The notes under the pieces: model-generated
The model's database searches: none
Told to the model about the DNA's origin: nothing
The model's input: only the letters and a program-made list of their open reading frames with translations
Shown here: piece after piece, positions 1-64,000 of the stretch
Layout: every line of letters starts with the position of its first letter
Numbering within the stretch: position 1 is the first letter of the stretch
Translations under genes and position numbers: made by a program
Assembly: GCA_963664705.1 (NCBI GenBank)
Contig: OY761556.1
Location: forward strand, 4,064,001-4,128,000
Direction: 5' to 3'
Source: Acidobacteriota bacterium
Lineage (GTDB): Bacteria > Acidobacteriota > UBA6911
Length of the DNA stretch: 64,000 nt

Positions 1-2
1 TT

Positions 3-2885
3 GACCCCACTAGCGAATCGCTCTGGCGGGGAAATGAGAGAATCCATCTGCGGCCGAAATCGTTTGCCTTTCTACAATATCTTGTAATGCATCCCGGCCA
101 GATGATTACCAAGGAACGATTGCTGAATGCCCTCTGGAAAGATTGCTTTGTCGGCGATGGAGCGCTAAAAAACTGCGTAGCCGAGATACGTCGAGTGCTT
201 GGAGACCCGGCAGAGACTCCCAAGTATATTGAAACGGCGCATCGCAGGGGTTATCGCTTCATAGGCAAGATGGACCACCCTCCCGCAAACGGAGATCCGG
301 GTACCGGCTCGATCCCTGCAAATACTGCGCACGGTGGTTCAACCACGAGGCTGGTCGGAAGAGCATCCGAATTGGCACGGTTGCAGCAACTGCTTGAAAC
401 ATCGAAGAACGGAATTCGTCAGGTTGCCTTCGTCACCGGCGAACAGGGCATTGGAAAGACAACTCTGATCGACGCATTTCTCAAATCCTTGGACAATGGT
501 ATTTGGATCGCGCGCGGACAATGCATCAAGACACATGGAGCCGGCGAATCCTATATGCCATTCGCGGAAGCATTCACCGGGCTCTGCGACAACTCCAAGC
601 GCAAGACCATTGTTTCCACGCTGGGCCATCACGCCCCCCTGTGGCTGATACAGATGCCTTCGCTGGTCAGCGCCGCTCAACTGCGAGCCCTTCGCCGCAC
701 CACCTCTGGCGCCTCGCGCGAACGCTTGTTGCGGGAGATGGCTGAAGCGCTCGAGGCGTTAACGGCAGAGATGCCTCTAATCCTGGTGTTGGAAGATTTG
801 CATTGGAGCGACTACTCCACGCTTGATCTAATTTCCTATTGGTCACAGCGCCGGTCGGCGTCCCGGCTGCTGTTGATCGGAACCTACCGTCTGGCCGAAA
901 CAATGACCGGCGATCATCCTTTAAGGAGGATCACACAGGAGCTAAAAGCGCACAATCTCTGCCAGGAGGTGTCCCTGGCATTTCTCCCCGAAAGCGCAGT
1001 CAGGGAATATATATCGCATGAATTTCCAGATCATAGTTTCCCATCAGAGATGGCAACGTGGATTCATCGCAGGACCGAAGGCAGTCCATTGTTCATGATC
1101 AACCTCCTGGAACATCTGGTGTCGCGCGGGTTGATCGTAAAACGGGATGGATCGTGGATTCTGGATACTCCCCTGGAAAGAGCGGAACTCGAGGTTCCTC
1201 CCACCATTCAACAGATCATTGAACAGCAATTTGAACGTTGCAGCCGAGAGGAACAACACCTTCTGCAAGTGGCAAGCGTAGCCGGATCAGATTTTTCGGC
1301 CAGTGCAGTGGCTGCCATCGCGGGAGAAAAACCGGAGCGGGTCGAATTGCGCTGCAGGAGCCTTGCCAGGCGACAGCTCTTTCTGCTGCCCTCCGTCATC
1401 CGCACCACTTCAGGAGGAAAGCGTGAGGCCCGGTACAGCTTCAGTCATGTGCTTTACCAGAATATCTGCTATCAGCTTCTAACCGAGACCCGGCGTGCCC
1501 AGCTTCATCAGCGGGTTGCTGAACAAATCGAGCAGATGACCACCAGCCAGTCCGGAGACTTCGCAGCGCGGCTCGCCGCGCATTTCGACCTGGGGCGGAA
1601 AACCAAAAAAGCGGTTCAGTATTATGAAAAAGCAGCCGCTAACGCCAACTGGAGATACGCGGGACGAGAGACGCAGGAACTTGCGGAGCGGGGATTGCAG
1701 CTGTTGGAAACCATTCCGGCTACAACAGAAAGATGCAAGATCGAGCTCAGCCTGCAGATTGCGCTGGGATCCTCGCTGCTGGCCACCAAGGGGCTTGTCT
1801 CCCCGGAAATGAAACGGGCCTTTGACCGGGCCATGGACCTTTTCCGGCAACTGGACCAGCGGCGCAGTTCCGGCAATACTCCGCTTTTCTTCTCCGCGCT
1901 GTGGGGACTCTGGAACTACAGCTGGATCCGCGCGGACTATGTCGCCGCCCGGGAAACTGCCGAGCGATTGTATCAGCTGGCGCAAAAGGAAAGGGATCCA
2001 TCGATCCTGACTCAAGCCCATTATGCTCTCGGCATCATCCTGATGGATCACGGAGAATTCGCGGAAGCCCTTCAGCACCTGAATCAGTGCCCCACTGTGG
2101 TAAGCCGAATTTATGGAGCTTGGACGATGTGGAACCTGGGCTACCCTGACCGGGCCATAAAATCGCTCGAAGATACATTGGCTCGTTCCATGGCAATGAA
2201 AGATACGGAAGGCAGTATCTTCAGCGATGTCGCACTGGCGCGCGTCCATGCAGCCCGGAGGGAGAACCAAAAAGCGCTGGATCATGCGCAAAGCGCACTC
2301 CAGACTGCCCGCCAAAACGGTTTCCCGAAACAATGGCTCGCACCCTGGCAAGTCATCCTGGGGTGGGCAATGGTTAAACTGGGGCGTGGGCGTGAAGGGA
2401 TTGATGAAGCCAACCAGGCTCTGGCCGCACACCGGGAGATTGGATCCACCAACATCACACCCTATGTGCTGGCCCTGTTCGGCGAAATTCTTGGAGATGC
2501 GGGAAGACCTCACGATGGGATAGCCGCAATCGATGAAGCTCTGGATGTCTCCGCCAAGACGGGGCTGATTTACCATGAGGCCGAAATCCACCGCCTTCGA
2601 GGAGAACTGCTCCTCCGGAAAATGATTTCGGGAAAAAAGGGCTCCCTTCACAGCCGCGGATTATCGGATGTCGAAGCCCATTTTAAAAAGTCCATTCGAA
2701 TTGCCCGCAGGCAGCAGGCGAAATCCATTGAACTCCGCGCCGCAGTAAGCATGGCCAAGCTGTGGGAGCATACGGACCGGAGACAAAAAGGCCGGCAACA
2801 ATTACAGGAGGTATACGAATGGTTCAAGGAGGGATTTGAAACTGCCGATTTGCAGGATGCCCGCAATCTGCTTGGCAGGTTATAA
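3..2885 (+). CDS. Winged-helix (OmpR/PhoB-type) DNA-binding + AAA ATPase + TPR-like regulator, 5'-truncated by window edge
   Basis: Frame is open from base 3 (DPTSESLWRGNERIHLRPKSFAFLQYLV) into the wHTH motif YIETAHRRGYRF. Walker A GEQGIGKT, Walker B LVLEDLHW, and C-terminal FKEGFETADL typical of this family. Confidence 0.88.
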   Translation, partial: DPTSESLWRGNERIHLRPKSFAFLQYLVMHPGQMITKERLLNALWKDCFVGDGALKNCVAEIRRVLGDPAETPKYIETAHRRGYRFIGKMDHPPANGDPGTGSIPANTAHGGSTTRLVGRASELARLQQLLETSKNGIRQVAFVTGEQGIGKTTLIDAFLKSLDNGIWIARGQCIKTHGAGESYMPFAEAFTGLCDNSKRKTIVSTLGHHAPLWLIQMPSLVSAAQLRALRRTTSGASRERLLREMAEALEALTAEMPLILVLEDLHWSDYSTLDLISYWSQRRSASRLLLIGTYRLAETMTGDHPLRRITQELKAHNLCQEVSLAFLPESAVREYISHEFPDHSFPSEMATWIHRRTEGSPLFMINLLEHLVSRGLIVKRDGSWILDTPLERAELEVPPTIQQIIEQQFERCSREEQHLLQVASVAGSDFSASAVAAIAGEKPERVELRCRSLARRQLFLLPSVIRTTSGGKREARYSFSHVLYQNICYQLLTETRRAQLHQRVAEQIEQMTTSQSGDFAARLAAHFDLGRKTKKAVQYYEKAAANANWRYAGRETQELAERGLQLLETIPATTERCKIELSLQIALGSSLLATKGLVSPEMKRAFDRAMDLFRQLDQRRSSGNTPLFFSALWGLWNYSWIRADYVAARETAERLYQLAQKERDPSILTQAHYALGIILMDHGEFAEALQHLNQCPTVVSRIYGAWTMWNLGYPDRAIKSLEDTLARSMAMKDTEGSIFSDVALARVHAARRENQKALDHAQSALQTARQNGFPKQWLAPWQVILGWAMVKLGRGREGIDEANQALAAHREIGSTNITPYVLALFGEILGDAGRPHDGIAAIDEALDVSAKTGLIYHEAEIHRLRGELLLRKMISGKKGSLHSRGLSDVEAHFKKSIRIARRQQAKSIELRAAVSMAKLWEHTDRRQKGRQQLQEVYEWFKEGFETADLQDARNLLGRL

Positions 2886-2887
2886 AA

Positions 2888-2923
2888 ATAGTCGGTAGCC
2901 AGGGGGGCCTGGCTACCGACTAT
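2888..2923. terminator. Perfect 16-bp hairpin between convergent genes
   Basis: ATAGTCGGTAGCCAGG-GGGG-CCTGGCTACCGACTAT, preceded by an A-run that gives a U-tail on the minus strand. Confidence 0.75.
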
Positions 2924-2939
2924 CCGCTCATGCCGAAAG

Positions 2940-3236
2940 CTACAGCATCGTGATTTTCCCCGTATCTTTGTTTTTCCAGTATCCCCGCAGTGCCAGCGGC
3001 CAATTGAACTCGAGCGCCCCTGGAGTGGGACAGTCATTGGCACAGCAGCCGCAATACCAGCATTCTTCCGGATGAAGAATGATCGGCGGTTTACCCTTCA
3101 CAGGGTGAGGAATGTAGACATCGATCTGGCATGTTTCTACACAGGTGTTGCACCCGATGCAGACGTCCGGATTGAATCGCACCGGACTGTTCGGGGTATT
3201 GATGTTTGGAATTGCAAATATTTTTGCATCTGCCAC
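2940..3236 (-). CDS. 2x[4Fe-4S] ferredoxin, AprB-like small subunit
   Basis: CIGCNTCVETC and EECWYCGCCANDCP (the ECWYC motif is typical of AprB-like proteins). GTG start with GGAGG RBS, 11 bp after the flavoprotein gene. Confidence 0.88.
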   Translation of the reverse strand: MADAKIFAIPNINTPNSPVRFNPDVCIGCNTCVETCQIDVYIPHPVKGKPPIILHPEECWYCGCCANDCPTPGALEFNWPLALRGYWKNKDTGKITML

Positions 3237-3247
3237 GGTAGCCTCCC

Positions 3248-5194
3248 TTATTTGCCTTGATACACACCGGTGTAGTCTTTGTTATGAGCCTCGTAATTTT
3301 CCTTCATATTGCCCCAGAAGTTCTGGGGCCTCGCTCCGGTTTTCACCTTGTCGTTTTCCAGTTTGATGGTGAGGAACTTGTCCCACTCCGGCGGATCGAT
3401 CGTCGGAAAATCAATTCTCTGGAAATTCAAAGGCATACTGCTGGCTTTGCGTGCAAGCGATGAGTAGATGATGATCTTCGCAAATTCCAGCATGCTGAGA
3501 TCTTCCATCGTACGCATCAGCTTATGCGGATCCAGGGCAAACAAGGACGGGACCTCTTCCTTTTCGATTTTCTCCAGAGCGCTCAGCCCCATGTTGAACA
3601 GGCGCTCCGTTTTGAATTCGCTGACGTAATACTGCATGACTTTGGCAAGGCCGGAGTGCAGCTCTTTCCACTCTATCCCGCCGCTCCGCTTGACCGGGGC
3701 AAAAACCCTGGCTTTCTCTTTTTCGATCTGGTCGCGCGAGATTTTGGAGGGGCCGACCTCTTTGGCATAAGCAGCCGCCTTGCGCCCGGCATAACGTCCG
3801 GTGGAGGCCGCGTGGCTATGATCTTCAGGAGCAAACATCTGCGTGCCGGCGGCATACAGTCCTTCAAGTGTAGTTCGCAGGTTCCAGTCGACCAGGAGCC
3901 CGCCGCCGTACCCGACATCACGCCACTGCGGCATGCTCTGGCCTTCGATGAACTTGTAGCTCTGAAGCAGATCTTTACTGATATCAAAGCCAGCCTTGTT
4001 GTAGGTGTCGATGATGACGCGCGTCGTGGATTCCTCACCCAGCATCAAATTCCAGGTAGCCCGTCTCTCAACGTCAGGCATGGCGGGAAAATCCCCATAA
4101 AACGGGAGTTCATATTCGCCCTTCATGATGCCCTCGCGGATTTTTGCTTCAACTCCGGGGGCAGGAACCATGGCGCCGGCATCCACCCATCCCTGGATCG
4201 GATAGGGCAACCTTTTGCCGTTCGCATCCACAAGCGGAACATTTTCGTAGCTGGCATCGCCGGCGCCGCTGTACCACTTGTGCTTGAGACCGGTGGCGAT
4301 CATGATCATTCCGGTCCCTTCCATCTTGGTCAGCTCTGCACCCGCTCGCCACGCCATGATGGTACCGTCTCCGGACATAGTCCGGGAGTGCATGCTCGAA
4401 TAGCCGCCCAATTCCATACTCATGAGCCAGAGCGAACCGCCGCCGGCAGCGGAAAGGATGGTCGCCTTGGATTTGAAAATCATGAATTCACCGGTTCGGC
4501 TGTTGAGACCCGTCGCACCGACCACGCGCCCACCTTGGATCCCATTTTCGGTCAGAAGGCTCGTGCCCATCACGCGATCAAAGATTTTCACGCCCAGGCG
4601 TTTGCATTCCTTCTTCAAAGCGGGCTTGAAAGTGCTTCCCCACACGCGAATGACGACATTATTCCGCTTTTCAGGCGGATTAAAATTCGGCTCGCCCATA
4701 TGAGGATCGGGCAGATAACTGTGAATCGTGCCGTAGCGGGGAGAGATCATGAACTTGGTTTTGTCATCGCGGCCCTCGGCTCCGGCATATTCATTCTCAA
4801 CATCCCGGATCTTCCCGCCCATCTGCTCCATTTCAAGCAAGGTATCAAAATCCTCGCGGCACTGAATCTGAATGCCGATGCCATTCGAATATGGCCGGGA
4901 GGCCATGTGCTCAGCCCATGCATCGGGAGAAACACGGGACAGCGGATTCGCCGGCGCATCACACCAATGGTCACAACCCGGTCCGCCTGCGCCGCTGCGG
5001 ACGGTGTCCCCCTTCTCAACTAATGCCACGCGCAATCCTTGCCTCGCTGCGTTGATTGCAGCCCAGCAGCCGGCAATGCCTCCGCCGACGACCAGAACAT
5101 CCGTGTCGATTTCCTGCTCCTCGCCGAACCGGACAGGATAGGGCCAACTGGGCGGCCGACCTTCTTCTTTTAAATAATCATGCCACGTAGTCAT
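3248..5194 (-). CDS. FAD-dependent oxidoreductase, AprA/SdhA/FrdA superfamily
   Basis: DVLVVGGGIAG Rossmann motif, RSGAGGPGCDHW, TTLEGLYAAG, and a C-terminal ARKAS..FQRIDFP helical domain. GGAGG RBS. Confidence 0.88.
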   Translation of the reverse strand: MTTWHDYLKEEGRPPSWPYPVRFGEEQEIDTDVLVVGGGIAGCWAAINAARQGLRVALVEKGDTVRSGAGGPGCDHWCDAPANPLSRVSPDAWAEHMASRPYSNGIGIQIQCREDFDTLLEMEQMGGKIRDVENEYAGAEGRDDKTKFMISPRYGTIHSYLPDPHMGEPNFNPPEKRNNVVIRVWGSTFKPALKKECKRLGVKIFDRVMGTSLLTENGIQGGRVVGATGLNSRTGEFMIFKSKATILSAAGGGSLWLMSMELGGYSSMHSRTMSGDGTIMAWRAGAELTKMEGTGMIMIATGLKHKWYSGAGDASYENVPLVDANGKRLPYPIQGWVDAGAMVPAPGVEAKIREGIMKGEYELPFYGDFPAMPDVERRATWNLMLGEESTTRVIIDTYNKAGFDISKDLLQSYKFIEGQSMPQWRDVGYGGGLLVDWNLRTTLEGLYAAGTQMFAPEDHSHAASTGRYAGRKAAAYAKEVGPSKISRDQIEKEKARVFAPVKRSGGIEWKELHSGLAKVMQYYVSEFKTERLFNMGLSALEKIEKEEVPSLFALDPHKLMRTMEDLSMLEFAKIIIYSSLARKASSMPLNFQRIDFPTIDPPEWDKFLTIKLENDKVKTGARPQNFWGNMKENYEAHNKDYTGVYQGK

Positions 5195-5256
5195 TCGCGA
5201 CCTCCTTTTGAAAGAGATGGGTACGTGTCTATATTCATGAAGATGACAATGGGCGG

Positions 5257-5285
5257 ATAATAAGGAAACGCTTTTGGCGAGTCAA
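5257..5285 (-). promoter_or_regulatory. Sigma70-type promoter for the flavoprotein-ferredoxin operon
   Basis: Minus strand reads TTGACT-17 bp-TATTAT, about 60 bp upstream of the ATG. Confidence 0.6.
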
Positions 5286-5496
5286 GTCAAACAAATCCCC
5301 GGAGTCCGACCAAAGGAAAACGAATGATGTCAATAGTTATGGATGCCGAGGGGTTAGAAAAAGCCCCAAATCCGAGGTAGAGCGAATTCCAACGGATGAA
5401 GCAATACTTCGAGTTCGCGCATTGCCAATGAAATTTTCAATCTTATATAAGAATCTGCTAGTGCAATTAACCTGAGGATTTTAGACTGGAGGCCCC

Positions 5497-6153
5497 ATGA
5501 AAGTTAACCTATCATCATTTCGCATTCCGGCTTTTTCTCTTTTGCTGGTATTCGCATCGGTACCCGCACAGATATCCGCTCAATCGAAAAAAGGGGTGGA
5601 GTTTTACGATGCAGGTCAGTTCAAAGAGGCAGAAGCCGCTTTTCGAGAAGCACTGAAAAGCAATCCAAAGGATACGCCCAACAGCTATTTCCTCGGCCTC
5701 GCAGTTCTGCTTCAGGACAAGCACGATGAAGCCCTCAATATTCTGCTGAAGGTGAAACAAAGCCAGGCCGATCCGCGGACACGCTCGGCGGTTCCGGACG
5801 AATACCAGATCAATCTGGCGCTGGCCCGAACGCACCTGGAACTGAAGCAGTATGAGGATGCATGGAAGAATCTGGAAGCGGCAAGAAGTCAAAGCAACAA
5901 CGCTTCTGATGTTTACGTTTACAGGGGTGTCTATTACTTCCAGCTGGAAAAGTTTCCCGAGGCGCTGAAAGAGCTGGAAAAGGCTATCAGCCTGGACGCG
6001 AAGAATCCTTATGCGCATTACTATGAAGGACTCGCCTATTACAAGACCGGCGTGGCCGACAAGGCAGTCAGCGCGCTAAAGATGTTTTTGCAGCTGTACC
6101 CCAATGCGCCTGAAGCTGCCAAAGCCAAGGAGATTGTGGACAAGCTTTGCTGA
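5497..6153 (+). CDS. Secreted tetratricopeptide repeat protein
   Basis: Signal peptide; TPR patterns such as VYVYRGVYYFQLEKFPEALKELEKAISLDAKN; GGAGG RBS. Confidence 0.88.
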   Translation: MKVNLSSFRIPAFSLLLVFASVPAQISAQSKKGVEFYDAGQFKEAEAAFREALKSNPKDTPNSYFLGLAVLLQDKHDEALNILLKVKQSQADPRTRSAVPDEYQINLALARTHLELKQYEDAWKNLEAARSQSNNASDVYVYRGVYYFQLEKFPEALKELEKAISLDAKNPYAHYYEGLAYYKTGVADKAVSALKMFLQLYPNAPEAAKAKEIVDKLC

Positions 6154-6221
6154 CCTTCGCTTTGATTGGGTCAAGGAACGACAGCATCCTGCCCATTGCT
6201 TTTCGCCTTTTTTCGAGCGTT

Positions 6222-6278
6222 TTTCTTTCGCCCCTTCCGGGCTCTTTGAGCCCCGAAGGGACCTGAAAGGGAGAAAGA
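6222..6278. repeat. REP-like hairpin
   Basis: CCCTTCCGGGCTC-TTT-GAGCCCCGAAGGG. The left arm resembles TTTCGCCCCCTTCAGGGCTC at 45991. Confidence 0.45.
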
Positions 6279-6379
6279 ACAGCAATTGCGAGAGAGTAAA
6301 TGGCATTAGGCGGCGCGCCCTTGCGACGATGCATCCTCTTCTCGGATAATATCTCGGCCAACTCTCTCAACCTGCCGAT

Positions 6380-7255
6380 ATGATGGGAATGAGAAAAACC
6401 GTATTTTTCATTTCCCTTATCCTTCTGTCACAACCGGTATTTGCAGACCTTTATAAGTGGGTGGATGAAGAGGGAACGGTCCACATGACCGACACCCTGG
6501 CCCAAGTCCCCGCGCAGTACCGCGACCAGGTAGACCGGCGAAAGCTGCAGAATACAGCCGAACCGGTCGCTCAGCCAGCAGCTCGTACCAATGGAATCAA
6601 TATTGTCCGGCTGAAGCACGTTGAGGTTTCTTACCGGGCGTTCGAAGGCAGATCACGGAGAATTATCATCCCAGTGACCTTTAATGATTCGGTCAAAGCC
6701 GATCTGCTGTTGGACACTGGGTCGCCCGGACTGATGATTACCCCTTCGCTGGCAAACCGCCTGGGGCTTCTTGATGATCCGGAAACCAGGCTCAAAATCA
6801 TGACAGGAGGGATCGGGGGGTCCACACCGGCTATTCTCTCCATCGTCGACTCGGTTCGGGTCGGCGATGCCCGATCCGAATTTCTGCCTGCAACCATTGC
6901 AACGATGCCATCCGATGAATTCGAGGGACTGGTCGGGATGGACTTCATGGCCAATTATAAAGTCAGCATCGACATTGAGAAGAGCCTTCTCGCATTCGAC
7001 GAGCTGCCGCCGCAGAGCGACAGGCCAGGCGGGCATGACGAGTCGTGGTGGCGCGCCGTCTTTCAAAGATTTGGGGGCTTGCGCGATGACTGGGCCAAGT
7101 ATTTGGAAATGGCCGATAGCGAAAATGTCTCGTCGACCGAGAAGGAACGGCGTATGAAGACGGCCAAAGAGCAGTTTACCGCGGCCGACAATCTATGCCG
7201 CAAGCTGGAACGGTATGCCAGAGATAACTTAGTGCCCACAACATGGCGGCGATAA
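6380..7255 (+). CDS. DUF4124-like domain + retropepsin-like aspartyl protease
   Basis: Signal peptide, ADLYKWVDEEGTVHMTD (DUF4124 signature), catalytic LLDTGS, and GLVGMDF. Confidence 0.85.
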   Translation: MMGMRKTVFFISLILLSQPVFADLYKWVDEEGTVHMTDTLAQVPAQYRDQVDRRKLQNTAEPVAQPAARTNGINIVRLKHVEVSYRAFEGRSRRIIIPVTFNDSVKADLLLDTGSPGLMITPSLANRLGLLDDPETRLKIMTGGIGGSTPAILSIVDSVRVGDARSEFLPATIATMPSDEFEGLVGMDFMANYKVSIDIEKSLLAFDELPPQSDRPGGHDESWWRAVFQRFGGLRDDWAKYLEMADSENVSSTEKERRMKTAKEQFTAADNLCRKLERYARDNLVPTTWRR

Positions 7256-7285
7256 TTACCGCGGGTTCCAGATCCGAATTCCAGA

Positions 7286-7951
7286 TTACTGGAAGCCGTG
7301 CCAGGTGGAAATAGTATCCAGCGGCTCCCTTTCCGTTCGGAACTGGTTGATCGGATTCTCCCATTCCGGGTATCCGATGGCAATGCCGAGGAAAAACACC
7401 TTGGATTCCGGAATGTCCAGAATTTTCCTCAGGATGGCCGGATAGGCAACAGCCTGGGCTTGAACAACGGTTCCCAGGCCATGCCGGGTCGCCAGCAGCA
7501 TGATATTCTGCGCCACAGCACCACAATCATACAGGGCCCATACATTCAGGCCTTTGGCTTGATAGTAAAACTCCCGCCGCGTCAGAAGATAGATAACCGC
7601 CGGGGCGCCAAAATGGCGAAAGTTCTGCACGCGTCGCGATTCCCAGTCCTTTTGAGTAACCAGGCGATTCTGTCTATCAAGCACTCGTATTCTGGCGGCA
7701 TAGCGCTCTGGAAACTCCGGAGGCCGTGGGACATCAAAGGAGGGGCTGGTCGAACTGCTTTCCAGAAATGCTGCCCGGATTTCATCCAGGGGTTTGCCTG
7801 TCGCAATCGCAAATTCCCAAGGCTGGGTATTCGCCCAGGAGGGCGCCCGAAGCGCCGATCCCAGGATCTCCTTCAGCAAATCCTGTGGAACCGGATCTGA
7901 TTTGAAAGCGCGAATGCTCTTTCTCTCGTCAATTGCCTGGGAAACATCCAT
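7286..7951 (-). CDS. Nitroreductase family protein
   Basis: RKSIRAF, APSWANTQPWEF, DCGAVAQNIMLLA, IAIGYP. Confidence 0.92.
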   Translation of the reverse strand: MDVSQAIDERKSIRAFKSDPVPQDLLKEILGSALRAPSWANTQPWEFAIATGKPLDEIRAAFLESSSTSPSFDVPRPPEFPERYAARIRVLDRQNRLVTQKDWESRRVQNFRHFGAPAVIYLLTRREFYYQAKGLNVWALYDCGAVAQNIMLLATRHGLGTVVQAQAVAYPAILRKILDIPESKVFFLGIAIGYPEWENPINQFRTEREPLDTISTWHGFQ

Positions 7952-7987
7952 AAGCCAGTCCCCTCCGGCCTCTTCTCAAGGGTTGTG

Positions 7988-8020
7988 AAAAGCGCGGCGG
8001 AATTTTACTGCCGCCGCGCT
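7988..8020 (-). terminator. Rho-independent terminator after the DUF1566 gene
   Basis: 10-bp stem AGCGCGGCGG/CCGCCGCGCT followed by TTT on the minus strand. Confidence 0.6.
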
Positions 8021-8033
8021 CCCACCAGCTTCG

Positions 8034-8483
8034 TTACTCCGATTTCCGCACGCACAGCGCACGTCCGCCGCTGCCATGTCCGGAGGCACGTGTAAGGGTT
8101 CTGCCGCCGTAGCTGAAACAGAAATTCCACACTTCTCCGGAAGGATTGAGAGATGAACTCGGGACGCAACTATCGCTCAGCGTAATCGTTCCCTTGACCC
8201 GGTAGCTCTTCTTCGAGTTCCTGTCGTAAAGATTCTCAAGTTCATCGATGGTCGGCAGACGCCAATCAGAAAATCCGCCCGTACGCAGTGCCGTGCAGTA
8301 TTCTTTTGCCTGGCCCTGATTTACATCGACGCCGTTGTCTTTGCCCGCCCATGTCAAGCCTGCCGCAGTGTCTTTCCATATTTCCGCTGCCGACTGGGCT
8401 AAGAGTACCTGTGCGCCGCAGAACACGATGGCACCGCACAACACAAGTTTGATTGCGTAGTTGAAACTCCTGTTCCTGATCAT
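8034..8483 (-). CDS. Secreted DUF1566 (Lcl C-terminal-like) domain protein
   Basis: Signal peptide, DTAAGLTW, YC..L..GGFSDWRLPTIDEL, terminal ALCVR. Confidence 0.85.
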   Translation of the reverse strand: MIRNRSFNYAIKLVLCGAIVFCGAQVLLAQSAAEIWKDTAAGLTWAGKDNGVDVNQGQAKEYCTALRTGGFSDWRLPTIDELENLYDRNSKKSYRVKGTITLSDSCVPSSSLNPSGEVWNFCFSYGGRTLTRASGHGSGGRALCVRKSE

Positions 8484-8685
8484 ATCCTCATCCTTTCACT
8501 AGATAGAGCCGCGTCGGGCCTAGTACATATCACATTTGCCCCTAATCTACCTACGACATAAGCCGGCACACGTTGCACCGCACATGAATTTTCTTTATTG
8601 TGGAAGCCATGCTTGGCTATAAAGTGGGGGTTGTCGAAGGGTTTTGCTCCCAATTCATCACAAGTCATTCAAGAAAGGATAAACA

Positions 8686-9639
8686 ATGAAACGTGTTGGA
8701 ATCATTCCGGTCATCGCAGTGGCCATGCTGCTGTTTACCGCCGCCGGCAATGCCGCCCCAAATGTGGACTGTAATCGTCAATGTCTGGCAGGTTTCATGA
8801 CAACCTATCTCAATGCCGTGGTCGCCCACAATGCCTCCAAATTGCCGGTTACGAAAAACGTGAAATATACGGAAAACGGTGTGCGGCTAAACCTGAATGA
8901 TGGGCTGTGGCAGACAGCATCGGCACTGCCGACATACCGCGTCGATGTTCTGGATGAAGAGGCCGGCCAGGTCGGGCTGCTTGGCAGAATTAATGAAAAT
9001 GGAAACAACAACTGGTTCGCCGTGCGCCTCAAAGTGGAAATGGGCAAACAGATTTCCGAAATCGAAACCTTGATAGTGCGAAGCCTGAGCAGCGGAATGC
9101 CGGAAGGCACTCCCACCGGGACGATCCACAAAGAAGCTCATCCGCTCATGATGGAAGCCATCCCGGAAGCGAAAAGATCGGCCCGACCGGACCTCATCCG
9201 CATCGGAGACAGCTATTTTACCGGGCTGGATACGGAAGAGAGCGGCAAGAATGTTTCCTTTGACCCGGACTGCCAGCGCCGTGAAAACGGCATGATAACG
9301 TCCAACAACCCCGATGCACCCAAAGGCTCGATGCAATGGATGGGCTGCAAAGCCCAATTTGACACGGGATTCTCCGTTATCGTCACGGATATACGCGAAC
9401 GACGGTTCATTGCGGATCCGGTGACTGGCCTCGCCTTTGGATGGGGATATTTCGACCATGACGGCAGTGTGGCAAAAATGTCCAACACGCCCGACGGCAA
9501 ACTGACCGATGTTGCGCCGACCTTCCGTCAGCCGTTTTCATTCAACATTGCCGAGATTTTCAAAATCAAAGACGGCAAGATTCGACAGATTGAAGCCGTG
9601 CTCGGAACAGTTCCTTACGGCATGTCATCCGGCTGGTGA
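8686..9639 (+). CDS. Secreted protein of unknown function, probable tandem NTF2-like fold
   Basis: Signal peptide. CNRQCL..YLNAVVAH..LP..VKYTENG and a second repeat CQRRENG...EIFKIKDGKIRQIEAV. Confidence 0.7.
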   Translation: MKRVGIIPVIAVAMLLFTAAGNAAPNVDCNRQCLAGFMTTYLNAVVAHNASKLPVTKNVKYTENGVRLNLNDGLWQTASALPTYRVDVLDEEAGQVGLLGRINENGNNNWFAVRLKVEMGKQISEIETLIVRSLSSGMPEGTPTGTIHKEAHPLMMEAIPEAKRSARPDLIRIGDSYFTGLDTEESGKNVSFDPDCQRRENGMITSNNPDAPKGSMQWMGCKAQFDTGFSVIVTDIRERRFIADPVTGLAFGWGYFDHDGSVAKMSNTPDGKLTDVAPTFRQPFSFNIAEIFKIKDGKIRQIEAVLGTVPYGMSSGW

Positions 9640-9643
9640 TTTT

Positions 9644-9728
9644 GATTGACGATTTGCGATTGACGATTGTGAACCACCGTGGGAAGCGCGCGGGTACGAT
9701 CGTCAATCGCAAATCTGCAATCGTCAAT
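9644..9728. repeat. Inverted pair of GATTGAC/GATTTGC heptamer arrays between convergent genes
   Basis: GATTGAC GATTTGC GATTGAC GAT on the left; its reverse complement ATCGTCAATCGCAAATC at 9699-9715. Confidence 0.75.
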
Positions 9729-11085
9729 TCTGGAATTCAGATTTCCTCTGATCTATCCTCCGCGTCATCCTTGAATAGATAAACAGCGCGACTGCCGACA
9801 CCAGCCCGATTGCGGCAAAGTAATACCAGATGTAATTGGCATGGGCATATGCCGTAGCCATCTGTTCCGGAATTACTGTTTTCGGATCGGGGCAATATTT
9901 TGTCAAAAGATACCCGGAGAGTCCAAAACCGAGGAAATTGGCAATAAAGGAGTGCAAATGCCCGAATCCCAGATACAAGCCTTCCTCGCCGCTGGGAGCC
10001 TGCTTGGAAAAAAACTCGAGGTAACGTGGAGAGATGAAGCACTCTGCCAACCCCTGGAGAATAATACCGGCAATAAGCGTCACTGTAATTGGATGCGCGG
10101 CGATACCGAACGGAAGCAACACAGGAGACCCCAGTTTCGCTTCCAGCAACGGACTCGACGCCATGCAGAGCGCAGAAAATGGCATCAGGCACATGCCAAT
10201 ATTCATCGCTGTAACAGCGGCGGATTTTTTCATGAGTTGCGTAATCACCACAACACAGAGTACGACCACCGCCGGATTGACATTTGCAATCCACTCCGGG
10301 GAGGCGTCCCTCCCGACCAGTCGGATTACGTATTTGGGCATGGTTGCGTACATCTGATGCTGGATCATCCAGAACCCGGACACAATCAGAATCAGTGTTA
10401 CGAGTCGAGGATTGCGCAGGACCCGGAGCAGGCTGGTCCAGACCTCCTTCAACCTCTTCCCTTCCCCTTCGGCGCTGACGTTCCGGTAAAAGAGAAAGAC
10501 AACCAGTACGGCAATAAAACACAGGATTGCGGAAAAGTAGTTGATGGATTCCAGCCCCAGGTTAAGTCTCAGCGGATAGGCCATGGATTTGCCCGAAAAG
10601 GATCCCACATTGACGATGCCATAAAATATGGAGTACGCCCGTGCGCGCTGGTCTGGAGTGGAAGTCTTGGCAACGGTCCCCGTGATAAGCCCCTTTATGA
10701 AGGATCCCCCGATGATGAGAATCACGATTGACGGAACAACCGTCAATTTGTGGGGAATGGCACCGAGCGCAAAGAAACCGAGAGAAAGCAGGCTAAAAGC
10801 GATGAGCATCGCGCGGCGAAACCCGAGCTTATCTGCAAACGCTCCCGTAAACGGCGGCAGGAAATAGACACCGGCCGAGTAAAATCCGGAGAGCCAGGCG
10901 GCCTCGACATCATTGAAACCGACAACATTTGAGAGGTACAGCGTAAAAGTGATGAAGACAGCATAAAACGAGGCCCGTTCCAGCAGCTCGACGGTATTGG
11001 CTATCCAAAAGGCTGCCGGAAAATCCCACGATATTTTTCCGTCCACTTCGTTCCTTTCATTGGCAATAGGGTCCGGATCCTGCAC
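9724..11085 (-). CDS. MFS transporter, POT/PTR peptide-transporter-like
   Basis: ELLERASFY (ExxERxxFY motif), GAFADKLGFRR, AYSIFYGIVNVGS; about 12 hydrophobic segments. Confidence 0.85.
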   Translation of the reverse strand: MQDPDPIANERNEVDGKISWDFPAAFWIANTVELLERASFYAVFITFTLYLSNVVGFNDVEAAWLSGFYSAGVYFLPPFTGAFADKLGFRRAMLIAFSLLSLGFFALGAIPHKLTVVPSIVILIIGGSFIKGLITGTVAKTSTPDQRARAYSIFYGIVNVGSFSGKSMAYPLRLNLGLESINYFSAILCFIAVLVVFLFYRNVSAEGEGKRLKEVWTSLLRVLRNPRLVTLILIVSGFWMIQHQMYATMPKYVIRLVGRDASPEWIANVNPAVVVLCVVVITQLMKKSAAVTAMNIGMCLMPFSALCMASSPLLEAKLGSPVLLPFGIAAHPITVTLIAGIILQGLAECFISPRYLEFFSKQAPSGEEGLYLGFGHLHSFIANFLGFGLSGYLLTKYCPDPKTVIPEQMATAYAHANYIWYYFAAIGLVSAVALFIYSRMTRRIDQRKSEFQN

Positions 11086-11148
11086 AATAAGGTCACGTGC
11101 GTTGATTTCCTACAATAGTGTATTTGGAAAGGGAAAGGTACCGCTGCT

Positions 11149-11487
11149 GTGAAGGAAAATTCTCCCAATAACCCCGTACGAGGACCCGAAAGACTTTTCC
11201 CGTTCGTAAGAAGGGCCCGCATCCTGATTGTCGGACGCGACAATCTTGCGCGCAGTCGAAGCAAACTGCACTTCCTGCTGATCACCGTCGATCTGTCCGA
11301 ATCCAGTCGTTCGGAAATACTCTCTCAATTTGCCCACTATCCCATCGTGCAGCATTACCGCATGGAAGACCTGCAGTCATTTTTTGGGTTGAAGGGCACC
11401 AAGGTGATTGGATTCGCCAAATCCGAGCTTGCACAATCCATTTACGCCGCGTTAAAGCAACACCGCATCAACACAGGCCCCAACTAA
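11149..11487 (+). CDS. L7Ae/L30e (YlxQ-like) RNA-binding family protein
   Basis: RRARILIVGRD, FLLITVDLSESS, EDLQSFFG..TKVIGF..SELAQSI follow the L7Ae pattern. Confidence 0.6.
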   Translation: MKENSPNNPVRGPERLFPFVRRARILIVGRDNLARSRSKLHFLLITVDLSESSRSEILSQFAHYPIVQHYRMEDLQSFFGLKGTKVIGFAKSELAQSIYAALKQHRINTGPN

Positions 11488-11637
11488 CCGGCTGGAATCC
11501 CGCCAGCCTGATTAAACGAATTCCTCACAATTCCCTCACAACTTCCCTCCAACGCTATTCGTCTATGAGAGTGAAAAGAGCGGGAACACCGAAACCCAGG
11601 GGGGAATTGGGTAACCGCCGGACCAACTGGAGGAGCC

Positions 11638-12054
11638 ATGAGAAAGAATTCGATCATTTTGTGTGTTGTTGCCATCTGCACTCTTTTTTCGAGCTTTGCA
11701 CTTGCCGGCACAGGAACCACCATGCGCGTCAATGTCCCCTTTGAATTCTACGCAGGAGACCAGCCGCTGCCGGCCGGCGAATATGTCTTCCAGATGAAAT
11801 CGGGTGCCGCCGCCCAGGGATCCCTGGTTGCAATCCATTCTAAAAACGGAGGGGCGATCTGCCTGCTGGCCACACGACCGGGCACTGATTTTGAAGAGGG
11901 GCAGCTTCGTTTCAACAAATATGGAAATAAACACTTTCTGACAAGCATTTCCATCCATGGGACTAACGCAGAAGTCCCGACAATAAGGCTCGAAAAGGAA
12001 CTGAGAGCCCAGGATGAACGAGATCACCAGGTTCAAACCATTGCCCAACGATAG
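11638..12054 (+). CDS. Secreted hypothetical protein (small family common in Acidobacteria)
   Basis: Signal peptide; VNVPFEF..G..LPAGEY and LRFNKYGNKHFL; GGAGGAG RBS. Confidence 0.75.
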   Translation: MRKNSIILCVVAICTLFSSFALAGTGTTMRVNVPFEFYAGDQPLPAGEYVFQMKSGAAAQGSLVAIHSKNGGAICLLATRPGTDFEEGQLRFNKYGNKHFLTSISIHGTNAEVPTIRLEKELRAQDERDHQVQTIAQR

Positions 12055-12068
12055 GCTGACAGGCCGGC

Positions 12069-12115
12069 AAAAAAAAAGGCCGGGAATAGCGATTCTGAAC
12101 TGTTCCCGGCCTTTT
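12069..12115. terminator. Bidirectional intrinsic terminator
   Basis: A9-GGCCGGGAATAG...CTGTTCCCGGCC-TTTT between convergent genes. Confidence 0.8.
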
Positions 12116-12166
12116 CAACACTACCTTTTTGCAACTTATACACTTATTCCATACATTATTGTACGA

Positions 12167-12556
12167 TCATCCCTTTGGCGCTTTTTCGCCCCGCCGGACA
12201 TCGATATCATCGGGATACATCAGTGCCTCCCTGCCGCGCTCTCCCGTTCGGATTCGGACAACATCCTCTACAGGATAGACAAAAATCAAACCATCCCCTT
12301 CCTTCCCTGTTCGCGCGGCACCAGTAATGGTCTCAATGGCCTTTTCCACGTTGTGATCGCTCAAAATGACATTAACCTGCATTTTAGGCAGCAGATCCAT
12401 GTGGTAGGACGTTCCTCTCCAGGAAAGCTCTACACCACCCTGGCGGCCGTGACCACGCACCTCGAAAACATTCATCCCCACGATACCGATTGCCTGAAGC
12501 GCGTTTTTCACAGCATCCAGGGCTTCTTCCCTTATGAAAATTTCAAGTTTTTTCAT
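12167..12556 (-). CDS. glnK: P-II nitrogen regulatory protein
   Basis: GHGRQGG..WRGTSY.MDLLPK T-loop, TGKEGDGLIF, RIRTGERG. Directly follows amt. Confidence 0.93.
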   Translation of the reverse strand: MKKLEIFIREEALDAVKNALQAIGIVGMNVFEVRGHGRQGGVELSWRGTSYHMDLLPKMQVNVILSDHNVEKAIETITGAARTGKEGDGLIFVYPVEDVVRIRTGERGREALMYPDDIDVRRGEKAPKG

Positions 12557-12557
12557 T

Positions 12558-14129
12558 TTATACCCCCTTCATAGTGGCTGCGATCTTGGCCATGGAATGC
12601 TTCGAAGGCATTTGACGAGCCAGGGTTCCATGTGGCATCACCACATCGACGTTGGTATAGCCCGGCATGCCCATTTCCGGCAGATCGAGACCAGTCAATT
12701 CATCCGCCGGGTTCGATCGGAGCAACTTGACGGCATTCAGCAATTTGAAGAACACATACGAAAGACCTGCAACCACCACAAAGATGGATACCGCCTCGAA
12801 CGCTTGCGCCACAATTTGCGTAGAACCGCCGTACAGAAGACCGGTAACCGGGGTGGAGACTCCATTCCATCCTGCTGAATTGGGATTCCCGTTTGCGAAA
12901 ATACCAACGGACAAGACTCCCCAGCATCCGTTGGCAAAGTGCACGGGCACTGCTCCAACCGGGTCATCAATATGCATTTTTTCCAGCGCAAAGGTTACCA
13001 GGCAGACCAGGACACCAGAAATAAGCCCGATCACCACAGCTGCCTTGGATGAAACGAATGCGCAGGGCGCAGTAATCGCTACAAGGCCTGCAAGAATACC
13101 GTTGACCGAAAGGCCCGGATCGGGCTTTTTGGTCGGACCAAACCACCACATGTAAAGCATGGAGGATACGCCACCGGCCGCGCCTGCGAGGAGTGTGTTG
13201 ACAGCAGCCAGAACAGCCAATTCTCTCCCTGTTCCAAGAAATGCCAGCGAGGATCCGGGATTGAACCCAAACCATCCAAAGAACAATATGATTGTTCCCA
13301 GAACGCCCATCGGAATATTGTGGCCCGGCATGGCATTTGCAGATCCATCCTTATTAAATCGCCCAATACGTGGCCCGATAGCAATGGCCCCCGCGAGAGC
13401 GATGGAGCCGCCGATCATATGGACAACGCCCGACCCGGCAAAATCGACCGCTCCATTTCCAAATCCCATGGATCGTCCGATGTTTTGCAGCCAGCCGCCA
13501 CCCCACACCCAATTGCCGACAATGGGATAGATAATCATACTGACCCATAAACTCATCAGGACAAAACCACTGAACTTCATCCGCTCAGCCATTGACCCTG
13601 TGGGGATCGTTGCCGCGGTATCCATAAAAACCATTTGAAAAAGGAAGAATGCCAGGATGCCACCGGTTGACAAAGTAAGGGCAAAGCCGCACCCTCCAAT
13701 TATCCCATGCTGTCCAAAATGCAGCAGTGGCGTGGCAAGATACCCTGTCCAATCCCCAAGCGTCGTGGGAGAGTGAGCCCACTCAGCCAATCCGCGTATT
13801 GCCGGCCATGTATGGTTGACCGCTCCAAATTGCAGTCCAAATCCCAGCAGCCAATAGCCAACGGCGCCAATACAAAAAACCATCATATTCATCATCATGG
13901 TGTGGGAGACATTCTTCGCCCGCGTAAAGCCGGTTTCCACCAGGGCAAAGCCGGCCTGCATAAAAAATACGAGAAATCCCGCAAGAAGCATCCACATAAT
14001 ATTTATGCTGTCACCCAAATCCTTGTTGGTCGGGCCGTTACTCTGGGCCGAGGCGATCCCGCACACAACCAGCAGGAAAACCACAGTCCCAAAGGGAACG
14101 GCCAATCGCCTCACAACCCGCTTCAACAT
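12558..14129 (-). CDS. amtB: Ammonium transporter
   Basis: FFMQAGFALVE, DFAGSGVVH, WFGFNPGS, DDPVGAVPVH. Confidence 0.95.
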   Translation of the reverse strand: MLKRVVRRLAVPFGTVVFLLVVCGIASAQSNGPTNKDLGDSINIMWMLLAGFLVFFMQAGFALVETGFTRAKNVSHTMMMNMMVFCIGAVGYWLLGFGLQFGAVNHTWPAIRGLAEWAHSPTTLGDWTGYLATPLLHFGQHGIIGGCGFALTLSTGGILAFFLFQMVFMDTAATIPTGSMAERMKFSGFVLMSLWVSMIIYPIVGNWVWGGGWLQNIGRSMGFGNGAVDFAGSGVVHMIGGSIALAGAIAIGPRIGRFNKDGSANAMPGHNIPMGVLGTIILFFGWFGFNPGSSLAFLGTGRELAVLAAVNTLLAGAAGGVSSMLYMWWFGPTKKPDPGLSVNGILAGLVAITAPCAFVSSKAAVVIGLISGVLVCLVTFALEKMHIDDPVGAVPVHFANGCWGVLSVGIFANGNPNSAGWNGVSTPVTGLLYGGSTQIVAQAFEAVSIFVVVAGLSYVFFKLLNAVKLLRSNPADELTGLDLPEMGMPGYTNVDVVMPHGTLARQMPSKHSMAKIAATMKGV

Positions 14130-14181
14130 ATGATCATCTCCTCAAAGAAATTTGATCCAATGTAAACACGCAAATACCTAT

Positions 14182-14197
14182 TGCAAACCGCGTGCCA
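14182..14197 (-). promoter_or_regulatory. Sigma54 (-24/-12) promoter of amt-glnK
   Basis: Minus strand TGGCACGCGGTTTGCA matches TGGCAC-N5-TTGCA, about 50 bp upstream of the amt ATG. Confidence 0.88.
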
Positions 14198-14516
14198 ATT
14201 TCGGCGCAAGCAATCACTTTTGCGATACCCTTCCCATAACTATCTATTTTCCAAATTGTTAGGCGGATTGACTGACTTCAGTGCGATGAAAGTCCGCTAC
14301 CGATATTCCTACATATTCTGCAATACAGGCCATACTTGATACATTTTTGTATGATCAAAGAGTCCATAAACCATGAAGGATTCCGAATTTATGCGCCGTA
14401 TCGGATTACATTCACCTAATACAAACAGTTCATCACCAATCCTTGCCGTTGATATCTCCTTCATCGCCGGAAAAGTTTCTAGTGTGATCCACGCCTTTCC
14501 ATGGCATAAGTAGAGC

Positions 14517-15020
14517 ATGGATATGATGCGAGTATTTATTCATGGATTGGAAAGCACCGGCCACGGAACTAAAGGCGTGTTTTTTCGCCAGCGTTATCCC
14601 GACATGATCATCGAGAATTTCGAAGGTCCCTTCTCCCAGCGAATGGAGAAGTTAAACGAGCTTCTTGCAGGGAAAGACAACCTCATCCTGGTTGGATCCA
14701 GCTACGGAGGGCTTATGGCCGCCGTTTATGCATGCCAGAATGAAGGCCGGGTCAAAAAGCTGGTCCTCCTCGCACCGGCGCTGCACCTGGATTCCTACGA
14801 GCCCTTCCTCGGGAAAACCCTTCAAATCCCAATTGTCATTTTCCACGGTCTCCAGGATGACGTGGTCCCGCTGGAAGCGGTTCGAAACGTTGCAGGGCGG
14901 CTGTATTCCAACCACACGTTCAATGCTGTCGACGATGATCATTCGCTTCACGAAACATTTACCACCTACGATTGGGACAAGCTCCTGGAGATAGGACAAA
15001 CATGCCCGAAGGTTTCTTAG
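14517..15020 (+). CDS. Alpha/beta hydrolase (YqiA-like esterase)
   Basis: FIHGLES, nucleophile elbow GSSYGG, HGLQDDVVP, DDDH. Confidence 0.88.
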   Translation: MDMMRVFIHGLESTGHGTKGVFFRQRYPDMIIENFEGPFSQRMEKLNELLAGKDNLILVGSSYGGLMAAVYACQNEGRVKKLVLLAPALHLDSYEPFLGKTLQIPIVIFHGLQDDVVPLEAVRNVAGRLYSNHTFNAVDDDHSLHETFTTYDWDKLLEIGQTCPKVS

Positions 15021-15823
15021 CATCCGTGAATCCGCCCGACCCGTTGCCATCCCGATCTAATTGGTTCCTCTTTTCCGGATACCGTCTGCTGGTGAGAACC
15101 GATGGCAATGGGGCCACAGTTCCGCTTACCGACAAGCTGGAAGATCTCGGCACCACAGTAGACATTCCGCTATGCATCGGTACCTTCAAGGGCGCACCCT
15201 GTTTTGCCGCGGAATTGAGAGATGCGGACAACCCTCCCCAAGGACTCCTGCTCGAAGATCTTCGCACACTCTTTGGTCGTATTGAGGACGATCTGTATAC
15301 GGCTGCGCTGACCGCAATCCACCTGATCGAATGGGACAGAAACTCCCGGTTCTGCGGCAAATGCGGGCGGACGCTGACACCGCGAACGGATGTACGCGCC
15401 AAGGAATGCAAGGGATGCAATCGACTGGAATTCCCTCGGCTTTCCCCGGCAATTATCGTTCTTATCGAAAGGGACGACACTTTGCTCCTCGCCCGGTCCG
15501 CCAGATTCCCTGCCGCATTCTTCAGCGTTCTCGCCGGATTCATTGAACCTGGAGAAAGCATGGAGGCCGCAGTGCACCGCGAAGTCATGGAGGAAACCGG
15601 GATCGCCGTGAGGAACATACGGTATTTCGGAAGCCAGCCCTGGCCCTACCCGGACAGCCTGATGATCGGATTCACGGCTCAATACGAGTCGGGAGAAATC
15701 AAAATCGACGGAGAGGAGATTGTCGAAGCCGGATGGTACAGGGTCGATAACATGCCTCAACTACCGGGCAAGGTCAGTATTGCCCGGCAGCTGATTGACT
15801 CCTTCATTGAAAAGCATTCCTGA
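15002..15823 (+). CDS. nudC: NAD(+) diphosphatase / NAD-cap hydrolase
   Basis: Zn ribbon FCGKCG..CKGC, Nudix box GFIEPGESMEAAVHREVMEETG, SQPWPYPDSLM. Start placed at ATG 15002. Confidence 0.93.
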   Translation: MPEGFLASVNPPDPLPSRSNWFLFSGYRLLVRTDGNGATVPLTDKLEDLGTTVDIPLCIGTFKGAPCFAAELRDADNPPQGLLLEDLRTLFGRIEDDLYTAALTAIHLIEWDRNSRFCGKCGRTLTPRTDVRAKECKGCNRLEFPRLSPAIIVLIERDDTLLLARSARFPAAFFSVLAGFIEPGESMEAAVHREVMEETGIAVRNIRYFGSQPWPYPDSLMIGFTAQYESGEIKIDGEEIVEAGWYRVDNMPQLPGKVSIARQLIDSFIEKHS

Positions 15824-15892
15824 CTCGCTTAGACAACAAAACGCTTCATGCGCTCCCGGCGGTCTCCCGGCTGCTTTCCGGTCAAGCCAACG

Positions 15893-16900
15893 TCATGAGG
15901 GTTCGTGGAGCCCGGAGAGTCTGGGGCTGGATTCAAGAAATCCCATGGCGGCATCGCGGGCTTCCGATACATTCTTTGCATTCAGACATCGCCGGTGGAG
16001 CTCGTGCCCGAAAAAGAAGTTGTTCGAAAAGTAGGCGGTGAATTCCTTCAGCCGCCCAATGGCGCGCTCGGGAGGCAGATCCTCCAGGATATATCGATAC
16101 AAGCGATCCCAGATTTCGGCATGGTTGATTTCCGGGACCGGATCGCCTGCGAACTCGCGAAAAATCCACGGCTTTTCGGCAACAATCCGGCCTAGCATCA
16201 AACCGGAAAGAGGCTGAAAAAAGTCAGGATTATTCGTCACATCTTTCGGAGAACGAATATCTCCATTCCCGATTATGGGGATGCGCGTCTGGGAAGCAAT
16301 CCATGGAAATTCCTTCCAGCGCGCGCGCCTTTTGAGTTTTTCGAAGGAGAAGCGGGGATGCACCGTAATCGCATGGACGCCGGAGTCCTCGAACAATTTC
16401 AATCGATCGACAAAAGGCTCCCGCCAACGTTCGGGATCATCTCCGAGCCTGCATTTCACCGTCAGCGTACCGCCATAACATGCGCGGATACGATTCATCA
16501 CCATCTTCAAACGCCCAAAATCCCGAAACAGAGCGGCGCCTGACGCCTGATGCTGAATTTCGGGCGCAGGGCATCCCAGGTTTATGTCGATGGCTGCGGG
16601 ATGCTGCGCGTCAAGCTTGGCGCAAGCCGCCTCGATATTTTCCTCCCCCGACGTACGCAACTGGTAAATCACCGGGCCTTCACAATCGCGTCGCCTGGAA
16701 AAAGGAGAGGTAGCGGGATTCTCGTGCAGGAATGCCGAGGCCGAAAGCATTTCGGTCGTCAGCGCGCCATAGCCGCCAAAATCGGACAGGAGACGGCGGA
16801 AGGCGGAATTGGTTATCCCCGCCATCGGCGCGAGAAACAATGCCGGCGCAACAATTTTGTCATTCAGGCGAATAGACTCAAAATACATTACACCTTCCAT
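15893..16900 (-). CDS. tRNA-dihydrouridine synthase family protein
   Basis: LAPMAGIT, IDINLGCP, TVKCRLG, TVHPR, IGNGDI. Confidence 0.92.
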   Translation of the reverse strand: MEGVMYFESIRLNDKIVAPALFLAPMAGITNSAFRRLLSDFGGYGALTTEMLSASAFLHENPATSPFSRRRDCEGPVIYQLRTSGEENIEAACAKLDAQHPAAIDINLGCPAPEIQHQASGAALFRDFGRLKMVMNRIRACYGGTLTVKCRLGDDPERWREPFVDRLKLFEDSGVHAITVHPRFSFEKLKRRARWKEFPWIASQTRIPIIGNGDIRSPKDVTNNPDFFQPLSGLMLGRIVAEKPWIFREFAGDPVPEINHAEIWDRLYRYILEDLPPERAIGRLKEFTAYFSNNFFFGHELHRRCLNAKNVSEARDAAMGFLESSPRLSGLHEPS

Positions 16901-17032
16901 GGGATCCTCAATGATAGCGCAATGGACGGATGGCGAAAACCATCTACTGATCCCGAACGGTCATAATAAATTCGGATTCTGGTGAGATGCCGAAGTTTCC
17001 TGTATAGTTTCGGCTGATACACGAGGATAGCG

Positions 17033-18226
17033 ATGCAGAGCAGTGCGGAAATGGCGCGGGCCGTACCCGAAGAACGGTTGTTTACGACAGCATTCATCAT
17101 GGTGATCAGCGCAAATCTGGTCAACGCGGTGGGGGCTCAGATGGCCAGTGCGATTCTGCCGGTATTTGTGGTATCGCGTGGAGGGAGCGAATTTCGCGCG
17201 GGCATCGTGACCGGCATGCTTGCTTTCACGGCTCTTCTGCTTCGCCCTTTTGTCGGCTGGCTTGCCGATACCTGGCGTCGCCGCCCGATGGTTCTGATTG
17301 GCACGGCATGCTATACCCTGGCAAATCTCACCTATGCCCTATTCGGATCCCTGCCACTGGTCCTGCTCGGCCGGGCGCTCCACGGCTTCGGTCTCTCGAA
17401 CTATTCCACCGCTTCGAGCGCATTTCTTGCCGACATCGCTCCGCCGCGCCGGCGCGCCGAGGCCATGGGCTACTATGCGATCGCAATGGATATAGGATTG
17501 CTGGGAGGACCGGCGCTCGCATTTCTCCTGGTCAAGTTTACCGGTATGCAGCACCTGTTCTTTCTGACGGCAAGCCTGGCCTGTGTAGCCTTTCTCATTT
17601 CGATTCCCGTCAAGGAGCACCGGCCGCCACGGACGGGGCCTGCACCGGCGTGGAGATTCAAGACGGGCATTGTCTCCAGACCAGCGCTCCCGGCGGCCTG
17701 GATGGCCTTCTGCCTGGGCATGGGGGTTGGGCCCATCCTTGCCTTCATCGCCATTTTCGCCCGGCACAGAGGCGTCGATAATCCCGGCCTCTTTTTCACA
17801 ATTCAGGCCCTGGCCCTCATGGCATCCCGCACCTTTTCAGGACGCCTTTCCGACCGACGCGGCCGCATCTTCGTCATTGTCCCGGGGCTGATTTGTATCT
17901 CAGCAGGACTGCTGATTCTTCCATTTGCTCACTCCCTGCTTCATCTGATGCTGTCTGCGGCGTTTATCGGCCTGGGATTCGGCAGTGCGCAACCGGCAAC
18001 CATGGCGCTGACCGTCGACCTCGTATCCAAGGATGAACGAGGCATGGCCGTCAGCACATATTACCTCGGATTTGACAGCGGCATTTCCACCGGATCCTTT
18101 GCTATCGGCGCCCTGGCCACGAATCTCGGATTCAATGCCGCCTGGGTCATAGCCGCCGGATGCGTCCTGCTCGGCATGGTCGGCCTTTTCAAAATGCCGC
18201 GTCATGCAGCCGAAATGGAAATCTGA
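17033..18226 (+). CDS. MFS transporter
   Basis: GWLADTWRRR and GRLSDRRGR motif-A repeats; 12 hydrophobic segments. Confidence 0.9.
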   Translation: MQSSAEMARAVPEERLFTTAFIMVISANLVNAVGAQMASAILPVFVVSRGGSEFRAGIVTGMLAFTALLLRPFVGWLADTWRRRPMVLIGTACYTLANLTYALFGSLPLVLLGRALHGFGLSNYSTASSAFLADIAPPRRRAEAMGYYAIAMDIGLLGGPALAFLLVKFTGMQHLFFLTASLACVAFLISIPVKEHRPPRTGPAPAWRFKTGIVSRPALPAAWMAFCLGMGVGPILAFIAIFARHRGVDNPGLFFTIQALALMASRTFSGRLSDRRGRIFVIVPGLICISAGLLILPFAHSLLHLMLSAAFIGLGFGSAQPATMALTVDLVSKDERGMAVSTYYLGFDSGISTGSFAIGALATNLGFNAAWVIAAGCVLLGMVGLFKMPRHAAEMEI

Positions 18227-18246
18227 CCTGCCCTGCATTTACTCTT

Positions 18247-18534
18247 GCCTGATGCAACATGTTATTGGTTGGCCGCTGGATTTCAATGCCAACCAACTAT
18301 CGTCGCATGCGCGACAGTCCAGGGTTCCCCAAAATCCGCTACTGCGAACACCGGCGCCTCGCTTAATGCTGCAATACAAATCATAGGGGCGGTCAGAAAA
18401 TAGACAGGGGTTCGCTGCGCTCACCCCTGGTAGAGATAACCGCGAGAAAGAGCTTCCAAGGTTCCTTGGGCAAATAACATGCAGCTTAGGCGTCTCGCCG
18501 GCAGGGGCGAGGCTGCTTCCCTGGCGCTCCCAGT
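18247..18534. repeat. Degenerate copy (A) of the TIR/REP composite repeat
   Basis: Imperfect ends GCCTGATGCAACATGTTATTGG / CAAATAACATGCAGCTTAGGC, internal hairpin CAGGGGTTCGCTGCGCTCACCCCTGG (18405-18430), and trailing GCGCTCCCAGT. Confidence 0.6.
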
Positions 18535-18614
18535 ATGAATAATTCGTGATAATAAGCGAAATTCCTGGCGTAGTATGTGCAGACGGAATCTCCGGCACAT
18601 AAGGAGTTGGTGGA

Positions 18615-19112
18615 ATGAAAAGAATCGCGCATATGCTTGTTGTGCTCTCAACATTTTTTGCGGCTTCCGCAATAGCCCAGGAAAGCAGTATCGGTTTCCA
18701 GATTTCGTACCATCACGTGGGAATCAGCGTGCCGAATCTCGAGGAATCCATTGCATGGTATAAAAAGATGCTCGGTTTCGAAGTGGTGTCCCGAATGGGC
18801 GGAGCCACCAATAACGGGATGCTGGTTGCGCTGATCGGCCGAGGCAACTGCCATATTGAATTATTCCAGGTACCCGGCGCCAAACCTCTTCCGGATTACC
18901 GCCGCGATCCTTCGGCAGATCTTCGCGTAAATGGACTCAGCCAATTTGCATTCCAGGTCGCCGATACACAGGCCGCCGTCAAAGAACTGAAATCGAAGGG
19001 AGCGGAAATAGCGATGGGGCCGGTGGACACTGCCGGCGTCGTATTTGCTTTTGTCCGCGACAACGCCGGCAACTGTTTTGAACTGATCCAGTTCAAAAAT
19101 CAGAAACAGTAA
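18615..19112 (+). CDS. VOC/glyoxalase family protein with signal peptide
   Basis: HHVGISVPNLEESIAWY, IELF, FVRDNAGNCFELIQ. Confidence 0.88.
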   Translation: MKRIAHMLVVLSTFFAASAIAQESSIGFQISYHHVGISVPNLEESIAWYKKMLGFEVVSRMGGATNNGMLVALIGRGNCHIELFQVPGAKPLPDYRRDPSADLRVNGLSQFAFQVADTQAAVKELKSKGAEIAMGPVDTAGVVFAFVRDNAGNCFELIQFKNQKQ

Positions 19113-19129
19113 GACTTCGTGGAGGATTC

Positions 19130-21232
19130 ATGCAGCCCAGGGCCCGGGTCACCCATAGCATCCTGATAATTGCGATTTTGTCGACGCTCGCGCAGGCGAT
19201 GAATGCAGTTCAACCTGCCGTAGCGCAAAGCCCCGAACCGATACAGAAACGGATTGCCCGCCTCGAATCAGGCATACAGGCGGAAGAGGCCATCCGCGCG
19301 GTAAAGCGGCTGCAACACACATACAGTCACTGCATGGAATTTGGGCTATGGTCGGATCTGGCGGATCTCTTTGCCGAAAACGCGGTCGGCCAGTTCCAGA
19401 CTTCAACAATCAAAGGAAGGCTGAATCTTCGCAAATATTTCATGGACCAGGCCGGACGGATAGCACCGGGGATCGCAAACGGACAGTTGAATTCGCACCT
19501 GCTCTTGCAGCCCATCATTACGCTTGGTGCGGATGGGAAAACGGCTAAAGGGACATGGCACGAGATGGCCATGCTTGGCAAGTATGGATCCGCCGCTTCC
19601 TGGACCGGGGGTGTGTATGAAAATGAATACAGTCTGCAGAATAGCGTCTGGAAAATCAGCCGCCTGAATTATTTCCGGCAATACAGTGGTGCCTACGATG
19701 AGTACGGGCACAAAGCCCCGCCCAAATGGGATATCGCTTATCATTTCGAAGCAGCACACGTGGGAGTCACGATTCCGGCTATCGCCCTGCAGACGTTGAC
19801 CACCGCAGCTTTGAAAAAACCGGAGCCTGCCCCTCTTGCCCAACTATCAAAACGCATCCGCATTTTGACCGACGAGACGCAGGTGCAAAACCTCCAGCAC
19901 AGCTATGGATATTACCTGGATCGCAAAATGTGGGATGACGTTGCGGACCTATTCGCCGAGGACGGCACGTTCGAAAGCGGACAACGGGGAGCATATGCCG
20001 GCAGGAACCGCATCCGCCGTGCCTTGGAGGTGATTTATGGCCCCTCGCCTCTTCGCAAAGGAGAATTGTTCGATCACATCAACCTGGCCACCGTTGTCAC
20101 CATCGCCGCGGATGGACACCATGCAGGAGCCCGGACGATTCAGCTGAGTATGCTCGGCCTCAATGGCGAATATGCTCAATGGGAAGAGGGCACCTACGAA
20201 AATGAGTTCATCAAACAGGACGGCAACTGGAAGATAAAGGCCATCCGCTATTATCCGAGGATGGCAACCGATTACGACAAGGGTTGGGCAAACGATGCGA
20301 AAACAGCGCCGGCTCCAGTCAGCGAATTCCCGCCGGACTCTCCCCCTATGCAATCCTGCGAAAGCTACCCGCAGGTCTGTACCGTTGCCTTCCACTATGT
20401 CCATCCCGTAACCGGGAAGCCTCTTCGCTACTCGTCAGGAGCATTGACGCGTGTTCAGCTGATACTCCAGCCACGTGAATCCTTGCGTCCTGCAGTGTCG
20501 CTCCCGGACGCCAAGAGTATCGAAGGCATCATTGCCGCCCTGGAAAACAAACTCGACTCAGCCATTGCAGTGGATGCGGTGGAAAATCTGAACAGCTCCT
20601 ATGGATATTTCATGGACGAATCCGCCTGGGACTCAATGGCCGCTACATTCGCAAGTTCCGGGTCCAAGGAGATTACCGGAGTTGGCGTTTATGTCGGACC
20701 GGAGCGCATCCGGAAGATATTGAATCTGCGCGGACCGCTGGGAGGAAGGACTCCGGATTTCTTTACTATTCACCAACTCACTCAGCCTGTTATTCATATT
20801 TCGGAAGATGGAAACAGCGCCAGGGCACGCCTGCGCCTGTTTCAGTGCGGCGGCAACGCGGATGGATCCTCCGGGTCATGGATCGGTGGAATTTATGAAA
20901 ACACAGCTGTCAAAGAAAATGGGGAATGGAAGTTTGGAGTTCAGGATCTCCATCACATCTTTAATGCATCCTATCGCAATGGCTGGGCTCGCATCGGAAC
21001 CGGATTGCGCGTGAACAATCAAAGCAGCCGCACGCCCGGCGGACGCGATGTGCCAGGCGGAGGCATTCAACAAGGTCTGGGCGGAGCCGCAGCCCCCAAC
21101 CGCTTTGCAAAGGACTTTCCGCCCGATCGGCCGATTCGCTCCAAACAGTATGCCTTCCCGGATATTGTGGAGCCCGCTTTCCACTATAAAAACCCGGTCA
21201 GCGGTCGCATCCCGCGCGAGTTTCTGAAATAG
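19130..21232 (+). CDS. Secreted protein with three SnoaL/NTF2-like domains
   Basis: Three repeats of the LQ/N..YGY..D..W...LF...YENE...G.WK pattern; signal peptide. Confidence 0.82.
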   Translation: MQPRARVTHSILIIAILSTLAQAMNAVQPAVAQSPEPIQKRIARLESGIQAEEAIRAVKRLQHTYSHCMEFGLWSDLADLFAENAVGQFQTSTIKGRLNLRKYFMDQAGRIAPGIANGQLNSHLLLQPIITLGADGKTAKGTWHEMAMLGKYGSAASWTGGVYENEYSLQNSVWKISRLNYFRQYSGAYDEYGHKAPPKWDIAYHFEAAHVGVTIPAIALQTLTTAALKKPEPAPLAQLSKRIRILTDETQVQNLQHSYGYYLDRKMWDDVADLFAEDGTFESGQRGAYAGRNRIRRALEVIYGPSPLRKGELFDHINLATVVTIAADGHHAGARTIQLSMLGLNGEYAQWEEGTYENEFIKQDGNWKIKAIRYYPRMATDYDKGWANDAKTAPAPVSEFPPDSPPMQSCESYPQVCTVAFHYVHPVTGKPLRYSSGALTRVQLILQPRESLRPAVSLPDAKSIEGIIAALENKLDSAIAVDAVENLNSSYGYFMDESAWDSMAATFASSGSKEITGVGVYVGPERIRKILNLRGPLGGRTPDFFTIHQLTQPVIHISEDGNSARARLRLFQCGGNADGSSGSWIGGIYENTAVKENGEWKFGVQDLHHIFNASYRNGWARIGTGLRVNNQSSRTPGGRDVPGGGIQQGLGGAAAPNRFAKDFPPDRPIRSKQYAFPDIVEPAFHYKNPVSGRIPREFLK

Positions 21233-21290
21233 CCTGGAGACTCCGGGGCAAAAACGGCCACAAAGTCTCGCGCAGGCACGCCACTCGCTC

Positions 21291-22136
21291 CTAGGCCGAG
21301 TGGTGGCTGTGCCGATGGTGGGGATAAAGATCGGCCACGGAATAGGTCACACCGGCAAAAAAGGTGGCTCTGGGCAGAGCCCCTTTTGCTGCGACATAAA
21401 AGCCCGCATCCAATACAAGCCGCGGCTTTACACTGTAGGTTATGGCTTGAAGGACCGTAAGACTCGCGGCATCAGCGTGCGTCCGGCTGAACCCCGCAAT
21501 CTCTTCGCTGAAGCCAAACTTCTCCTTGAACGAAATGGAATAGGAAACGGCCGTAAAGTAATTATGGTCGAATCCCACGGCTTCCGACTGGGGAGTCCAC
21601 TGGATGCTTTCGTTGAAATCCAGGTGATGCCGGCCGAGATCTTTGCTGAGAAGCAGACCAGCGGAGTGTCCTATCCCGGCACTTCCCGTCTCATTCGTTG
21701 CCGTCGGTATTGTTATCCCATACAGAAACGAGATGGTCGGCAGAGCTTTCTTCTGCTCCGTAAAACGGAATTTGAATCCTGCTCCGGAATCGCCAAGGCC
21801 CGAAACCTCATCATCACGTGTAACAGGGATGTTGGCAAAACGGATCTCGAGATTGTCCAAGAGACCAAATTTCAGCAGTCCGTTCAAATTCTGGTGGCCG
21901 CGCGCAAGCTCGGTGCCATATTCAATTTCAAAAACACCTTTCTGCACTGTTTCGCCGGTGGTTGAGAACGTCGGACGGTTTGGGACAGCTTTGAGGTCGG
22001 CCGCGGATTGTCCGCTCGTTCCACCTTGAGAACCGGTCTGTGCCCAAATATTGGTGCCCGCCAGACCGATCACCAACAGCATGCCCAGGCATGGCAGCGG
22101 GAGTTTTGCAGTAGCCCTATAAAGATTAATTTTCAT
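21291..22136 (-). CDS. Outer-membrane beta-barrel 'transporter' (Phenol_MetA_deg-like)
   Basis: Signal peptide; PNRPTFST..TVQKGVFEIEYG, GLGDSGAGFKFRF, LVLDAG. Confidence 0.72.
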   Translation of the reverse strand: MKINLYRATAKLPLPCLGMLLVIGLAGTNIWAQTGSQGGTSGQSAADLKAVPNRPTFSTTGETVQKGVFEIEYGTELARGHQNLNGLLKFGLLDNLEIRFANIPVTRDDEVSGLGDSGAGFKFRFTEQKKALPTISFLYGITIPTATNETGSAGIGHSAGLLLSKDLGRHHLDFNESIQWTPQSEAVGFDHNYFTAVSYSISFKEKFGFSEEIAGFSRTHADAASLTVLQAITYSVKPRLVLDAGFYVAAKGALPRATFFAGVTYSVADLYPHHRHSHHSA

Positions 22137-22272
22137 GAATCGCTCCTAATCCGTTGACCAACTTCCGCCCGATCATTAGCCAAAATTAAGGATCTTCCTA
22201 GCCCTCATTATCATAGAATGGGTTGTCCCGAAAAGGAACCTGAAGTCGGGAATCGGGCTTTCATCCAACCGA

Positions 22273-23604
22273 ATGCATACTCGGGAGCCGGTGAAATTGA
22301 CACCGAACGGTCCAACTCTTCTCCTGATCACGGCCTCTTCCCCGGACATAAACAAGGTTCGACGATCGCGTGTCCTGAATTTCCAGCAGATAACAATGCC
22401 GTATCTGGCCGCATTTGTGCCATCGCATTGGACGGTGCGGCACGTGGATGAGGCGGTAGAGCCGATCGATTTCACCGTGCACGCCGATCTTGTCGCAATC
22501 ACTTTCCACACGCCCAGCGCGCCCCACGCATACAATATTGCATCCCGATTCAGAGAACGGCGAATTCCGGTAGCGCTCGGGGGGCCGCATGTCACACTGC
22601 TGCCGGAAGAAGCCCAGCAATATGGAGATGCTATCTTTGTCGGCGAAGCCGAAATGCTCTGGCCTCAATTCCTGGCGGATTTTGAAAACGGCTATTTTCA
22701 CAATCGCTATTCCTGCACAGCCCCGCCCTCGCTGGACCAGGTCCCGGAATCCCGGAAAGATCTATTTCACAGACGCGACTACACATCCGGAGTGCTGTTC
22801 GCTACACGCGGATGCGCATTTCGCTGCGATTTCTGCACCCTGGCGGTCATGTATAAGCGTTGTATTCGCAAGCGCCCCGTCGAGGCAGTTGCAAGGGAAT
22901 ATGCCGCTTTTCGCGGCAAGATTATTATCCTCTGGGACGACAACATTGCATCCGACATCGAGTATGCAAAAGAAATGTTCCGGGCATTGATTCCGCACAA
23001 CAAATGGTGGAGCAGCCAGGCAAGCATTCACGCCGCAGAAGACCCGGAATTTTTGGAACTGGCCGCCCGCAGCGGGTGCAAGCAGCTTTTTCTCGGACTT
23101 GAATCAATTTCCCAGGAAAGCGTGGACAACGTTTCAAAAAACTTTAATCGCGTTCATCGGTACGCTGAAGCCATCGACCGCATTCATGCATGCGGCATTT
23201 CGGTACAAGCGGGCATTGTCTTCGGTTTTGATGGAGATTCTGAAACCATATTCAGTGAAACCCTGGATTTTCTCGAGGCCGCCGGCGTGCAGAATGCCAC
23301 GTTCAACATATTGACGCCATTTCCCGGCACTCGCCTGTATGAACGACTCGATGCGGAGGGAAGGATCCTCAGTCGCGACTGGACTCGCTACAACGGCCGC
23401 GCGGATGTCGTATTCCAGCCGAAACAGATGACACCCGAAGCACTGCTGCAGGGTTACCGGCAGGCAAACCAGCGCTTCTATTCATGGAGAAGCATCGCAA
23501 AGCGCTTGCGGCGTTCGCGGGTCCAGTTGCCCTGGACGCTGCCGCTGAATCTCGCCTATAGCTACGCATTAAACCGCGACCGTCTCCTATCTCCCGCGAA
23601 ATAA
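22273..23604 (+). CDS. Cobalamin-binding radical SAM protein
   Basis: N-terminal B12-binding region (VALGGPH, GEAE), TRGCAFRCDFC, GLES, TPFPGT. Confidence 0.92.
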   Translation: MHTREPVKLTPNGPTLLLITASSPDINKVRRSRVLNFQQITMPYLAAFVPSHWTVRHVDEAVEPIDFTVHADLVAITFHTPSAPHAYNIASRFRERRIPVALGGPHVTLLPEEAQQYGDAIFVGEAEMLWPQFLADFENGYFHNRYSCTAPPSLDQVPESRKDLFHRRDYTSGVLFATRGCAFRCDFCTLAVMYKRCIRKRPVEAVAREYAAFRGKIIILWDDNIASDIEYAKEMFRALIPHNKWWSSQASIHAAEDPEFLELAARSGCKQLFLGLESISQESVDNVSKNFNRVHRYAEAIDRIHACGISVQAGIVFGFDGDSETIFSETLDFLEAAGVQNATFNILTPFPGTRLYERLDAEGRILSRDWTRYNGRADVVFQPKQMTPEALLQGYRQANQRFYSWRSIAKRLRRSRVQLPWTLPLNLAYSYALNRDRLLSPAK

Positions 23605-23614
23605 CGCAGCCTTC

Positions 23615-24001
23615 CTATTTTAACGCGCGGAGAGAACGGGCGATGAGCCCAAGGCCAGCCGCCAGCATGGCCAGCATGAACAGCGTGTTATACAGCGATG
23701 TCGGCTTGAAGTAGATGTCCATGTTCACAAGTATCCCGGCAAGAATTATCCCGAAGCCGAGAACCGTCAGGACCCAGCCGGCAACCGACCGTCCGTTGTA
23801 AAAGAGTACGCCAATCCCGATCAGCAAGGGCACCAGGCTCAGGCCAAAAGAGCTGAATCCCCATAGATGTCCCCAGGACGTTGTAACCTGAACCTGGTTC
23901 AGCATCAGATATGCCCCAATCCCTACCAGCAACACTCCCACGAAAAACTGGCCGATGCCGCCGGGAGTCCCCCCCGCCCCTGCTAGTTTGTTTTCATTCA
24001 T
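23615..24001 (-). CDS. Four-TM membrane protein, function unknown
   Basis: GAGGTPGG start followed by four hydrophobic segments. Confidence 0.75.
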   Translation of the reverse strand: MNENKLAGAGGTPGGIGQFFVGVLLVGIGAYLMLNQVQVTTSWGHLWGFSSFGLSLVPLLIGIGVLFYNGRSVAGWVLTVLGFGIILAGILVNMDIYFKPTSLYNTLFMLAMLAAGLGLIARSLRALK

Positions 24002-24132
24002 GCGCGCAATTATAAAAGGCCTGTCGTCCGATTTTTACTTATTTCTTATCCTAAAATCCAAGATTGTGCGGCAAAGCTTGACGGGAAACCCTCGAGAGAT
24101 GATCATTGTTTATCCATATCAAAAAGGAAGGT

Positions 24133-25152
24133 ATGAACAGACACGTGCCCCGGATTTCCATGCTTGCATTTTTCACCCTCGCGCTCTCTTTTGTTTTCGC
24201 TCAACAACCGCCTGCCAACGATTCGGAGCAAGTGCTGGAACTGCAACGAAAAATCGAATCGGCCGTGGTGTCGGGAGATGTGGCTTTTGCCCAAACGGTG
24301 CTCTCGAGCGATTTCCATTTTCGCCACGGGGACGGTTGGACCAGAGGCGAAAAAACCGGAGGAATTGAGGACGACAGGGAAGCCTTCCTGAAACGAATAT
24401 CGGATAAGGAATACCTTGTCCATGACTTGGACCAGCCGAAGGTCGAAATGCACGGAGACCTCGCCATCACATGGGGTCGCTACGTCAGCCTCTTCATGCC
24501 GAAGAACAGAGACACCAGCACACCCCCCGGACTTACGAGCATCTGGTTCGAACGTGTCTGGGCAAAGCGGAATGGGCGCTGGCAGTGGCTCTCGCACCGT
24601 ACTGTCTGGGGCCCGCATCCGTCTCCCGCAGGGATCGATCCAACCCAGGTCTCCCAGGCTCAAGCCAGCACTTATGTGCCCGGCCTTCCGGAAGCTAACG
24701 CTGTTCCCGAAAAATACAAACCTGCATCTGCCGAGGCAGCGGAGATCATCGCACTGGACGAAAAATTCGCTCAAGCGGTGCTTGCCGGCGATCACTCATT
24801 CTTTGATGCAAACACATCCGACGACTTTTTGATGTGGCACGGAGACATATGGACTCGAGGCGGACAATCCATTTTAATTGATACAAAGCAGGCATTCCTG
24901 GAACGCGTCAAAAACAAGCAGTACCTGGCCTGGAATTTCGACTCTGCCCAAGTGGAGATGCACCAGGATGTCGCAATTTCCTATGGGCGGTACACGGCAA
25001 CGCTCCGGGGAAGCAATCCGGATCGTGCATGGTTTGCAGTATGGTTCGAACGCATCTACCAAAAACGAAACGGAAGGTGGGTGTTCATCTCGCAGCGAAC
25101 CGTGCATGGGGCCAGCTATGGCCCCACGCGCGAATCCGTCAGCACCCAATAG
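24133..25152 (+). CDS. Secreted protein with two DUF4440/NTF2-like domains
   Basis: Duplicated HGDxWTRG...EMH.D.AI..GRY...WFER...KRNGRW..SxRTV. Start at ATG 24133 after an AGGAAGG RBS. Confidence 0.8.
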   Translation: MNRHVPRISMLAFFTLALSFVFAQQPPANDSEQVLELQRKIESAVVSGDVAFAQTVLSSDFHFRHGDGWTRGEKTGGIEDDREAFLKRISDKEYLVHDLDQPKVEMHGDLAITWGRYVSLFMPKNRDTSTPPGLTSIWFERVWAKRNGRWQWLSHRTVWGPHPSPAGIDPTQVSQAQASTYVPGLPEANAVPEKYKPASAEAAEIIALDEKFAQAVLAGDHSFFDANTSDDFLMWHGDIWTRGGQSILIDTKQAFLERVKNKQYLAWNFDSAQVEMHQDVAISYGRYTATLRGSNPDRAWFAVWFERIYQKRNGRWVFISQRTVHGASYGPTRESVSTQ

Positions 25153-25217
25153 CTGAAACAGGTGGAACTCGTGACCGAGGCACAACGGCTTTCGGACCGC
25201 GAATTCCACTCACAATA

Positions 25218-26564
25218 TCAGTAGGTCCCGTACTCGTAAGCAGCTTCCATCATGGCACGCAGGTTCTCAACATTTCCCCTGTCGATACTCGCGCCCCCGG
25301 CCAGGATGTAGCCTCCTCCCGGAGCACAGGTCTCGATCAGGCGGCGACAGTTTTCCTTTACCTGCCCGGCAGTTCCCGTCATTACGAGCGATGCCGGTAC
25401 ATTCCCGACAATGCAGGATGTGTTGCCAAGGACCTTCTTTGCCTCCACCATATCGGTCTGATCGAAATACCATACGACACTGCTCTTCGGCGTGTCGGTG
25501 ATCAGCTTCAGTCGGTTATTGTATCGCCCCTCGGCAAAAGGGAACGGAACGAGGCCTTCATCTATCATTGCGATGAAGAGTTTCTGCAGTGAAGGCCAGT
25601 AAAACTTGTCAAACTGCTTATCCGACATGAACGTGTCGTCCCCTTTATGCAGAGGCATCATGCATACCGGGCAGCCGCTCATAGGGAAATTCTTGATCGT
25701 GGTCTGGATGGTTAGCTGCAGCTGGATATCGATCGCTTCCAGCAATCTCTCCGGCTGACGGTACAGGTCGGTTACGATTCCTTTGGTGCCCCGCATCATA
25801 TCGGCAAAATAGTCGTAAGGCGCCTGCGCCATGATCCCGCCAAACATCGAAGGATATCCCCTGGACTGGGCTGCGTTGCTGACTTCCATGATGGCTGCCT
25901 GGTGCTGCATGAATTCACCGGAGAGGTCCATCAGGGTCTGAAACACTTTTCTTATTTCGGGATTGGCGAGAAGAGCTACCCAGTTGGCTCCTCCCATCAG
26001 CATACGCAGAGGAGGCAGTTTGCTGAATGGCTCGAAAAGTCCGGTTGTCCGGGGGAGGGTGACCCGAAGGTTATAGTCCGTTGGATCCAGCATCAGCCGA
26101 TCATATTCATCGGCCTTCATGTATTCCCCTTCAACGATCTGCTGCATCGTAACGTCTTTGCCGATGCCGTGCCCCGGCCATTTCATGGTTTTGACATCCA
26201 GGGCTTCCATGATCCTGCCCGCCGGAATCAGACCGGGCCCCATGAATGTATCCATGTCCCCAAAATCGTCCATGAACTGAATCCAGGCCCGCTTCAGTTC
26301 GCTGTAGTCGTACATGATTTTGTAAAAGCTGCTCCCGGAGTAATACGCCGGAAAGCTACCGGTCGGAAGCATGACCGGCACGCGGTCGGGCTCTTCCATC
26401 TTTATCGCTTTGATGAAGCGCGTCACCCGCGCTTTATGAAGCTTCTCGGCTTCCTCGCTTACAAATTTCACGCCCGGCGCGGCTAGCCACTGCTTGAATC
26501 GTTCCTCGCGCTTTTCCTGCCATGTCATTTCTGCCCAAGTTTTTGCCTGTGTCGCTGGCTGCAT
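25218..26564 (-). CDS. Uroporphyrinogen decarboxylase (URO-D/CIMS) superfamily protein, paralogue 1
   Basis: EPDRVPV, MRGTKG, LHKGDDTFMS..FDKFYWP, GNVP, GGGYIL. Confidence 0.85.
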   Translation of the reverse strand: MQPATQAKTWAEMTWQEKREERFKQWLAAPGVKFVSEEAEKLHKARVTRFIKAIKMEEPDRVPVMLPTGSFPAYYSGSSFYKIMYDYSELKRAWIQFMDDFGDMDTFMGPGLIPAGRIMEALDVKTMKWPGHGIGKDVTMQQIVEGEYMKADEYDRLMLDPTDYNLRVTLPRTTGLFEPFSKLPPLRMLMGGANWVALLANPEIRKVFQTLMDLSGEFMQHQAAIMEVSNAAQSRGYPSMFGGIMAQAPYDYFADMMRGTKGIVTDLYRQPERLLEAIDIQLQLTIQTTIKNFPMSGCPVCMMPLHKGDDTFMSDKQFDKFYWPSLQKLFIAMIDEGLVPFPFAEGRYNNRLKLITDTPKSSVVWYFDQTDMVEAKKVLGNTSCIVGNVPASLVMTGTAGQVKENCRRLIETCAPGGGYILAGGASIDRGNVENLRAMMEAAYEYGTY

Positions 26565-26707
26565 ATTCCCATGTCTCCATTTGGATAGTTTTGATTACAT
26601 GGATCCCACAGTATTTTGAACGCTATGACGCTGTACCAGAGTGACGAATGCCCTGATTCTAACTCTTTGGAGGCGGGATAGAGCGAAAATTATTTGATGG
26701 ATGCTTT

Positions 26708-26759
26708 ACGCGGAACGTTGGAGCGTGGAACGTTTCAACGTTCCGCGTTCAACGTTTCA
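26708..26759. repeat. Inverted GAACGTT-type heptamer array overlapping a stop codon
   Basis: GGAACGT TGGAGCG TGGAACGTT / TCAACGT TCCGCGT TCAACGTTTCA; includes the exact inverted pair ACGCGGAACGTTG / CAACGTTCCGCGT. Confidence 0.6.
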
Positions 26760-27274
26760 TGCGAGACGCCGGCGTTCCAGGTGTTCATCCTTTCGGCTAT
26801 TGCAGCTTTATGTTGCGAAGACTCATGATCGTTCTGGCGCGCCAGCATGTTAAAAATCGGATCTTCCGTTTTTACAATTTTCTCGTAGCTGATTTCGATC
26901 GCGGAGTCCTCAATCTCCAGTGCCATGGAGAATAATCGGTCCCTGGGTATTTCGCCTCCCCTCATTTGTTCTACAAGCCTTTGCATCTCAACGGCAAACA
27001 TCCGAATTTGCACGGTCGGGAACGAAATCCCCGGCTTGTAGTCCTTCGGCTTATTTGAAATTCTGTCGGCCATTCTCATGGCATTCCCGGAATGAACTTG
27101 TTCCTGCGCGGAAAGAGAATTCCACATATCCGCTTCCTCCGGCATTGCATCCGCACACAGTCTGTAGAACTCGGCCGTCTGGGCTTCGGCATCCGCGAGA
27201 AAACCCAGGTTGGATAAGACCTCCTGAAGATCATCCAGGCTACTTCTACCCAAAAGCTTCCCCAAAAACGTCAT
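26735..27274 (-). CDS. Ferritin/rubrerythrin-like hypothetical protein
   Basis: E...AEFY, QEQVH, ALEIE, ESSQH di-iron-type ExxH pattern. Start moved to ATG 27274 (AGGAG RBS). Confidence 0.65.
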   Translation of the reverse strand: MTFLGKLLGRSSLDDLQEVLSNLGFLADAEAQTAEFYRLCADAMPEEADMWNSLSAQEQVHSGNAMRMADRISNKPKDYKPGISFPTVQIRMFAVEMQRLVEQMRGGEIPRDRLFSMALEIEDSAIEISYEKIVKTEDPIFNMLARQNDHESSQHKAAIAERMNTWNAGVSHETLNAER

Positions 27275-27432
27275 GAATGCTCCTGTCTTTCCGGCAAATT
27301 CCTGGCAGGCCGTCATCCGGCCAATGCTTCAGCATAAGATCATTTTGTCCAAAAGTCATCGATCGAAGCTGTTCCGGAGTTTCGGACATTTCCGATCTCA
27401 GGCTTTGGACAGAACTGCCGTATATCTTCGCG

Positions 27433-27966
27433 CTATTTGGCTTTTTCCGCGGATTCACACGGGGTAAAGAAATACTGATGGTTTATATCAATCTTCTGCG
27501 CAACCAGGCAGGCATTATCCACCAGAGTTTCGGGAACATATCCCTTTGACTCGGTATAATCGCCTACAAAGAGCTCAATCTTCACCGGATAGTTTTCGCG
27601 TGTCATCGGCTGAATCGTCTTGTCATGGGCATCCTTCAGGCTGGTTGCTTTGCCGGCCAGGTAGTAGCCGGTGCTCCCCCCCGCATCGCCCAACTGATCA
27701 ATAACCCGAGAGTATGCCTTGGACCCATCTCTAAAATGCCAAATCAGCATGACCATCTTCTCGGGAAAGTTGTTGGCTGAAAGATGCGTCCATTCCGACG
27801 CCCACACAAACTCGGCCGCGCCGCTGTCGTGAAGGGCAAAGTATGTCTGATCGACATTAATGCAATCCTGCCCGTAATTGCTCAGGTTCCGCAACTGTGG
27901 CATGCCTGCAGGGACTGCAATCGTGAGGCAAAACAGGAATATAGTTACTCCGACTATTGGTCTCAT
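27433..27966 (-). CDS. Secreted hypothetical protein
   Basis: Signal peptide MRPIVGVTIFLFCLTIAVPA and natural composition; no motif recognised. Confidence 0.6.
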   Translation of the reverse strand: MRPIVGVTIFLFCLTIAVPAGMPQLRNLSNYGQDCINVDQTYFALHDSGAAEFVWASEWTHLSANNFPEKMVMLIWHFRDGSKAYSRVIDQLGDAGGSTGYYLAGKATSLKDAHDKTIQPMTRENYPVKIELFVGDYTESKGYVPETLVDNACLVAQKIDINHQYFFTPCESAEKAK

Positions 27967-28202
27967 AGGTTTTATAAATAATACTTCATTAAGAATAATC
28001 AAAGAAAATATTGAGGGGCCCCACTCCAGGGGGGCGGATGCCGGAGATGGTCAATACGGCTTGGATCACATGGGTCTGCAGACTAAAATCAATCAATTAT
28101 GGGAACTTCGAACAAAAGTCATTCGTAATAACCTCAGTCCGGGCACGTATTGGCTATTGCGCGCTTTCATCGTATCGATCTGTTCATATTATGGAGTTAT
28201 TC

Positions 28203-29060
28203 ATGCATAGAGTTTTTGCGATTTTAATCCTGTCATGGCTTATCCCTGCCGCCGTATTGGCCCAGGCATCCGATGCCTTTGAGGTGGCATCCATCAAGCC
28301 CAGCGATCCGAACACCCAGGGGATCAGCTTCAGCAATTCGCCCGGAGCAATAAACATCAATGGCGCAACGGCTAAATTGCTGATCCAGCAGGCCTATGAT
28401 GTTCGGGAATCACAAATTTCCGGGGGACCGGGATGGATCGGTTCAGATCGTTTTGACATCGCGGCAAAGGCCGATGCGAGCGCAGCCGGCCCCGATGGCT
28501 TAAAAAATCCGGCGGATCAGGCCAAAGCGGCAGAAAAGATGCGGGCGCGCCTGCAGAATCTTCTGAAAGAACGATTTCATCTGGTGACCCACCGGGAAAC
28601 AAAGGAGCTCGCCGTTTATGTAATGACGCTGGCGAAGGGCGGACCAAAATTCAAAGAAACCAAAGAGGATCCGGCCGAGGGGAAAGACGGTAACCGTCCA
28701 CGGAGATCCTCCATGCGCGTCGGCCGTGGTCAGATTATCGCGCAATCCATACCAATGGATAATCTGGCACGCCTTCTTTCCCAGCAGTTGGGCCGAACGG
28801 TGATTGATAAAACCGGCTTGCAGGGAAATTATGACTTTACGCTGGAGTGGACCCCGGATCCGGGACAGAGTCTCGGCGGAGGCCCGGGAGGACCGGTCGA
28901 GCCGTCGAGGGAAATGCAGCGTCCCGATAATGCCCCCGATGCCAACGGACCGTCCGTTTTCACGGCTATCCAGGAACAATTGGGAATAAAGCTTGAATCA
29001 CAAAAAGCACCGGTTGAAATGCTTGTGATTGAAAGCATTGAAAAGCCTTCGGAGAACTGA
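28203..29060 (+). CDS. TIGR03435 (DUF3738) family acidobacterial protein
   Basis: FEVASIKPS, GGPGWI.SDRFDI.AK, LL.ERF.L..H.ETKE, VIDKTGL.G.YDF.LEW, FTAIQEQLG.KLE. Start at 28203 after GGAG. Confidence 0.92.
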   Translation: MHRVFAILILSWLIPAAVLAQASDAFEVASIKPSDPNTQGISFSNSPGAININGATAKLLIQQAYDVRESQISGGPGWIGSDRFDIAAKADASAAGPDGLKNPADQAKAAEKMRARLQNLLKERFHLVTHRETKELAVYVMTLAKGGPKFKETKEDPAEGKDGNRPRRSSMRVGRGQIIAQSIPMDNLARLLSQQLGRTVIDKTGLQGNYDFTLEWTPDPGQSLGGGPGGPVEPSREMQRPDNAPDANGPSVFTAIQEQLGIKLESQKAPVEMLVIESIEKPSEN

Positions 29061-32000
29061 ATGTACAGGCCATCATTATTATTCAGACTTTCAATTTACT
29101 GCTTTACGTGGCTTTCCCTGGCTTTCTTTGCCATTTCGGCCAGTGCGTCCGAATACCGGGGCCAGGTACTCTTCAATGGTTCGGGGCTTCCAGGGGCTGT
29201 CGTCACCGCCACGCAGGGGGGGCAAAAGCAGGCCACCATTTCGGATGAACAGGGCAATTACCGATTCCCTGATCTGGCAGACGGCATCTGGAATATTCGG
29301 ATTGAAATGCTGGCATTCTCTTCAATGCAGCGCGAGGTGACGATAGGGCCGGGCATGGAGGCAGGAAAATGGGAAATGCTTCTGCTTCCAACAGATCAGA
29401 TCAAAGGGCTTCAAAAACTCGAGTCTCCATCCCCTGCACCGGCTGCGGCGGCATCCAGCACTCCCGCGGCGAATACTTCCAAAAAAAATGCAAAAGGGGC
29501 GGCATCGGTCAATACTTCCTCTCCATTTCAGCGCGCCAACCTAAATGCGACCGGGGCGGCCGTGCCTGCGCAGGCCAATGTGAATACAGCTCCCGCGCAG
29601 CCAAACGAGACACAAAACCCTGCTGATTTGAATGAACAAGCTGCGGATGGATTTCTGATCAATGGAACATCCAACAATGGGGCAAGCTCCCCGTTTTCTT
29701 TGAGGCAGTCGTTCGGCAACTCGCGTCGCGGGATTCGATCTCTTTATGGCGGCAACTTTGGCATCATGATCGACAACTCCGCGCTCGATGCCCGGTCCTA
29801 TTCTCTGACCGGCATGAATACGGATAAACCTGCCTATAACCGCTTGCAGGGCACATTCTCCTTTGGCGGGCCTCTGCGCATTCCCCACCTTATCAGAAAT
29901 GGCCCCACCTTTTTTGTCGGATATCAGTTCACGCGAAATCGAAATGCCCGAACTGAGAGCGGCCTTGTTCCAACGCTGGCCGAGAGAAATGGCGACCTGT
30001 CGCAGGCTCCAGGCCTGATTTTCGATCCACTCACTGGCCTGCCTTTCAAGGGCAACCAGATCACCGCGGACCGCATCAGCCCGCAGGCGAAAGCACTGCT
30101 GAACCTCTACCCGTTTCCCAATTTCACAGGCAGCACGCGATACAACTACCAGCAACCATTGGTCGGCACGACACGCCAGGATGCCGTTCAGGCGCATATG
30201 AACAAAACCATCCGGCGCAAGGACCAGGTATCCGGAACCTTTTCACTTCAGAGCGCACGCAACGACAATCCGACGCTCCTGGGTTTTCTCAACACCAACC
30301 GCTCGCTTGGCAGTAACCTGGTCTCAAACTGGCGTCACAGCTTTACTCAGCGTTTCTTCGGAAACTTTGGATATCAATTCAGTCGACAGGCTATCCAAAC
30401 TCATTCGTTTTTCGGAAATCGTGAAAATGTCTCCGGCCAGGCAGGGATTGCGGGCAACAACCAGGACCCGGAAAACTGGGGCCCCCCAACGCTGTCTTTT
30501 TTGAGCGGACTGACGCCGCTCACAGATGCGGTGCCGGCATCGACGCACAATCAGACCAGCGCCTTATCCTACGGAATCGTTTGGAATCGCCGCCGACACA
30601 ATCTGTCATTTGGCATCGAATACCGGCGGCACCAGGTCAATAGCATTGCGCAGCAGGATCCACGGGGGTCCTTCACCTTTACCGGGATGTCGACCCTGGG
30701 GTCTGCGCCTGCTGTCTTGCTGCCGGGAGCCCGAAACGACTTTGCCGGTTTCCTGCTGGGAATACCGGATACGGTTTCGATCGCATACGGAAACGCGGAC
30801 AAATACTTCCGCTCCGCTTCCTACGAATCCTATATTGCGGATGACTGGCGCGTCAGCCCGAGCCTCACACTCAACATCGGACTGCGCTGGGAATACTGGT
30901 CGCCTGTCTCCGAACTGCGCGGCAGGATTGTCAACCTGGATATCGCGGGAGATTTCTCGGCCGTGGCCCCCGTTCTCGGCACATCCCCCACAGGTTCGCT
31001 GACCGGCGCCATGTACAGAGACTCGCTGCTCAACGCGGATAATCGAGCTGTCCAACCGAGAATCGGCTTTTCATGGAGACCGATGGCGGCGTCCTCGATG
31101 ATCATTCGCGGCGGATATGGAATCTATTACAATTCCTCCCCATACCAAACAATCGCGACACAGATGGCGCAGCAATCGCCTCTATCGAAAAGCCTGAGCC
31201 AGCAGAATACAGCCTCAAACCCGCTCACGCTGGCCAACGGATTCAATGCAGCGCCGAACAATACGGCGAACACCTTTGCCGTCGATCCGAATCTGCGCGT
31301 TGGATACCTGCACATCTGGCAACTGTCGGTACAGCGGGATCTGCCGGGGGCCCTGCAGTTGACAGCCGCCTACCAGGGCACGAGGGGCAAGCATGCCCTC
31401 CAGGAGTTTCTGCCGAACACATATCCCGCAGGGGCTGTGAATCCATGCCCGTCCTGCCCCAGAGGCTTCATTTATCTGGCCTCCAACGGAATGTCGACCC
31501 GCGAGTCGGGTTCATTGCAGCTGCGGCGTCGCCTGCATAACGGCATCAGCGCATCCACTCAGTACACATACTCGAAATCCCTCGACAATGCAGCCCCAGG
31601 CGGAAGGGGCCAGACCGGGTCCCTCTTTATCGCGCAAGACTGGAAGAATCTCAATGCCGAACGGGCACTCTCGTCCTTTGATCAGCGACATCAGCTCAAC
31701 ATCCAGTTTCAATACACCTCTGGAATGGGCGCCGCAGGCGGGACCCTTTTAAAAGGCTGGAGAGGAGTTCTTCTTAAGGAATGGACGGTTTCAAGCCAGG
31801 TTACGGTCGCCAGCGGATTCCCGTTAACCCCGGTCTACCCGTCGGCGGTTGCCGGGACCGGCGTAACCGGTCCTGTGCGTCCCGATTACACGGGCGCGGA
31901 TGTGTATGCGGCACCCGCAGGCCTGCATCTGAATCCCGCGGCATATCAGGCTCCGTCTTCGGGACACTGGGGAAATGCAGGGCGTAATACCATTACCGGC

Positions 32001-32210
32001 CCTTCCCAGTTTACCTTGAATGCTTCTCTGGGCCGCGTGTTCCGCACCAGTGACCGGACCAGCCTCGATCTGCGCGTAGATGCCAGCAACGCACTCAATC
32101 ATGTTACCTTCCCATCCTGGAACACAACCGTGGGAAGCTCACAATTCGGATTACCCCTTTCGGCGAACGCGATGCGCAACGTCCAAACAACCGTTCGATG
32201 GAGATTCTAG
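29061..32210 (+). CDS. Carboxypeptidase-regulatory-like domain + TonB-dependent/Oar-like beta-barrel protein
   Basis: SDEQGNYRFPDL, DDWRVSPSLTLNIGLRWEY, QPRIGFSWRP, GNAGRNTITGP, C-terminal Phe. Confidence 0.88.
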   Translation: MYRPSLLFRLSIYCFTWLSLAFFAISASASEYRGQVLFNGSGLPGAVVTATQGGQKQATISDEQGNYRFPDLADGIWNIRIEMLAFSSMQREVTIGPGMEAGKWEMLLLPTDQIKGLQKLESPSPAPAAAASSTPAANTSKKNAKGAASVNTSSPFQRANLNATGAAVPAQANVNTAPAQPNETQNPADLNEQAADGFLINGTSNNGASSPFSLRQSFGNSRRGIRSLYGGNFGIMIDNSALDARSYSLTGMNTDKPAYNRLQGTFSFGGPLRIPHLIRNGPTFFVGYQFTRNRNARTESGLVPTLAERNGDLSQAPGLIFDPLTGLPFKGNQITADRISPQAKALLNLYPFPNFTGSTRYNYQQPLVGTTRQDAVQAHMNKTIRRKDQVSGTFSLQSARNDNPTLLGFLNTNRSLGSNLVSNWRHSFTQRFFGNFGYQFSRQAIQTHSFFGNRENVSGQAGIAGNNQDPENWGPPTLSFLSGLTPLTDAVPASTHNQTSALSYGIVWNRRRHNLSFGIEYRRHQVNSIAQQDPRGSFTFTGMSTLGSAPAVLLPGARNDFAGFLLGIPDTVSIAYGNADKYFRSASYESYIADDWRVSPSLTLNIGLRWEYWSPVSELRGRIVNLDIAGDFSAVAPVLGTSPTGSLTGAMYRDSLLNADNRAVQPRIGFSWRPMAASSMIIRGGYGIYYNSSPYQTIATQMAQQSPLSKSLSQQNTASNPLTLANGFNAAPNNTANTFAVDPNLRVGYLHIWQLSVQRDLPGALQLTAAYQGTRGKHALQEFLPNTYPAGAVNPCPSCPRGFIYLASNGMSTRESGSLQLRRRLHNGISASTQYTYSKSLDNAAPGGRGQTGSLFIAQDWKNLNAERALSSFDQRHQLNIQFQYTSGMGAAGGTLLKGWRGVLLKEWTVSSQVTVASGFPLTPVYPSAVAGTGVTGPVRPDYTGADVYAAPAGLHLNPAAYQAPSSGHWGNAGRNTITGPSQFTLNASLGRVFRTSDRTSLDLRVDASNALNHVTFPSWNTTVGSSQFGLPLSANAMRNVQTTVRWRF

Positions 32211-34375
32211 TGTTGAAATTCAGACTCCCCAGCTTTGCCCGTGAGGATCGATCTAAGCTTGCACTCCGGCAGCGCTGCATTTCTCCGCTGGCCTGTATTC
32301 ACATCGCCCTGATCGCTCTTGCCGGATTGGGATCCTACGCGCAACAGGTAGGACAGAATACCTCAGGCCGACAGTCCGCGCCGACCTTCCAGGTCAGTAC
32401 CCAACTTGTAATTGAGACAGTTACGGTAACGGATAAAAACGGAGCGCCCGTCGAAGGACTCAAGTCGGACGATTTTGTTATCACCGAAGATGGCGCACCA
32501 CAGGACATCAGTGTCTTTGAGCATCAGAAGCTCGAGGATGCAGCCACCGCGCCCCCTCCACCATTGACGACACGGGCGGTGCCGCTGGCAAGATATCCGC
32601 GTTCACAGATCGCAGCGGAATCGGCAGGAAAGATCCGATATCATGACCGACGGCTTCTCGTGCTCTACTTCGATATGGGAGCCATGCCGATTCCCGACCA
32701 ATTACGCGCATTTTCCGCTGCCGATAAATTTGTCCGAACCCAGATGACGAAGGCCGATTTGATGGCCATCATGATGTACGATGGCGGGAGTGTCCGGGTT
32801 CTCCAGGATTTTACCGCGGACCGAGACCGTATCCTTACCATCATCGAAACGCTTGCGGTTGGGGAAGACCAGAATTCCGATGACATATTGGCTGATGCCG
32901 ATTCCGGACCCGCCTTCGGACAGGACGACAGCGAATTCAATATCTTCAATACCGACCGGCAGCTGTCGGCCCTTCAGACGGCAGCAAAAATGCTCGCCTC
33001 ATTGAGTGAAAAGAAGGCTCTGGTGTACTTCTCGAGCGGCCTTCGGCTGAACGGCGTCGACAACCAGGCCCAACTGCATGCAACCATCAACGCCGCCGTT
33101 CGCGCGGGAGTATCGTTCTGGCCCATCGACGCTCGCGGACTGACCGCGGAAGCTCCATTGGGAGATGCCACGCGCAGCGCGCGCGGCGGAGCAGGGATGT
33201 ACTCCGGAGCAGCAGCTGCCGCGATGATGAGCAGTTTCCAGCACTCGCAGGATACCCTGTGGGCACTGGCTTCCGATACCGGCGGCAAAGCGCTGCTGGA
33301 TTACAATGACCTCTCTCGCGGCATCGCCCAGGCGCAACACGCCATCTCGAGTTACTACATTCTCGGCTATTACACCACCAACCAGAATCTCGACGGCAGA
33401 TTCCGCCGCATCAAAGTGGCGTTGAAAAACGGCATCGCGGGATCACTCGACTACAGGCAGGGATATTATGCCCGTAAACAGTTTGGCAAATTCACCGCCG
33501 CAGAAAAGGAACGCCAACTGGAAGATGCCCTGATGCTGGAAGATCCCGTTACGGATCTTACGATCGCCATGGAAGTGGATTACTTCCAGTTGAACCGGGC
33601 AGAGTATTTTGTGCCGCTGATTGTCAAAATCCCCGGCAAGGAATTGGTCCTGGCTAAACGCGGCGGAGCCGACCGCACGCTGCTCGACTTTATCGGCGAA
33701 ATCAAAGATGAATATGGCGTAACTATTTCCAATGTACGGGATAAGGTGGACATCAAGCTGAGCGATGCCACGGCCTCAGAGCTGGCAAAACGGCCGATCC
33801 AGTACGATACCGGATTTACACTGCTTCCCGGCAAGTATCGGCTGAAATTCCTGGCCCGAGATGCAGAAACGGGCCGCATAGGAACTTATGAAATGTCCTT
33901 TGTCATTCCAAACCTGAACAAGGAAGACAAACGGATACCTATCAGTTCCGTGGTTCTCAGCAGCCAGCGCGTTGAGCTGCGTGACGCGTTATTCAATGCG
34001 TCAAAGGACAAAGGATTGAACGACTCGGTTAACCCGCTTGTGCAGGAGGGGCAGAAACTGATTCCCAGCGTTACGCGCGTATTCAGCCGGGAACGAAACA
34101 TGTATGTATACCTGCAGGCGTATCAACAGGGAGCGGATGCAGCCCATCCGCTTGTTGCCTATGTCAGCTTCTACCAGGGACAGACGAAGACATTCGAAAC
34201 CCAACCGATCCTGATTACCGAAGCGTTGAACAATCGGCTCAAGACCATGCCCGTCAAGTTCGACCTCCCACTCCGCAATTTGCCGCCGGGAGAATATAAG
34301 CTCCAGGTTACAATTACCGATTCGTCGGGGCAAAAGGCTGCATTTTGGCAGGCGCCCGTTGTTCTGATACCATAG
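32198..34375 (+). CDS. VWA domain protein (acidobacterial VWFA-related, TIGR03436-like)
   Basis: F.VSTQLV...VTDKNG.PV.GL..DF, KALVYFSSG, PIDARGL, LA.DTGG, YYILGYY, DGRFRRIKV, YRQGYYA. Confidence 0.9.
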   Translation: MEILVLKFRLPSFAREDRSKLALRQRCISPLACIHIALIALAGLGSYAQQVGQNTSGRQSAPTFQVSTQLVIETVTVTDKNGAPVEGLKSDDFVITEDGAPQDISVFEHQKLEDAATAPPPPLTTRAVPLARYPRSQIAAESAGKIRYHDRRLLVLYFDMGAMPIPDQLRAFSAADKFVRTQMTKADLMAIMMYDGGSVRVLQDFTADRDRILTIIETLAVGEDQNSDDILADADSGPAFGQDDSEFNIFNTDRQLSALQTAAKMLASLSEKKALVYFSSGLRLNGVDNQAQLHATINAAVRAGVSFWPIDARGLTAEAPLGDATRSARGGAGMYSGAAAAAMMSSFQHSQDTLWALASDTGGKALLDYNDLSRGIAQAQHAISSYYILGYYTTNQNLDGRFRRIKVALKNGIAGSLDYRQGYYARKQFGKFTAAEKERQLEDALMLEDPVTDLTIAMEVDYFQLNRAEYFVPLIVKIPGKELVLAKRGGADRTLLDFIGEIKDEYGVTISNVRDKVDIKLSDATASELAKRPIQYDTGFTLLPGKYRLKFLARDAETGRIGTYEMSFVIPNLNKEDKRIPISSVVLSSQRVELRDALFNASKDKGLNDSVNPLVQEGQKLIPSVTRVFSRERNMYVYLQAYQQGADAAHPLVAYVSFYQGQTKTFETQPILITEALNNRLKTMPVKFDLPLRNLPPGEYKLQVTITDSSGQKAAFWQAPVVLIP

Positions 34376-34503
34376 CTTCAGGAGATCGCCATGAAACTCC
34401 ACGCCTTATGTGGAATCATGGAAATTTGAGGTACACGCAAATAAGAGTGAACGAAATGACGCTCCGTCATCACTATATATGCAGAAGCGGAGGAATAACT
34501 TAT

Positions 34504-35520
34504 ATGAAACGCCTGATTAGATTCGCCTGCGTAATCCTGGTTCTTTTTGGCTCGATCCAACTATGCACATCCCGGCTGAATGCCCAAGGCCGCTTCGGGG
34601 ACAGGAATGACCAACCGCGCGAAGGCGTCTGTTTCTACACCGATGAAAATTATCGCGGCGAAAGCTATTGCGTTAACGCCGGCGAAAGCCGCCAGAATCT
34701 CGGAGATCGATTCAACGACCGCTTCTCCTCCGTCCAGGTGTTTGGAGGAGCCCAGGTCGTCGTTTACCAAGATGACAATTTCAATGGCCCCAGAACAACC
34801 TTCGCCAGCAATATCAGCAACTTGAGGGATTGGAATGACAGAATTTCGTCCTTCCAGGTTTCGGGAGGTCGCCAGTCGGGAGGCTTGTTTGGCGGGCGTC
34901 GCTCAGACCGACCCTTTGACGACGAAGCCAGAAATCGCGGCAACAAGCCCCGCAATGGTGTCTGCTTCTATACCGATGAAAATTATCGCGGCGAAAGCTA
35001 CTGCGCAGAAACCGGAGATAACCGGCGCAATGTGGAAGACCGGTTCAACGACAGGTTCTCTTCGCTGCGTATCTTTGGAGGAGCCCGCGTTGTTGTTTTT
35101 GAGGACGAGAATTTTGGCGGGCCAAGCACGACCTTCACAAATGATATTCCCAATCTGCGCAGCTGGAACGACAGAATTACCTCGTTCCAGGTTCTCGGAG
35201 GCCGCGGTGGATTCTTTGGCGGACGCCCTTCCGATCGGGATAACGGCAATTGGGGCAGAGGCAACGAACCGCGCAACGGAGCCTGTTTTTATACCGATGA
35301 GGACTATCGCGGGGACAGGTTCTGCGCTGAAACCGGGGGAAACATACGAAATGTAAGGGATCGCTTTAACGACCGGATCTCCTCAATACGTGTGTTTGGC
35401 AGAGCCCGGATCATTATCTATGAGAATGAAAATTTCTCCGGTGCCAGCAGAACATTCAATAGAGATGTTCCCAATCTGCGAGGCTTCAACGACAGGATTA
35501 CCTCCATTGAAATTCGTTAG
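34504..35520 (+). CDS. Secreted protein with three beta/gamma-crystallin domains
   Basis: Three repeats of G.CFYTDE.YRG..C and six (F/W)NDR(F/I)(S/T)S Greek-key motifs. GGAGG RBS before ATG 34504. Confidence 0.85.
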   Translation: MKRLIRFACVILVLFGSIQLCTSRLNAQGRFGDRNDQPREGVCFYTDENYRGESYCVNAGESRQNLGDRFNDRFSSVQVFGGAQVVVYQDDNFNGPRTTFASNISNLRDWNDRISSFQVSGGRQSGGLFGGRRSDRPFDDEARNRGNKPRNGVCFYTDENYRGESYCAETGDNRRNVEDRFNDRFSSLRIFGGARVVVFEDENFGGPSTTFTNDIPNLRSWNDRITSFQVLGGRGGFFGGRPSDRDNGNWGRGNEPRNGACFYTDEDYRGDRFCAETGGNIRNVRDRFNDRISSIRVFGRARIIIYENENFSGASRTFNRDVPNLRGFNDRITSIEIR

Positions 35521-35534
35521 ACCGGAAGCACCGG

Positions 35535-35738
35535 CACTGGGAGCGCCGCCGGAGCAGCTAATGCCGCATATTATTTGTCGAGGATGAAGCCCTTTTGGAG
35601 ACAGCTGAGGATGCCATCGCCTTTGGCTTTTATGGTTTTCCAGGGCGGCAGCAATCTGCCACACTCCACGGTTCCCATTCGGGCGCAACTTTTTCTAAAT
35701 AATATGCGGCATTAGCCCGGGTGGAAGCGCTCCCAGTG
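35535..35738. mobile_element. MITE-like element (copy B): 160 bp with perfect 20-bp inverted ends inside a REP-like palindrome
   Basis: GCTAATGCCGCATATTATTT (35557-35576) / AAATAATATGCGGCATTAGC (35697-35716), nested in CACTGGGAGCGC (35535-35546) / GCGCTCCCAGTG (35727-35738). Confidence 0.65.
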
Positions 35739-35745
35739 GGCTTAG

Positions 35746-35797
35746 TCTGGAATCTGGAATCTGGAATCTGGAATTTGGAATTTGGAATCTAAAATCT
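35746..35797 (+). repeat. (TCTGGAA)n heptamer tandem array
   Basis: TCTGGAA x4, TTTGGAA x2, TCTAAAA. Confidence 0.9.
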
Positions 35798-36617
35798 ATC
35801 TCGGATCGTAATTCAAAAACAGCCGCTCATGGCGATCGAAGGTGCCATCCCACAGGTGGAAGACAAAACCGGAATCGATCGCCACGCAACCTTTTTGCGC
35901 AAGGCGAGCCAGAACCAGCGGAGCGCCGATCCCCGCGCCTACAAGGGCAATATCGATTTTTTCGTCGATATGGAGATCGAAATTGCCGTGTGCCACGCCT
36001 GATTCCGGAATCTCAAAACAGCGGACATCCCGAATCTCCATGCCCTGAAGGGTGTTCATGATGGCATCGGAATTCTTATTCTTGAAACTGGTGATGAGAG
36101 CGACGCGGCAATTCTGCAAACGTCGAAGAAAGATCGGATGCACCAGCAGCGCGTACACGAAATAAAAGGGGGCATAGTTGCGCAGCGGCATGCCATGCTG
36201 AGCCAGGAAATCCGTGAACTTGGACTGAAGCCCCAGATATACGAGATTCAGGTTCGGACATAGAACTCCATTCTCGTAAATCGTTCGAAGAGCCTCGACA
36301 TGGAGCCTCTCTACGCCGTCATTCTTCAGGCTGCTGCGACGCTCTCCCCAGCAGGTCGTTGTCGTCTTACCCGAATAGAAGCTGTATTCGCCATCGCAGA
36401 ACCGTGCGATCGGCATATATCGCGGGTTATCCAGCGCCTGAAGCACATGGTTCAAAAAGGAGTCAAACAGGACCTGATCCGAAATTCCCTTGGGCAGCAG
36501 GATCGTACACTCCGCCTTGCGCGTTTCCAGCTCTTTCGAAAACCGCTGAAAGTGAGGCGTGTTGTCATAATGCTTCAATTCAAGAAAACGGAATTCCACA
36601 GTTGCCGCATTGCTCAT
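35796..36617 (-). CDS. Putative GT-D-fold-like glycosyltransferase
   Basis: IARFCDGEY resembles the RxGDGE motif of GT-D/DUF1792; DIALVGAG and AIDSG also fit. Last gene of a glycosyltransferase operon. Confidence 0.55.
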   Translation of the reverse strand: MSNAATVEFRFLELKHYDNTPHFQRFSKELETRKAECTILLPKGISDQVLFDSFLNHVLQALDNPRYMPIARFCDGEYSFYSGKTTTTCWGERRSSLKNDGVERLHVEALRTIYENGVLCPNLNLVYLGLQSKFTDFLAQHGMPLRNYAPFYFVYALLVHPIFLRRLQNCRVALITSFKNKNSDAIMNTLQGMEIRDVRCFEIPESGVAHGNFDLHIDEKIDIALVGAGIGAPLVLARLAQKGCVAIDSGFVFHLWDGTFDRHERLFLNYDPR

Positions 36618-36652
36618 TGGTATTTTCCCGCCGAAAGATCGTCCTTCCGGTC

Positions 36653-37618
36653 CTAGTGCATTGTATTCCCGAGCCTGGCTTCCAGTTCTTCCCAATATTT
36701 ATCCGCCGTGCGCTCATAGATGGCAGTGTTTTTGAGATCGAGCTTCCAGGAAGTTGCTCCGACCCTGTCATTCACAATAATGTTGCAGCCACACAAGGAT
36801 GCCTCCGCCACAATCAGACCAAAAGGTTCCGGCCATCGCGGCACGTGGATATAATTCTGCGTCCGATTCAAAATGGTTGGCATCATCTCGCCGGGGACCG
36901 CACCCAGCCAGTGTCCATCTCCTTCTTTTACCAGATCCGGAGTGTGCCCCCCGATAAAAATAACGCTCCCCCGCGGGAAGTGCTGCATGATGTTGTGATA
37001 GCCTTTAGCCTCGCCCTGGCCTCCATAGCTAAGCAGCGCAATATCCCGCTTGAGCTTCATGTTGCGAAACCGTTCTGCATCCACGGCGGGAAGATACAGC
37101 ATGGTTTTTTCGTTCGGGAGCACATCGTTTCCTAAAGCGCCGGAATGAACATCCCGGTGAAGCGGTGAAAGGAACGAGCAGGCAATCGCATTCGCATAAA
37201 GCGGCTTTGCCCGTGCGATAGAACAAAGACCCGGCTTGACGTGGCAATCATGCCCGTTGACTCCAACTCCATTGCAGGGAAGATTGTCGCGTCGGCAAAG
37301 ATCTACATAGGCATTGTCGTGGTGGATATAAGGCAGCTTCCCACGAATAACCGAATCCACCAGCGACTCAATCGGTCGCTTCAGGTTCATGGGGCAGTTA
37401 TACACATCGCATAGATACCACAAGTCCGGATTTTCGTGCAGATCGCAACCATCCCGTGAAGCTATCTTGATATCGTGCCCCCTGCGCTTTGCCGCATCCA
37501 GCAGTTGGCGCATGACCTGCTCTCCCCCGCCCCCATAGATATAGGGATCCAGGTGGGCAAGATAGTTGATCCGCAGCTTCAGAGAGCTTCCGGTCTGATC
37601 ATCAGGCGCATTGTTCAT
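36653..37618 (-). CDS. Glycosyltransferase family 4 (GT-B) with Cys-rich insert
   Basis: GGGEQV, AKG, EPFGLIVAEASLCGC. Start at ATG 37618, overlapping the upstream stop. Confidence 0.82.
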   Translation of the reverse strand: MNNAPDDQTGSSLKLRINYLAHLDPYIYGGGGEQVMRQLLDAAKRRGHDIKIASRDGCDLHENPDLWYLCDVYNCPMNLKRPIESLVDSVIRGKLPYIHHDNAYVDLCRRDNLPCNGVGVNGHDCHVKPGLCSIARAKPLYANAIACSFLSPLHRDVHSGALGNDVLPNEKTMLYLPAVDAERFRNMKLKRDIALLSYGGQGEAKGYHNIMQHFPRGSVIFIGGHTPDLVKEGDGHWLGAVPGEMMPTILNRTQNYIHVPRWPEPFGLIVAEASLCGCNIIVNDRVGATSWKLDLKNTAIYERTADKYWEELEARLGNTMH

Positions 37619-38672
37619 ATATTTGTTCGTACTGACCAAAAACTGCAGTCGGCATATTCCGCTGAAGAACCAGCGCTCGCGCGGCCTCCGATTTGGCTTT
37701 GAGCAACGCACGATCTTCCAGAAGCGAAACTGCCGCCTTTGCCAATCCGTCAATGTCTCCCTTGGGCACCAGCATCCCCGCCTCTGGAGTTACCGTTTCG
37801 GGCATTGCGCTGTCATCATACGTAATGACCGGAAGTCCCATGGACATTGCCTCAATCGCGGCTATACAGAACCCTTCGCGCGAAGTCGGGTAAAGGAACA
37901 CATCCAGCATGCCAAGAAAAACAAACTTTTGCGGTATGTTCCACAAAAATCGGATCCTGTTTTCGACGAAGAGCATTTTTGCAGCCCGCAGGACTGAGCC
38001 TGCATAGGCAGGGTTTTCATGCACCGCTCCCGCCAGCATGAAAGCAGGCGCATTCCTGGTTGTGCGCAAAATCAACGGCACGGCGTGGACAAAATCGGTC
38101 ACTTTCTTCCACGGCGTTATGTTCCCAATTCGCCCTATGGCGAGGGTGTCGAGCGGAATATTCAGATCCTTCTCTCGCAATAACAGGAGCTGCTGCCGCA
38201 CCTGCTCCCCTTGAACCACCGACCATTCATCCTCATCAATGGCATGCGGGATGATGTGGAGGCGTTCTTTGCTATTCTGCAGGCTGTGAACATACCGGGA
38301 GTTAACAATCCGCGCCCGCATGACTTCCTCTTCGCGGGCAGTTGCTCCCCTGACGCAATGAACGTTCTCAATACACGGCACGCCGATTCCAACAATGCGC
38401 TCCGCATAATCAGGGAATTCGCCCCCGGGCATGTGCATGTGGACAATGTCCGGTTTAATCGCACCAATAACCGAGACCGCATTCCCAAAATTGCCTCCGG
38501 CCTCATGCACCGCGGCGAATTTTCTGAAGTGGTCTTCAAGCCCTCCGGCAGATACCCGCAGGACATGATGCGCAAACGGATGGCCTTGAACCGCGGAATT
38601 TCGGCAAATGCCAAGCACGCATTGCTGAACTCCGCCAAAATTTGTATCTGTGGTAACGTGCAGGATTTTCAT
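37602..38672 (-). CDS. Glycosyltransferase family 4
   Basis: MKILHV...GGVQ, GNITPWK, EGFCIAAIEAMSMGLPVI. Confidence 0.92.
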   Translation of the reverse strand: MKILHVTTDTNFGGVQQCVLGICRNSAVQGHPFAHHVLRVSAGGLEDHFRKFAAVHEAGGNFGNAVSVIGAIKPDIVHMHMPGGEFPDYAERIVGIGVPCIENVHCVRGATAREEEVMRARIVNSRYVHSLQNSKERLHIIPHAIDEDEWSVVQGEQVRQQLLLLREKDLNIPLDTLAIGRIGNITPWKKVTDFVHAVPLILRTTRNAPAFMLAGAVHENPAYAGSVLRAAKMLFVENRIRFLWNIPQKFVFLGMLDVFLYPTSREGFCIAAIEAMSMGLPVITYDDSAMPETVTPEAGMLVPKGDIDGLAKAAVSLLEDRALLKAKSEAARALVLQRNMPTAVFGQYEQIYEQCA

Positions 38673-39475
38673 TGGACTGAGCCGTGCGGATCTTCCTCAG
38701 TAAACGCGCCGGAGCAGGTCTCCGTAACCAAGAGCGCATATCGGCGCTGACGATTAGGGTCATTATGAAATTTGACTTTCACTCTGGATGCGCCCCTTTT
38801 GAGAAACGGGCCGCTCCGGGTGTCGTCCCGGTTTACAGCCAAAAAAATGGCCTCAGCTTATTGGAAATCCACGGCTTGGCAAAAATACGAAGTCTGGATT
38901 CAGATTTGGCTGTCTGTCCGCTTTACAGAGTTGATGAACCTGGATCCTCCGACTCTCGAATTCGGGCTTCAGGCAATGTATTCTATCTAAATCACTTGCG
39001 TCCTGGAATCGCGGCCAATCTCCATCCTCCGACACAGTGGAATAGCTATTGCTTCCAAAATAACAACTGTCGAATCCCGCTTAGGCTTTCTGCCCCCCCG
39101 GGAACTAAGCACTGACCACGATGACGCGTGTGCCCAGCGCGGCGCTTCAGAAGCTGGAAGCATAGCTGCAGGTGCCTAAGCATGGAAGGTTCGTGGGTTG
39201 AACAGAGGCTTCCCTGGTGATTAAATAAGAAGAAAGCCTCTAACTTGTGACAGAGATCACACCTTTCGAAAGCAGACGTTGATAGCCATTGAGGCATGTG
39301 GCGCAGAAGTTCCTCTCTGGAACTGAGCTCAGATCCGTCGGCTGTGGTCTCAACATTGAACATCGAGAACAGGCATGGGCGCCAAATCGAGGGTCGCACT
39401 TCCTGCATCCATCCACAACAAAACCTTCCGACAATTGCGGAATAGTGTAGCAAGCGATAGGACTGGGGCCGAACC

Positions 39476-41611
39476 ATGAGACATTCTCCCGCTTTGGTTC
39501 ATTTTCCTGGCGCAGGCATAGGGGCAAGGCTGACAGCCGCCGTGCGCCCTGCGGCTGCCGCTTTTGCTGTCATCGCGATGATGCTCTTTCTGGCAATGCC
39601 TCAATGCATCTTTGCGGAAGACATTACACTGCTATGGGATCCAAATACCGAATCGGATCTGGCGGGCTACAAGATGTATTACGGCATGGCCTCCGGGAAA
39701 TATGGATCGCCGATTGTGGTGGGCAAGAACACCACCTACACATTTGCAGGTCTGCCGCCAGGAACCTATTTCTTCGCAGTCACTGCATACAGCACGAGTG
39801 GGCAGGAAAGCGGTTTCTCCAATGAGGTCACGACAACTGTTTCAGGAACAATTTCCATCCCGGTCGTATCGATCGTTTCACCGACTACCGCCGCGACATA
39901 CAACGCAATAACCGAGACTCTGAGTCTCAGCGGTACGGCCAGCGACAGCGTCGGGATTGCGTCTGTCACATGGGCAAGCAGCAGCGGAGGCAAGGGGACC
40001 GCCGCCGGCACTACCGCCTGGACCATTCAGGGAGTCCCGCTTCAGGCAGGAGCAAACACCATCTCCGTCACGGCCAATAACATATCGGGATCTGCAGGCA
40101 GCGCATCGCTGATCGCTAACTACACGCCCCCTTCCATCGACACAACAGCCCCTTTCATCTCCATATCCTCGCCGACCACAGCGGGGACATACAGTACGGA
40201 CAAGCCATCCCTGAGTATCGGCGGCACGGCCTCCGACAATGTGGGAATAGGCGAAGTCTCATGGTCAAACAGCGGAGGCGGCCGTGGAATCGCAGCCGGA
40301 ACCAACTCATGGTCCATTCTGGATATTGCGCTGATTGCCGGAACTAATGTCATAACAGTGATCGCAAAAGATCCCGCCGGAAACACGGCAACAGCCGTGC
40401 TCCAGGTGACCTATACCGCCGACAATATCGCGCCCGCGGTGGCCATCCGTTTGCCAACCACATCGGCGAACTATGCAACCAATACGGCTGTATTGGATAT
40501 CAGCGGAACAGCCTCCGACAATGTCGGCGTTACGGAGGTTACCTGGTCAAACAGCGCCGGCGGCAGCGGGAGCGCAACCGGAACAACCGCCTGGTCCGTC
40601 TCCGGTATAACACTGGCGCCCGGCAGCAATTCCATCACCGTCACGGGAAAGGATGCCTCCGGCAATAAGGGCACCGCCGGCCTGTCGGTTACATTCGACA
40701 ATAAAGCGCCTGTCATCAGTTCGGTGACAACCACATCTATCAAAAACACGACCGCCACTGTGACGTGGTCGACCGATGAATCATCGGACAGCCAGGTCGA
40801 ATGGGGAATAACCACCACCTACGGCTTTGTTAGCGCGTTGTCCTCAATCATGACCGCTTCGCACCTTCAGTCCCTTGACAATCTGACGGCAAACACCACC
40901 TATCACTTCCGGGTAAAATCCCGGGACACGGCAGGCAACCTGTCAACATCCTCCGATTACACTTTTCGGACCACCAACCAGATGGATATTTTGACCGGCC
41001 TGGTGGCGGCATACGGATTTGACGAAGGAACCGGAACCAGTACTGCGGACGCTTCCGGCAATGGAAGAACGGCGACTCTGTTTAACGGAAGTTGGAGCAC
41101 CACCGCAAAATTCGGGAAAGCACTCTCTTTCAATGGACACAACTCCTATGCCCTGGCTCCCAGCGGTGGATTGCCGGCCACGGGCGCCCAACAAACAATC
41201 GCCTATTGGTGGCGAACGACCCAGAAAGTCACGGACACGGAATCGATCGTTGCGCTCTTCAGCAATTCGCCACGGGCTGCCGTGCAGCCGGGTTTTAAGG
41301 ATTCCCTTATTGGTGCCATGCAGGACGGAAATGTCTGGTTGGTTGCCGGGGTGCAGCCGGCCACCAAGACATGGCATCACCTCGCCTATACCTTCGATGG
41401 GCGTATACACAACCTCTATCTGGATGGCCAGCTGATGAGCACTTCAACGATAGCTCCCGTTTTGGCCAGTCCGACGATGTTCGTGATAGGCCGCGCCGGC
41501 AACAGCACCCAGTACTACAAAGGCATCATTGACGAGCTTCGAATCTACAATCGCGCGCTCAGCCTGCCGGAAATCCAGGCTCTGATGACATCCGCGATTA
41601 ACGGGAAGTAA
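39476..41611 (+). CDS. Secreted Fn3 + 3x Ig-like + Fn3 + LamG (jellyroll) surface protein
   Basis: WDPNTESDLAGYKMYYG, repeated SGTASDNVG..V.W.NS.GG.G.A.GT..W, LVAAYGFDEGTG, WHHLAYTFDG, G.IDELRIYNRALS; very Ser/Thr rich. Confidence 0.88.
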   Translation: MRHSPALVHFPGAGIGARLTAAVRPAAAAFAVIAMMLFLAMPQCIFAEDITLLWDPNTESDLAGYKMYYGMASGKYGSPIVVGKNTTYTFAGLPPGTYFFAVTAYSTSGQESGFSNEVTTTVSGTISIPVVSIVSPTTAATYNAITETLSLSGTASDSVGIASVTWASSSGGKGTAAGTTAWTIQGVPLQAGANTISVTANNISGSAGSASLIANYTPPSIDTTAPFISISSPTTAGTYSTDKPSLSIGGTASDNVGIGEVSWSNSGGGRGIAAGTNSWSILDIALIAGTNVITVIAKDPAGNTATAVLQVTYTADNIAPAVAIRLPTTSANYATNTAVLDISGTASDNVGVTEVTWSNSAGGSGSATGTTAWSVSGITLAPGSNSITVTGKDASGNKGTAGLSVTFDNKAPVISSVTTTSIKNTTATVTWSTDESSDSQVEWGITTTYGFVSALSSIMTASHLQSLDNLTANTTYHFRVKSRDTAGNLSTSSDYTFRTTNQMDILTGLVAAYGFDEGTGTSTADASGNGRTATLFNGSWSTTAKFGKALSFNGHNSYALAPSGGLPATGAQQTIAYWWRTTQKVTDTESIVALFSNSPRAAVQPGFKDSLIGAMQDGNVWLVAGVQPATKTWHHLAYTFDGRIHNLYLDGQLMSTSTIAPVLASPTMFVIGRAGNSTQYYKGIIDELRIYNRALSLPEIQALMTSAINGK

Positions 41612-41685
41612 CCGCGCACCGATTTGGGCCGCCCGGGTTGCAGACATGCGACCCGCTCCATTGCGGCAGGAAGGAAACAGAAGAC

Positions 41686-42990
41686 ATGGCCACCAGCTAC
41701 GAGAGCATACGAAAGAATGTCCGAGCCAACCTCCACATTGGAGTTGTCCTGACCGGGGCAAGTCGAGACGGCCGGCCCTTTAGCATCTCCGGGCAAAGTT
41801 TGGATTTTAGCCGGGGCGGCTTGGGCGTCCTGGTGGACAGGGATGTCTTGAAAACCGGCTCAGTCGTAAGCGTGACGAGTGCAGGGTTCCAATCCTCCGC
41901 CACGGTTCAGTGGTCCACCCGGGACAAAGAATCCGGAAAGTACCGGGTCGGCCTACGCCTGGTCAAGCCGCGCGTGACTACGCGGCTCAGGATGGTTGCA
42001 GCGCTGCTCCTGATGGGCGCATTCATGAAACAGATTTCCTCTGCCAGCCCGCGCGAGTATGTCCGGCAAACTCCTGTCAGCCGGAGCGGGAGTTCCGCCA
42101 CGGCAAAAACTTCCTCGTCACCACCGGCCAGATCAGAAGTATCCTCCTCGGAAAGGCGGGAACTCCTCACGCAATCCGATGCCGCCGATCTGGATGTGGA
42201 TGAAGGATCCTGGATCCAGGAGGCGCTTGCCATATCCCGGGAAAACCGACATACCGCGGGCCGCGCGGCGTTGAATATCGAGATGAGCAAGGAAAACTAC
42301 GCTGTCGGGGAGACGATTTCGGCAAGGGAATACCGTGTATCCAATCCTTCGGAGCATTCGCGCAGCGTTGAAATTAAAACATGGCTGGCCGCCCCGGGCA
42401 TTTCTCCAATATCCATCGGCAACGTGGGCGCCGACGGAAGCTATATCCTCACTCCGGGCAGCAGCCAGAACTTCGGCCCGGTTGAAGTCCTGTCCATCCC
42501 CGATGAAATGCCGGGAGGAATATATAAGTTCAGCGCCCGGATGATCGACCCGGTCACCGGAGACATCCTGGAGGAAAAGATCAAGCCTTTTTCCCTGCTT
42601 ACGCGAATGGAGAAATCCTCAGCCCAGGAACCAGGGAGCGAGGTCCCGCTGCTGGATGTTCAGTTCAACTTCAGCAATGCCTTGTATACTTATGGAGAAA
42701 CAGTTTCGCTCGAACAGTTCCGCATTGAAAACATGGCGTCATCGGTAGCCACGATCGAGCTGAAGCTATGGCTGGAAATACCGGATAAGGATCCGGTTCC
42801 AGTCTACAGCATGGGCGCGGATGGTTCGTTTATCCTGACTCCCGGCGCGGAGATGAATCTGAAACCATTTGTCTCGTTTAAGGTCACCGAGGACTTACCG
42901 GCAGGTGAATACCGCCTGAGATGCCGGGCTATGAATCCCGCGACCGGTCAGACCTTCTATGAGAATGCAAGTTCCTTCCGGATCCAATAG
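41686..42990 (+). CDS. PilZ-domain protein with TM segment and two C-terminal beta-rich repeats
   Basis: RKNVR (RxxxR) and DFSRGG (DxSxxG), hydrophobic MVAALLLMGAFM, duplicated E(I/L)K.WL..P...P....GADGS.ILTPG. Confidence 0.7.
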   Translation: MATSYESIRKNVRANLHIGVVLTGASRDGRPFSISGQSLDFSRGGLGVLVDRDVLKTGSVVSVTSAGFQSSATVQWSTRDKESGKYRVGLRLVKPRVTTRLRMVAALLLMGAFMKQISSASPREYVRQTPVSRSGSSATAKTSSSPPARSEVSSSERRELLTQSDAADLDVDEGSWIQEALAISRENRHTAGRAALNIEMSKENYAVGETISAREYRVSNPSEHSRSVEIKTWLAAPGISPISIGNVGADGSYILTPGSSQNFGPVEVLSIPDEMPGGIYKFSARMIDPVTGDILEEKIKPFSLLTRMEKSSAQEPGSEVPLLDVQFNFSNALYTYGETVSLEQFRIENMASSVATIELKLWLEIPDKDPVPVYSMGADGSFILTPGAEMNLKPFVSFKVTEDLPAGEYRLRCRAMNPATGQTFYENASSFRIQ

Positions 42991-43035
42991 TCCGGAATCC
43001 GGAATCTGGAATCTGAAATCTGAAATCCAAGATCC
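42991..43035 (+). repeat. (TC[C/T]G[G/A]AA)n heptamer array between convergent genes
   Basis: TCCGGAA x2, TCTGGAA, TCTGAAA x2, TCCAAGA, immediately after the stop codon. Confidence 0.85.
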
Positions 43036-43053
43036 GTGAACTCCCGGCAATGA

Positions 43054-44388
43054 TCAGTACACGCCGTATTCCAGGGATGCTTCCATAAAGGCCCGCAGGT
43101 TTTCGGCATTCGTTTCTGTCGCGGAAGCTCCCCCGGCAAGGATATACCCGCCCCCGGGAGCGCATATATCAATCAGCCGGCGGCAACGTTCCTTGACGTC
43201 ATTGGCGCTTCCCGTGATGATCACGGATGCCGGTACATTCCCTGAGATGCAACATTTGTCGCCCACCATCTTTTTTGCGTTTGCCATATCCGTCTGATCG
43301 AATTGCCAGTTCACCCATCCCTTGGGGAAATCGCTGATATACTCCAGGCGTTCATTGTACCGGCCCTCAGCAACCATCCGAAGATAGATGCCCTCTTCGA
43401 TCAGTGTATCCATTACCTTCTTGAGCGAGGGCCAGTAGAATTTCTCAAACTGTTTCCTCGACATGAATGTATCGTCCCCTTTGTGCAACGGGAATGTTAC
43501 ATTGAAGCCACCGGTGGCATTCAGCATCGACAGAATCTGTTTGATGGTAATCTCCGTCACCCGATCGATAGCTTCCAGCAGCTTGTCGGGACATCGGTAC
43601 ATATCCAGGATCACGCCTTTGGTGCCTCTCAGGAAATCGGCTATTACATCGAAGGGAGCGATAGCCAGGCCCCCGAACGAAGAGGGGAACCCGGCCTCGC
43701 GCGCAGCTTTGTCGACCGCCCTGATATGCTTCCGCCATTTCTCGATCTCCTCGCCGGCCTTGATCAGCGACTGGAATGCCGCTCGCATATTCGGATCCTC
43801 GAACGGGTAGGCCACCGTCAGAAACAGATTCATCATGGTATTAAGAGGAGGAAAGTTGTTCAGCGGCTTCAAGGCTCCGACCGTGCGCGGGATCAGGTAC
43901 CGGAATGAAAAATCCGATTGGTCCTTCAGCAGGGCATCATACTCCGATGCTTCCATAATGGCTTCTTCAACGAACTGATAGGAGTTCACTTCATCGCCCA
44001 GCCCGTGCCCCGGCCATTTCAGCGCTTTATAGTCGATGGCTTCCATGGCAGGAGCGGGATGCACTTCGCCGGGCCCCCGGAAGATATCCATGTCGTCATG
44101 GAAGTCCTCGAGAAATTTGAGCCAGGCCCGCTCCATCGCCTCATAGTCATTCATCACCTGTTTCAGCGTGTAGCCGGCATGATAGGCCGGGAAATGAGCG
44201 GTAGGCAGCAACACCGGCACGCGATCCGGAATCTCGCACAGCATCGCCTTCTTATGCCGAGTCACTCGCTCCCGATACAATCTCTCCGCCCTGGGATCGC
44301 GAAATACAATGTCCGTTCCCTCCAGCCAGCGCTTCATTCTGATTTCTCTTTTCTGCTCGCGGTTCAACTCGGACCAGTTGGATTGCAT
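43054..44388 (-). CDS. Uroporphyrinogen decarboxylase superfamily protein, paralogue 2
   Basis: PDRVPV, LRGTKG, LHKGDDTFMS..FEKFYWP, GNVP, GGGYILAGGAS; colinear with 25218-26564. Confidence 0.85.
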   Translation of the reverse strand: MQSNWSELNREQKREIRMKRWLEGTDIVFRDPRAERLYRERVTRHKKAMLCEIPDRVPVLLPTAHFPAYHAGYTLKQVMNDYEAMERAWLKFLEDFHDDMDIFRGPGEVHPAPAMEAIDYKALKWPGHGLGDEVNSYQFVEEAIMEASEYDALLKDQSDFSFRYLIPRTVGALKPLNNFPPLNTMMNLFLTVAYPFEDPNMRAAFQSLIKAGEEIEKWRKHIRAVDKAAREAGFPSSFGGLAIAPFDVIADFLRGTKGVILDMYRCPDKLLEAIDRVTEITIKQILSMLNATGGFNVTFPLHKGDDTFMSRKQFEKFYWPSLKKVMDTLIEEGIYLRMVAEGRYNERLEYISDFPKGWVNWQFDQTDMANAKKMVGDKCCISGNVPASVIITGSANDVKERCRRLIDICAPGGGYILAGGASATETNAENLRAFMEASLEYGVY

Positions 44389-44613
44389 AAGTCCTCCTCC
44401 TGCCTTCGCACAAGATCTGATTCGTAGAAATCCGGGATTTGTGGAACGAGGTTAACCGCGGAGCCGCTGATATTCAAGCAACTCTTTGTGATCCGAATGG
44501 TGGTCCGTTCTGCAATTGTTTACCCGGCCGTTCGCTTTGTGTGGTAAAAGAGTGTCACCAAAGCAGCCCCAAAACCGAGTGAATGACCCGAACCCTTTTT
44601 TGTTGGGACCCGT

Positions 44614-45870
44614 ATGGAAAACAACAAAGCCGTTGGATATTCCTGGGTAATTTTTGCCGTCGTCCTTTGCGCTCAAAGCACCGTTCTTGGATTGGCGATG
44701 ACATGCATCCCTCCCTTTCTGACGACCATCGCAAAGGAAATGAACCTGACTTCGATGCAGGTTGGAACAGCGTGGGGTATGATCGGCCTGGGAGCCCTTC
44801 TCTTCTCAGCCATGGGAGGCTTGATCAGTGACCGATTCGGCGTCCGATGGACCGGTTTTGCCGGTCTGCTGCTTTTCGCCACGGGCGGAACGCTGCGGGG
44901 GCTGGCCAGTGATTACCGCGAGTTCATAGCCGCCATGTTTCTGTTCGGCGCTGCCATGGGCCTTACGCGACCGAATTTCCCGCGCGTCTTGAGCCAGTGG
45001 TTCCCGCGCAACCGACTTGGAATGGTCAATGGATTCTCGTCGGCCGGCTCCTCGCTGGGTGCCGCCTTGTCGATGGCATTCAGCGTAAGCGTCATCGGGC
45101 CCGCTGTAGGAGGCTGGCGTCATATCACGATGATCTATGGCGCGATGACGTTCCTGCTGGCCATTGCATGGATCGTCCTGGTAAAGGAAAGGATCCTGGG
45201 AGAAAGGCCGGCTCCGAAACTATCTACGGTGCTGCAAGGCTTCGGCCTCGTGCTGCGATCGAGAACGGTCTGGATGCTGAGCATCGCGGCGTTCCTGCTC
45301 TTTGGCCACTCCTACGCATGGTCCAGCCACATCCCTGGCTTCTTCGAAGTCAAATACGGAATGACCAAAGCTCTGGCGGGGCAGATTGTATCCATCACCT
45401 TGTTCTCCGGAGTTTTTGCGGGGATCTTTCTGCCGACCCTCTCCGACCGGCTTGGATCGCGCAAGCCGGCGATCCTGATTGCGTGCATCGCCGGTGGACT
45501 CTGCAATTTGCTTCAAGGCAGTTTTCTCGGGCCTGCATTGACGATCATCCTTCTGATCATGCCCTTTGGAGTGGGAACAATTGCGCCGCTGCTCCTGACA
45601 ATTCCCTTCGAACTCAAGGAGCTTTCTCCTTCGGTTGCCGGCTCGGCCATTGGCATGATCCTCACATTTCAGAATCTGGGGATTTTCGTTTATCCGATCT
45701 TTTCCGGAAAACTGATCGATCTTTTCACCCCCAACTACTACCCCTATTTTGGCGCGCAAATGGCGGCCTTTGCCCTGACGTTTCTCCTGGTATGGCGACT
45801 GGTACCTGAAACGGGACCGGGTGCCACCCGAAAGGCTCCCCGGCAGGAATTGGTGAGGGAGGGCGCGTAA
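44614..45870 (+). CDS. MFS transporter
   Basis: GLISDRFGVR, WFP...G..NG, LSDRLGSRK; 12 TM segments. Confidence 0.9.
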   Translation: MENNKAVGYSWVIFAVVLCAQSTVLGLAMTCIPPFLTTIAKEMNLTSMQVGTAWGMIGLGALLFSAMGGLISDRFGVRWTGFAGLLLFATGGTLRGLASDYREFIAAMFLFGAAMGLTRPNFPRVLSQWFPRNRLGMVNGFSSAGSSLGAALSMAFSVSVIGPAVGGWRHITMIYGAMTFLLAIAWIVLVKERILGERPAPKLSTVLQGFGLVLRSRTVWMLSIAAFLLFGHSYAWSSHIPGFFEVKYGMTKALAGQIVSITLFSGVFAGIFLPTLSDRLGSRKPAILIACIAGGLCNLLQGSFLGPALTIILLIMPFGVGTIAPLLLTIPFELKELSPSVAGSAIGMILTFQNLGIFVYPIFSGKLIDLFTPNYYPYFGAQMAAFALTFLLVWRLVPETGPGATRKAPRQELVREGA

Positions 45871-45905
45871 AGGTAATCGTTTGTCGAGGCCCCGCTTTTG
45901 CGGAA

Positions 45906-46212
45906 TTCCAGATTCCAGATTCCAGATTCCAGATTTCGGATTCCAGACCGCTATTGCCTAATGGTATTGGCTTTGTCGCAATTGCCGTTCTTTCGCCCCC
46001 TTCAGGGCTCCTATTATGCTTCATTCCTACCGGGGGTTCGCAAAAAGCGCTCACCCCCGGCTACCTGCTTTCGGCCCTCCGGGCCTGGTGCTTCGCTCGC
46101 GTCCCAGGAATTAGGACAAATAATATGCAGCTTTAGCCGGAATGGCAGCACGCCCGGAATACTCCCCGGTCTTGGTCTGGAATCCGGAATCTGGAATCTG
46201 GAATCTAAAATC
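45906..46212. repeat. Composite repeat copy C bracketed by inverted heptamer arrays
   Basis: (TTCCAGA)n 45906-45947; REP module 45991-46103; end motif AAATAATATGCAGCTTTAGCC 46118-46138; (TCTGGAA)n..TCTAAAA 46176-46210. Confidence 0.8.
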
Positions 46213-46273
46213 CTGCATTGCCACAAAACGCCTGCTAGTGTATGGATATCACACATGAGGAGAGGACTCCGAT

Positions 46274-46810
46274 ATGAAAACTTGCGCCGCGCTTCTATTG
46301 TGTTCACTGCTGGTCACCTTGTCTGCCGTCAATGGAATGGCAGCCGGTTATGCGGAAGACCGTGCCGCCATTATTGATTTGCAGAGTCGATACCTGTTTG
46401 CCATGGATTTTCAGGATGCCAAAACGTATGCCTCCACTTTTGCCGAGGACGGGGCGCTGAATTGGGCAAGAGGCGAAATCAAAGGCCGAAAGGCTCTCTA
46501 CGAGTTCATGGCCTCCGGCACCTATAATCCTTCGCAGACCGCTGAAAAAGGCAAATGGCCGGCGGCCTCCCGCCATTTCATTACCAACCAGGTCATCAAG
46601 GTGGAGGGAAATACGGCAAAAGCCCGGACCTATTGGTTCCAAGCAACAAACAACACGGCCGATCGGCGCACCATGGTGTTGGGATTATTTGGCCACTATG
46701 AAGATGATCTGATAAAGATCAAAGGGAGATGGTACTTCAAGAAGCGGACCATCTATAACGAAGGGTTGGAGGACAGGCACAAAGCGGGTCAGCAAAATCC
46801 AGCCTGGTAA
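46274..46810 (+). CDS. Secreted SnoaL-like/NTF2 domain protein
   Basis: Signal peptide; EDRAAI.DL..RY..AMD, RHFITN, GHYED, GRWYF.KR. Confidence 0.85.
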   Translation: MKTCAALLLCSLLVTLSAVNGMAAGYAEDRAAIIDLQSRYLFAMDFQDAKTYASTFAEDGALNWARGEIKGRKALYEFMASGTYNPSQTAEKGKWPAASRHFITNQVIKVEGNTAKARTYWFQATNNTADRRTMVLGLFGHYEDDLIKIKGRWYFKKRTIYNEGLEDRHKAGQQNPAW

Positions 46811-46823
46811 AAGCACCGACTGA

Positions 46824-46874
46824 ATTCGCGAAATTCGTGGCTGGTTATTCTCTTCCGCCACGAATTTCGCGAAT
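46824..46874. repeat. Perfect 18-bp inverted repeat between convergent genes (REP/terminator-like)
   Basis: ATTCGCGAAATTCGTGGC / GCCACGAATTTCGCGAAT. Confidence 0.75.
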
Positions 46875-46888
46875 GAAGGATGCAGATC

Positions 46889-47440
46889 CTACTTGATCTT
46901 CTGTCCCGCCTGGATCAACTGTGCATGATAGATTTTCGTCTGCACACTTTTGGCTGTCGCCACCGCCTTCACAAGATCATGCTGATCTACGAGTTTGTTG
47001 ATGTCCTCTTTATCCTTTTCAACTTCAGCCACGATGGTATCCACCTGCTTCCGCTGGGCCGCAGAGATTGAACGGGTCAAAAGATCATTTTTCACCTGAT
47101 CAAGGTTGCTGCCGATTGTTACCCGCATGGCATCGAGTTCGCGGGTCAGTGTTTCCTGTTTGGCCCTGGCAATATCGGCCGCTTTACCGAAAAAAATCTT
47201 GGCACTGGTGTAAAGAACCTTGGCGCCATCGGTCTTTTTCTCCTTTTCGGCTGTCTGGGCATGATCCCAGGCCGTCTGGGCCTTCTCGAAATCGGAGGAA
47301 GCATAATTATCGGCATGATAGGTCTTTGCCTGCTCCATGGCAGCCTGCGCCTGCTTCCGCTCAACTTCGGCGCTTCCGCCACACCCACAGAGGGACAGCA
47401 ATACAAGGCAGGCGAAGCAGATATAAAATCGATTTTTCAT
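46889..47440 (-). CDS. Helical lipoprotein (DUF4398-like)
   Basis: Lipobox LSLCGC; AQAAMEQAK...A..YA..DFEKAQ pattern; GAGG RBS before ATG 47440. Confidence 0.65.
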   Translation of the reverse strand: MKNRFYICFACLVLLSLCGCGGSAEVERKQAQAAMEQAKTYHADNYASSDFEKAQTAWDHAQTAEKEKKTDGAKVLYTSAKIFFGKAADIARAKQETLTRELDAMRVTIGSNLDQVKNDLLTRSISAAQRKQVDTIVAEVEKDKEDINKLVDQHDLVKAVATAKSVQTKIYHAQLIQAGQKIK

Positions 47441-47723
47441 GGTGGTCCTCATTAGACTTTCGCGCCGGGGTCGTCGATGCTGCATTTATTCAGACTGGTC
47501 GTTGAAGCAGATCGCAAAACGAAATTCACGCGCAAAGTGGAAGATTGTTCGGATCAGGGATGCCGATATGTCCTTGCTACCATCCGATATATCGACTTGC
47601 ACTCCCTTCTGACTCCTTATTCTCAAGCAATACAAACGCAAAAAGTAGAAACGATACCCCTATGAATGCAGGGTTTCAAGACAATTGCGGCAAGGCGGAC
47701 GCGCGCCATGCCATGGTTTGGCA

Positions 47724-48881
47724 TCACTGCAATCTCACATGCAGCTTATAGGTATACGTGGAACCACCGTTGCCGGAAGTATCGGTTACTGTTATGTAAT
47801 ACGCGCCATCCGCGGGCAGCTCCAACTGAATGAAAGCATCCATACTTGGATAAAGTTGTGGCGTAAGCCCGTTGTCATCATTTTGAGCGATCAGGTTCTG
47901 GGCACTGTCACGCACGACGAGATAGGAATCCAGATCCGATGTCAGCCCTTGCGTGGTACAGATCACCGAGAGGATATCACCGGCATTGCCTTGAATTTTA
48001 TATACGTCCGCATCCGATGAGGTGCTTATGGTGCCCGATATCAGTGTTGCACTGGCAACGGACTGGGCATTGGCCGTGTTATTGTTCGGCTCATTCTCTT
48101 TGGTGGCTGCAGCGTTTACGGCGAAAGGCCCCAGGATAGGACCTGTGTCTGTTGAGATTGCGCCAAACGCTTGTTTGTCCTGGCGGAGGGCCAGGACGCC
48201 CAGGCCCAATGGGCTGGAGATGCTGATAGTCCCGGTAAAATTATCGAGACCGGGAAACAGTCCGTCCTGATCGATGTATTGAGAAATGTGCAACCCTGCT
48301 TCCATCGGCACGGTCGTCAACGCATGAATGCTGCCATCAGGGTTGATCAAAGTCACCACCACCGTCTCGTCCACGCCGTCGTTAAAATCCATTGGATTGA
48401 TCAGGGCGATGGCCGTATTTATGTTTTTTGACGAGTTGACTTCAACAGGAAAGGAATAGTGATTTCCCTGCTCCTGCTGTGCAACCCCCACCTCTACTTG
48501 CACCGTTCCGCCCGATTCATATCTATAAACGAGGCTTCCACGAACCGGCGCGGAATAGGATGGATATTCTACCAGGACATAGCCGGTAACCAGATCGGCG
48601 GGCGGAGTGATCTCTATTTTCTGGCTTGTCCCCGGATTAAGGTCGAACACAAATTGGCTGCTGCTGCCGAGATTTGAGGCAACCGGCAGAGGATCGCCAT
48701 AATCGCCCAGAAAACTGACCGTGACGGAAGACACTTTTTCTATACCCTGATTGGTGAAAAAGAGCACGCTTGACCAGCCTCCTCCGGAAGCAAATTGAGG
48801 AAAGACGGTGTATCGTTGCGCAAATGCCGGGGCAGCAAATATCAAGATAAGCGTGAACAAGAGACCTGACGCTCTTTTCAT
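47724..48881 (-). CDS. Secreted protein with C-terminal PPC (pre-peptidase C-terminal-like) domain
   Basis: Signal peptide; FPQFASGGGW.S N-domain; ENEPNN, D.DVY, LDSYL, QNDD, LPADG.Y.I.V. Confidence 0.78.
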   Translation of the reverse strand: MKRASGLLFTLILIFAAPAFAQRYTVFPQFASGGGWSSVLFFTNQGIEKVSSVTVSFLGDYGDPLPVASNLGSSSQFVFDLNPGTSQKIEITPPADLVTGYVLVEYPSYSAPVRGSLVYRYESGGTVQVEVGVAQQEQGNHYSFPVEVNSSKNINTAIALINPMDFNDGVDETVVVTLINPDGSIHALTTVPMEAGLHISQYIDQDGLFPGLDNFTGTISISSPLGLGVLALRQDKQAFGAISTDTGPILGPFAVNAAATKENEPNNNTANAQSVASATLISGTISTSSDADVYKIQGNAGDILSVICTTQGLTSDLDSYLVVRDSAQNLIAQNDDNGLTPQLYPSMDAFIQLELPADGAYYITVTDTSGNGGSTYTYKLHVRLQ

Positions 48882-49145
48882 CTGGTTTCCTCCACCATTA
48901 CTATTCGGCTTTTAAGTCTCAAAAATACACCTATTGTAGACCAGGAACCTCCACATTCCCAATCGGCCCCTTGACTAACAATCTCATAAACAATTTATTT
49001 ATATATATTTAACCCACCCATGCAAATATTTGCTCTTCCCGGAGGCGGAAGATGCCGATAAACAATAAGCCGTAATAGGCATATCTCTGTGTTGGGAGCG
49101 AACTTGTCGGCCGGAAAGATCCGTGGCTGACCGCAAGACGAACAA

Positions 49146-50327
49146 ATGAAAAAGCAGATACTTTTTGTTGATGACGAATCTCACATCCTTGAAGGCCTGA
49201 GGCGCATGCTTCGGGGAATGCGCAATGAATGGAATATCCTATGCGCATTGTCCGGTGCCGAGGCGCTGGATGTTATGGCGAAAGAGCCTATACAAATTAT
49301 TGTCACCGATATGCGGATGCCTGAAATGGATGGCGCTGCATTGTTGTGCGAGGTAATGAAAAGGCATCCGAATGTTATTCGGATGGTCCTGTCCGGACAT
49401 GCAGACGCCAAACTGATTATGAAATCCGTGGGCGTCGCGCATCAGTTCATTTCAAAACCATGCGACCCGGAAACGCTGAAAGCAATCATCAACGGTGCCA
49501 TTGGGATAAGAGCTTTACTGAAAGACAGCCGGCTGGAAAGCATCATCGCCGAAATGAATACGCTCCCCAGCGTGCCATCGCTGTATGTTGAGATGGCGGA
49601 TGAGCTGAAATCGCCCGAACCCTCCGTTACCAAGGTGAGTCAGATCATTTCACGCGATCCAAGCATGACAGCCAGGATCCTTCAGCTTGTGAACTCGGCA
49701 TTTTTCGGACTCCGACGCCGGATATCCAATCCGGAAGATGGCGTCAGCTATCTGGGACTGGAACGCATTCAGCACCTCTTCCTCGTCTTGCATGCCTTCT
49801 CCCAGTTCGTTCCGCCCGAAACCAGCTCATTTGCCATCGAGCCTTTATGGGAACACAGCATATCCACCGCGGTGATCGCAAAGGCGATTGCGGAGAGAGA
49901 AGAGGCGGGCAAAAGCACGATTGATGATGCCTTTGCGGTGGGGTTACTGCACGACATCGGACAGTTGATGCTTGCCTGCAAGCTTACCGATAAACATGAG
50001 CAGTCCGTAAAACTTGCCAGAAACGAGGCTATTCCGCTGTGGCAGGCGGAGCAACAGATCCTGTCGGTGACCCACGCGGAGGTCGGAGCGTATCTTCTGG
50101 GATTATGGGGACTGCCGGATCCGATTGTCGAAGCGACGGCCTATCATCACAATCCTGTCATGCATGAACGCAATTCCTTTTGCCCACTGACAGCGCTTCA
50201 TACAGCAAACAGTCAGGTCCTAAACGGCAGCTATCCCGGAATGTTGAAATCCCGGGCTGATACCGACTACCTCTCAAAGCTGCTGCGAAAGACCACCATT
50301 CCAGATCCTCTGGAACGGCCGTTATGA
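49146..50327 (+). CDS. Response regulator with HDOD output domain
   Basis: ILFVDDE, TDMRMP.MDG, SKP; DPSMTARILQLVNSAFFG, LLHDIG, HAEVGAYLLGLWGLP. Confidence 0.93.
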   Translation: MKKQILFVDDESHILEGLRRMLRGMRNEWNILCALSGAEALDVMAKEPIQIIVTDMRMPEMDGAALLCEVMKRHPNVIRMVLSGHADAKLIMKSVGVAHQFISKPCDPETLKAIINGAIGIRALLKDSRLESIIAEMNTLPSVPSLYVEMADELKSPEPSVTKVSQIISRDPSMTARILQLVNSAFFGLRRRISNPEDGVSYLGLERIQHLFLVLHAFSQFVPPETSSFAIEPLWEHSISTAVIAKAIAEREEAGKSTIDDAFAVGLLHDIGQLMLACKLTDKHEQSVKLARNEAIPLWQAEQQILSVTHAEVGAYLLGLWGLPDPIVEATAYHHNPVMHERNSFCPLTALHTANSQVLNGSYPGMLKSRADTDYLSKLLRKTTIPDPLERPL

Positions 50328-50458
50328 CCGACGTTGCCGTGCAAGACAGGAAAGGCCGATCTTAGATATCGGCCTCGCCCACAATCTGGCTTTCTCTGGT
50401 TCTAAAGTCTCCAAGGGCACCTAAAGGGACGCACTCATAGAGCCCCATAATCAAGGAG

Positions 50459-53089
50459 ATGCGCATGGATCGCCTCCATCCGAAGAACATAAGCCTGAAT
50501 GCCAAAGTTGCCTTTTTGGGGATAGGCAGCGTTTTGATTACCTCGCTGGCGCTTGTCGGCCTTGCGATGTGGCAAAGCAGTCAATACAACAGACTGGCAC
50601 AAGGCCAAGTCGCCATTATGGGCATAGCCGGGCTCCTGATAACGGTATTGATGGGGCTTTTGGGTACTTTTGCCGCATGGACAATTACCCGGCCCCTCCG
50701 CCAGATGACCACGGTTGCAGAGAGCATTGCTCGCGGAAACCTCGATCAGCGAATGGATATTCATTCCCATGAAGAGATAGGCAAGCTTGCACAAACCTTT
50801 AACCTGATGACCGACAGGTTGGAGCAGACAATGGAGGGTCTGCGCGGGAGTGAGGAGGAATACCGGTTCATTTTTGAAAAGGCTCTGGAAGGCATTTTCC
50901 AGATGTCTTTTGCGGGACATATCCTGAAAGCGAATCCGGAACTGGTTCGGATGTTCGGGTATGAGTCCGAGGATGAACTGAAGGCAAATATGGATCTTCC
51001 CAGTCAATTGTATGTCAATCCCGAAGACAGAGATGCGAACCTCTATGAAATCCTCGAGCATGGAGAAGTGCTGAGAAAGGAAATCGAGCTCTACAAAAAG
51101 GACAGACAAAGGATCTGGGTATCAATCAGTGCGGCGATGGTTTGCGAATTGGGGAAGCCCCTGTTTATTCAGGGATTCGTCACCGATATCACGGATCAGA
51201 GACGCGCCGAGGATGAGCTCAAGAAATTCAGCAAGCTGCAATCCATTGTTCTGGACAACAGTACCGTGGGGATTGCATTTGTGCGGGATCGCATTATCGA
51301 GTGGATCAATCCCCGGTTTTTGGAGCTTTTTGAATTTGAAAAAGAACAGGTCCTGGGAAAATCCACTAGGCAGCTTTATATAGATGAAGCCTCCTTTGAA
51401 AATACCGTGCGGATCGCCTACCCGGTTCTTGCTCAAGGACAAAAAGCAGCGTTTGAACTCGAGATGCACAAAGGATCGGGAGCTTCGTTCTGGTGCCGGC
51501 TGGAAGGAAATGCACTGGATGCCGCGAGTCCCAAAGATGGATCCATATGGATTTGGGAAGACATCACCGACAGAAAGAACGCGGAAAAGGAGATCCGAAG
51601 ACTGAATGAGGATCTGGAGCAGCGGGTTATCCAGCGGACAACCCAGCTGAAAGCACTCAATGCCACGCTTTCCAAGGAAATTCTCGACCGCAAAGAAGCG
51701 GAAAAAGCCCTGGGATTCCGGCTGAAATGCGAAAACCTCATTGCGAAGGTCTCTGCGGATTTTGTCGGACGGGAAATACATCAACTCGATCAGAGTATCA
51801 CGCACGCCCTGGAAACGCTGGGCTCCTTTATTGAAGCCGATCGCTGCTACATCGGGTTATTCACCGGCGGTGAACTCGAGATGCATATCACTCACGAATG
51901 GACTGCCCCGGGAATTGAAGCCTCCGCTGAAGCACAGGATCAAAACTTCTCAGCCGTTTTGCCCTGGCTGCACGGCGAACTGAATAAGCTCGTGCCCGTC
52001 TGGATTCCGAGAACAATGGAATTGCCGCGTGCCGCCAGCATCGAGAAAGGATATTTTGAAAACAGGGGAGCCAAATCCTCCCTCATCATTCCTATTGACT
52101 ATGAAGCAAACCTGCATGGGTTTGTTGCCTTTGAAGCGGTGCAGTCCGAAAAAGCCTGGCGAGAGGACAATGATGTTTCGGATCTTCTGTGGACCGCATC
52201 TCAGTTTCTGGCCAGCGCGCTGCAGAGCAAGCGATTTGAAGAGCAGCGGCTCGCGTTTGAAGCACAGCTGAACCAGGCTCAGAAGCTTGAATCGGTCGGA
52301 CAGCTTGCCGCGGGGATTGCCCATGAGATCAATACGCCCATCCAGTATGTCGGAGATAACATCCATTTCCTGCAGGAGGCCTTCGCGGATCTGCTCAAGC
52401 TGATCGATAAGATAGGACAACTGGCGGCATCTACGGAAGCACGGGAACATAGGCCAGGCACATGTAAAGAGATCGAGGAGGCGCGAGCTTCCTCGGATGT
52501 GGAGTATTATCGGGACGAGGTTCCCAAAGCCATCGGCCAATCCATCGATGGGATCCAGCGGGTCACCAAAATTGTCCGTGCCATGAAGGATTTCTCTCAC
52601 CCGGATATCGGCGAGAAAGTGCCGACAGATATCAATCGGGCGATCGAAACAACGGTGACGGTGGCTCGCAATGAATGGAAATATGTCGCTGAAGTGCAAT
52701 TGGATCTAGATTCCAATCTCCCTCTGGTCGACTGCATTGCCAGCGAAATCAACCAGGTTGTTTTGAATCTGATCGTCAACGCGGCCCATGCTATTGGCGA
52801 AAAAGCAGGGGAGGGAGCCAGGGAGCGTGGACTCATCCGGATCACAACAAAAAGCGAAGGAGAAATGGCCGAAATTCGAATCCAGGATACCGGCACAGGG
52901 ATTCCCGAAAGTCATCGAGCACGCGTTTTTGATCCATTCTTTACAACGAAGTCGGTTGGCAGGGGCACGGGACAGGGGCTGTCGATTGCCTATAATGTGG
53001 TTGCCAAAAAACACTCCGGAACCATCCGATTCGAAACCGAAACCGGAAAGGGAACAACATTTATTGTATGCATTCCCCTGCATGGATAA
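50459..53089 (+). CDS. Sensor histidine kinase (2TM-HAMP-PAS-PAS-GAF-HisKA-HATPase)
   Basis: EEIGKLA..FN.M (HAMP), DITDQ/DITDR (PAS ends), GIAHEINTP, NLIVNA, DTGTGI, FFTTK, GTGQGL. Confidence 0.93.
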   Translation: MRMDRLHPKNISLNAKVAFLGIGSVLITSLALVGLAMWQSSQYNRLAQGQVAIMGIAGLLITVLMGLLGTFAAWTITRPLRQMTTVAESIARGNLDQRMDIHSHEEIGKLAQTFNLMTDRLEQTMEGLRGSEEEYRFIFEKALEGIFQMSFAGHILKANPELVRMFGYESEDELKANMDLPSQLYVNPEDRDANLYEILEHGEVLRKEIELYKKDRQRIWVSISAAMVCELGKPLFIQGFVTDITDQRRAEDELKKFSKLQSIVLDNSTVGIAFVRDRIIEWINPRFLELFEFEKEQVLGKSTRQLYIDEASFENTVRIAYPVLAQGQKAAFELEMHKGSGASFWCRLEGNALDAASPKDGSIWIWEDITDRKNAEKEIRRLNEDLEQRVIQRTTQLKALNATLSKEILDRKEAEKALGFRLKCENLIAKVSADFVGREIHQLDQSITHALETLGSFIEADRCYIGLFTGGELEMHITHEWTAPGIEASAEAQDQNFSAVLPWLHGELNKLVPVWIPRTMELPRAASIEKGYFENRGAKSSLIIPIDYEANLHGFVAFEAVQSEKAWREDNDVSDLLWTASQFLASALQSKRFEEQRLAFEAQLNQAQKLESVGQLAAGIAHEINTPIQYVGDNIHFLQEAFADLLKLIDKIGQLAASTEAREHRPGTCKEIEEARASSDVEYYRDEVPKAIGQSIDGIQRVTKIVRAMKDFSHPDIGEKVPTDINRAIETTVTVARNEWKYVAEVQLDLDSNLPLVDCIASEINQVVLNLIVNAAHAIGEKAGEGARERGLIRITTKSEGEMAEIRIQDTGTGIPESHRARVFDPFFTTKSVGRGTGQGLSIAYNVVAKKHSGTIRFETETGKGTTFIVCIPLHG

Positions 53090-53103
53090 AGCCGGACACG
53101 CTC

Positions 53104-54060
53104 TCAGGCTTTGATTTCCGTGAGGTCTTCGAATGGGTAGCGGTCGCTGAGGATTCCTAAAGACAGGAGCTGTTGCGTTCCGGCATAGCGCAGCGATACA
53201 TCCTTATCAAAGAAGCAGACCGTGCCTTCCTCCATAACCTCCAGATACGCCTTGTAATCGCGCGCTTCCCCGAAATGCTCGCCGCGCTGCACCTCCACGC
53301 GACACCGGTCGAGAAAATCGCCCAGCATTTTGAAATGAAGCAATCCAGCGCGCATGGGCGCCAGCGGAAGCTCTGGTGTCATATTGTGGGTTGACAGCAC
53401 GTATCGATAGCCCTTCTGCCACTTAATCAGGGGAACCTTGCTGATCGTGGACGGAACAAAGCTTCGGTTGCGATTGTTCCAGAAACAGCGCACGCGCGCG
53501 CCCCCGTAGAGTTGAACCCCAGGCGGGATTGGGCATTTTACATAACCATAGGGACTGCGGTCGAAGAAGGGGGTTGCGTCCAGAAACGATGCTCCCGGTT
53601 GATAAACGACGCGATCCATCGGCTGGTCGGAATAGAAATCGATCATGACCGCGACCGCAGCCTTGGCACCGCAGGCGTCCAGACGATCGGTAAACTGCGG
53701 CAGGCTCTCGTTTTCGCTCCCGGGCCAAACCAGCAGTTCGTCGGCATCGACCACCACGCACCACCGGCCATCGCACAGCAGGTTTAGGAGGTCATTCGTC
53801 CAACTCAATCCGCAGGCACTCTCGGCGTAGCTGTTTTTGGTCTCAAATAGAAAAACATCGTTCTGCGCCAGGAGATACTCTCGGGTGTTGTCTCCGGAAT
53901 CGTTGTCCAGAATGACGAAGGAACGAACACCGATGTCCCGGTAATATTTCAGCAGGAACGGAAGGCGCAGCATTTCATTGCGAACCAGCACAAAAGCAAC
54001 GGGCTCCGGCAAAGGGAGGTTGACCGGGCGCGCTCCGCAATAATTGATCGCATGTCCCAT
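53104..54060 (-). CDS. Glycosyltransferase family 2 (Glyco_tranf_2_4-like)
   Basis: VRNE..RLP.LL.YYR.IGV..F..LDN.S.D.T, WCVVVDADELL, K.PL.KW, LLHFK. Confidence 0.88.
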   Translation of the reverse strand: MGHAINYCGARPVNLPLPEPVAFVLVRNEMLRLPFLLKYYRDIGVRSFVILDNDSGDNTREYLLAQNDVFLFETKNSYAESACGLSWTNDLLNLLCDGRWCVVVDADELLVWPGSENESLPQFTDRLDACGAKAAVAVMIDFYSDQPMDRVVYQPGASFLDATPFFDRSPYGYVKCPIPPGVQLYGGARVRCFWNNRNRSFVPSTISKVPLIKWQKGYRYVLSTHNMTPELPLAPMRAGLLHFKMLGDFLDRCRVEVQRGEHFGEARDYKAYLEVMEEGTVCFFDKDVSLRYAGTQQLLSLGILSDRYPFEDLTEIKA

Positions 54061-54150
54061 GATCGATCCATCTCTCCCGGATCAATGAGCAGTGGTCACC
54101 TGAGTATGGTGCGCGGCAATCAGCGCGCTCAACTCCGAAGGCAGGGAGGC

Positions 54151-55044
54151 CTATGCGCATGTCCTGTTTTTTGAAGCGACAAGCTCATTATATAGTCTTT
54201 GGGTTACTTCAGGAACAAGGTTGGCTAGCCCGGACTCCTTAATCCGGCAGCGGGCACAGATTGCCGGAATTCCCAGCGGGCGTTCCGGAGAATCCAGCGT
54301 CGTCAGCGTCAACAGTGACCGTATGTGCAAAAAACGCGCAGCAATTTCAGCAAACGAATCTCGGTAGAGGCTTCCCAGATTGGTTGTTCCCTGCCAGTCG
54401 GCGCAGCACAGATGCGCATTGGCAAAATTGTCAAAAATCATTTCATTGAAGGGGCGAAGGCAGACGGAATCTGTTTCCCGGCGGATAGGTCTTTTACGCC
54501 CATCCAGCAGCCCATCGCCTATCTGGAGACGATCGCAATAGGGAGCAACCCAGGACCAGTCCTTTTTGAAATAATTGCTGATAACGATGTCCTTAAAATG
54601 AGGCTTTTGGGCAGCGGGAGCTTCCTTGAGTTTGTGCAGGTTGAGGCCGTTAGTCCAGAGCACAAAGGTCTGGCCCGGAATCCTGCGCTCAATCTCGCTT
54701 TTCAGAGCCAGAAGCCGATCCCATTGGGTGGTTGGTTCGTTGTAGTAGTGAAAGCCGATCCGTCCAGAAAAACCCATGGCATGGGCTTCCCGGGCAGCCT
54801 GCAGAATCATCGCATCGGTTAATTCGCGGGATGTGTCGAGCGATCCGTACCTGTCGCTGTCGGAGCTTGGGCAGCGCCCCTTGTGTTCCTCATCGAGATT
54901 GCAGGCCGATCCCAGCTCAAACACCAGGTATTGAGTATAACGCAATGCCTTTTTCCTCCGGTCATTTCCTTTATCGGCAGTTAATGCGCAATGAGTATCG
55001 CAAAAGCCCGAAAATTCAGCAGCAATTCCCACCGGGAGCGCCAA
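54151..55044 (-). CDS. Radical SAM-like protein with SPASM/twitch domain and atypical cluster motif
   Basis: FELGSACNLDEEHKGRCP, FHYYNEP, WTNG, CLRPF..MIFD..ANAHLCCADW..LG, CARC. Start codon uncertain. Confidence 0.75.
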   Translation of the reverse strand: MALPVGIAAEFSGFCDTHCALTADKGNDRRKKALRYTQYLVFELGSACNLDEEHKGRCPSSDSDRYGSLDTSRELTDAMILQAAREAHAMGFSGRIGFHYYNEPTTQWDRLLALKSEIERRIPGQTFVLWTNGLNLHKLKEAPAAQKPHFKDIVISNYFKKDWSWVAPYCDRLQIGDGLLDGRKRPIRRETDSVCLRPFNEMIFDNFANAHLCCADWQGTTNLGSLYRDSFAEIAARFLHIRSLLTLTTLDSPERPLGIPAICARCRIKESGLANLVPEVTQRLYNELVASKNRTCA

Positions 55045-55157
55045 CGGCCGTTATCCACATCCACTATTTCTATAAACCCAAACGTGATACAACATTAGGG
55101 GACCGGTCAGGTCCTTTCCCGATGACACAGACACACATCCGATTGAGGGGTAGAAAG

Positions 55158-55751
55158 ATGAACACTTCCGCGATCAACAGACTATTTGGTTTCCTGGTGC
55201 TATCCTTTCTCGCTTTGGTTTGCATCACAACCAGCGCAAAGGCACAAACCGCTCCGGCCGCACAATCACCCGAAGTCGCCGCGCTGATAGACCGCGCAGC
55301 CATAGAGAACCTCATGGCGGACTACTACTCGCACATAGGCAACAGCTCTTTCAATTTCGGCCAATATTTTGCCAAGGACGGCGTCCTGGATGTCAACGGC
55401 ATCGTCGCCAAAGGATCGGAGGAAATTAAGGCACTCTACGTGATGGCATCGGGAGGCTCCGCCGCCGCGCCGCCAAAGCAGGATCCCAAGGCCCCACCGC
55501 GAGGTTTGTTCATTATGCAGTTAACCAACCTCAAAGTCGTGGTAACGGGCAATACGGCAAAGGCCGACATGTTCTGGAGCAGCGTGGAATCCAAAACTCT
55601 GATCAGCCCGCCAAGTGTTACGGAATACGGCCTGGACCATACGGAACTCGTCAAACAGAACGGTCATTGGCTGATCAGCCATCGTCTTGTTACCAGCGGC
55701 GGCGGCATGCCGGAAGGAGAGTTAAAATCGTATAGGAGCATGAAGCGCTAA
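55158..55751 (+). CDS. Secreted SnoaL-like/NTF2 domain protein
   Basis: Signal peptide; DRAAIENLMADY, FAKDG, ELVKQNGHWLI. Start at ATG 55158 after GAGGGG. Confidence 0.8.
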   Translation: MNTSAINRLFGFLVLSFLALVCITTSAKAQTAPAAQSPEVAALIDRAAIENLMADYYSHIGNSSFNFGQYFAKDGVLDVNGIVAKGSEEIKALYVMASGGSAAAPPKQDPKAPPRGLFIMQLTNLKVVVTGNTAKADMFWSSVESKTLISPPSVTEYGLDHTELVKQNGHWLISHRLVTSGGGMPEGELKSYRSMKR

Positions 55752-55844
55752 AGCCGCTGGCTTCGAACTGACAACAAACAACACAACCCTTGGACCGTGA
55801 TTGGCGATGCTGGAATCGCTCCATCATCCAAAGGGAAAGCTCTT

Positions 55845-56753
55845 ATGTCCAATGCCCGCATGTACGCCCGGATTCTTTCCTTATTGATAGCGATATCCGT
55901 GGCGGGCCCTCTTCGCGCAGAGAATACAAACACCGGATTCGGAGTCGATCTCGATTTTTACACCGGTCCGGTCTCGCGCGTGGTCTGGTTGCAAATGAAA
56001 GAGGCAGGACAAAGATTTGCCGTGGTGCAAGCATGGGGCGGGCGGAGTCGAAATGAATTTGCCACGGCGCAACTTTCAGGCGCGCGCAAGACGGGCGGAA
56101 TGGCTACCGCCGCCTACATTCTTTTAAACTATGATGACAAGGTCTGCCCGACATTTTCCAAACCTGTCCGCAATAGCGACGGCAAGTGTGTGGGTGCGCT
56201 ACGGGCCCAGCCGAAGCGCGGCGGCCGATGGCAGGTACGCCAGGGAATCGCCGCATTGGGTTCAGAGCGGGCACATACCGCCTTCATTGCCATCGATGTC
56301 GAGTGGTTTTTATCGGATTCACCGCCACTAAATGCAGCGGCGCAGTCGAGCCGCAGGCAGCGGTTACTCGACGCCCTCGATGAAGTCCGCATCCTGAAGA
56401 AGAAACCGGTGATTTATACGAGAAACGCAAACCTGCACTGGCGCGATATCACCGGCTGCGATCAGGATTCATCGGAACGCCAATGCGATCAGTTATCAAG
56501 ACTCATCAGAGACCGCGTACGACCGATTCCGCTATGGGATGTCCAGACGGGAGAACCCGAACTGGAGAATTTCAGCCCATATGCCGAATGGACCCAACGA
56601 GCCGGAAGACAATATAAACTCGATACGAATATGTTTGGACTTCCTCCCGGACGCACCGTCGACCTCAACGTATTCCATGTTTCCCTTTTCTCGCCGACCA
56701 GGGCGGCGCTCGACGGGCAGCGACTTCGCACGCGGAGCAATCCTCGAAAATAA
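55845..56753 (+). CDS. Secreted GH25-like (lysozyme/muramidase fold) protein
   Basis: Signal peptide; FGVD, G.RFAVV.A, AIDVE (DxE), PVIYT, PLW, QY, VDLNVF. Confidence 0.65.
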   Translation: MSNARMYARILSLLIAISVAGPLRAENTNTGFGVDLDFYTGPVSRVVWLQMKEAGQRFAVVQAWGGRSRNEFATAQLSGARKTGGMATAAYILLNYDDKVCPTFSKPVRNSDGKCVGALRAQPKRGGRWQVRQGIAALGSERAHTAFIAIDVEWFLSDSPPLNAAAQSSRRQRLLDALDEVRILKKKPVIYTRNANLHWRDITGCDQDSSERQCDQLSRLIRDRVRPIPLWDVQTGEPELENFSPYAEWTQRAGRQYKLDTNMFGLPPGRTVDLNVFHVSLFSPTRAALDGQRLRTRSNPRK

Positions 56754-56778
56754 AACGTATGCATAGGTTTTGATTCCG

Positions 56779-59523
56779 ATGTCTAAAAAATCTGTTCTCC
56801 TTTTGGGATGTTCTGTCGCGGTTCTGATGGGGTGGCTTCTTTACCGAACTGCGCACAAGTCCTCGGGGCCCGTTTCACAAACCTCTCCGGTCCCTGCCAC
56901 GGATCAAGTTCCGAATCCGATGACAGCGGCCGATCCGCTTCTGGAGAAAGCCCTGGGCATCGTCGGCCGTTATCGCAAAATGATCGTGCTTCTGGAAGGC
57001 ACGGATTCTCCCTCCGACGTACAATCCGACCAGGCATCGCTTGTTGGCCGGATTATCTTCCAGGAAAACCATGCGGCCATCTCCAGCCTTTCCGCCGAAC
57101 TGACAACGGAAATCGAAGGTGCGGGCGATTTCTCGAAACCGCTTATCCACATCAACCATTTTCTCGATCTCGTCGAAAACAAACCGGACTTCCACGACGC
57201 CGACAAGCTCAGCTTCCGTGACCTGCTCTCCGACCTGGCAGACTCCTTGTCCGGCCTTCGCAGTTCCGCACCTCTGAAGGCGGAACTGGAAGCCCGCGTG
57301 GACACCGATCGAAAAGCGCTCGCGGAGATTCAGTCTCTTTATGAAAAGGAACTCGACAAGATATTCGGCCGTTTTGAAACACGCGGAATAGTCGTGCGGC
57401 GCGAAGCCTGGGAGCAGTATATCGCGTATTTGCGTACGAAATACAAACGCCAGGATATCCTGAAAGAGTATGAAACGCAGGCGGGACGTATCCAATCAAT
57501 CGGGAAACAAAGTGAAACGCGGCGAGATTCCGATCTCGAGATCTTCGGAACCAGGCTGCCCCCAAAGACATTTGTCCTGACCTTTGATGATGGGCCGCAT
57601 CCGCGATATACCGATCGCATTCTGGATGTGCTGAACAAATACCAGGTAAAATCGGTATTCTTCGAGCTCGGCACAAATCTCGCTTCTCTGAAACACAACA
57701 GAATTCAGTCTACACGCGCGGCAACGGCTGCACGGCACGTCGTGGAATCGGGCTTTGCCGTCGGAAGTCATGGATTCTCCCACGCTCTGCTGCCCAAGAT
57801 GAGCGATGCTGAAATTGCAACAGAGATCGACCAGACGAACCGTCTGCTGGAGTCTGTTGTGAATGTGCGGGCGGTGCTCTTCCGTCCGCCGTATGGCAGC
57901 CAGAACACCAAGGTGCTGGCTGCCGTCGAGGCTCACCGCATGAAGTCGGTGATGTGGAATGTCGACTCGAAGGACTGGGCCGATCCAATCGCCAAATCCA
58001 TTGCGAACCGGGTGATCGGAGATGCCCGAAAACTCAATCATGGCATCATCCTTCTGCACGACATTCACGAAAGAACCATCGACGCGCTGCCCCTGATCAT
58101 TGAAACGCTTAAGAACGACGGCTATCAGTTCTTTGCCTGGGACGGCCACACATTCGCCGGCGATTCCGTTCAGTCCGAGCAGGCCTCCGCAGGCGCCGCT
58201 TTGCCTCCAGCGACGCTTTATCGCGAAAGCTGGGCGGTGGTAATCGGAATTGACAATTACCTGAAGTGGCCGAAGCTTCACTACGCCGTCAACGACGCCA
58301 ACGGGATCAAGGAAATCCTTGCACGCCGGTATCATTTTCGGCCCGATCACATCATTTCGTTGATCAACGAAGAGGCGACGCGGGAAAAGATACTGTCCGT
58401 TCTCGGCGACACGTTGTCCAATCCGAAAGCGGTTCAGCGCGAAGACCGTGTCTTCGTCTTCTTTGCGGGGCATGGGGTGACGCGGCGATTATCCAGTGGG
58501 CGCGATCTGGGCTATATCGTTCCTTATGAAGCCGACTCGGAAAATTTCCAGGGCCAGTCGATTTCGATGACCAATTTTCAGGACATCTCCGAATCGATTC
58601 CGGCCAAGCATGTGTTTTTCGTCATGGATTCCTGCTACAGCGGTCTCGCCATCACGCGAGGCCAAGCCGTCAACAACTACATACGCGAAGTATCAAAGCG
58701 CGCGGCACGGCAAATGTTAACCGCCGGCGGCGCCAATGAAGAAGTCGCAGACAACGGGCCCAACGGCCATTCCGTTTTCACCTGGACAGTCCTGCAGGGC
58801 CTTGAAGGACGGGCGGACCTGAATTCGGATGGCTTTATCAGCGCGGCAGAATTGGCTTCCTATGTTGGCCCGGGCGTCTCGGCACTGTCGCTCCAGACAC
58901 CCGCGTTTGGCAATCTTCCGGGCAGCGAGGGGGGTGAATTCATATTCGAGCTGCGGGCCGAGGCGGAGGCGCTCAGCGATCTTTCCACCCAGCTCGATCA
59001 GGAGGCAATTCGACTTAATGCAGAACTGGACCGCGTTCGCAAAGAGATCGCGGCTAAAACAGCTCGCAACGAAAAACTGAAAGAGCAGCTCGCCGCCGCC
59101 ATGTCGGAGCAGAGCAAGATCTCCGGCATTCCACCCGCTACAACAAAGGTTGTGGATACAGCCGCGCGCCATCTGGACATGGGCGACCGGCTGTTCAAGG
59201 AAAAACATTACAATGAGGCGCTGGAAGAATTTTTGGCAGCGGCGAAAATGGAGCCTAAAAACGCATTGGCTTCAAACAACGTCGGCTATTTATACTATCG
59301 CCTCGGCAAATATGAGGACGCCATTTCCTGGTATCAGAAGACGATTCAAGTCGATCCACGCCGGGCCATCGCCTATGCCAACCTCGGCGACCTGTATTAC
59401 AAACTGGAGCGAATGGCCGATGCGCGGCCCATTTATGAAAAGTACCTCGAACTGGATCCCAACAACCGATATGCCGCCACGGTACGGTCACGGCTGGCGT
59501 CCCATCAGCCAACGGATAAATGA
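56779..59523 (+). CDS. Membrane-anchored polysaccharide deacetylase - caspase (C14) - coiled-coil - TPR fusion
   Basis: LTFDDGP, HGFSH, RPPYG, DSKDW, LLHD (CE4); AVVIGI..Y, FFAGHG, MDSCYSG (caspase dyad); C-terminal TPRs. Confidence 0.9.
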   Translation: MSKKSVLLLGCSVAVLMGWLLYRTAHKSSGPVSQTSPVPATDQVPNPMTAADPLLEKALGIVGRYRKMIVLLEGTDSPSDVQSDQASLVGRIIFQENHAAISSLSAELTTEIEGAGDFSKPLIHINHFLDLVENKPDFHDADKLSFRDLLSDLADSLSGLRSSAPLKAELEARVDTDRKALAEIQSLYEKELDKIFGRFETRGIVVRREAWEQYIAYLRTKYKRQDILKEYETQAGRIQSIGKQSETRRDSDLEIFGTRLPPKTFVLTFDDGPHPRYTDRILDVLNKYQVKSVFFELGTNLASLKHNRIQSTRAATAARHVVESGFAVGSHGFSHALLPKMSDAEIATEIDQTNRLLESVVNVRAVLFRPPYGSQNTKVLAAVEAHRMKSVMWNVDSKDWADPIAKSIANRVIGDARKLNHGIILLHDIHERTIDALPLIIETLKNDGYQFFAWDGHTFAGDSVQSEQASAGAALPPATLYRESWAVVIGIDNYLKWPKLHYAVNDANGIKEILARRYHFRPDHIISLINEEATREKILSVLGDTLSNPKAVQREDRVFVFFAGHGVTRRLSSGRDLGYIVPYEADSENFQGQSISMTNFQDISESIPAKHVFFVMDSCYSGLAITRGQAVNNYIREVSKRAARQMLTAGGANEEVADNGPNGHSVFTWTVLQGLEGRADLNSDGFISAAELASYVGPGVSALSLQTPAFGNLPGSEGGEFIFELRAEAEALSDLSTQLDQEAIRLNAELDRVRKEIAAKTARNEKLKEQLAAAMSEQSKISGIPPATTKVVDTAARHLDMGDRLFKEKHYNEALEEFLAAAKMEPKNALASNNVGYLYYRLGKYEDAISWYQKTIQVDPRRAIAYANLGDLYYKLERMADARPIYEKYLELDPNNRYAATVRSRLASHQPTDK

Positions 59524-59555
59524 TTCAATCGGAGATCGGGTAGCGGTCGGAGCCA

Positions 59556-60797
59556 TTATCGGAATTTCGCGAGGAAAATTGCGATCACGCTGATTGCGGA
59601 CACCGGGACCAATACATATCCGGCCCCCGTCCAACCGATTGACTCGACAAATCGGCCAAACAGGATTGGCCCGATGAACATGCCCAGGTTTTGTCCCATG
59701 GCCAGCACAGCCATGCCCAATCCGGCCGACTGCCTCGACACCATGATCTCGGGCACCGCCGCGAATGTCGCGGGGACAATTGTCCCTGCGATAGTGCCCA
59801 ACGCAAAAGTCAGGACCGGAATCATCCATCCCGTCGCAATAAAAGCGAACATGCATATCACAGATAGAATGATCGAAGAGACGATAATCAGATGCCTGCG
59901 CATTCCAAGTCGATCCGAGAGATAGCCGCCCAGCGGCTGCGAAAAGACAGCTGCAATGGTGCACAGGCTGAATGTAAACGATGCCGCCGGCAAACTATAA
60001 TTGCGGGTGGTATTCAAGAAGGTCGGATAATAAGTATTCAAGGCAAAGCAGATCAGGTTAAAACACATAAACTGCAAGGCAATCAGCCAGAGGCCGGCAT
60101 TTGCCATTGCCTTTCCGTAGGCTGGAGGCACTTCATGTTCAGGCTTTGCTTCGCTTGATAGAGGCTTTGCACCGGCCTCTTCCGGTTTCGGCATTCGAAA
60201 GAAAACCCAAAACAGAACAAATGCCGCCAGTGAAGAGGCCGCGCCCACTTTCCAGATGAATTGCCAGCCGCCCAGTTCCGCCATCCAGGGGGCCAGATTA
60301 AACATGATGATGCTTCCCACCGGCATACACGTCGTCCACAATCCCAGTGGAGTGCCACGCATTTCTGCTGGGAACCAGATGGAGATTGCGGCCGGAGCCA
60401 TGATGGTTATTAACCCGATTCCAGCCCCTTCTATGAAACGGGTGGCCAGCATTGCATTTGGCGTGCTGCAAAACACTCCGAGGCCCGACCCGATAAATAC
60501 GGCACCGACGGCAATCAGGCCGGTTATTTTGAGCCCCAGCCGCTGCAGAATAAAACCTGCCGGAAGCGCCAACAGAAAGCCTGTTAAGGAAAATACCGAC
60601 ATCAACATACCGGCATTGCTCAAGCTCAGGTTGAACGCGCGGATCAGAATCGGCAGCACCGGAGGCACTTTGAACTGGTTGAGCGCCGATGCCAGGCTGG
60701 CCAGGTAAAGAACCGCCATAATAACCCACGCATAAGCAGAGGGCTTTTCAACCGATCTTGGAACAGATGAAACCGCTGCATCCGTCGTGATTCCCAT
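59556..60797 (-). CDS. MFS transporter
   Basis: NQFKVPP, RFIEG.G.G, WFP...RG..LG, GYLSDRLG.RR. Confidence 0.9.
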   Translation of the reverse strand: MGITTDAAVSSVPRSVEKPSAYAWVIMAVLYLASLASALNQFKVPPVLPILIRAFNLSLSNAGMLMSVFSLTGFLLALPAGFILQRLGLKITGLIAVGAVFIGSGLGVFCSTPNAMLATRFIEGAGIGLITIMAPAAISIWFPAEMRGTPLGLWTTCMPVGSIIMFNLAPWMAELGGWQFIWKVGAASSLAAFVLFWVFFRMPKPEEAGAKPLSSEAKPEHEVPPAYGKAMANAGLWLIALQFMCFNLICFALNTYYPTFLNTTRNYSLPAASFTFSLCTIAAVFSQPLGGYLSDRLGMRRHLIIVSSIILSVICMFAFIATGWMIPVLTFALGTIAGTIVPATFAAVPEIMVSRQSAGLGMAVLAMGQNLGMFIGPILFGRFVESIGWTGAGYVLVPVSAISVIAIFLAKFR

Positions 60798-61040
60798 TTC
60801 AGCCGCTTTCCTGGAATATTGTCTTGTCCTGGGTTGACACCGAAAAAAGGCAGCACTCGAAATTCACGCCTATTCTAATGAAATCGCGGATTATTCCATA
60901 GGATAGATTTGGCAATGGCTCAGCCCAATGGAGGCCTGCCCAGGCATGAACACACGGAGGCACGGAATGACTGGTGCCGCCGGTAGTGTGCACTATCGGG
61001 ATGACTGCGGGCTAATTGCGATATGCGAATATTTTCCGCG

Positions 61041-61241
61041 CTATTTGTATTCCAAAATATCGCCGGGCTGACACTCCAACGCTTTGCAAATCCCCTCCAG
61101 AGTCGACAGCCGGATCGCTTTTGCCTTGCCATTCTTCAGCACGGAAATATTTGCCATCGTGATACCGACCTTCTCGGCAAGCTCGGTTACGCTCATCTTC
61201 CGCTTCGCCAAAATGACGTCGATGTTAATGATGATTGCCAT
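61041..61241 (-). CDS. XRE-family (YozG-like, Cro/C1 HTH) transcriptional regulator
   Basis: MAIIINIDV.LAKRKMS.TELA..VGIT.AN.S.LKNGKAKAIR.STL..IC.AL.CQPGDILEY. Confidence 0.93.
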   Translation of the reverse strand: MAIIINIDVILAKRKMSVTELAEKVGITMANISVLKNGKAKAIRLSTLEGICKALECQPGDILEYK

Positions 61242-61251
61242 GCGGGTCTCG

Positions 61252-61728
61252 CTATATCGTTAAGTCGTTTTCGGACTTTATATCCAGGGCGCTTTGCAAA
61301 AGTCTCTCAAACACAGCCGCGGCAGCGGCAATCACGGAAGAGGCAAAAGTCGTGATAATACCCATGAAAATGGCAGGCGGCTTCTCTTCGGGATCGTTTA
61401 GCAAGAGGCCGGCTACGCCCACGATGATAAAACCAACCGTGGCCATCGCGCAGTATTTAATAATCCGCAAGGCTCTCACAGACCGTTGTGTAAATACCTC
61501 ATTGCGTCCTATATACCCCAACAGTTTGAATGCTTGATAGAGCGCCGCGAAAAAGGGAATAGAGGCTATATACGCGTATGCCAAAAACGGATCTTTGAAG
61601 TAAATCTCAAAGTTCGTGGCGTGCGCATTCCTGCCCTCAATGCGAGGCTCCCCAAGGAGGACGGCAAGACCGGCAATACCGATGAGCACGACTACTATCT
61701 GAAGAAATATCGTTGGGCTTCGTTTCAT
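61252..61728 (-). CDS. DUF2975 family membrane protein
   Basis: YQAFKLL.YI....FT..SV.AL..IKYCA and terminal IKSENDLTI; canonical partner of the YozG-like HTH. Confidence 0.9.
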   Translation of the reverse strand: MKRSPTIFLQIVVVLIGIAGLAVLLGEPRIEGRNAHATNFEIYFKDPFLAYAYIASIPFFAALYQAFKLLGYIGRNEVFTQRSVRALRIIKYCAMATVGFIIVGVAGLLLNDPEEKPPAIFMGIITTFASSVIAAAAAVFERLLQSALDIKSENDLTI

Positions 61729-61903
61729 AATGCCTGCACTCCGATTACGCGCGTATGGTTATTCAATATTACATCAGACCACTGGCGTAGAATCGGCTCC
61801 CCACCGGGTCTAATGAACACCCTGGATAATGAGCGGCTATTTTTCCTTCGTGAAAACCTGGTCCCCCTTGGCTCGCTTGATCGTCAAGAGTCTTAATGGT
61901 TGT

Positions 61904-61958
61904 ATCCTAGCTTACACATTATCGTTTATCAATATATATTTATCGTTTATCAATATAT
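61904..61958 (-). promoter_or_regulatory. Promoter and tandem operator of the DUF2975-HTH operon
   Basis: Direct repeat TTATCGTTTATCAATATAT at 61919-61937 and 61940-61958, overlapping TTGATA-17 bp-TAGGAT on the minus strand. Confidence 0.7.
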
Positions 61959-62217
61959 CGCAAGAACGAATCTGAAGCTGGCGGCGCCAAAGCTCCGCCG
62001 ACATATGACGAAGGCCTGGAATGAAGCGGGGTCCACTGGAATACCGATGTCTCGATGCTGGATGATATTTGCTCAAGGAGCAAGGAATCGCGATGCATAT
62101 CCGGCCCGGAGGGGCGATCAGAAAGTAGACATAATGGAGTGATCGGTCTCTAGCATGTAATATCGTGGGTTACAGCTGAAGTCGCGGTGACAGAAGCTGC
62201 AGAGCCATAAAACATGA

Positions 62218-62456
62218 GGGGTGAAGCGCAGCGGACCCCTGGATTGGATTAGGCCGGCAAATAACCCTGAAGGGGCGGCAGAATGCCGATCTTTCGCCCT
62301 TTCAAAGCCCTTTCCCACGCTTATCTTTACCAGGGGTTCGCTGCGCTTCACCCCTGGCTGCTCGCTTTCGGCCCTCCGGGCCTGGTGCTTCCCTCGCGTC
62401 GCAGGGCTCAGAACAAATAGTATGCGGCATTGGCCGGGACGGGACGTTCCCAGTGG
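62218..62456. repeat. Composite repeat copy D: inverted REP doublet plus end motif
   Basis: GGGGTGAAGCGCAGCGGACCCCTGG / CCAGGGGTTCGCTGCGCTTCACCCC; a 37-bp block nearly identical to copy C; AAATAGTATGCGGCATTGGCC..TTCCCAGTGG. Confidence 0.8.
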
Positions 62457-62491
62457 GATATCGCTAATCAGCCACGGCAAGGGCTGTCTGG

Positions 62492-62704
62492 TTAGGATGC
62501 AGGATTGGATTCCTCAAGAGGCTCAAGCTCGCTCGGCCTTGCGGCTCGAACTGTCCTGTCGGGAAGTTTGATCTTATAGATTATTCGCATTTGGCCCGGG
62601 GCGCGAAAGCGCTCTACGCCCAATACTGTTACCGGGGTTCCGGTGACAGTAAACCGTACGTTGTCACCGACCTTGAACTCCGCCTGACCTTGAACTTTAT
62701 CCAC
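62492..62704 (-). CDS. Small hypothetical protein, SH3/KOW-like
   Basis: GTG start after AGAGG; FKVGDNVR..VTGTPVTVLGV...YKIKL....SELE. Confidence 0.55.
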   Translation of the reverse strand: MDKVQGQAEFKVGDNVRFTVTGTPVTVLGVERFRAPGQMRIIYKIKLPDRTVRAARPSELEPLEESNPAS

Positions 62705-63054
62705 AGCTAAAACCTCTCTGGTAAGGAGGGGTAACCTAACCGAAATGCGCTGCGCGCGCAACAATAATATAGGCCTGTCGCCCCCCCGCATTCTCAAGTC
62801 TTCACTGTGCCATTATCAGCGGATAGGATCAAGTCTCAGGCAACATTTCCGGTTACCCCTGCATGGTATCCGCAATGCCTGGCAGGAATGCCTGAGTCTG
62901 TTAATAGTCTGTATGCCCGGCTGCGGTAATCACTAATGCAGGAACCTGCATAACCCCCATTGCTTTTGGCTGTGATAGTTCGTATAAATAGGAATATTGT
63001 TCCAGACGGTTTTCATCGCGACAGGCCTGCTTTCGACATCGAGGAGATCCTCTC

Positions 63055-64000
63055 ATGATTGGAAAAATGCATGCGCATGTTCAAACCAGAAAAAGCAAAG
63101 TAATCGGGACACTATTTCTGAGCGCGATCGCTTTAGCCGCAATCTCGATTCAGTGGTCTCATTCAGCACCAGCGCGTTCCGTACCGCTTACGGTAACTAA
63201 ACTGACCGACAGCAATGACGGTGCATGCGATTCCGATTGCTCGTTGCGCGAAGCGCTTGCAGCCGCCGCATCCGGTGATGTCATTGTTTTCGCACCCGGC
63301 TTAAGAGGAACGATCACGCTGGGTGAGACATTAATGATTCTCAGAGATGTAACAATTCACGGGCCGCGGACCAAAGATGTCATAATCAGCGGCAATGAAG
63401 CTGTGCGCGCCTTCTACATCAATCCCGGAGTCAAATTTACGCTGAGCAACCTTGTTATCACAAAGTGCCGTAACATCGGAATGTTTGAAGCAAGCCCACA
63501 AACTCCTCCGCTCGTTCAGGGTGGCGGCCGGGCCGTTGGAGGAGGCCTATACAACAATCAGGGTATTGTGACCGTTGTCAACTGCACGTTTTCGGACAAT
63601 CGGGTGATCGGAGGACACGCAGGGACCGGCCCCCACTATGGCGGAACGACGGGCGGGGATGGATATGGCGGTGCAATATACAGCAGCGGAAGCATCGATA
63701 TTGTCGGAAGCACATTCTCGGGAAATCAAGCTCTAGGCGGGAAGCCGATCGAGCACGAGTCTGGCGGGCATGGTTTGGGAGGCGCGCTGTATACCAAAGG
63801 GAAAGGGGTTATCTCCAACAGCACTTTTTTTGGAAATTCTGCTGTGGGCGGAGTAGGAAGGAGAGGAAACTATCCCGGGGGCAACGGCAATGGGGGAGCG
63901 GTGTATGCCACAGCGGAGCTTCAAGTGGTCAACAGCACATTTTCCGGGAATCAAGCGAAAGGCGGCTCGGGCGGCATGACGGGATTTCCCGTTTTTGCAG
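63055..64000 (+). CDS. CSLREA-domain secreted beta-helix protein, 3'-truncated by window edge
   Basis: Not in the ORF track because there is no stop. GAGGAG RBS, MIGKMH... signal peptide, TVTKLTDSNDGACDSDCSLREALAAA, then GG(A/G)xY / (S/C)TFxxN repeats. Confidence 0.88.
   Translation, partial: MIGKMHAHVQTRKSKVIGTLFLSAIALAAISIQWSHSAPARSVPLTVTKLTDSNDGACDSDCSLREALAAAASGDVIVFAPGLRGTITLGETLMILRDVTIHGPRTKDVIISGNEAVRAFYINPGVKFTLSNLVITKCRNIGMFEASPQTPPLVQGGGRAVGGGLYNNQGIVTVVNCTFSDNRVIGGHAGTGPHYGGTTGGDGYGGAIYSSGSIDIVGSTFSGNQALGGKPIEHESGGHGLGGALYTKGKGVISNSTFFGNSAVGGVGRRGNYPGGNGNGGAVYATAELQVVNSTFSGNQAKGGSGGMTGFPVFA

Follow-up and report, generated by a model that had tools for sequence, protein, structure and literature searches.

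A non-coding segment of about 160 bp, bounded by a perfect inverted repeat, raises the question of whether it is a mobile element and, if so, what moved it and where such elements insert. The initial annotation of the 64,000-nt stretch of DNA that contains the segment (hereafter the window) had described IS4-like 20-bp inverted ends nested inside a REP-like palindrome, and had proposed a family of non-autonomous elements. We followed up this proposal in the window, in the whole genome (one contig, 6.89 Mb, 98% complete), in related genomes, and in metagenomes. Comparison of these sequences makes it very probable that the segment, which we delimit at 156 bp, is a non-coding MITE with insertion-sequence ends of the IS4 subgroup, likely moved in trans by a matching transposase that is now absent from the genome. 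The features of the locus and of the other copies in the window are collected in Table 1.

Table 1. Coordinates of the element, its flanks and neighbours, and the other copies in the window.
Feature	Coordinates	Strand	Basis or remark
Left neighbour ORF, three beta/gamma-crystallin domains	34345..35520	+	converges on element
Left flank, target REP 5' half	35535..35558	+	degenerate close to junction
Whole MITE, class 1, 156 bp, non-coding (copy B)	35559..35714	+	alignment to other class-1 copies
Left terminal inverted repeat, IS4-subgroup type, TAATGCCGCATATTATTTG	35559..35577	+	register set by duplications in other copies
Class-1 left subterminal linker (L1)	35578..35596	+	
Degenerate cargo REP, left doublet member	35597..35620	+	alignment to other class-1 copies
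Cargo REP, right doublet member	35645..35667	-	REP family flanks Y1/HUH transposase gene in relative L289
Class-1 right subterminal linker (R1)	35668..35695	-	
Right terminal inverted repeat	35696..35714	-	end search
Right flank, 5' half of second target REP	35715..35738	-	mirrors left flank
Linker plus (TCTGGAA)n array	35739..35797	-	likely remnant of third MITE subfamily (T3), own end lost
Right neighbour ORF, GT-D-like domain	35796..36695	-	converges on element; stop codon overlaps array end
Copy A, solo degenerate class-2 end (L2)	18471..18489	-	weight matrix
Copy C, solo class-2 end (R2) in T3-type array-linker-REP module	46117..46135	-	array 46176-46213
Copy D, 380-bp class-2 MITE (L2/R2), GTAG-type REP cargo	62053..62432	+	left end degenerate, duplication lost

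The perfect 20-bp inverted repeat was located at 35557-35576 and 35697-35716, and the 20-mer has four matches in the window at ≤3 mismatches versus none in 100 shuffles. The repeat is real, but its first two bases (GC) belong to the target REP, and the element itself starts at the T of TAATG. We set the boundary there because the base two places outside it varies with the REP variant, and because related IS4 elements differ beside the end. A CTAATG register with a 9-bp duplication was rejected, as E. coli IS4 and ISAcma16 differ at that base and have 12- and 11-bp duplications. The 12-bp arms reported around the segment are likewise present, at 35535-35546 and 35727-35738, but they are two mirror-image REP 5' halves and not the arms of one REP.

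The right-end motif had been reported to recur at 18471, 46118, and 62415. We verified all three sites, and we found the flanks of copies A to D and the differing interior of copy B to be as described. The ends at 46118 and 62415 each carry two mismatches to the 20-mer; the end at 18471 is more degenerate, being missed at ≤3 mismatches and scoring 18 with a weight matrix (threshold 16). Copy D proved to have a degenerate partner end at 62053, absent from the initial annotation, which gives a 380-bp element.

A search of the whole genome for the 20-bp end had been suggested, and it showed that the motif extends far beyond the four window sites. The end has 129 matches at ≤4 mismatches, with none for reversed and complemented controls, and the weight matrix identified 158 ends, with none for the reversed matrix; 100 of the 158 are unpaired. 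By the DNA inside them, the ends were sorted into classes L1 (19), R1 (12), L2 (51), R2 (37), T3 (9), and other (30). The nearest inward pairs were of matched class in 20 of 27 cases (7 L1+R1 and 13 L2+R2), and this matched pairing therefore points to defined elements with distinct left and right ends. The family has the characteristics of MITEs: its members are short and non-coding, with terminal inverted repeats and many dispersed copies. When the window MITE is aligned to five further full-length class-1 copies of the genome, identity ranges from 104/142 to 124/151 bases, so we regard the family as old. We also observed head-to-tail tandem arrays of whole MITEs, with a period of ~350 bp or 94 bp and apparently split by the duplicated target, in the same genome (C1:1384389-1385972, 1457786-1458629, 5461528-5462528, and 5973588-5973844).

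Beyond this genome, the end motif (≤2 mismatches) is present in 9 of 24 same-genus genomes, two of them with a single weak match, and a variant end pattern has matches in 11 of 50 same-family genomes. Records titled Acidobacteriota (L015, L016, and L024) hold the same kind of element. An exact 18-mer scan of genome contigs returned 22 loci, mostly chance-looking and without REP flanks.

The initial annotation saw no transposase in the window and suggested looking for a copy that encloses one. A DDE (IS4-family) gene does lie within these ends, in metagenome contigs. Our metagenome scan for the end gave at least 123 loci, many of them short. Among the 123 listed loci, 14 have a long ORF with an IS4 motif (two of these are one element), and tblastn matched the partner transposases in 27. 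Twelve distinct elements have both ends around a transposase gene, seven of 1516-1553 bp and five of 1903-1924 bp, and at two loci (L129 and L150) the transposase is enclosed on both sides by the exact 18-mer of this genome. The partner transposase is an IS4-family protein of ~460 aa with DDE and YREK motifs, encoded in elements of 1.5-1.9 kb. All three partner proteins tested scored above the cut-off of the IS4 profile NF033592. D118, D198, and E307 are invariant across six aligned proteins including E. coli IS4 (D-80-D-109-E), within the D(60-110)D(100-150)E spacing of the family, and the Y-2-R-3-E-6-K motif aligns with that of E. coli IS4 (Y300, R303, E307, and K314). YREK is found in all 14 listed metagenome ORFs, which were chosen on the R, E, and K part of it. 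Identity of the partner proteins is 24-27% with E. coli IS4 and with ISAcma16, and 41% with a Singulisphaera IS4. Ends from metagenomes and relatives match -AATR--------WTW fully, and the variant in this genome departs from the consensus at position 15, with A instead of T. E. coli IS4 begins with the same 8 bases; together with the IS4-family transposases between the same ends, this bears out the description of the ends as IS4-like. In the 1.9-kb autonomous elements, a DUF6788 ORF also lies upstream of the transposase gene, on the other strand (L173 56-619 and, by sequence likeness, L150). At L126 13-2079, a class-2-like MITE encloses a 354-aa ORF whose motifs resemble those of an IS110-type transposase.

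No matching transposase was found anywhere in the genome itself, in agreement with the proposal of a non-autonomous family. A PF13006 profile search of the genome gave none, as did tblastn with 14 partner proteins (E≤0.01) and a protein search. The sole PF01609 match, an IS1634-family protein with different ends, is not the partner. The clade transposase was not found in seven other end-carrying genomes of the genus. One of 50 same-family genomes (G057) has a close relative of the transposase, in three copies, at 47% identity and with one in-frame stop; the ends of this IS differ from those of the MITEs in the same genome. PF13006-type IS4 elements of G014 and G064 were rejected as partners, being just 21-25% identical to the partner proteins, and so were 49 DDE/IS4 loci of relatives, none of which has these ends around the gene. 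The MITE family is likely dead in this genome.

Where do these elements insert? REP targeting, as initially proposed, is well borne out: 94 of the 158 ends adjoin a GC-rich REP arm, versus 0.8% of random positions, and young copies in the same-family genome G057 lie at the centre of one REP hairpin. Intact target hairpins number 41 in this genome. At 5 of 50 Y1 loci the Y1/HUH gene lies between inverted copies of the target hairpin, and 1 of 30 DDE control loci holds any copy of it. Because it flanks Y1/HUH transposase genes in this manner, we regard the hairpin as a REP-type repeat. The claim that one REP class is targeted is correct for this genome, but across metagenomes several GC-rich hairpin classes are used.

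The initial annotation saw no clear target duplication. This is true of the window copy, but the family does make a duplication of 11-12 bp. The related IS of G057 lies at the centre of the target hairpin with an exact 11-bp duplication in all three copies, and the MITEs of that genome have an exact 11-bp duplication in 10 of the 19 with both ends (from 20 examined of 53 listed sites). Nine metagenome IS have readable flanks: four have exact 11-12 bp duplications, one has a near match, two are mirror-image, and two are neither. The four exact cases are in four different hairpin centres, each of another sequence. Among 74 short elements outside this genome (a set that includes three spurious pairs from within the IS of G057), 31 have direct duplications at ≤1 mismatch, 4 are mirror, 37 are neither, and 2 are too short. 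Since REP halves resemble each other, we treat near matches as weak evidence and exact matches of differing variants as strong evidence. In this genome, an exact duplication is present in 3 of 27 pairs, all class 2, and the other 24 are without one. Class-1 elements have a duplication in no pair of this genome, an exact one in G017 (L053), and one with a single mismatch in L136 and L141. At the window copy, the flanks compared directly differ at 5 of 11 positions, and we counted it as a rearranged family member. We found no empty allele of the window site among the matches listed in 29 same-genus genomes, nor in further sequence sets: X1 and X3 contain the whole stretch and may be where this DNA came from, X5 matches pieces of it at identity, and X8 has almost none of it. 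A Syntrophomonas record (L005) holds two ~130-bp elements (1089-1219 and 2164-2294) whose end is that of this family plus several further bases in common with class 1; on either side of each element lie 16-bp flanks from an unrelated palindrome, in mirror image.

The cargo is variable, as the initial annotation had it, with five main interiors among clustered short elements. Class 1 accounts for 24 elements and class 2 for 22; a further 19 have a hexamer array (G057), 12 have another palindrome doublet, and 10 are of a fifth, palindromic type. The REP doublet inside class-1 elements belongs to a family unlike the target; this family flanks a Y1 gene in 1 of 50 loci (L289), and 2 of 30 controls hold a copy. 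The class-2 cargo REP flanks a Y1 gene in 1 of 50 loci (L002) and occurs in none of 30 controls. The class-2 interior corresponds to both flanks of the genome's single Y1 gene with the gene omitted (77% over 146 nt and 74% over 100 nt). GTAG-type REPs lie on both sides of that Y1/HUH gene (C1:1439678-1440420; L002 1259-2000). A degenerate class-2 IS4 end stands before the downstream REP, at the customary distance, with no clear end on the opposite side of the gene. None of the 50 Y1 loci has IS4 ends around the whole Y1 gene at ≤3 mismatches.

Cargo REPs lie close to the ends throughout this genome. GTAG-REP matches are <300 bp from an end in 92 of 143 cases, and class-1 REP matches are near an end in 51 of 113, where noise alone should give 21 matches. 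Random positions yield a baseline of 1.6%, not corrected for intergenic position, and intact target REPs (8 of 41) provide a fairer one. For L1 ends with a REP in range, the spacing from end to REP is 37 nt in all 10; it is 47 nt in 7 of 11 R1 ends and 78-82 nt in 31 of 34 class-2 ends. Because this spacing is fixed, we favour one capture per class followed by spread of the unit. Beyond the ends, the MITE interiors share nothing with 14 autonomous copies (blastn, E≤0.01; three spurious G057 pairs aside), and an origin of the interiors by internal deletion of the IS was rejected for this reason. We give slightly less than even credence to a broader reading, in which one hairpin-seeking IS4 clade would have taken up, time and again, complete REP doublets from HUH systems unrelated to each other, as well as short tandem arrays, between its 19-bp ends. 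Much REP spread in this lineage would then have been DDE-driven and not RAYT-driven, with REPs carried by MITEs into other REPs.

The TCTGGAA array, which occupies 35746-35797 at this site, had been considered coupled to the element. This did not hold: of 80 arrays genome-wide (≥3 units), 57 are >100 bp from any end and 23 are within that distance (sensitive end set; random baseline 0.7%, uncorrected). The array is an independent genome-wide heptamer repeat that one MITE subfamily, T3, carries. T3 elements are ordered as end, array, linker, target REP, and often a second end, and the right flank of the window element continues in matching order. Elsewhere in the window, we observed a TCTGGAA array at 42991-43028, 3 kb away from the nearest end, an inverted GATTGAC array pair and a TTATC-rich repeat, also of heptamer type (9644-9736 and 61919-61958), and a 711-aa ORF that contains three repeats of ~95 aa (39476-41611).

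We propose that the transposase would recognise the 19-bp ends, excise the MITE there, and insert it over the centre of the hairpin, with the interior REP doublet copied along as a unit. At this locus, a class-1 element would have inserted into a REP inside a T3 element that carried the TCTGGAA array. Recombination between two insertions, or an adjacent deletion, would then have brought together a left end from one site and a right end from a second, and the window copy is likely such a hybrid with no duplication left. One could instead take the mirror-image flanks as the primary product, made by a transposase that attacks the stem which two inverted REPs form and removes the loop at the same time. 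Mirror flanks do recur, at L183 (0 mismatches in 11), at L148 (1 mismatch), in the 4 mirror cases among the 74 short elements, and in both Syntrophomonas copies. We nevertheless consider this very unlikely, given that direct duplications are far commoner in the same 74 elements and that the window flanks mirror each other poorly next to the junction, differing at 7 of 11 positions. Duplications are known to be lost when copies recombine or when adjacent DNA is deleted, both in general (PMC11708052) and in hybrid copies of ISRm22 (PMC1525189), and metagenome contigs of multicopy IS can be chimeric.

A different agent is conceivable, namely RAYT-type HUH strand transfer that built and spread the short elements by inserting REP doublets, repeatedly, beside dead IS4 ends, which would be passive relics. 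All three REP families flank Y1/HUH transposase genes, and the genome retains a Y1 transposase and no IS4-clade transposase; the unpaired majority of the 158 ends also fits. Such a process does not account for the fixed end-to-REP distances, however, and complete REP-carrying elements have IS4-type 11-bp duplications, which HUH transposases are not known to make. We judge it highly improbable. Extremely improbable, in our estimate, is a host regulatory element that is not mobile in origin, such as a bidirectional terminator or RNA hairpin. The site lies between convergent ORFs and the segment folds strongly (z = -4.7), but folding follows from the inverted ends, and the same ends bracket transposases elsewhere. 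Rfam gave no match anywhere in the window, and the two flanking genes never occur together among the listed matches in 29 genus genomes. The element may still have a secondary effect on transcription.

Several parts of this picture have precedents. ISRm22 of Sinorhizobium meliloti (IS4 family, IS4Sa) has all its copies in REPs, at the palindrome axis (Tobes and Pareja 2006, PMC1525189). ISRm22 and the present family share IS4-family membership and REP targeting at the palindrome axis, and some ISRm22 copies are hybrids with no matching duplication, but ISRm22 is autonomous, has a reported 6-bp duplication, and belongs to IS4Sa. In the present family the ends are of the AATG type, the duplication measures 11-12 bp, the target is another REP class, and MITEs with REP cargo are abundant. 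De Palmenaer et al. 2008 (PMC2266710; ends and duplication in Table 1) give subgroup IS4 the ends -AATR--------WTW, a duplication of 10-13 bp, a size of 1400-1650 bp, and DDE plus YREK. Subgroup IS4, including E. coli IS4 and ISAcma16, shares the end consensus, duplication range, DDE, and YREK with the partner elements, which are thus probable members. Some partner elements, at 1.9-2.1 kb, exceed the size range in that table. Some subgroup members have strong target-arm specificity. IS231/MIC231 elements likewise have IS4-family ends around extra DNA (PMC2266710); these are of another subgroup with other ends and carry gene cargo, where the present elements carry REP doublets and short tandem repeats. 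REPINs and BIMEs with their RAYT or TIRYT HUH transposases offer a parallel (PMC3733652, PMC3337134), in that the target and both cargo repeats likewise flank Y1 genes inverted; unlike REPINs and BIMEs, the doublets here are bounded by DDE-transposon ends with an IS4-type duplication. An internal tandem repeat, as in T3 and the G057 hexamer MITE, is reported for a minisatellite MITE of Porphyromonas gingivalis (PMC4596501), with another repeat and another host.

An IS4-family element that targets REPs (ISRm22) and IS4-family ends around additional DNA (IS231/MIC231) are thus already published, and MITEs, REPINs, and hybrids are known kinds. The less ordinary point is that several unrelated REP doublets are carried within the same IS4 ends. 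Our literature searches found no paper on this family, and a catalogued IS with these ends may exist. The 12-mer TAATGCCGCATA was absent from the searchable literature, and searches on MITEs, Acidobacteria, IS4, and REP returned solely unrelated IS6 work. A repeat that ranks among the most frequent in the intergenic DNA of this genome, with its 158 ends, is hereby assigned to a definite transposase clade, with end, target, and duplication defined, and nesting explains how mosaic BIME-like regions build up. If the capture reading is true, REP copy number in some bacteria would reflect DDE transposition as well as RAYT activity, which would bear on models that treat REPINs as purely RAYT-replicated. 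Insertion at a hairpin centre with 19-bp ends is also an easy system for studying structure- versus sequence-based target choice.

Two other mobile elements of the genome are associated with these MITEs. A second IS of 1.84 kb, with a 490-aa open frame whose best match (IS701-type NF049999) is below the cut-off, lies in a small hairpin within the class-2 MITE interior. It has an apparent 13-bp duplication at three sites (C1:6055923-6057765, 220263-222105, and 2210232-2212074; L344) and a fourth end, at 2525136, also in such a hairpin. For IS701, Table 1 of PMC2266710 lists a duplication of 4 bp, by comparison with which 13 bp is long. An IS1634-family element (C1:6057793-6059434; L001 and L344) lies between two MITE ends, and its right flank repeats 22 bases from about 2.1 kb upstream of the element, which suggests a long variable duplication that was later rearranged. 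IS1634-type ends number ~23 in the genome, many of them unpaired.
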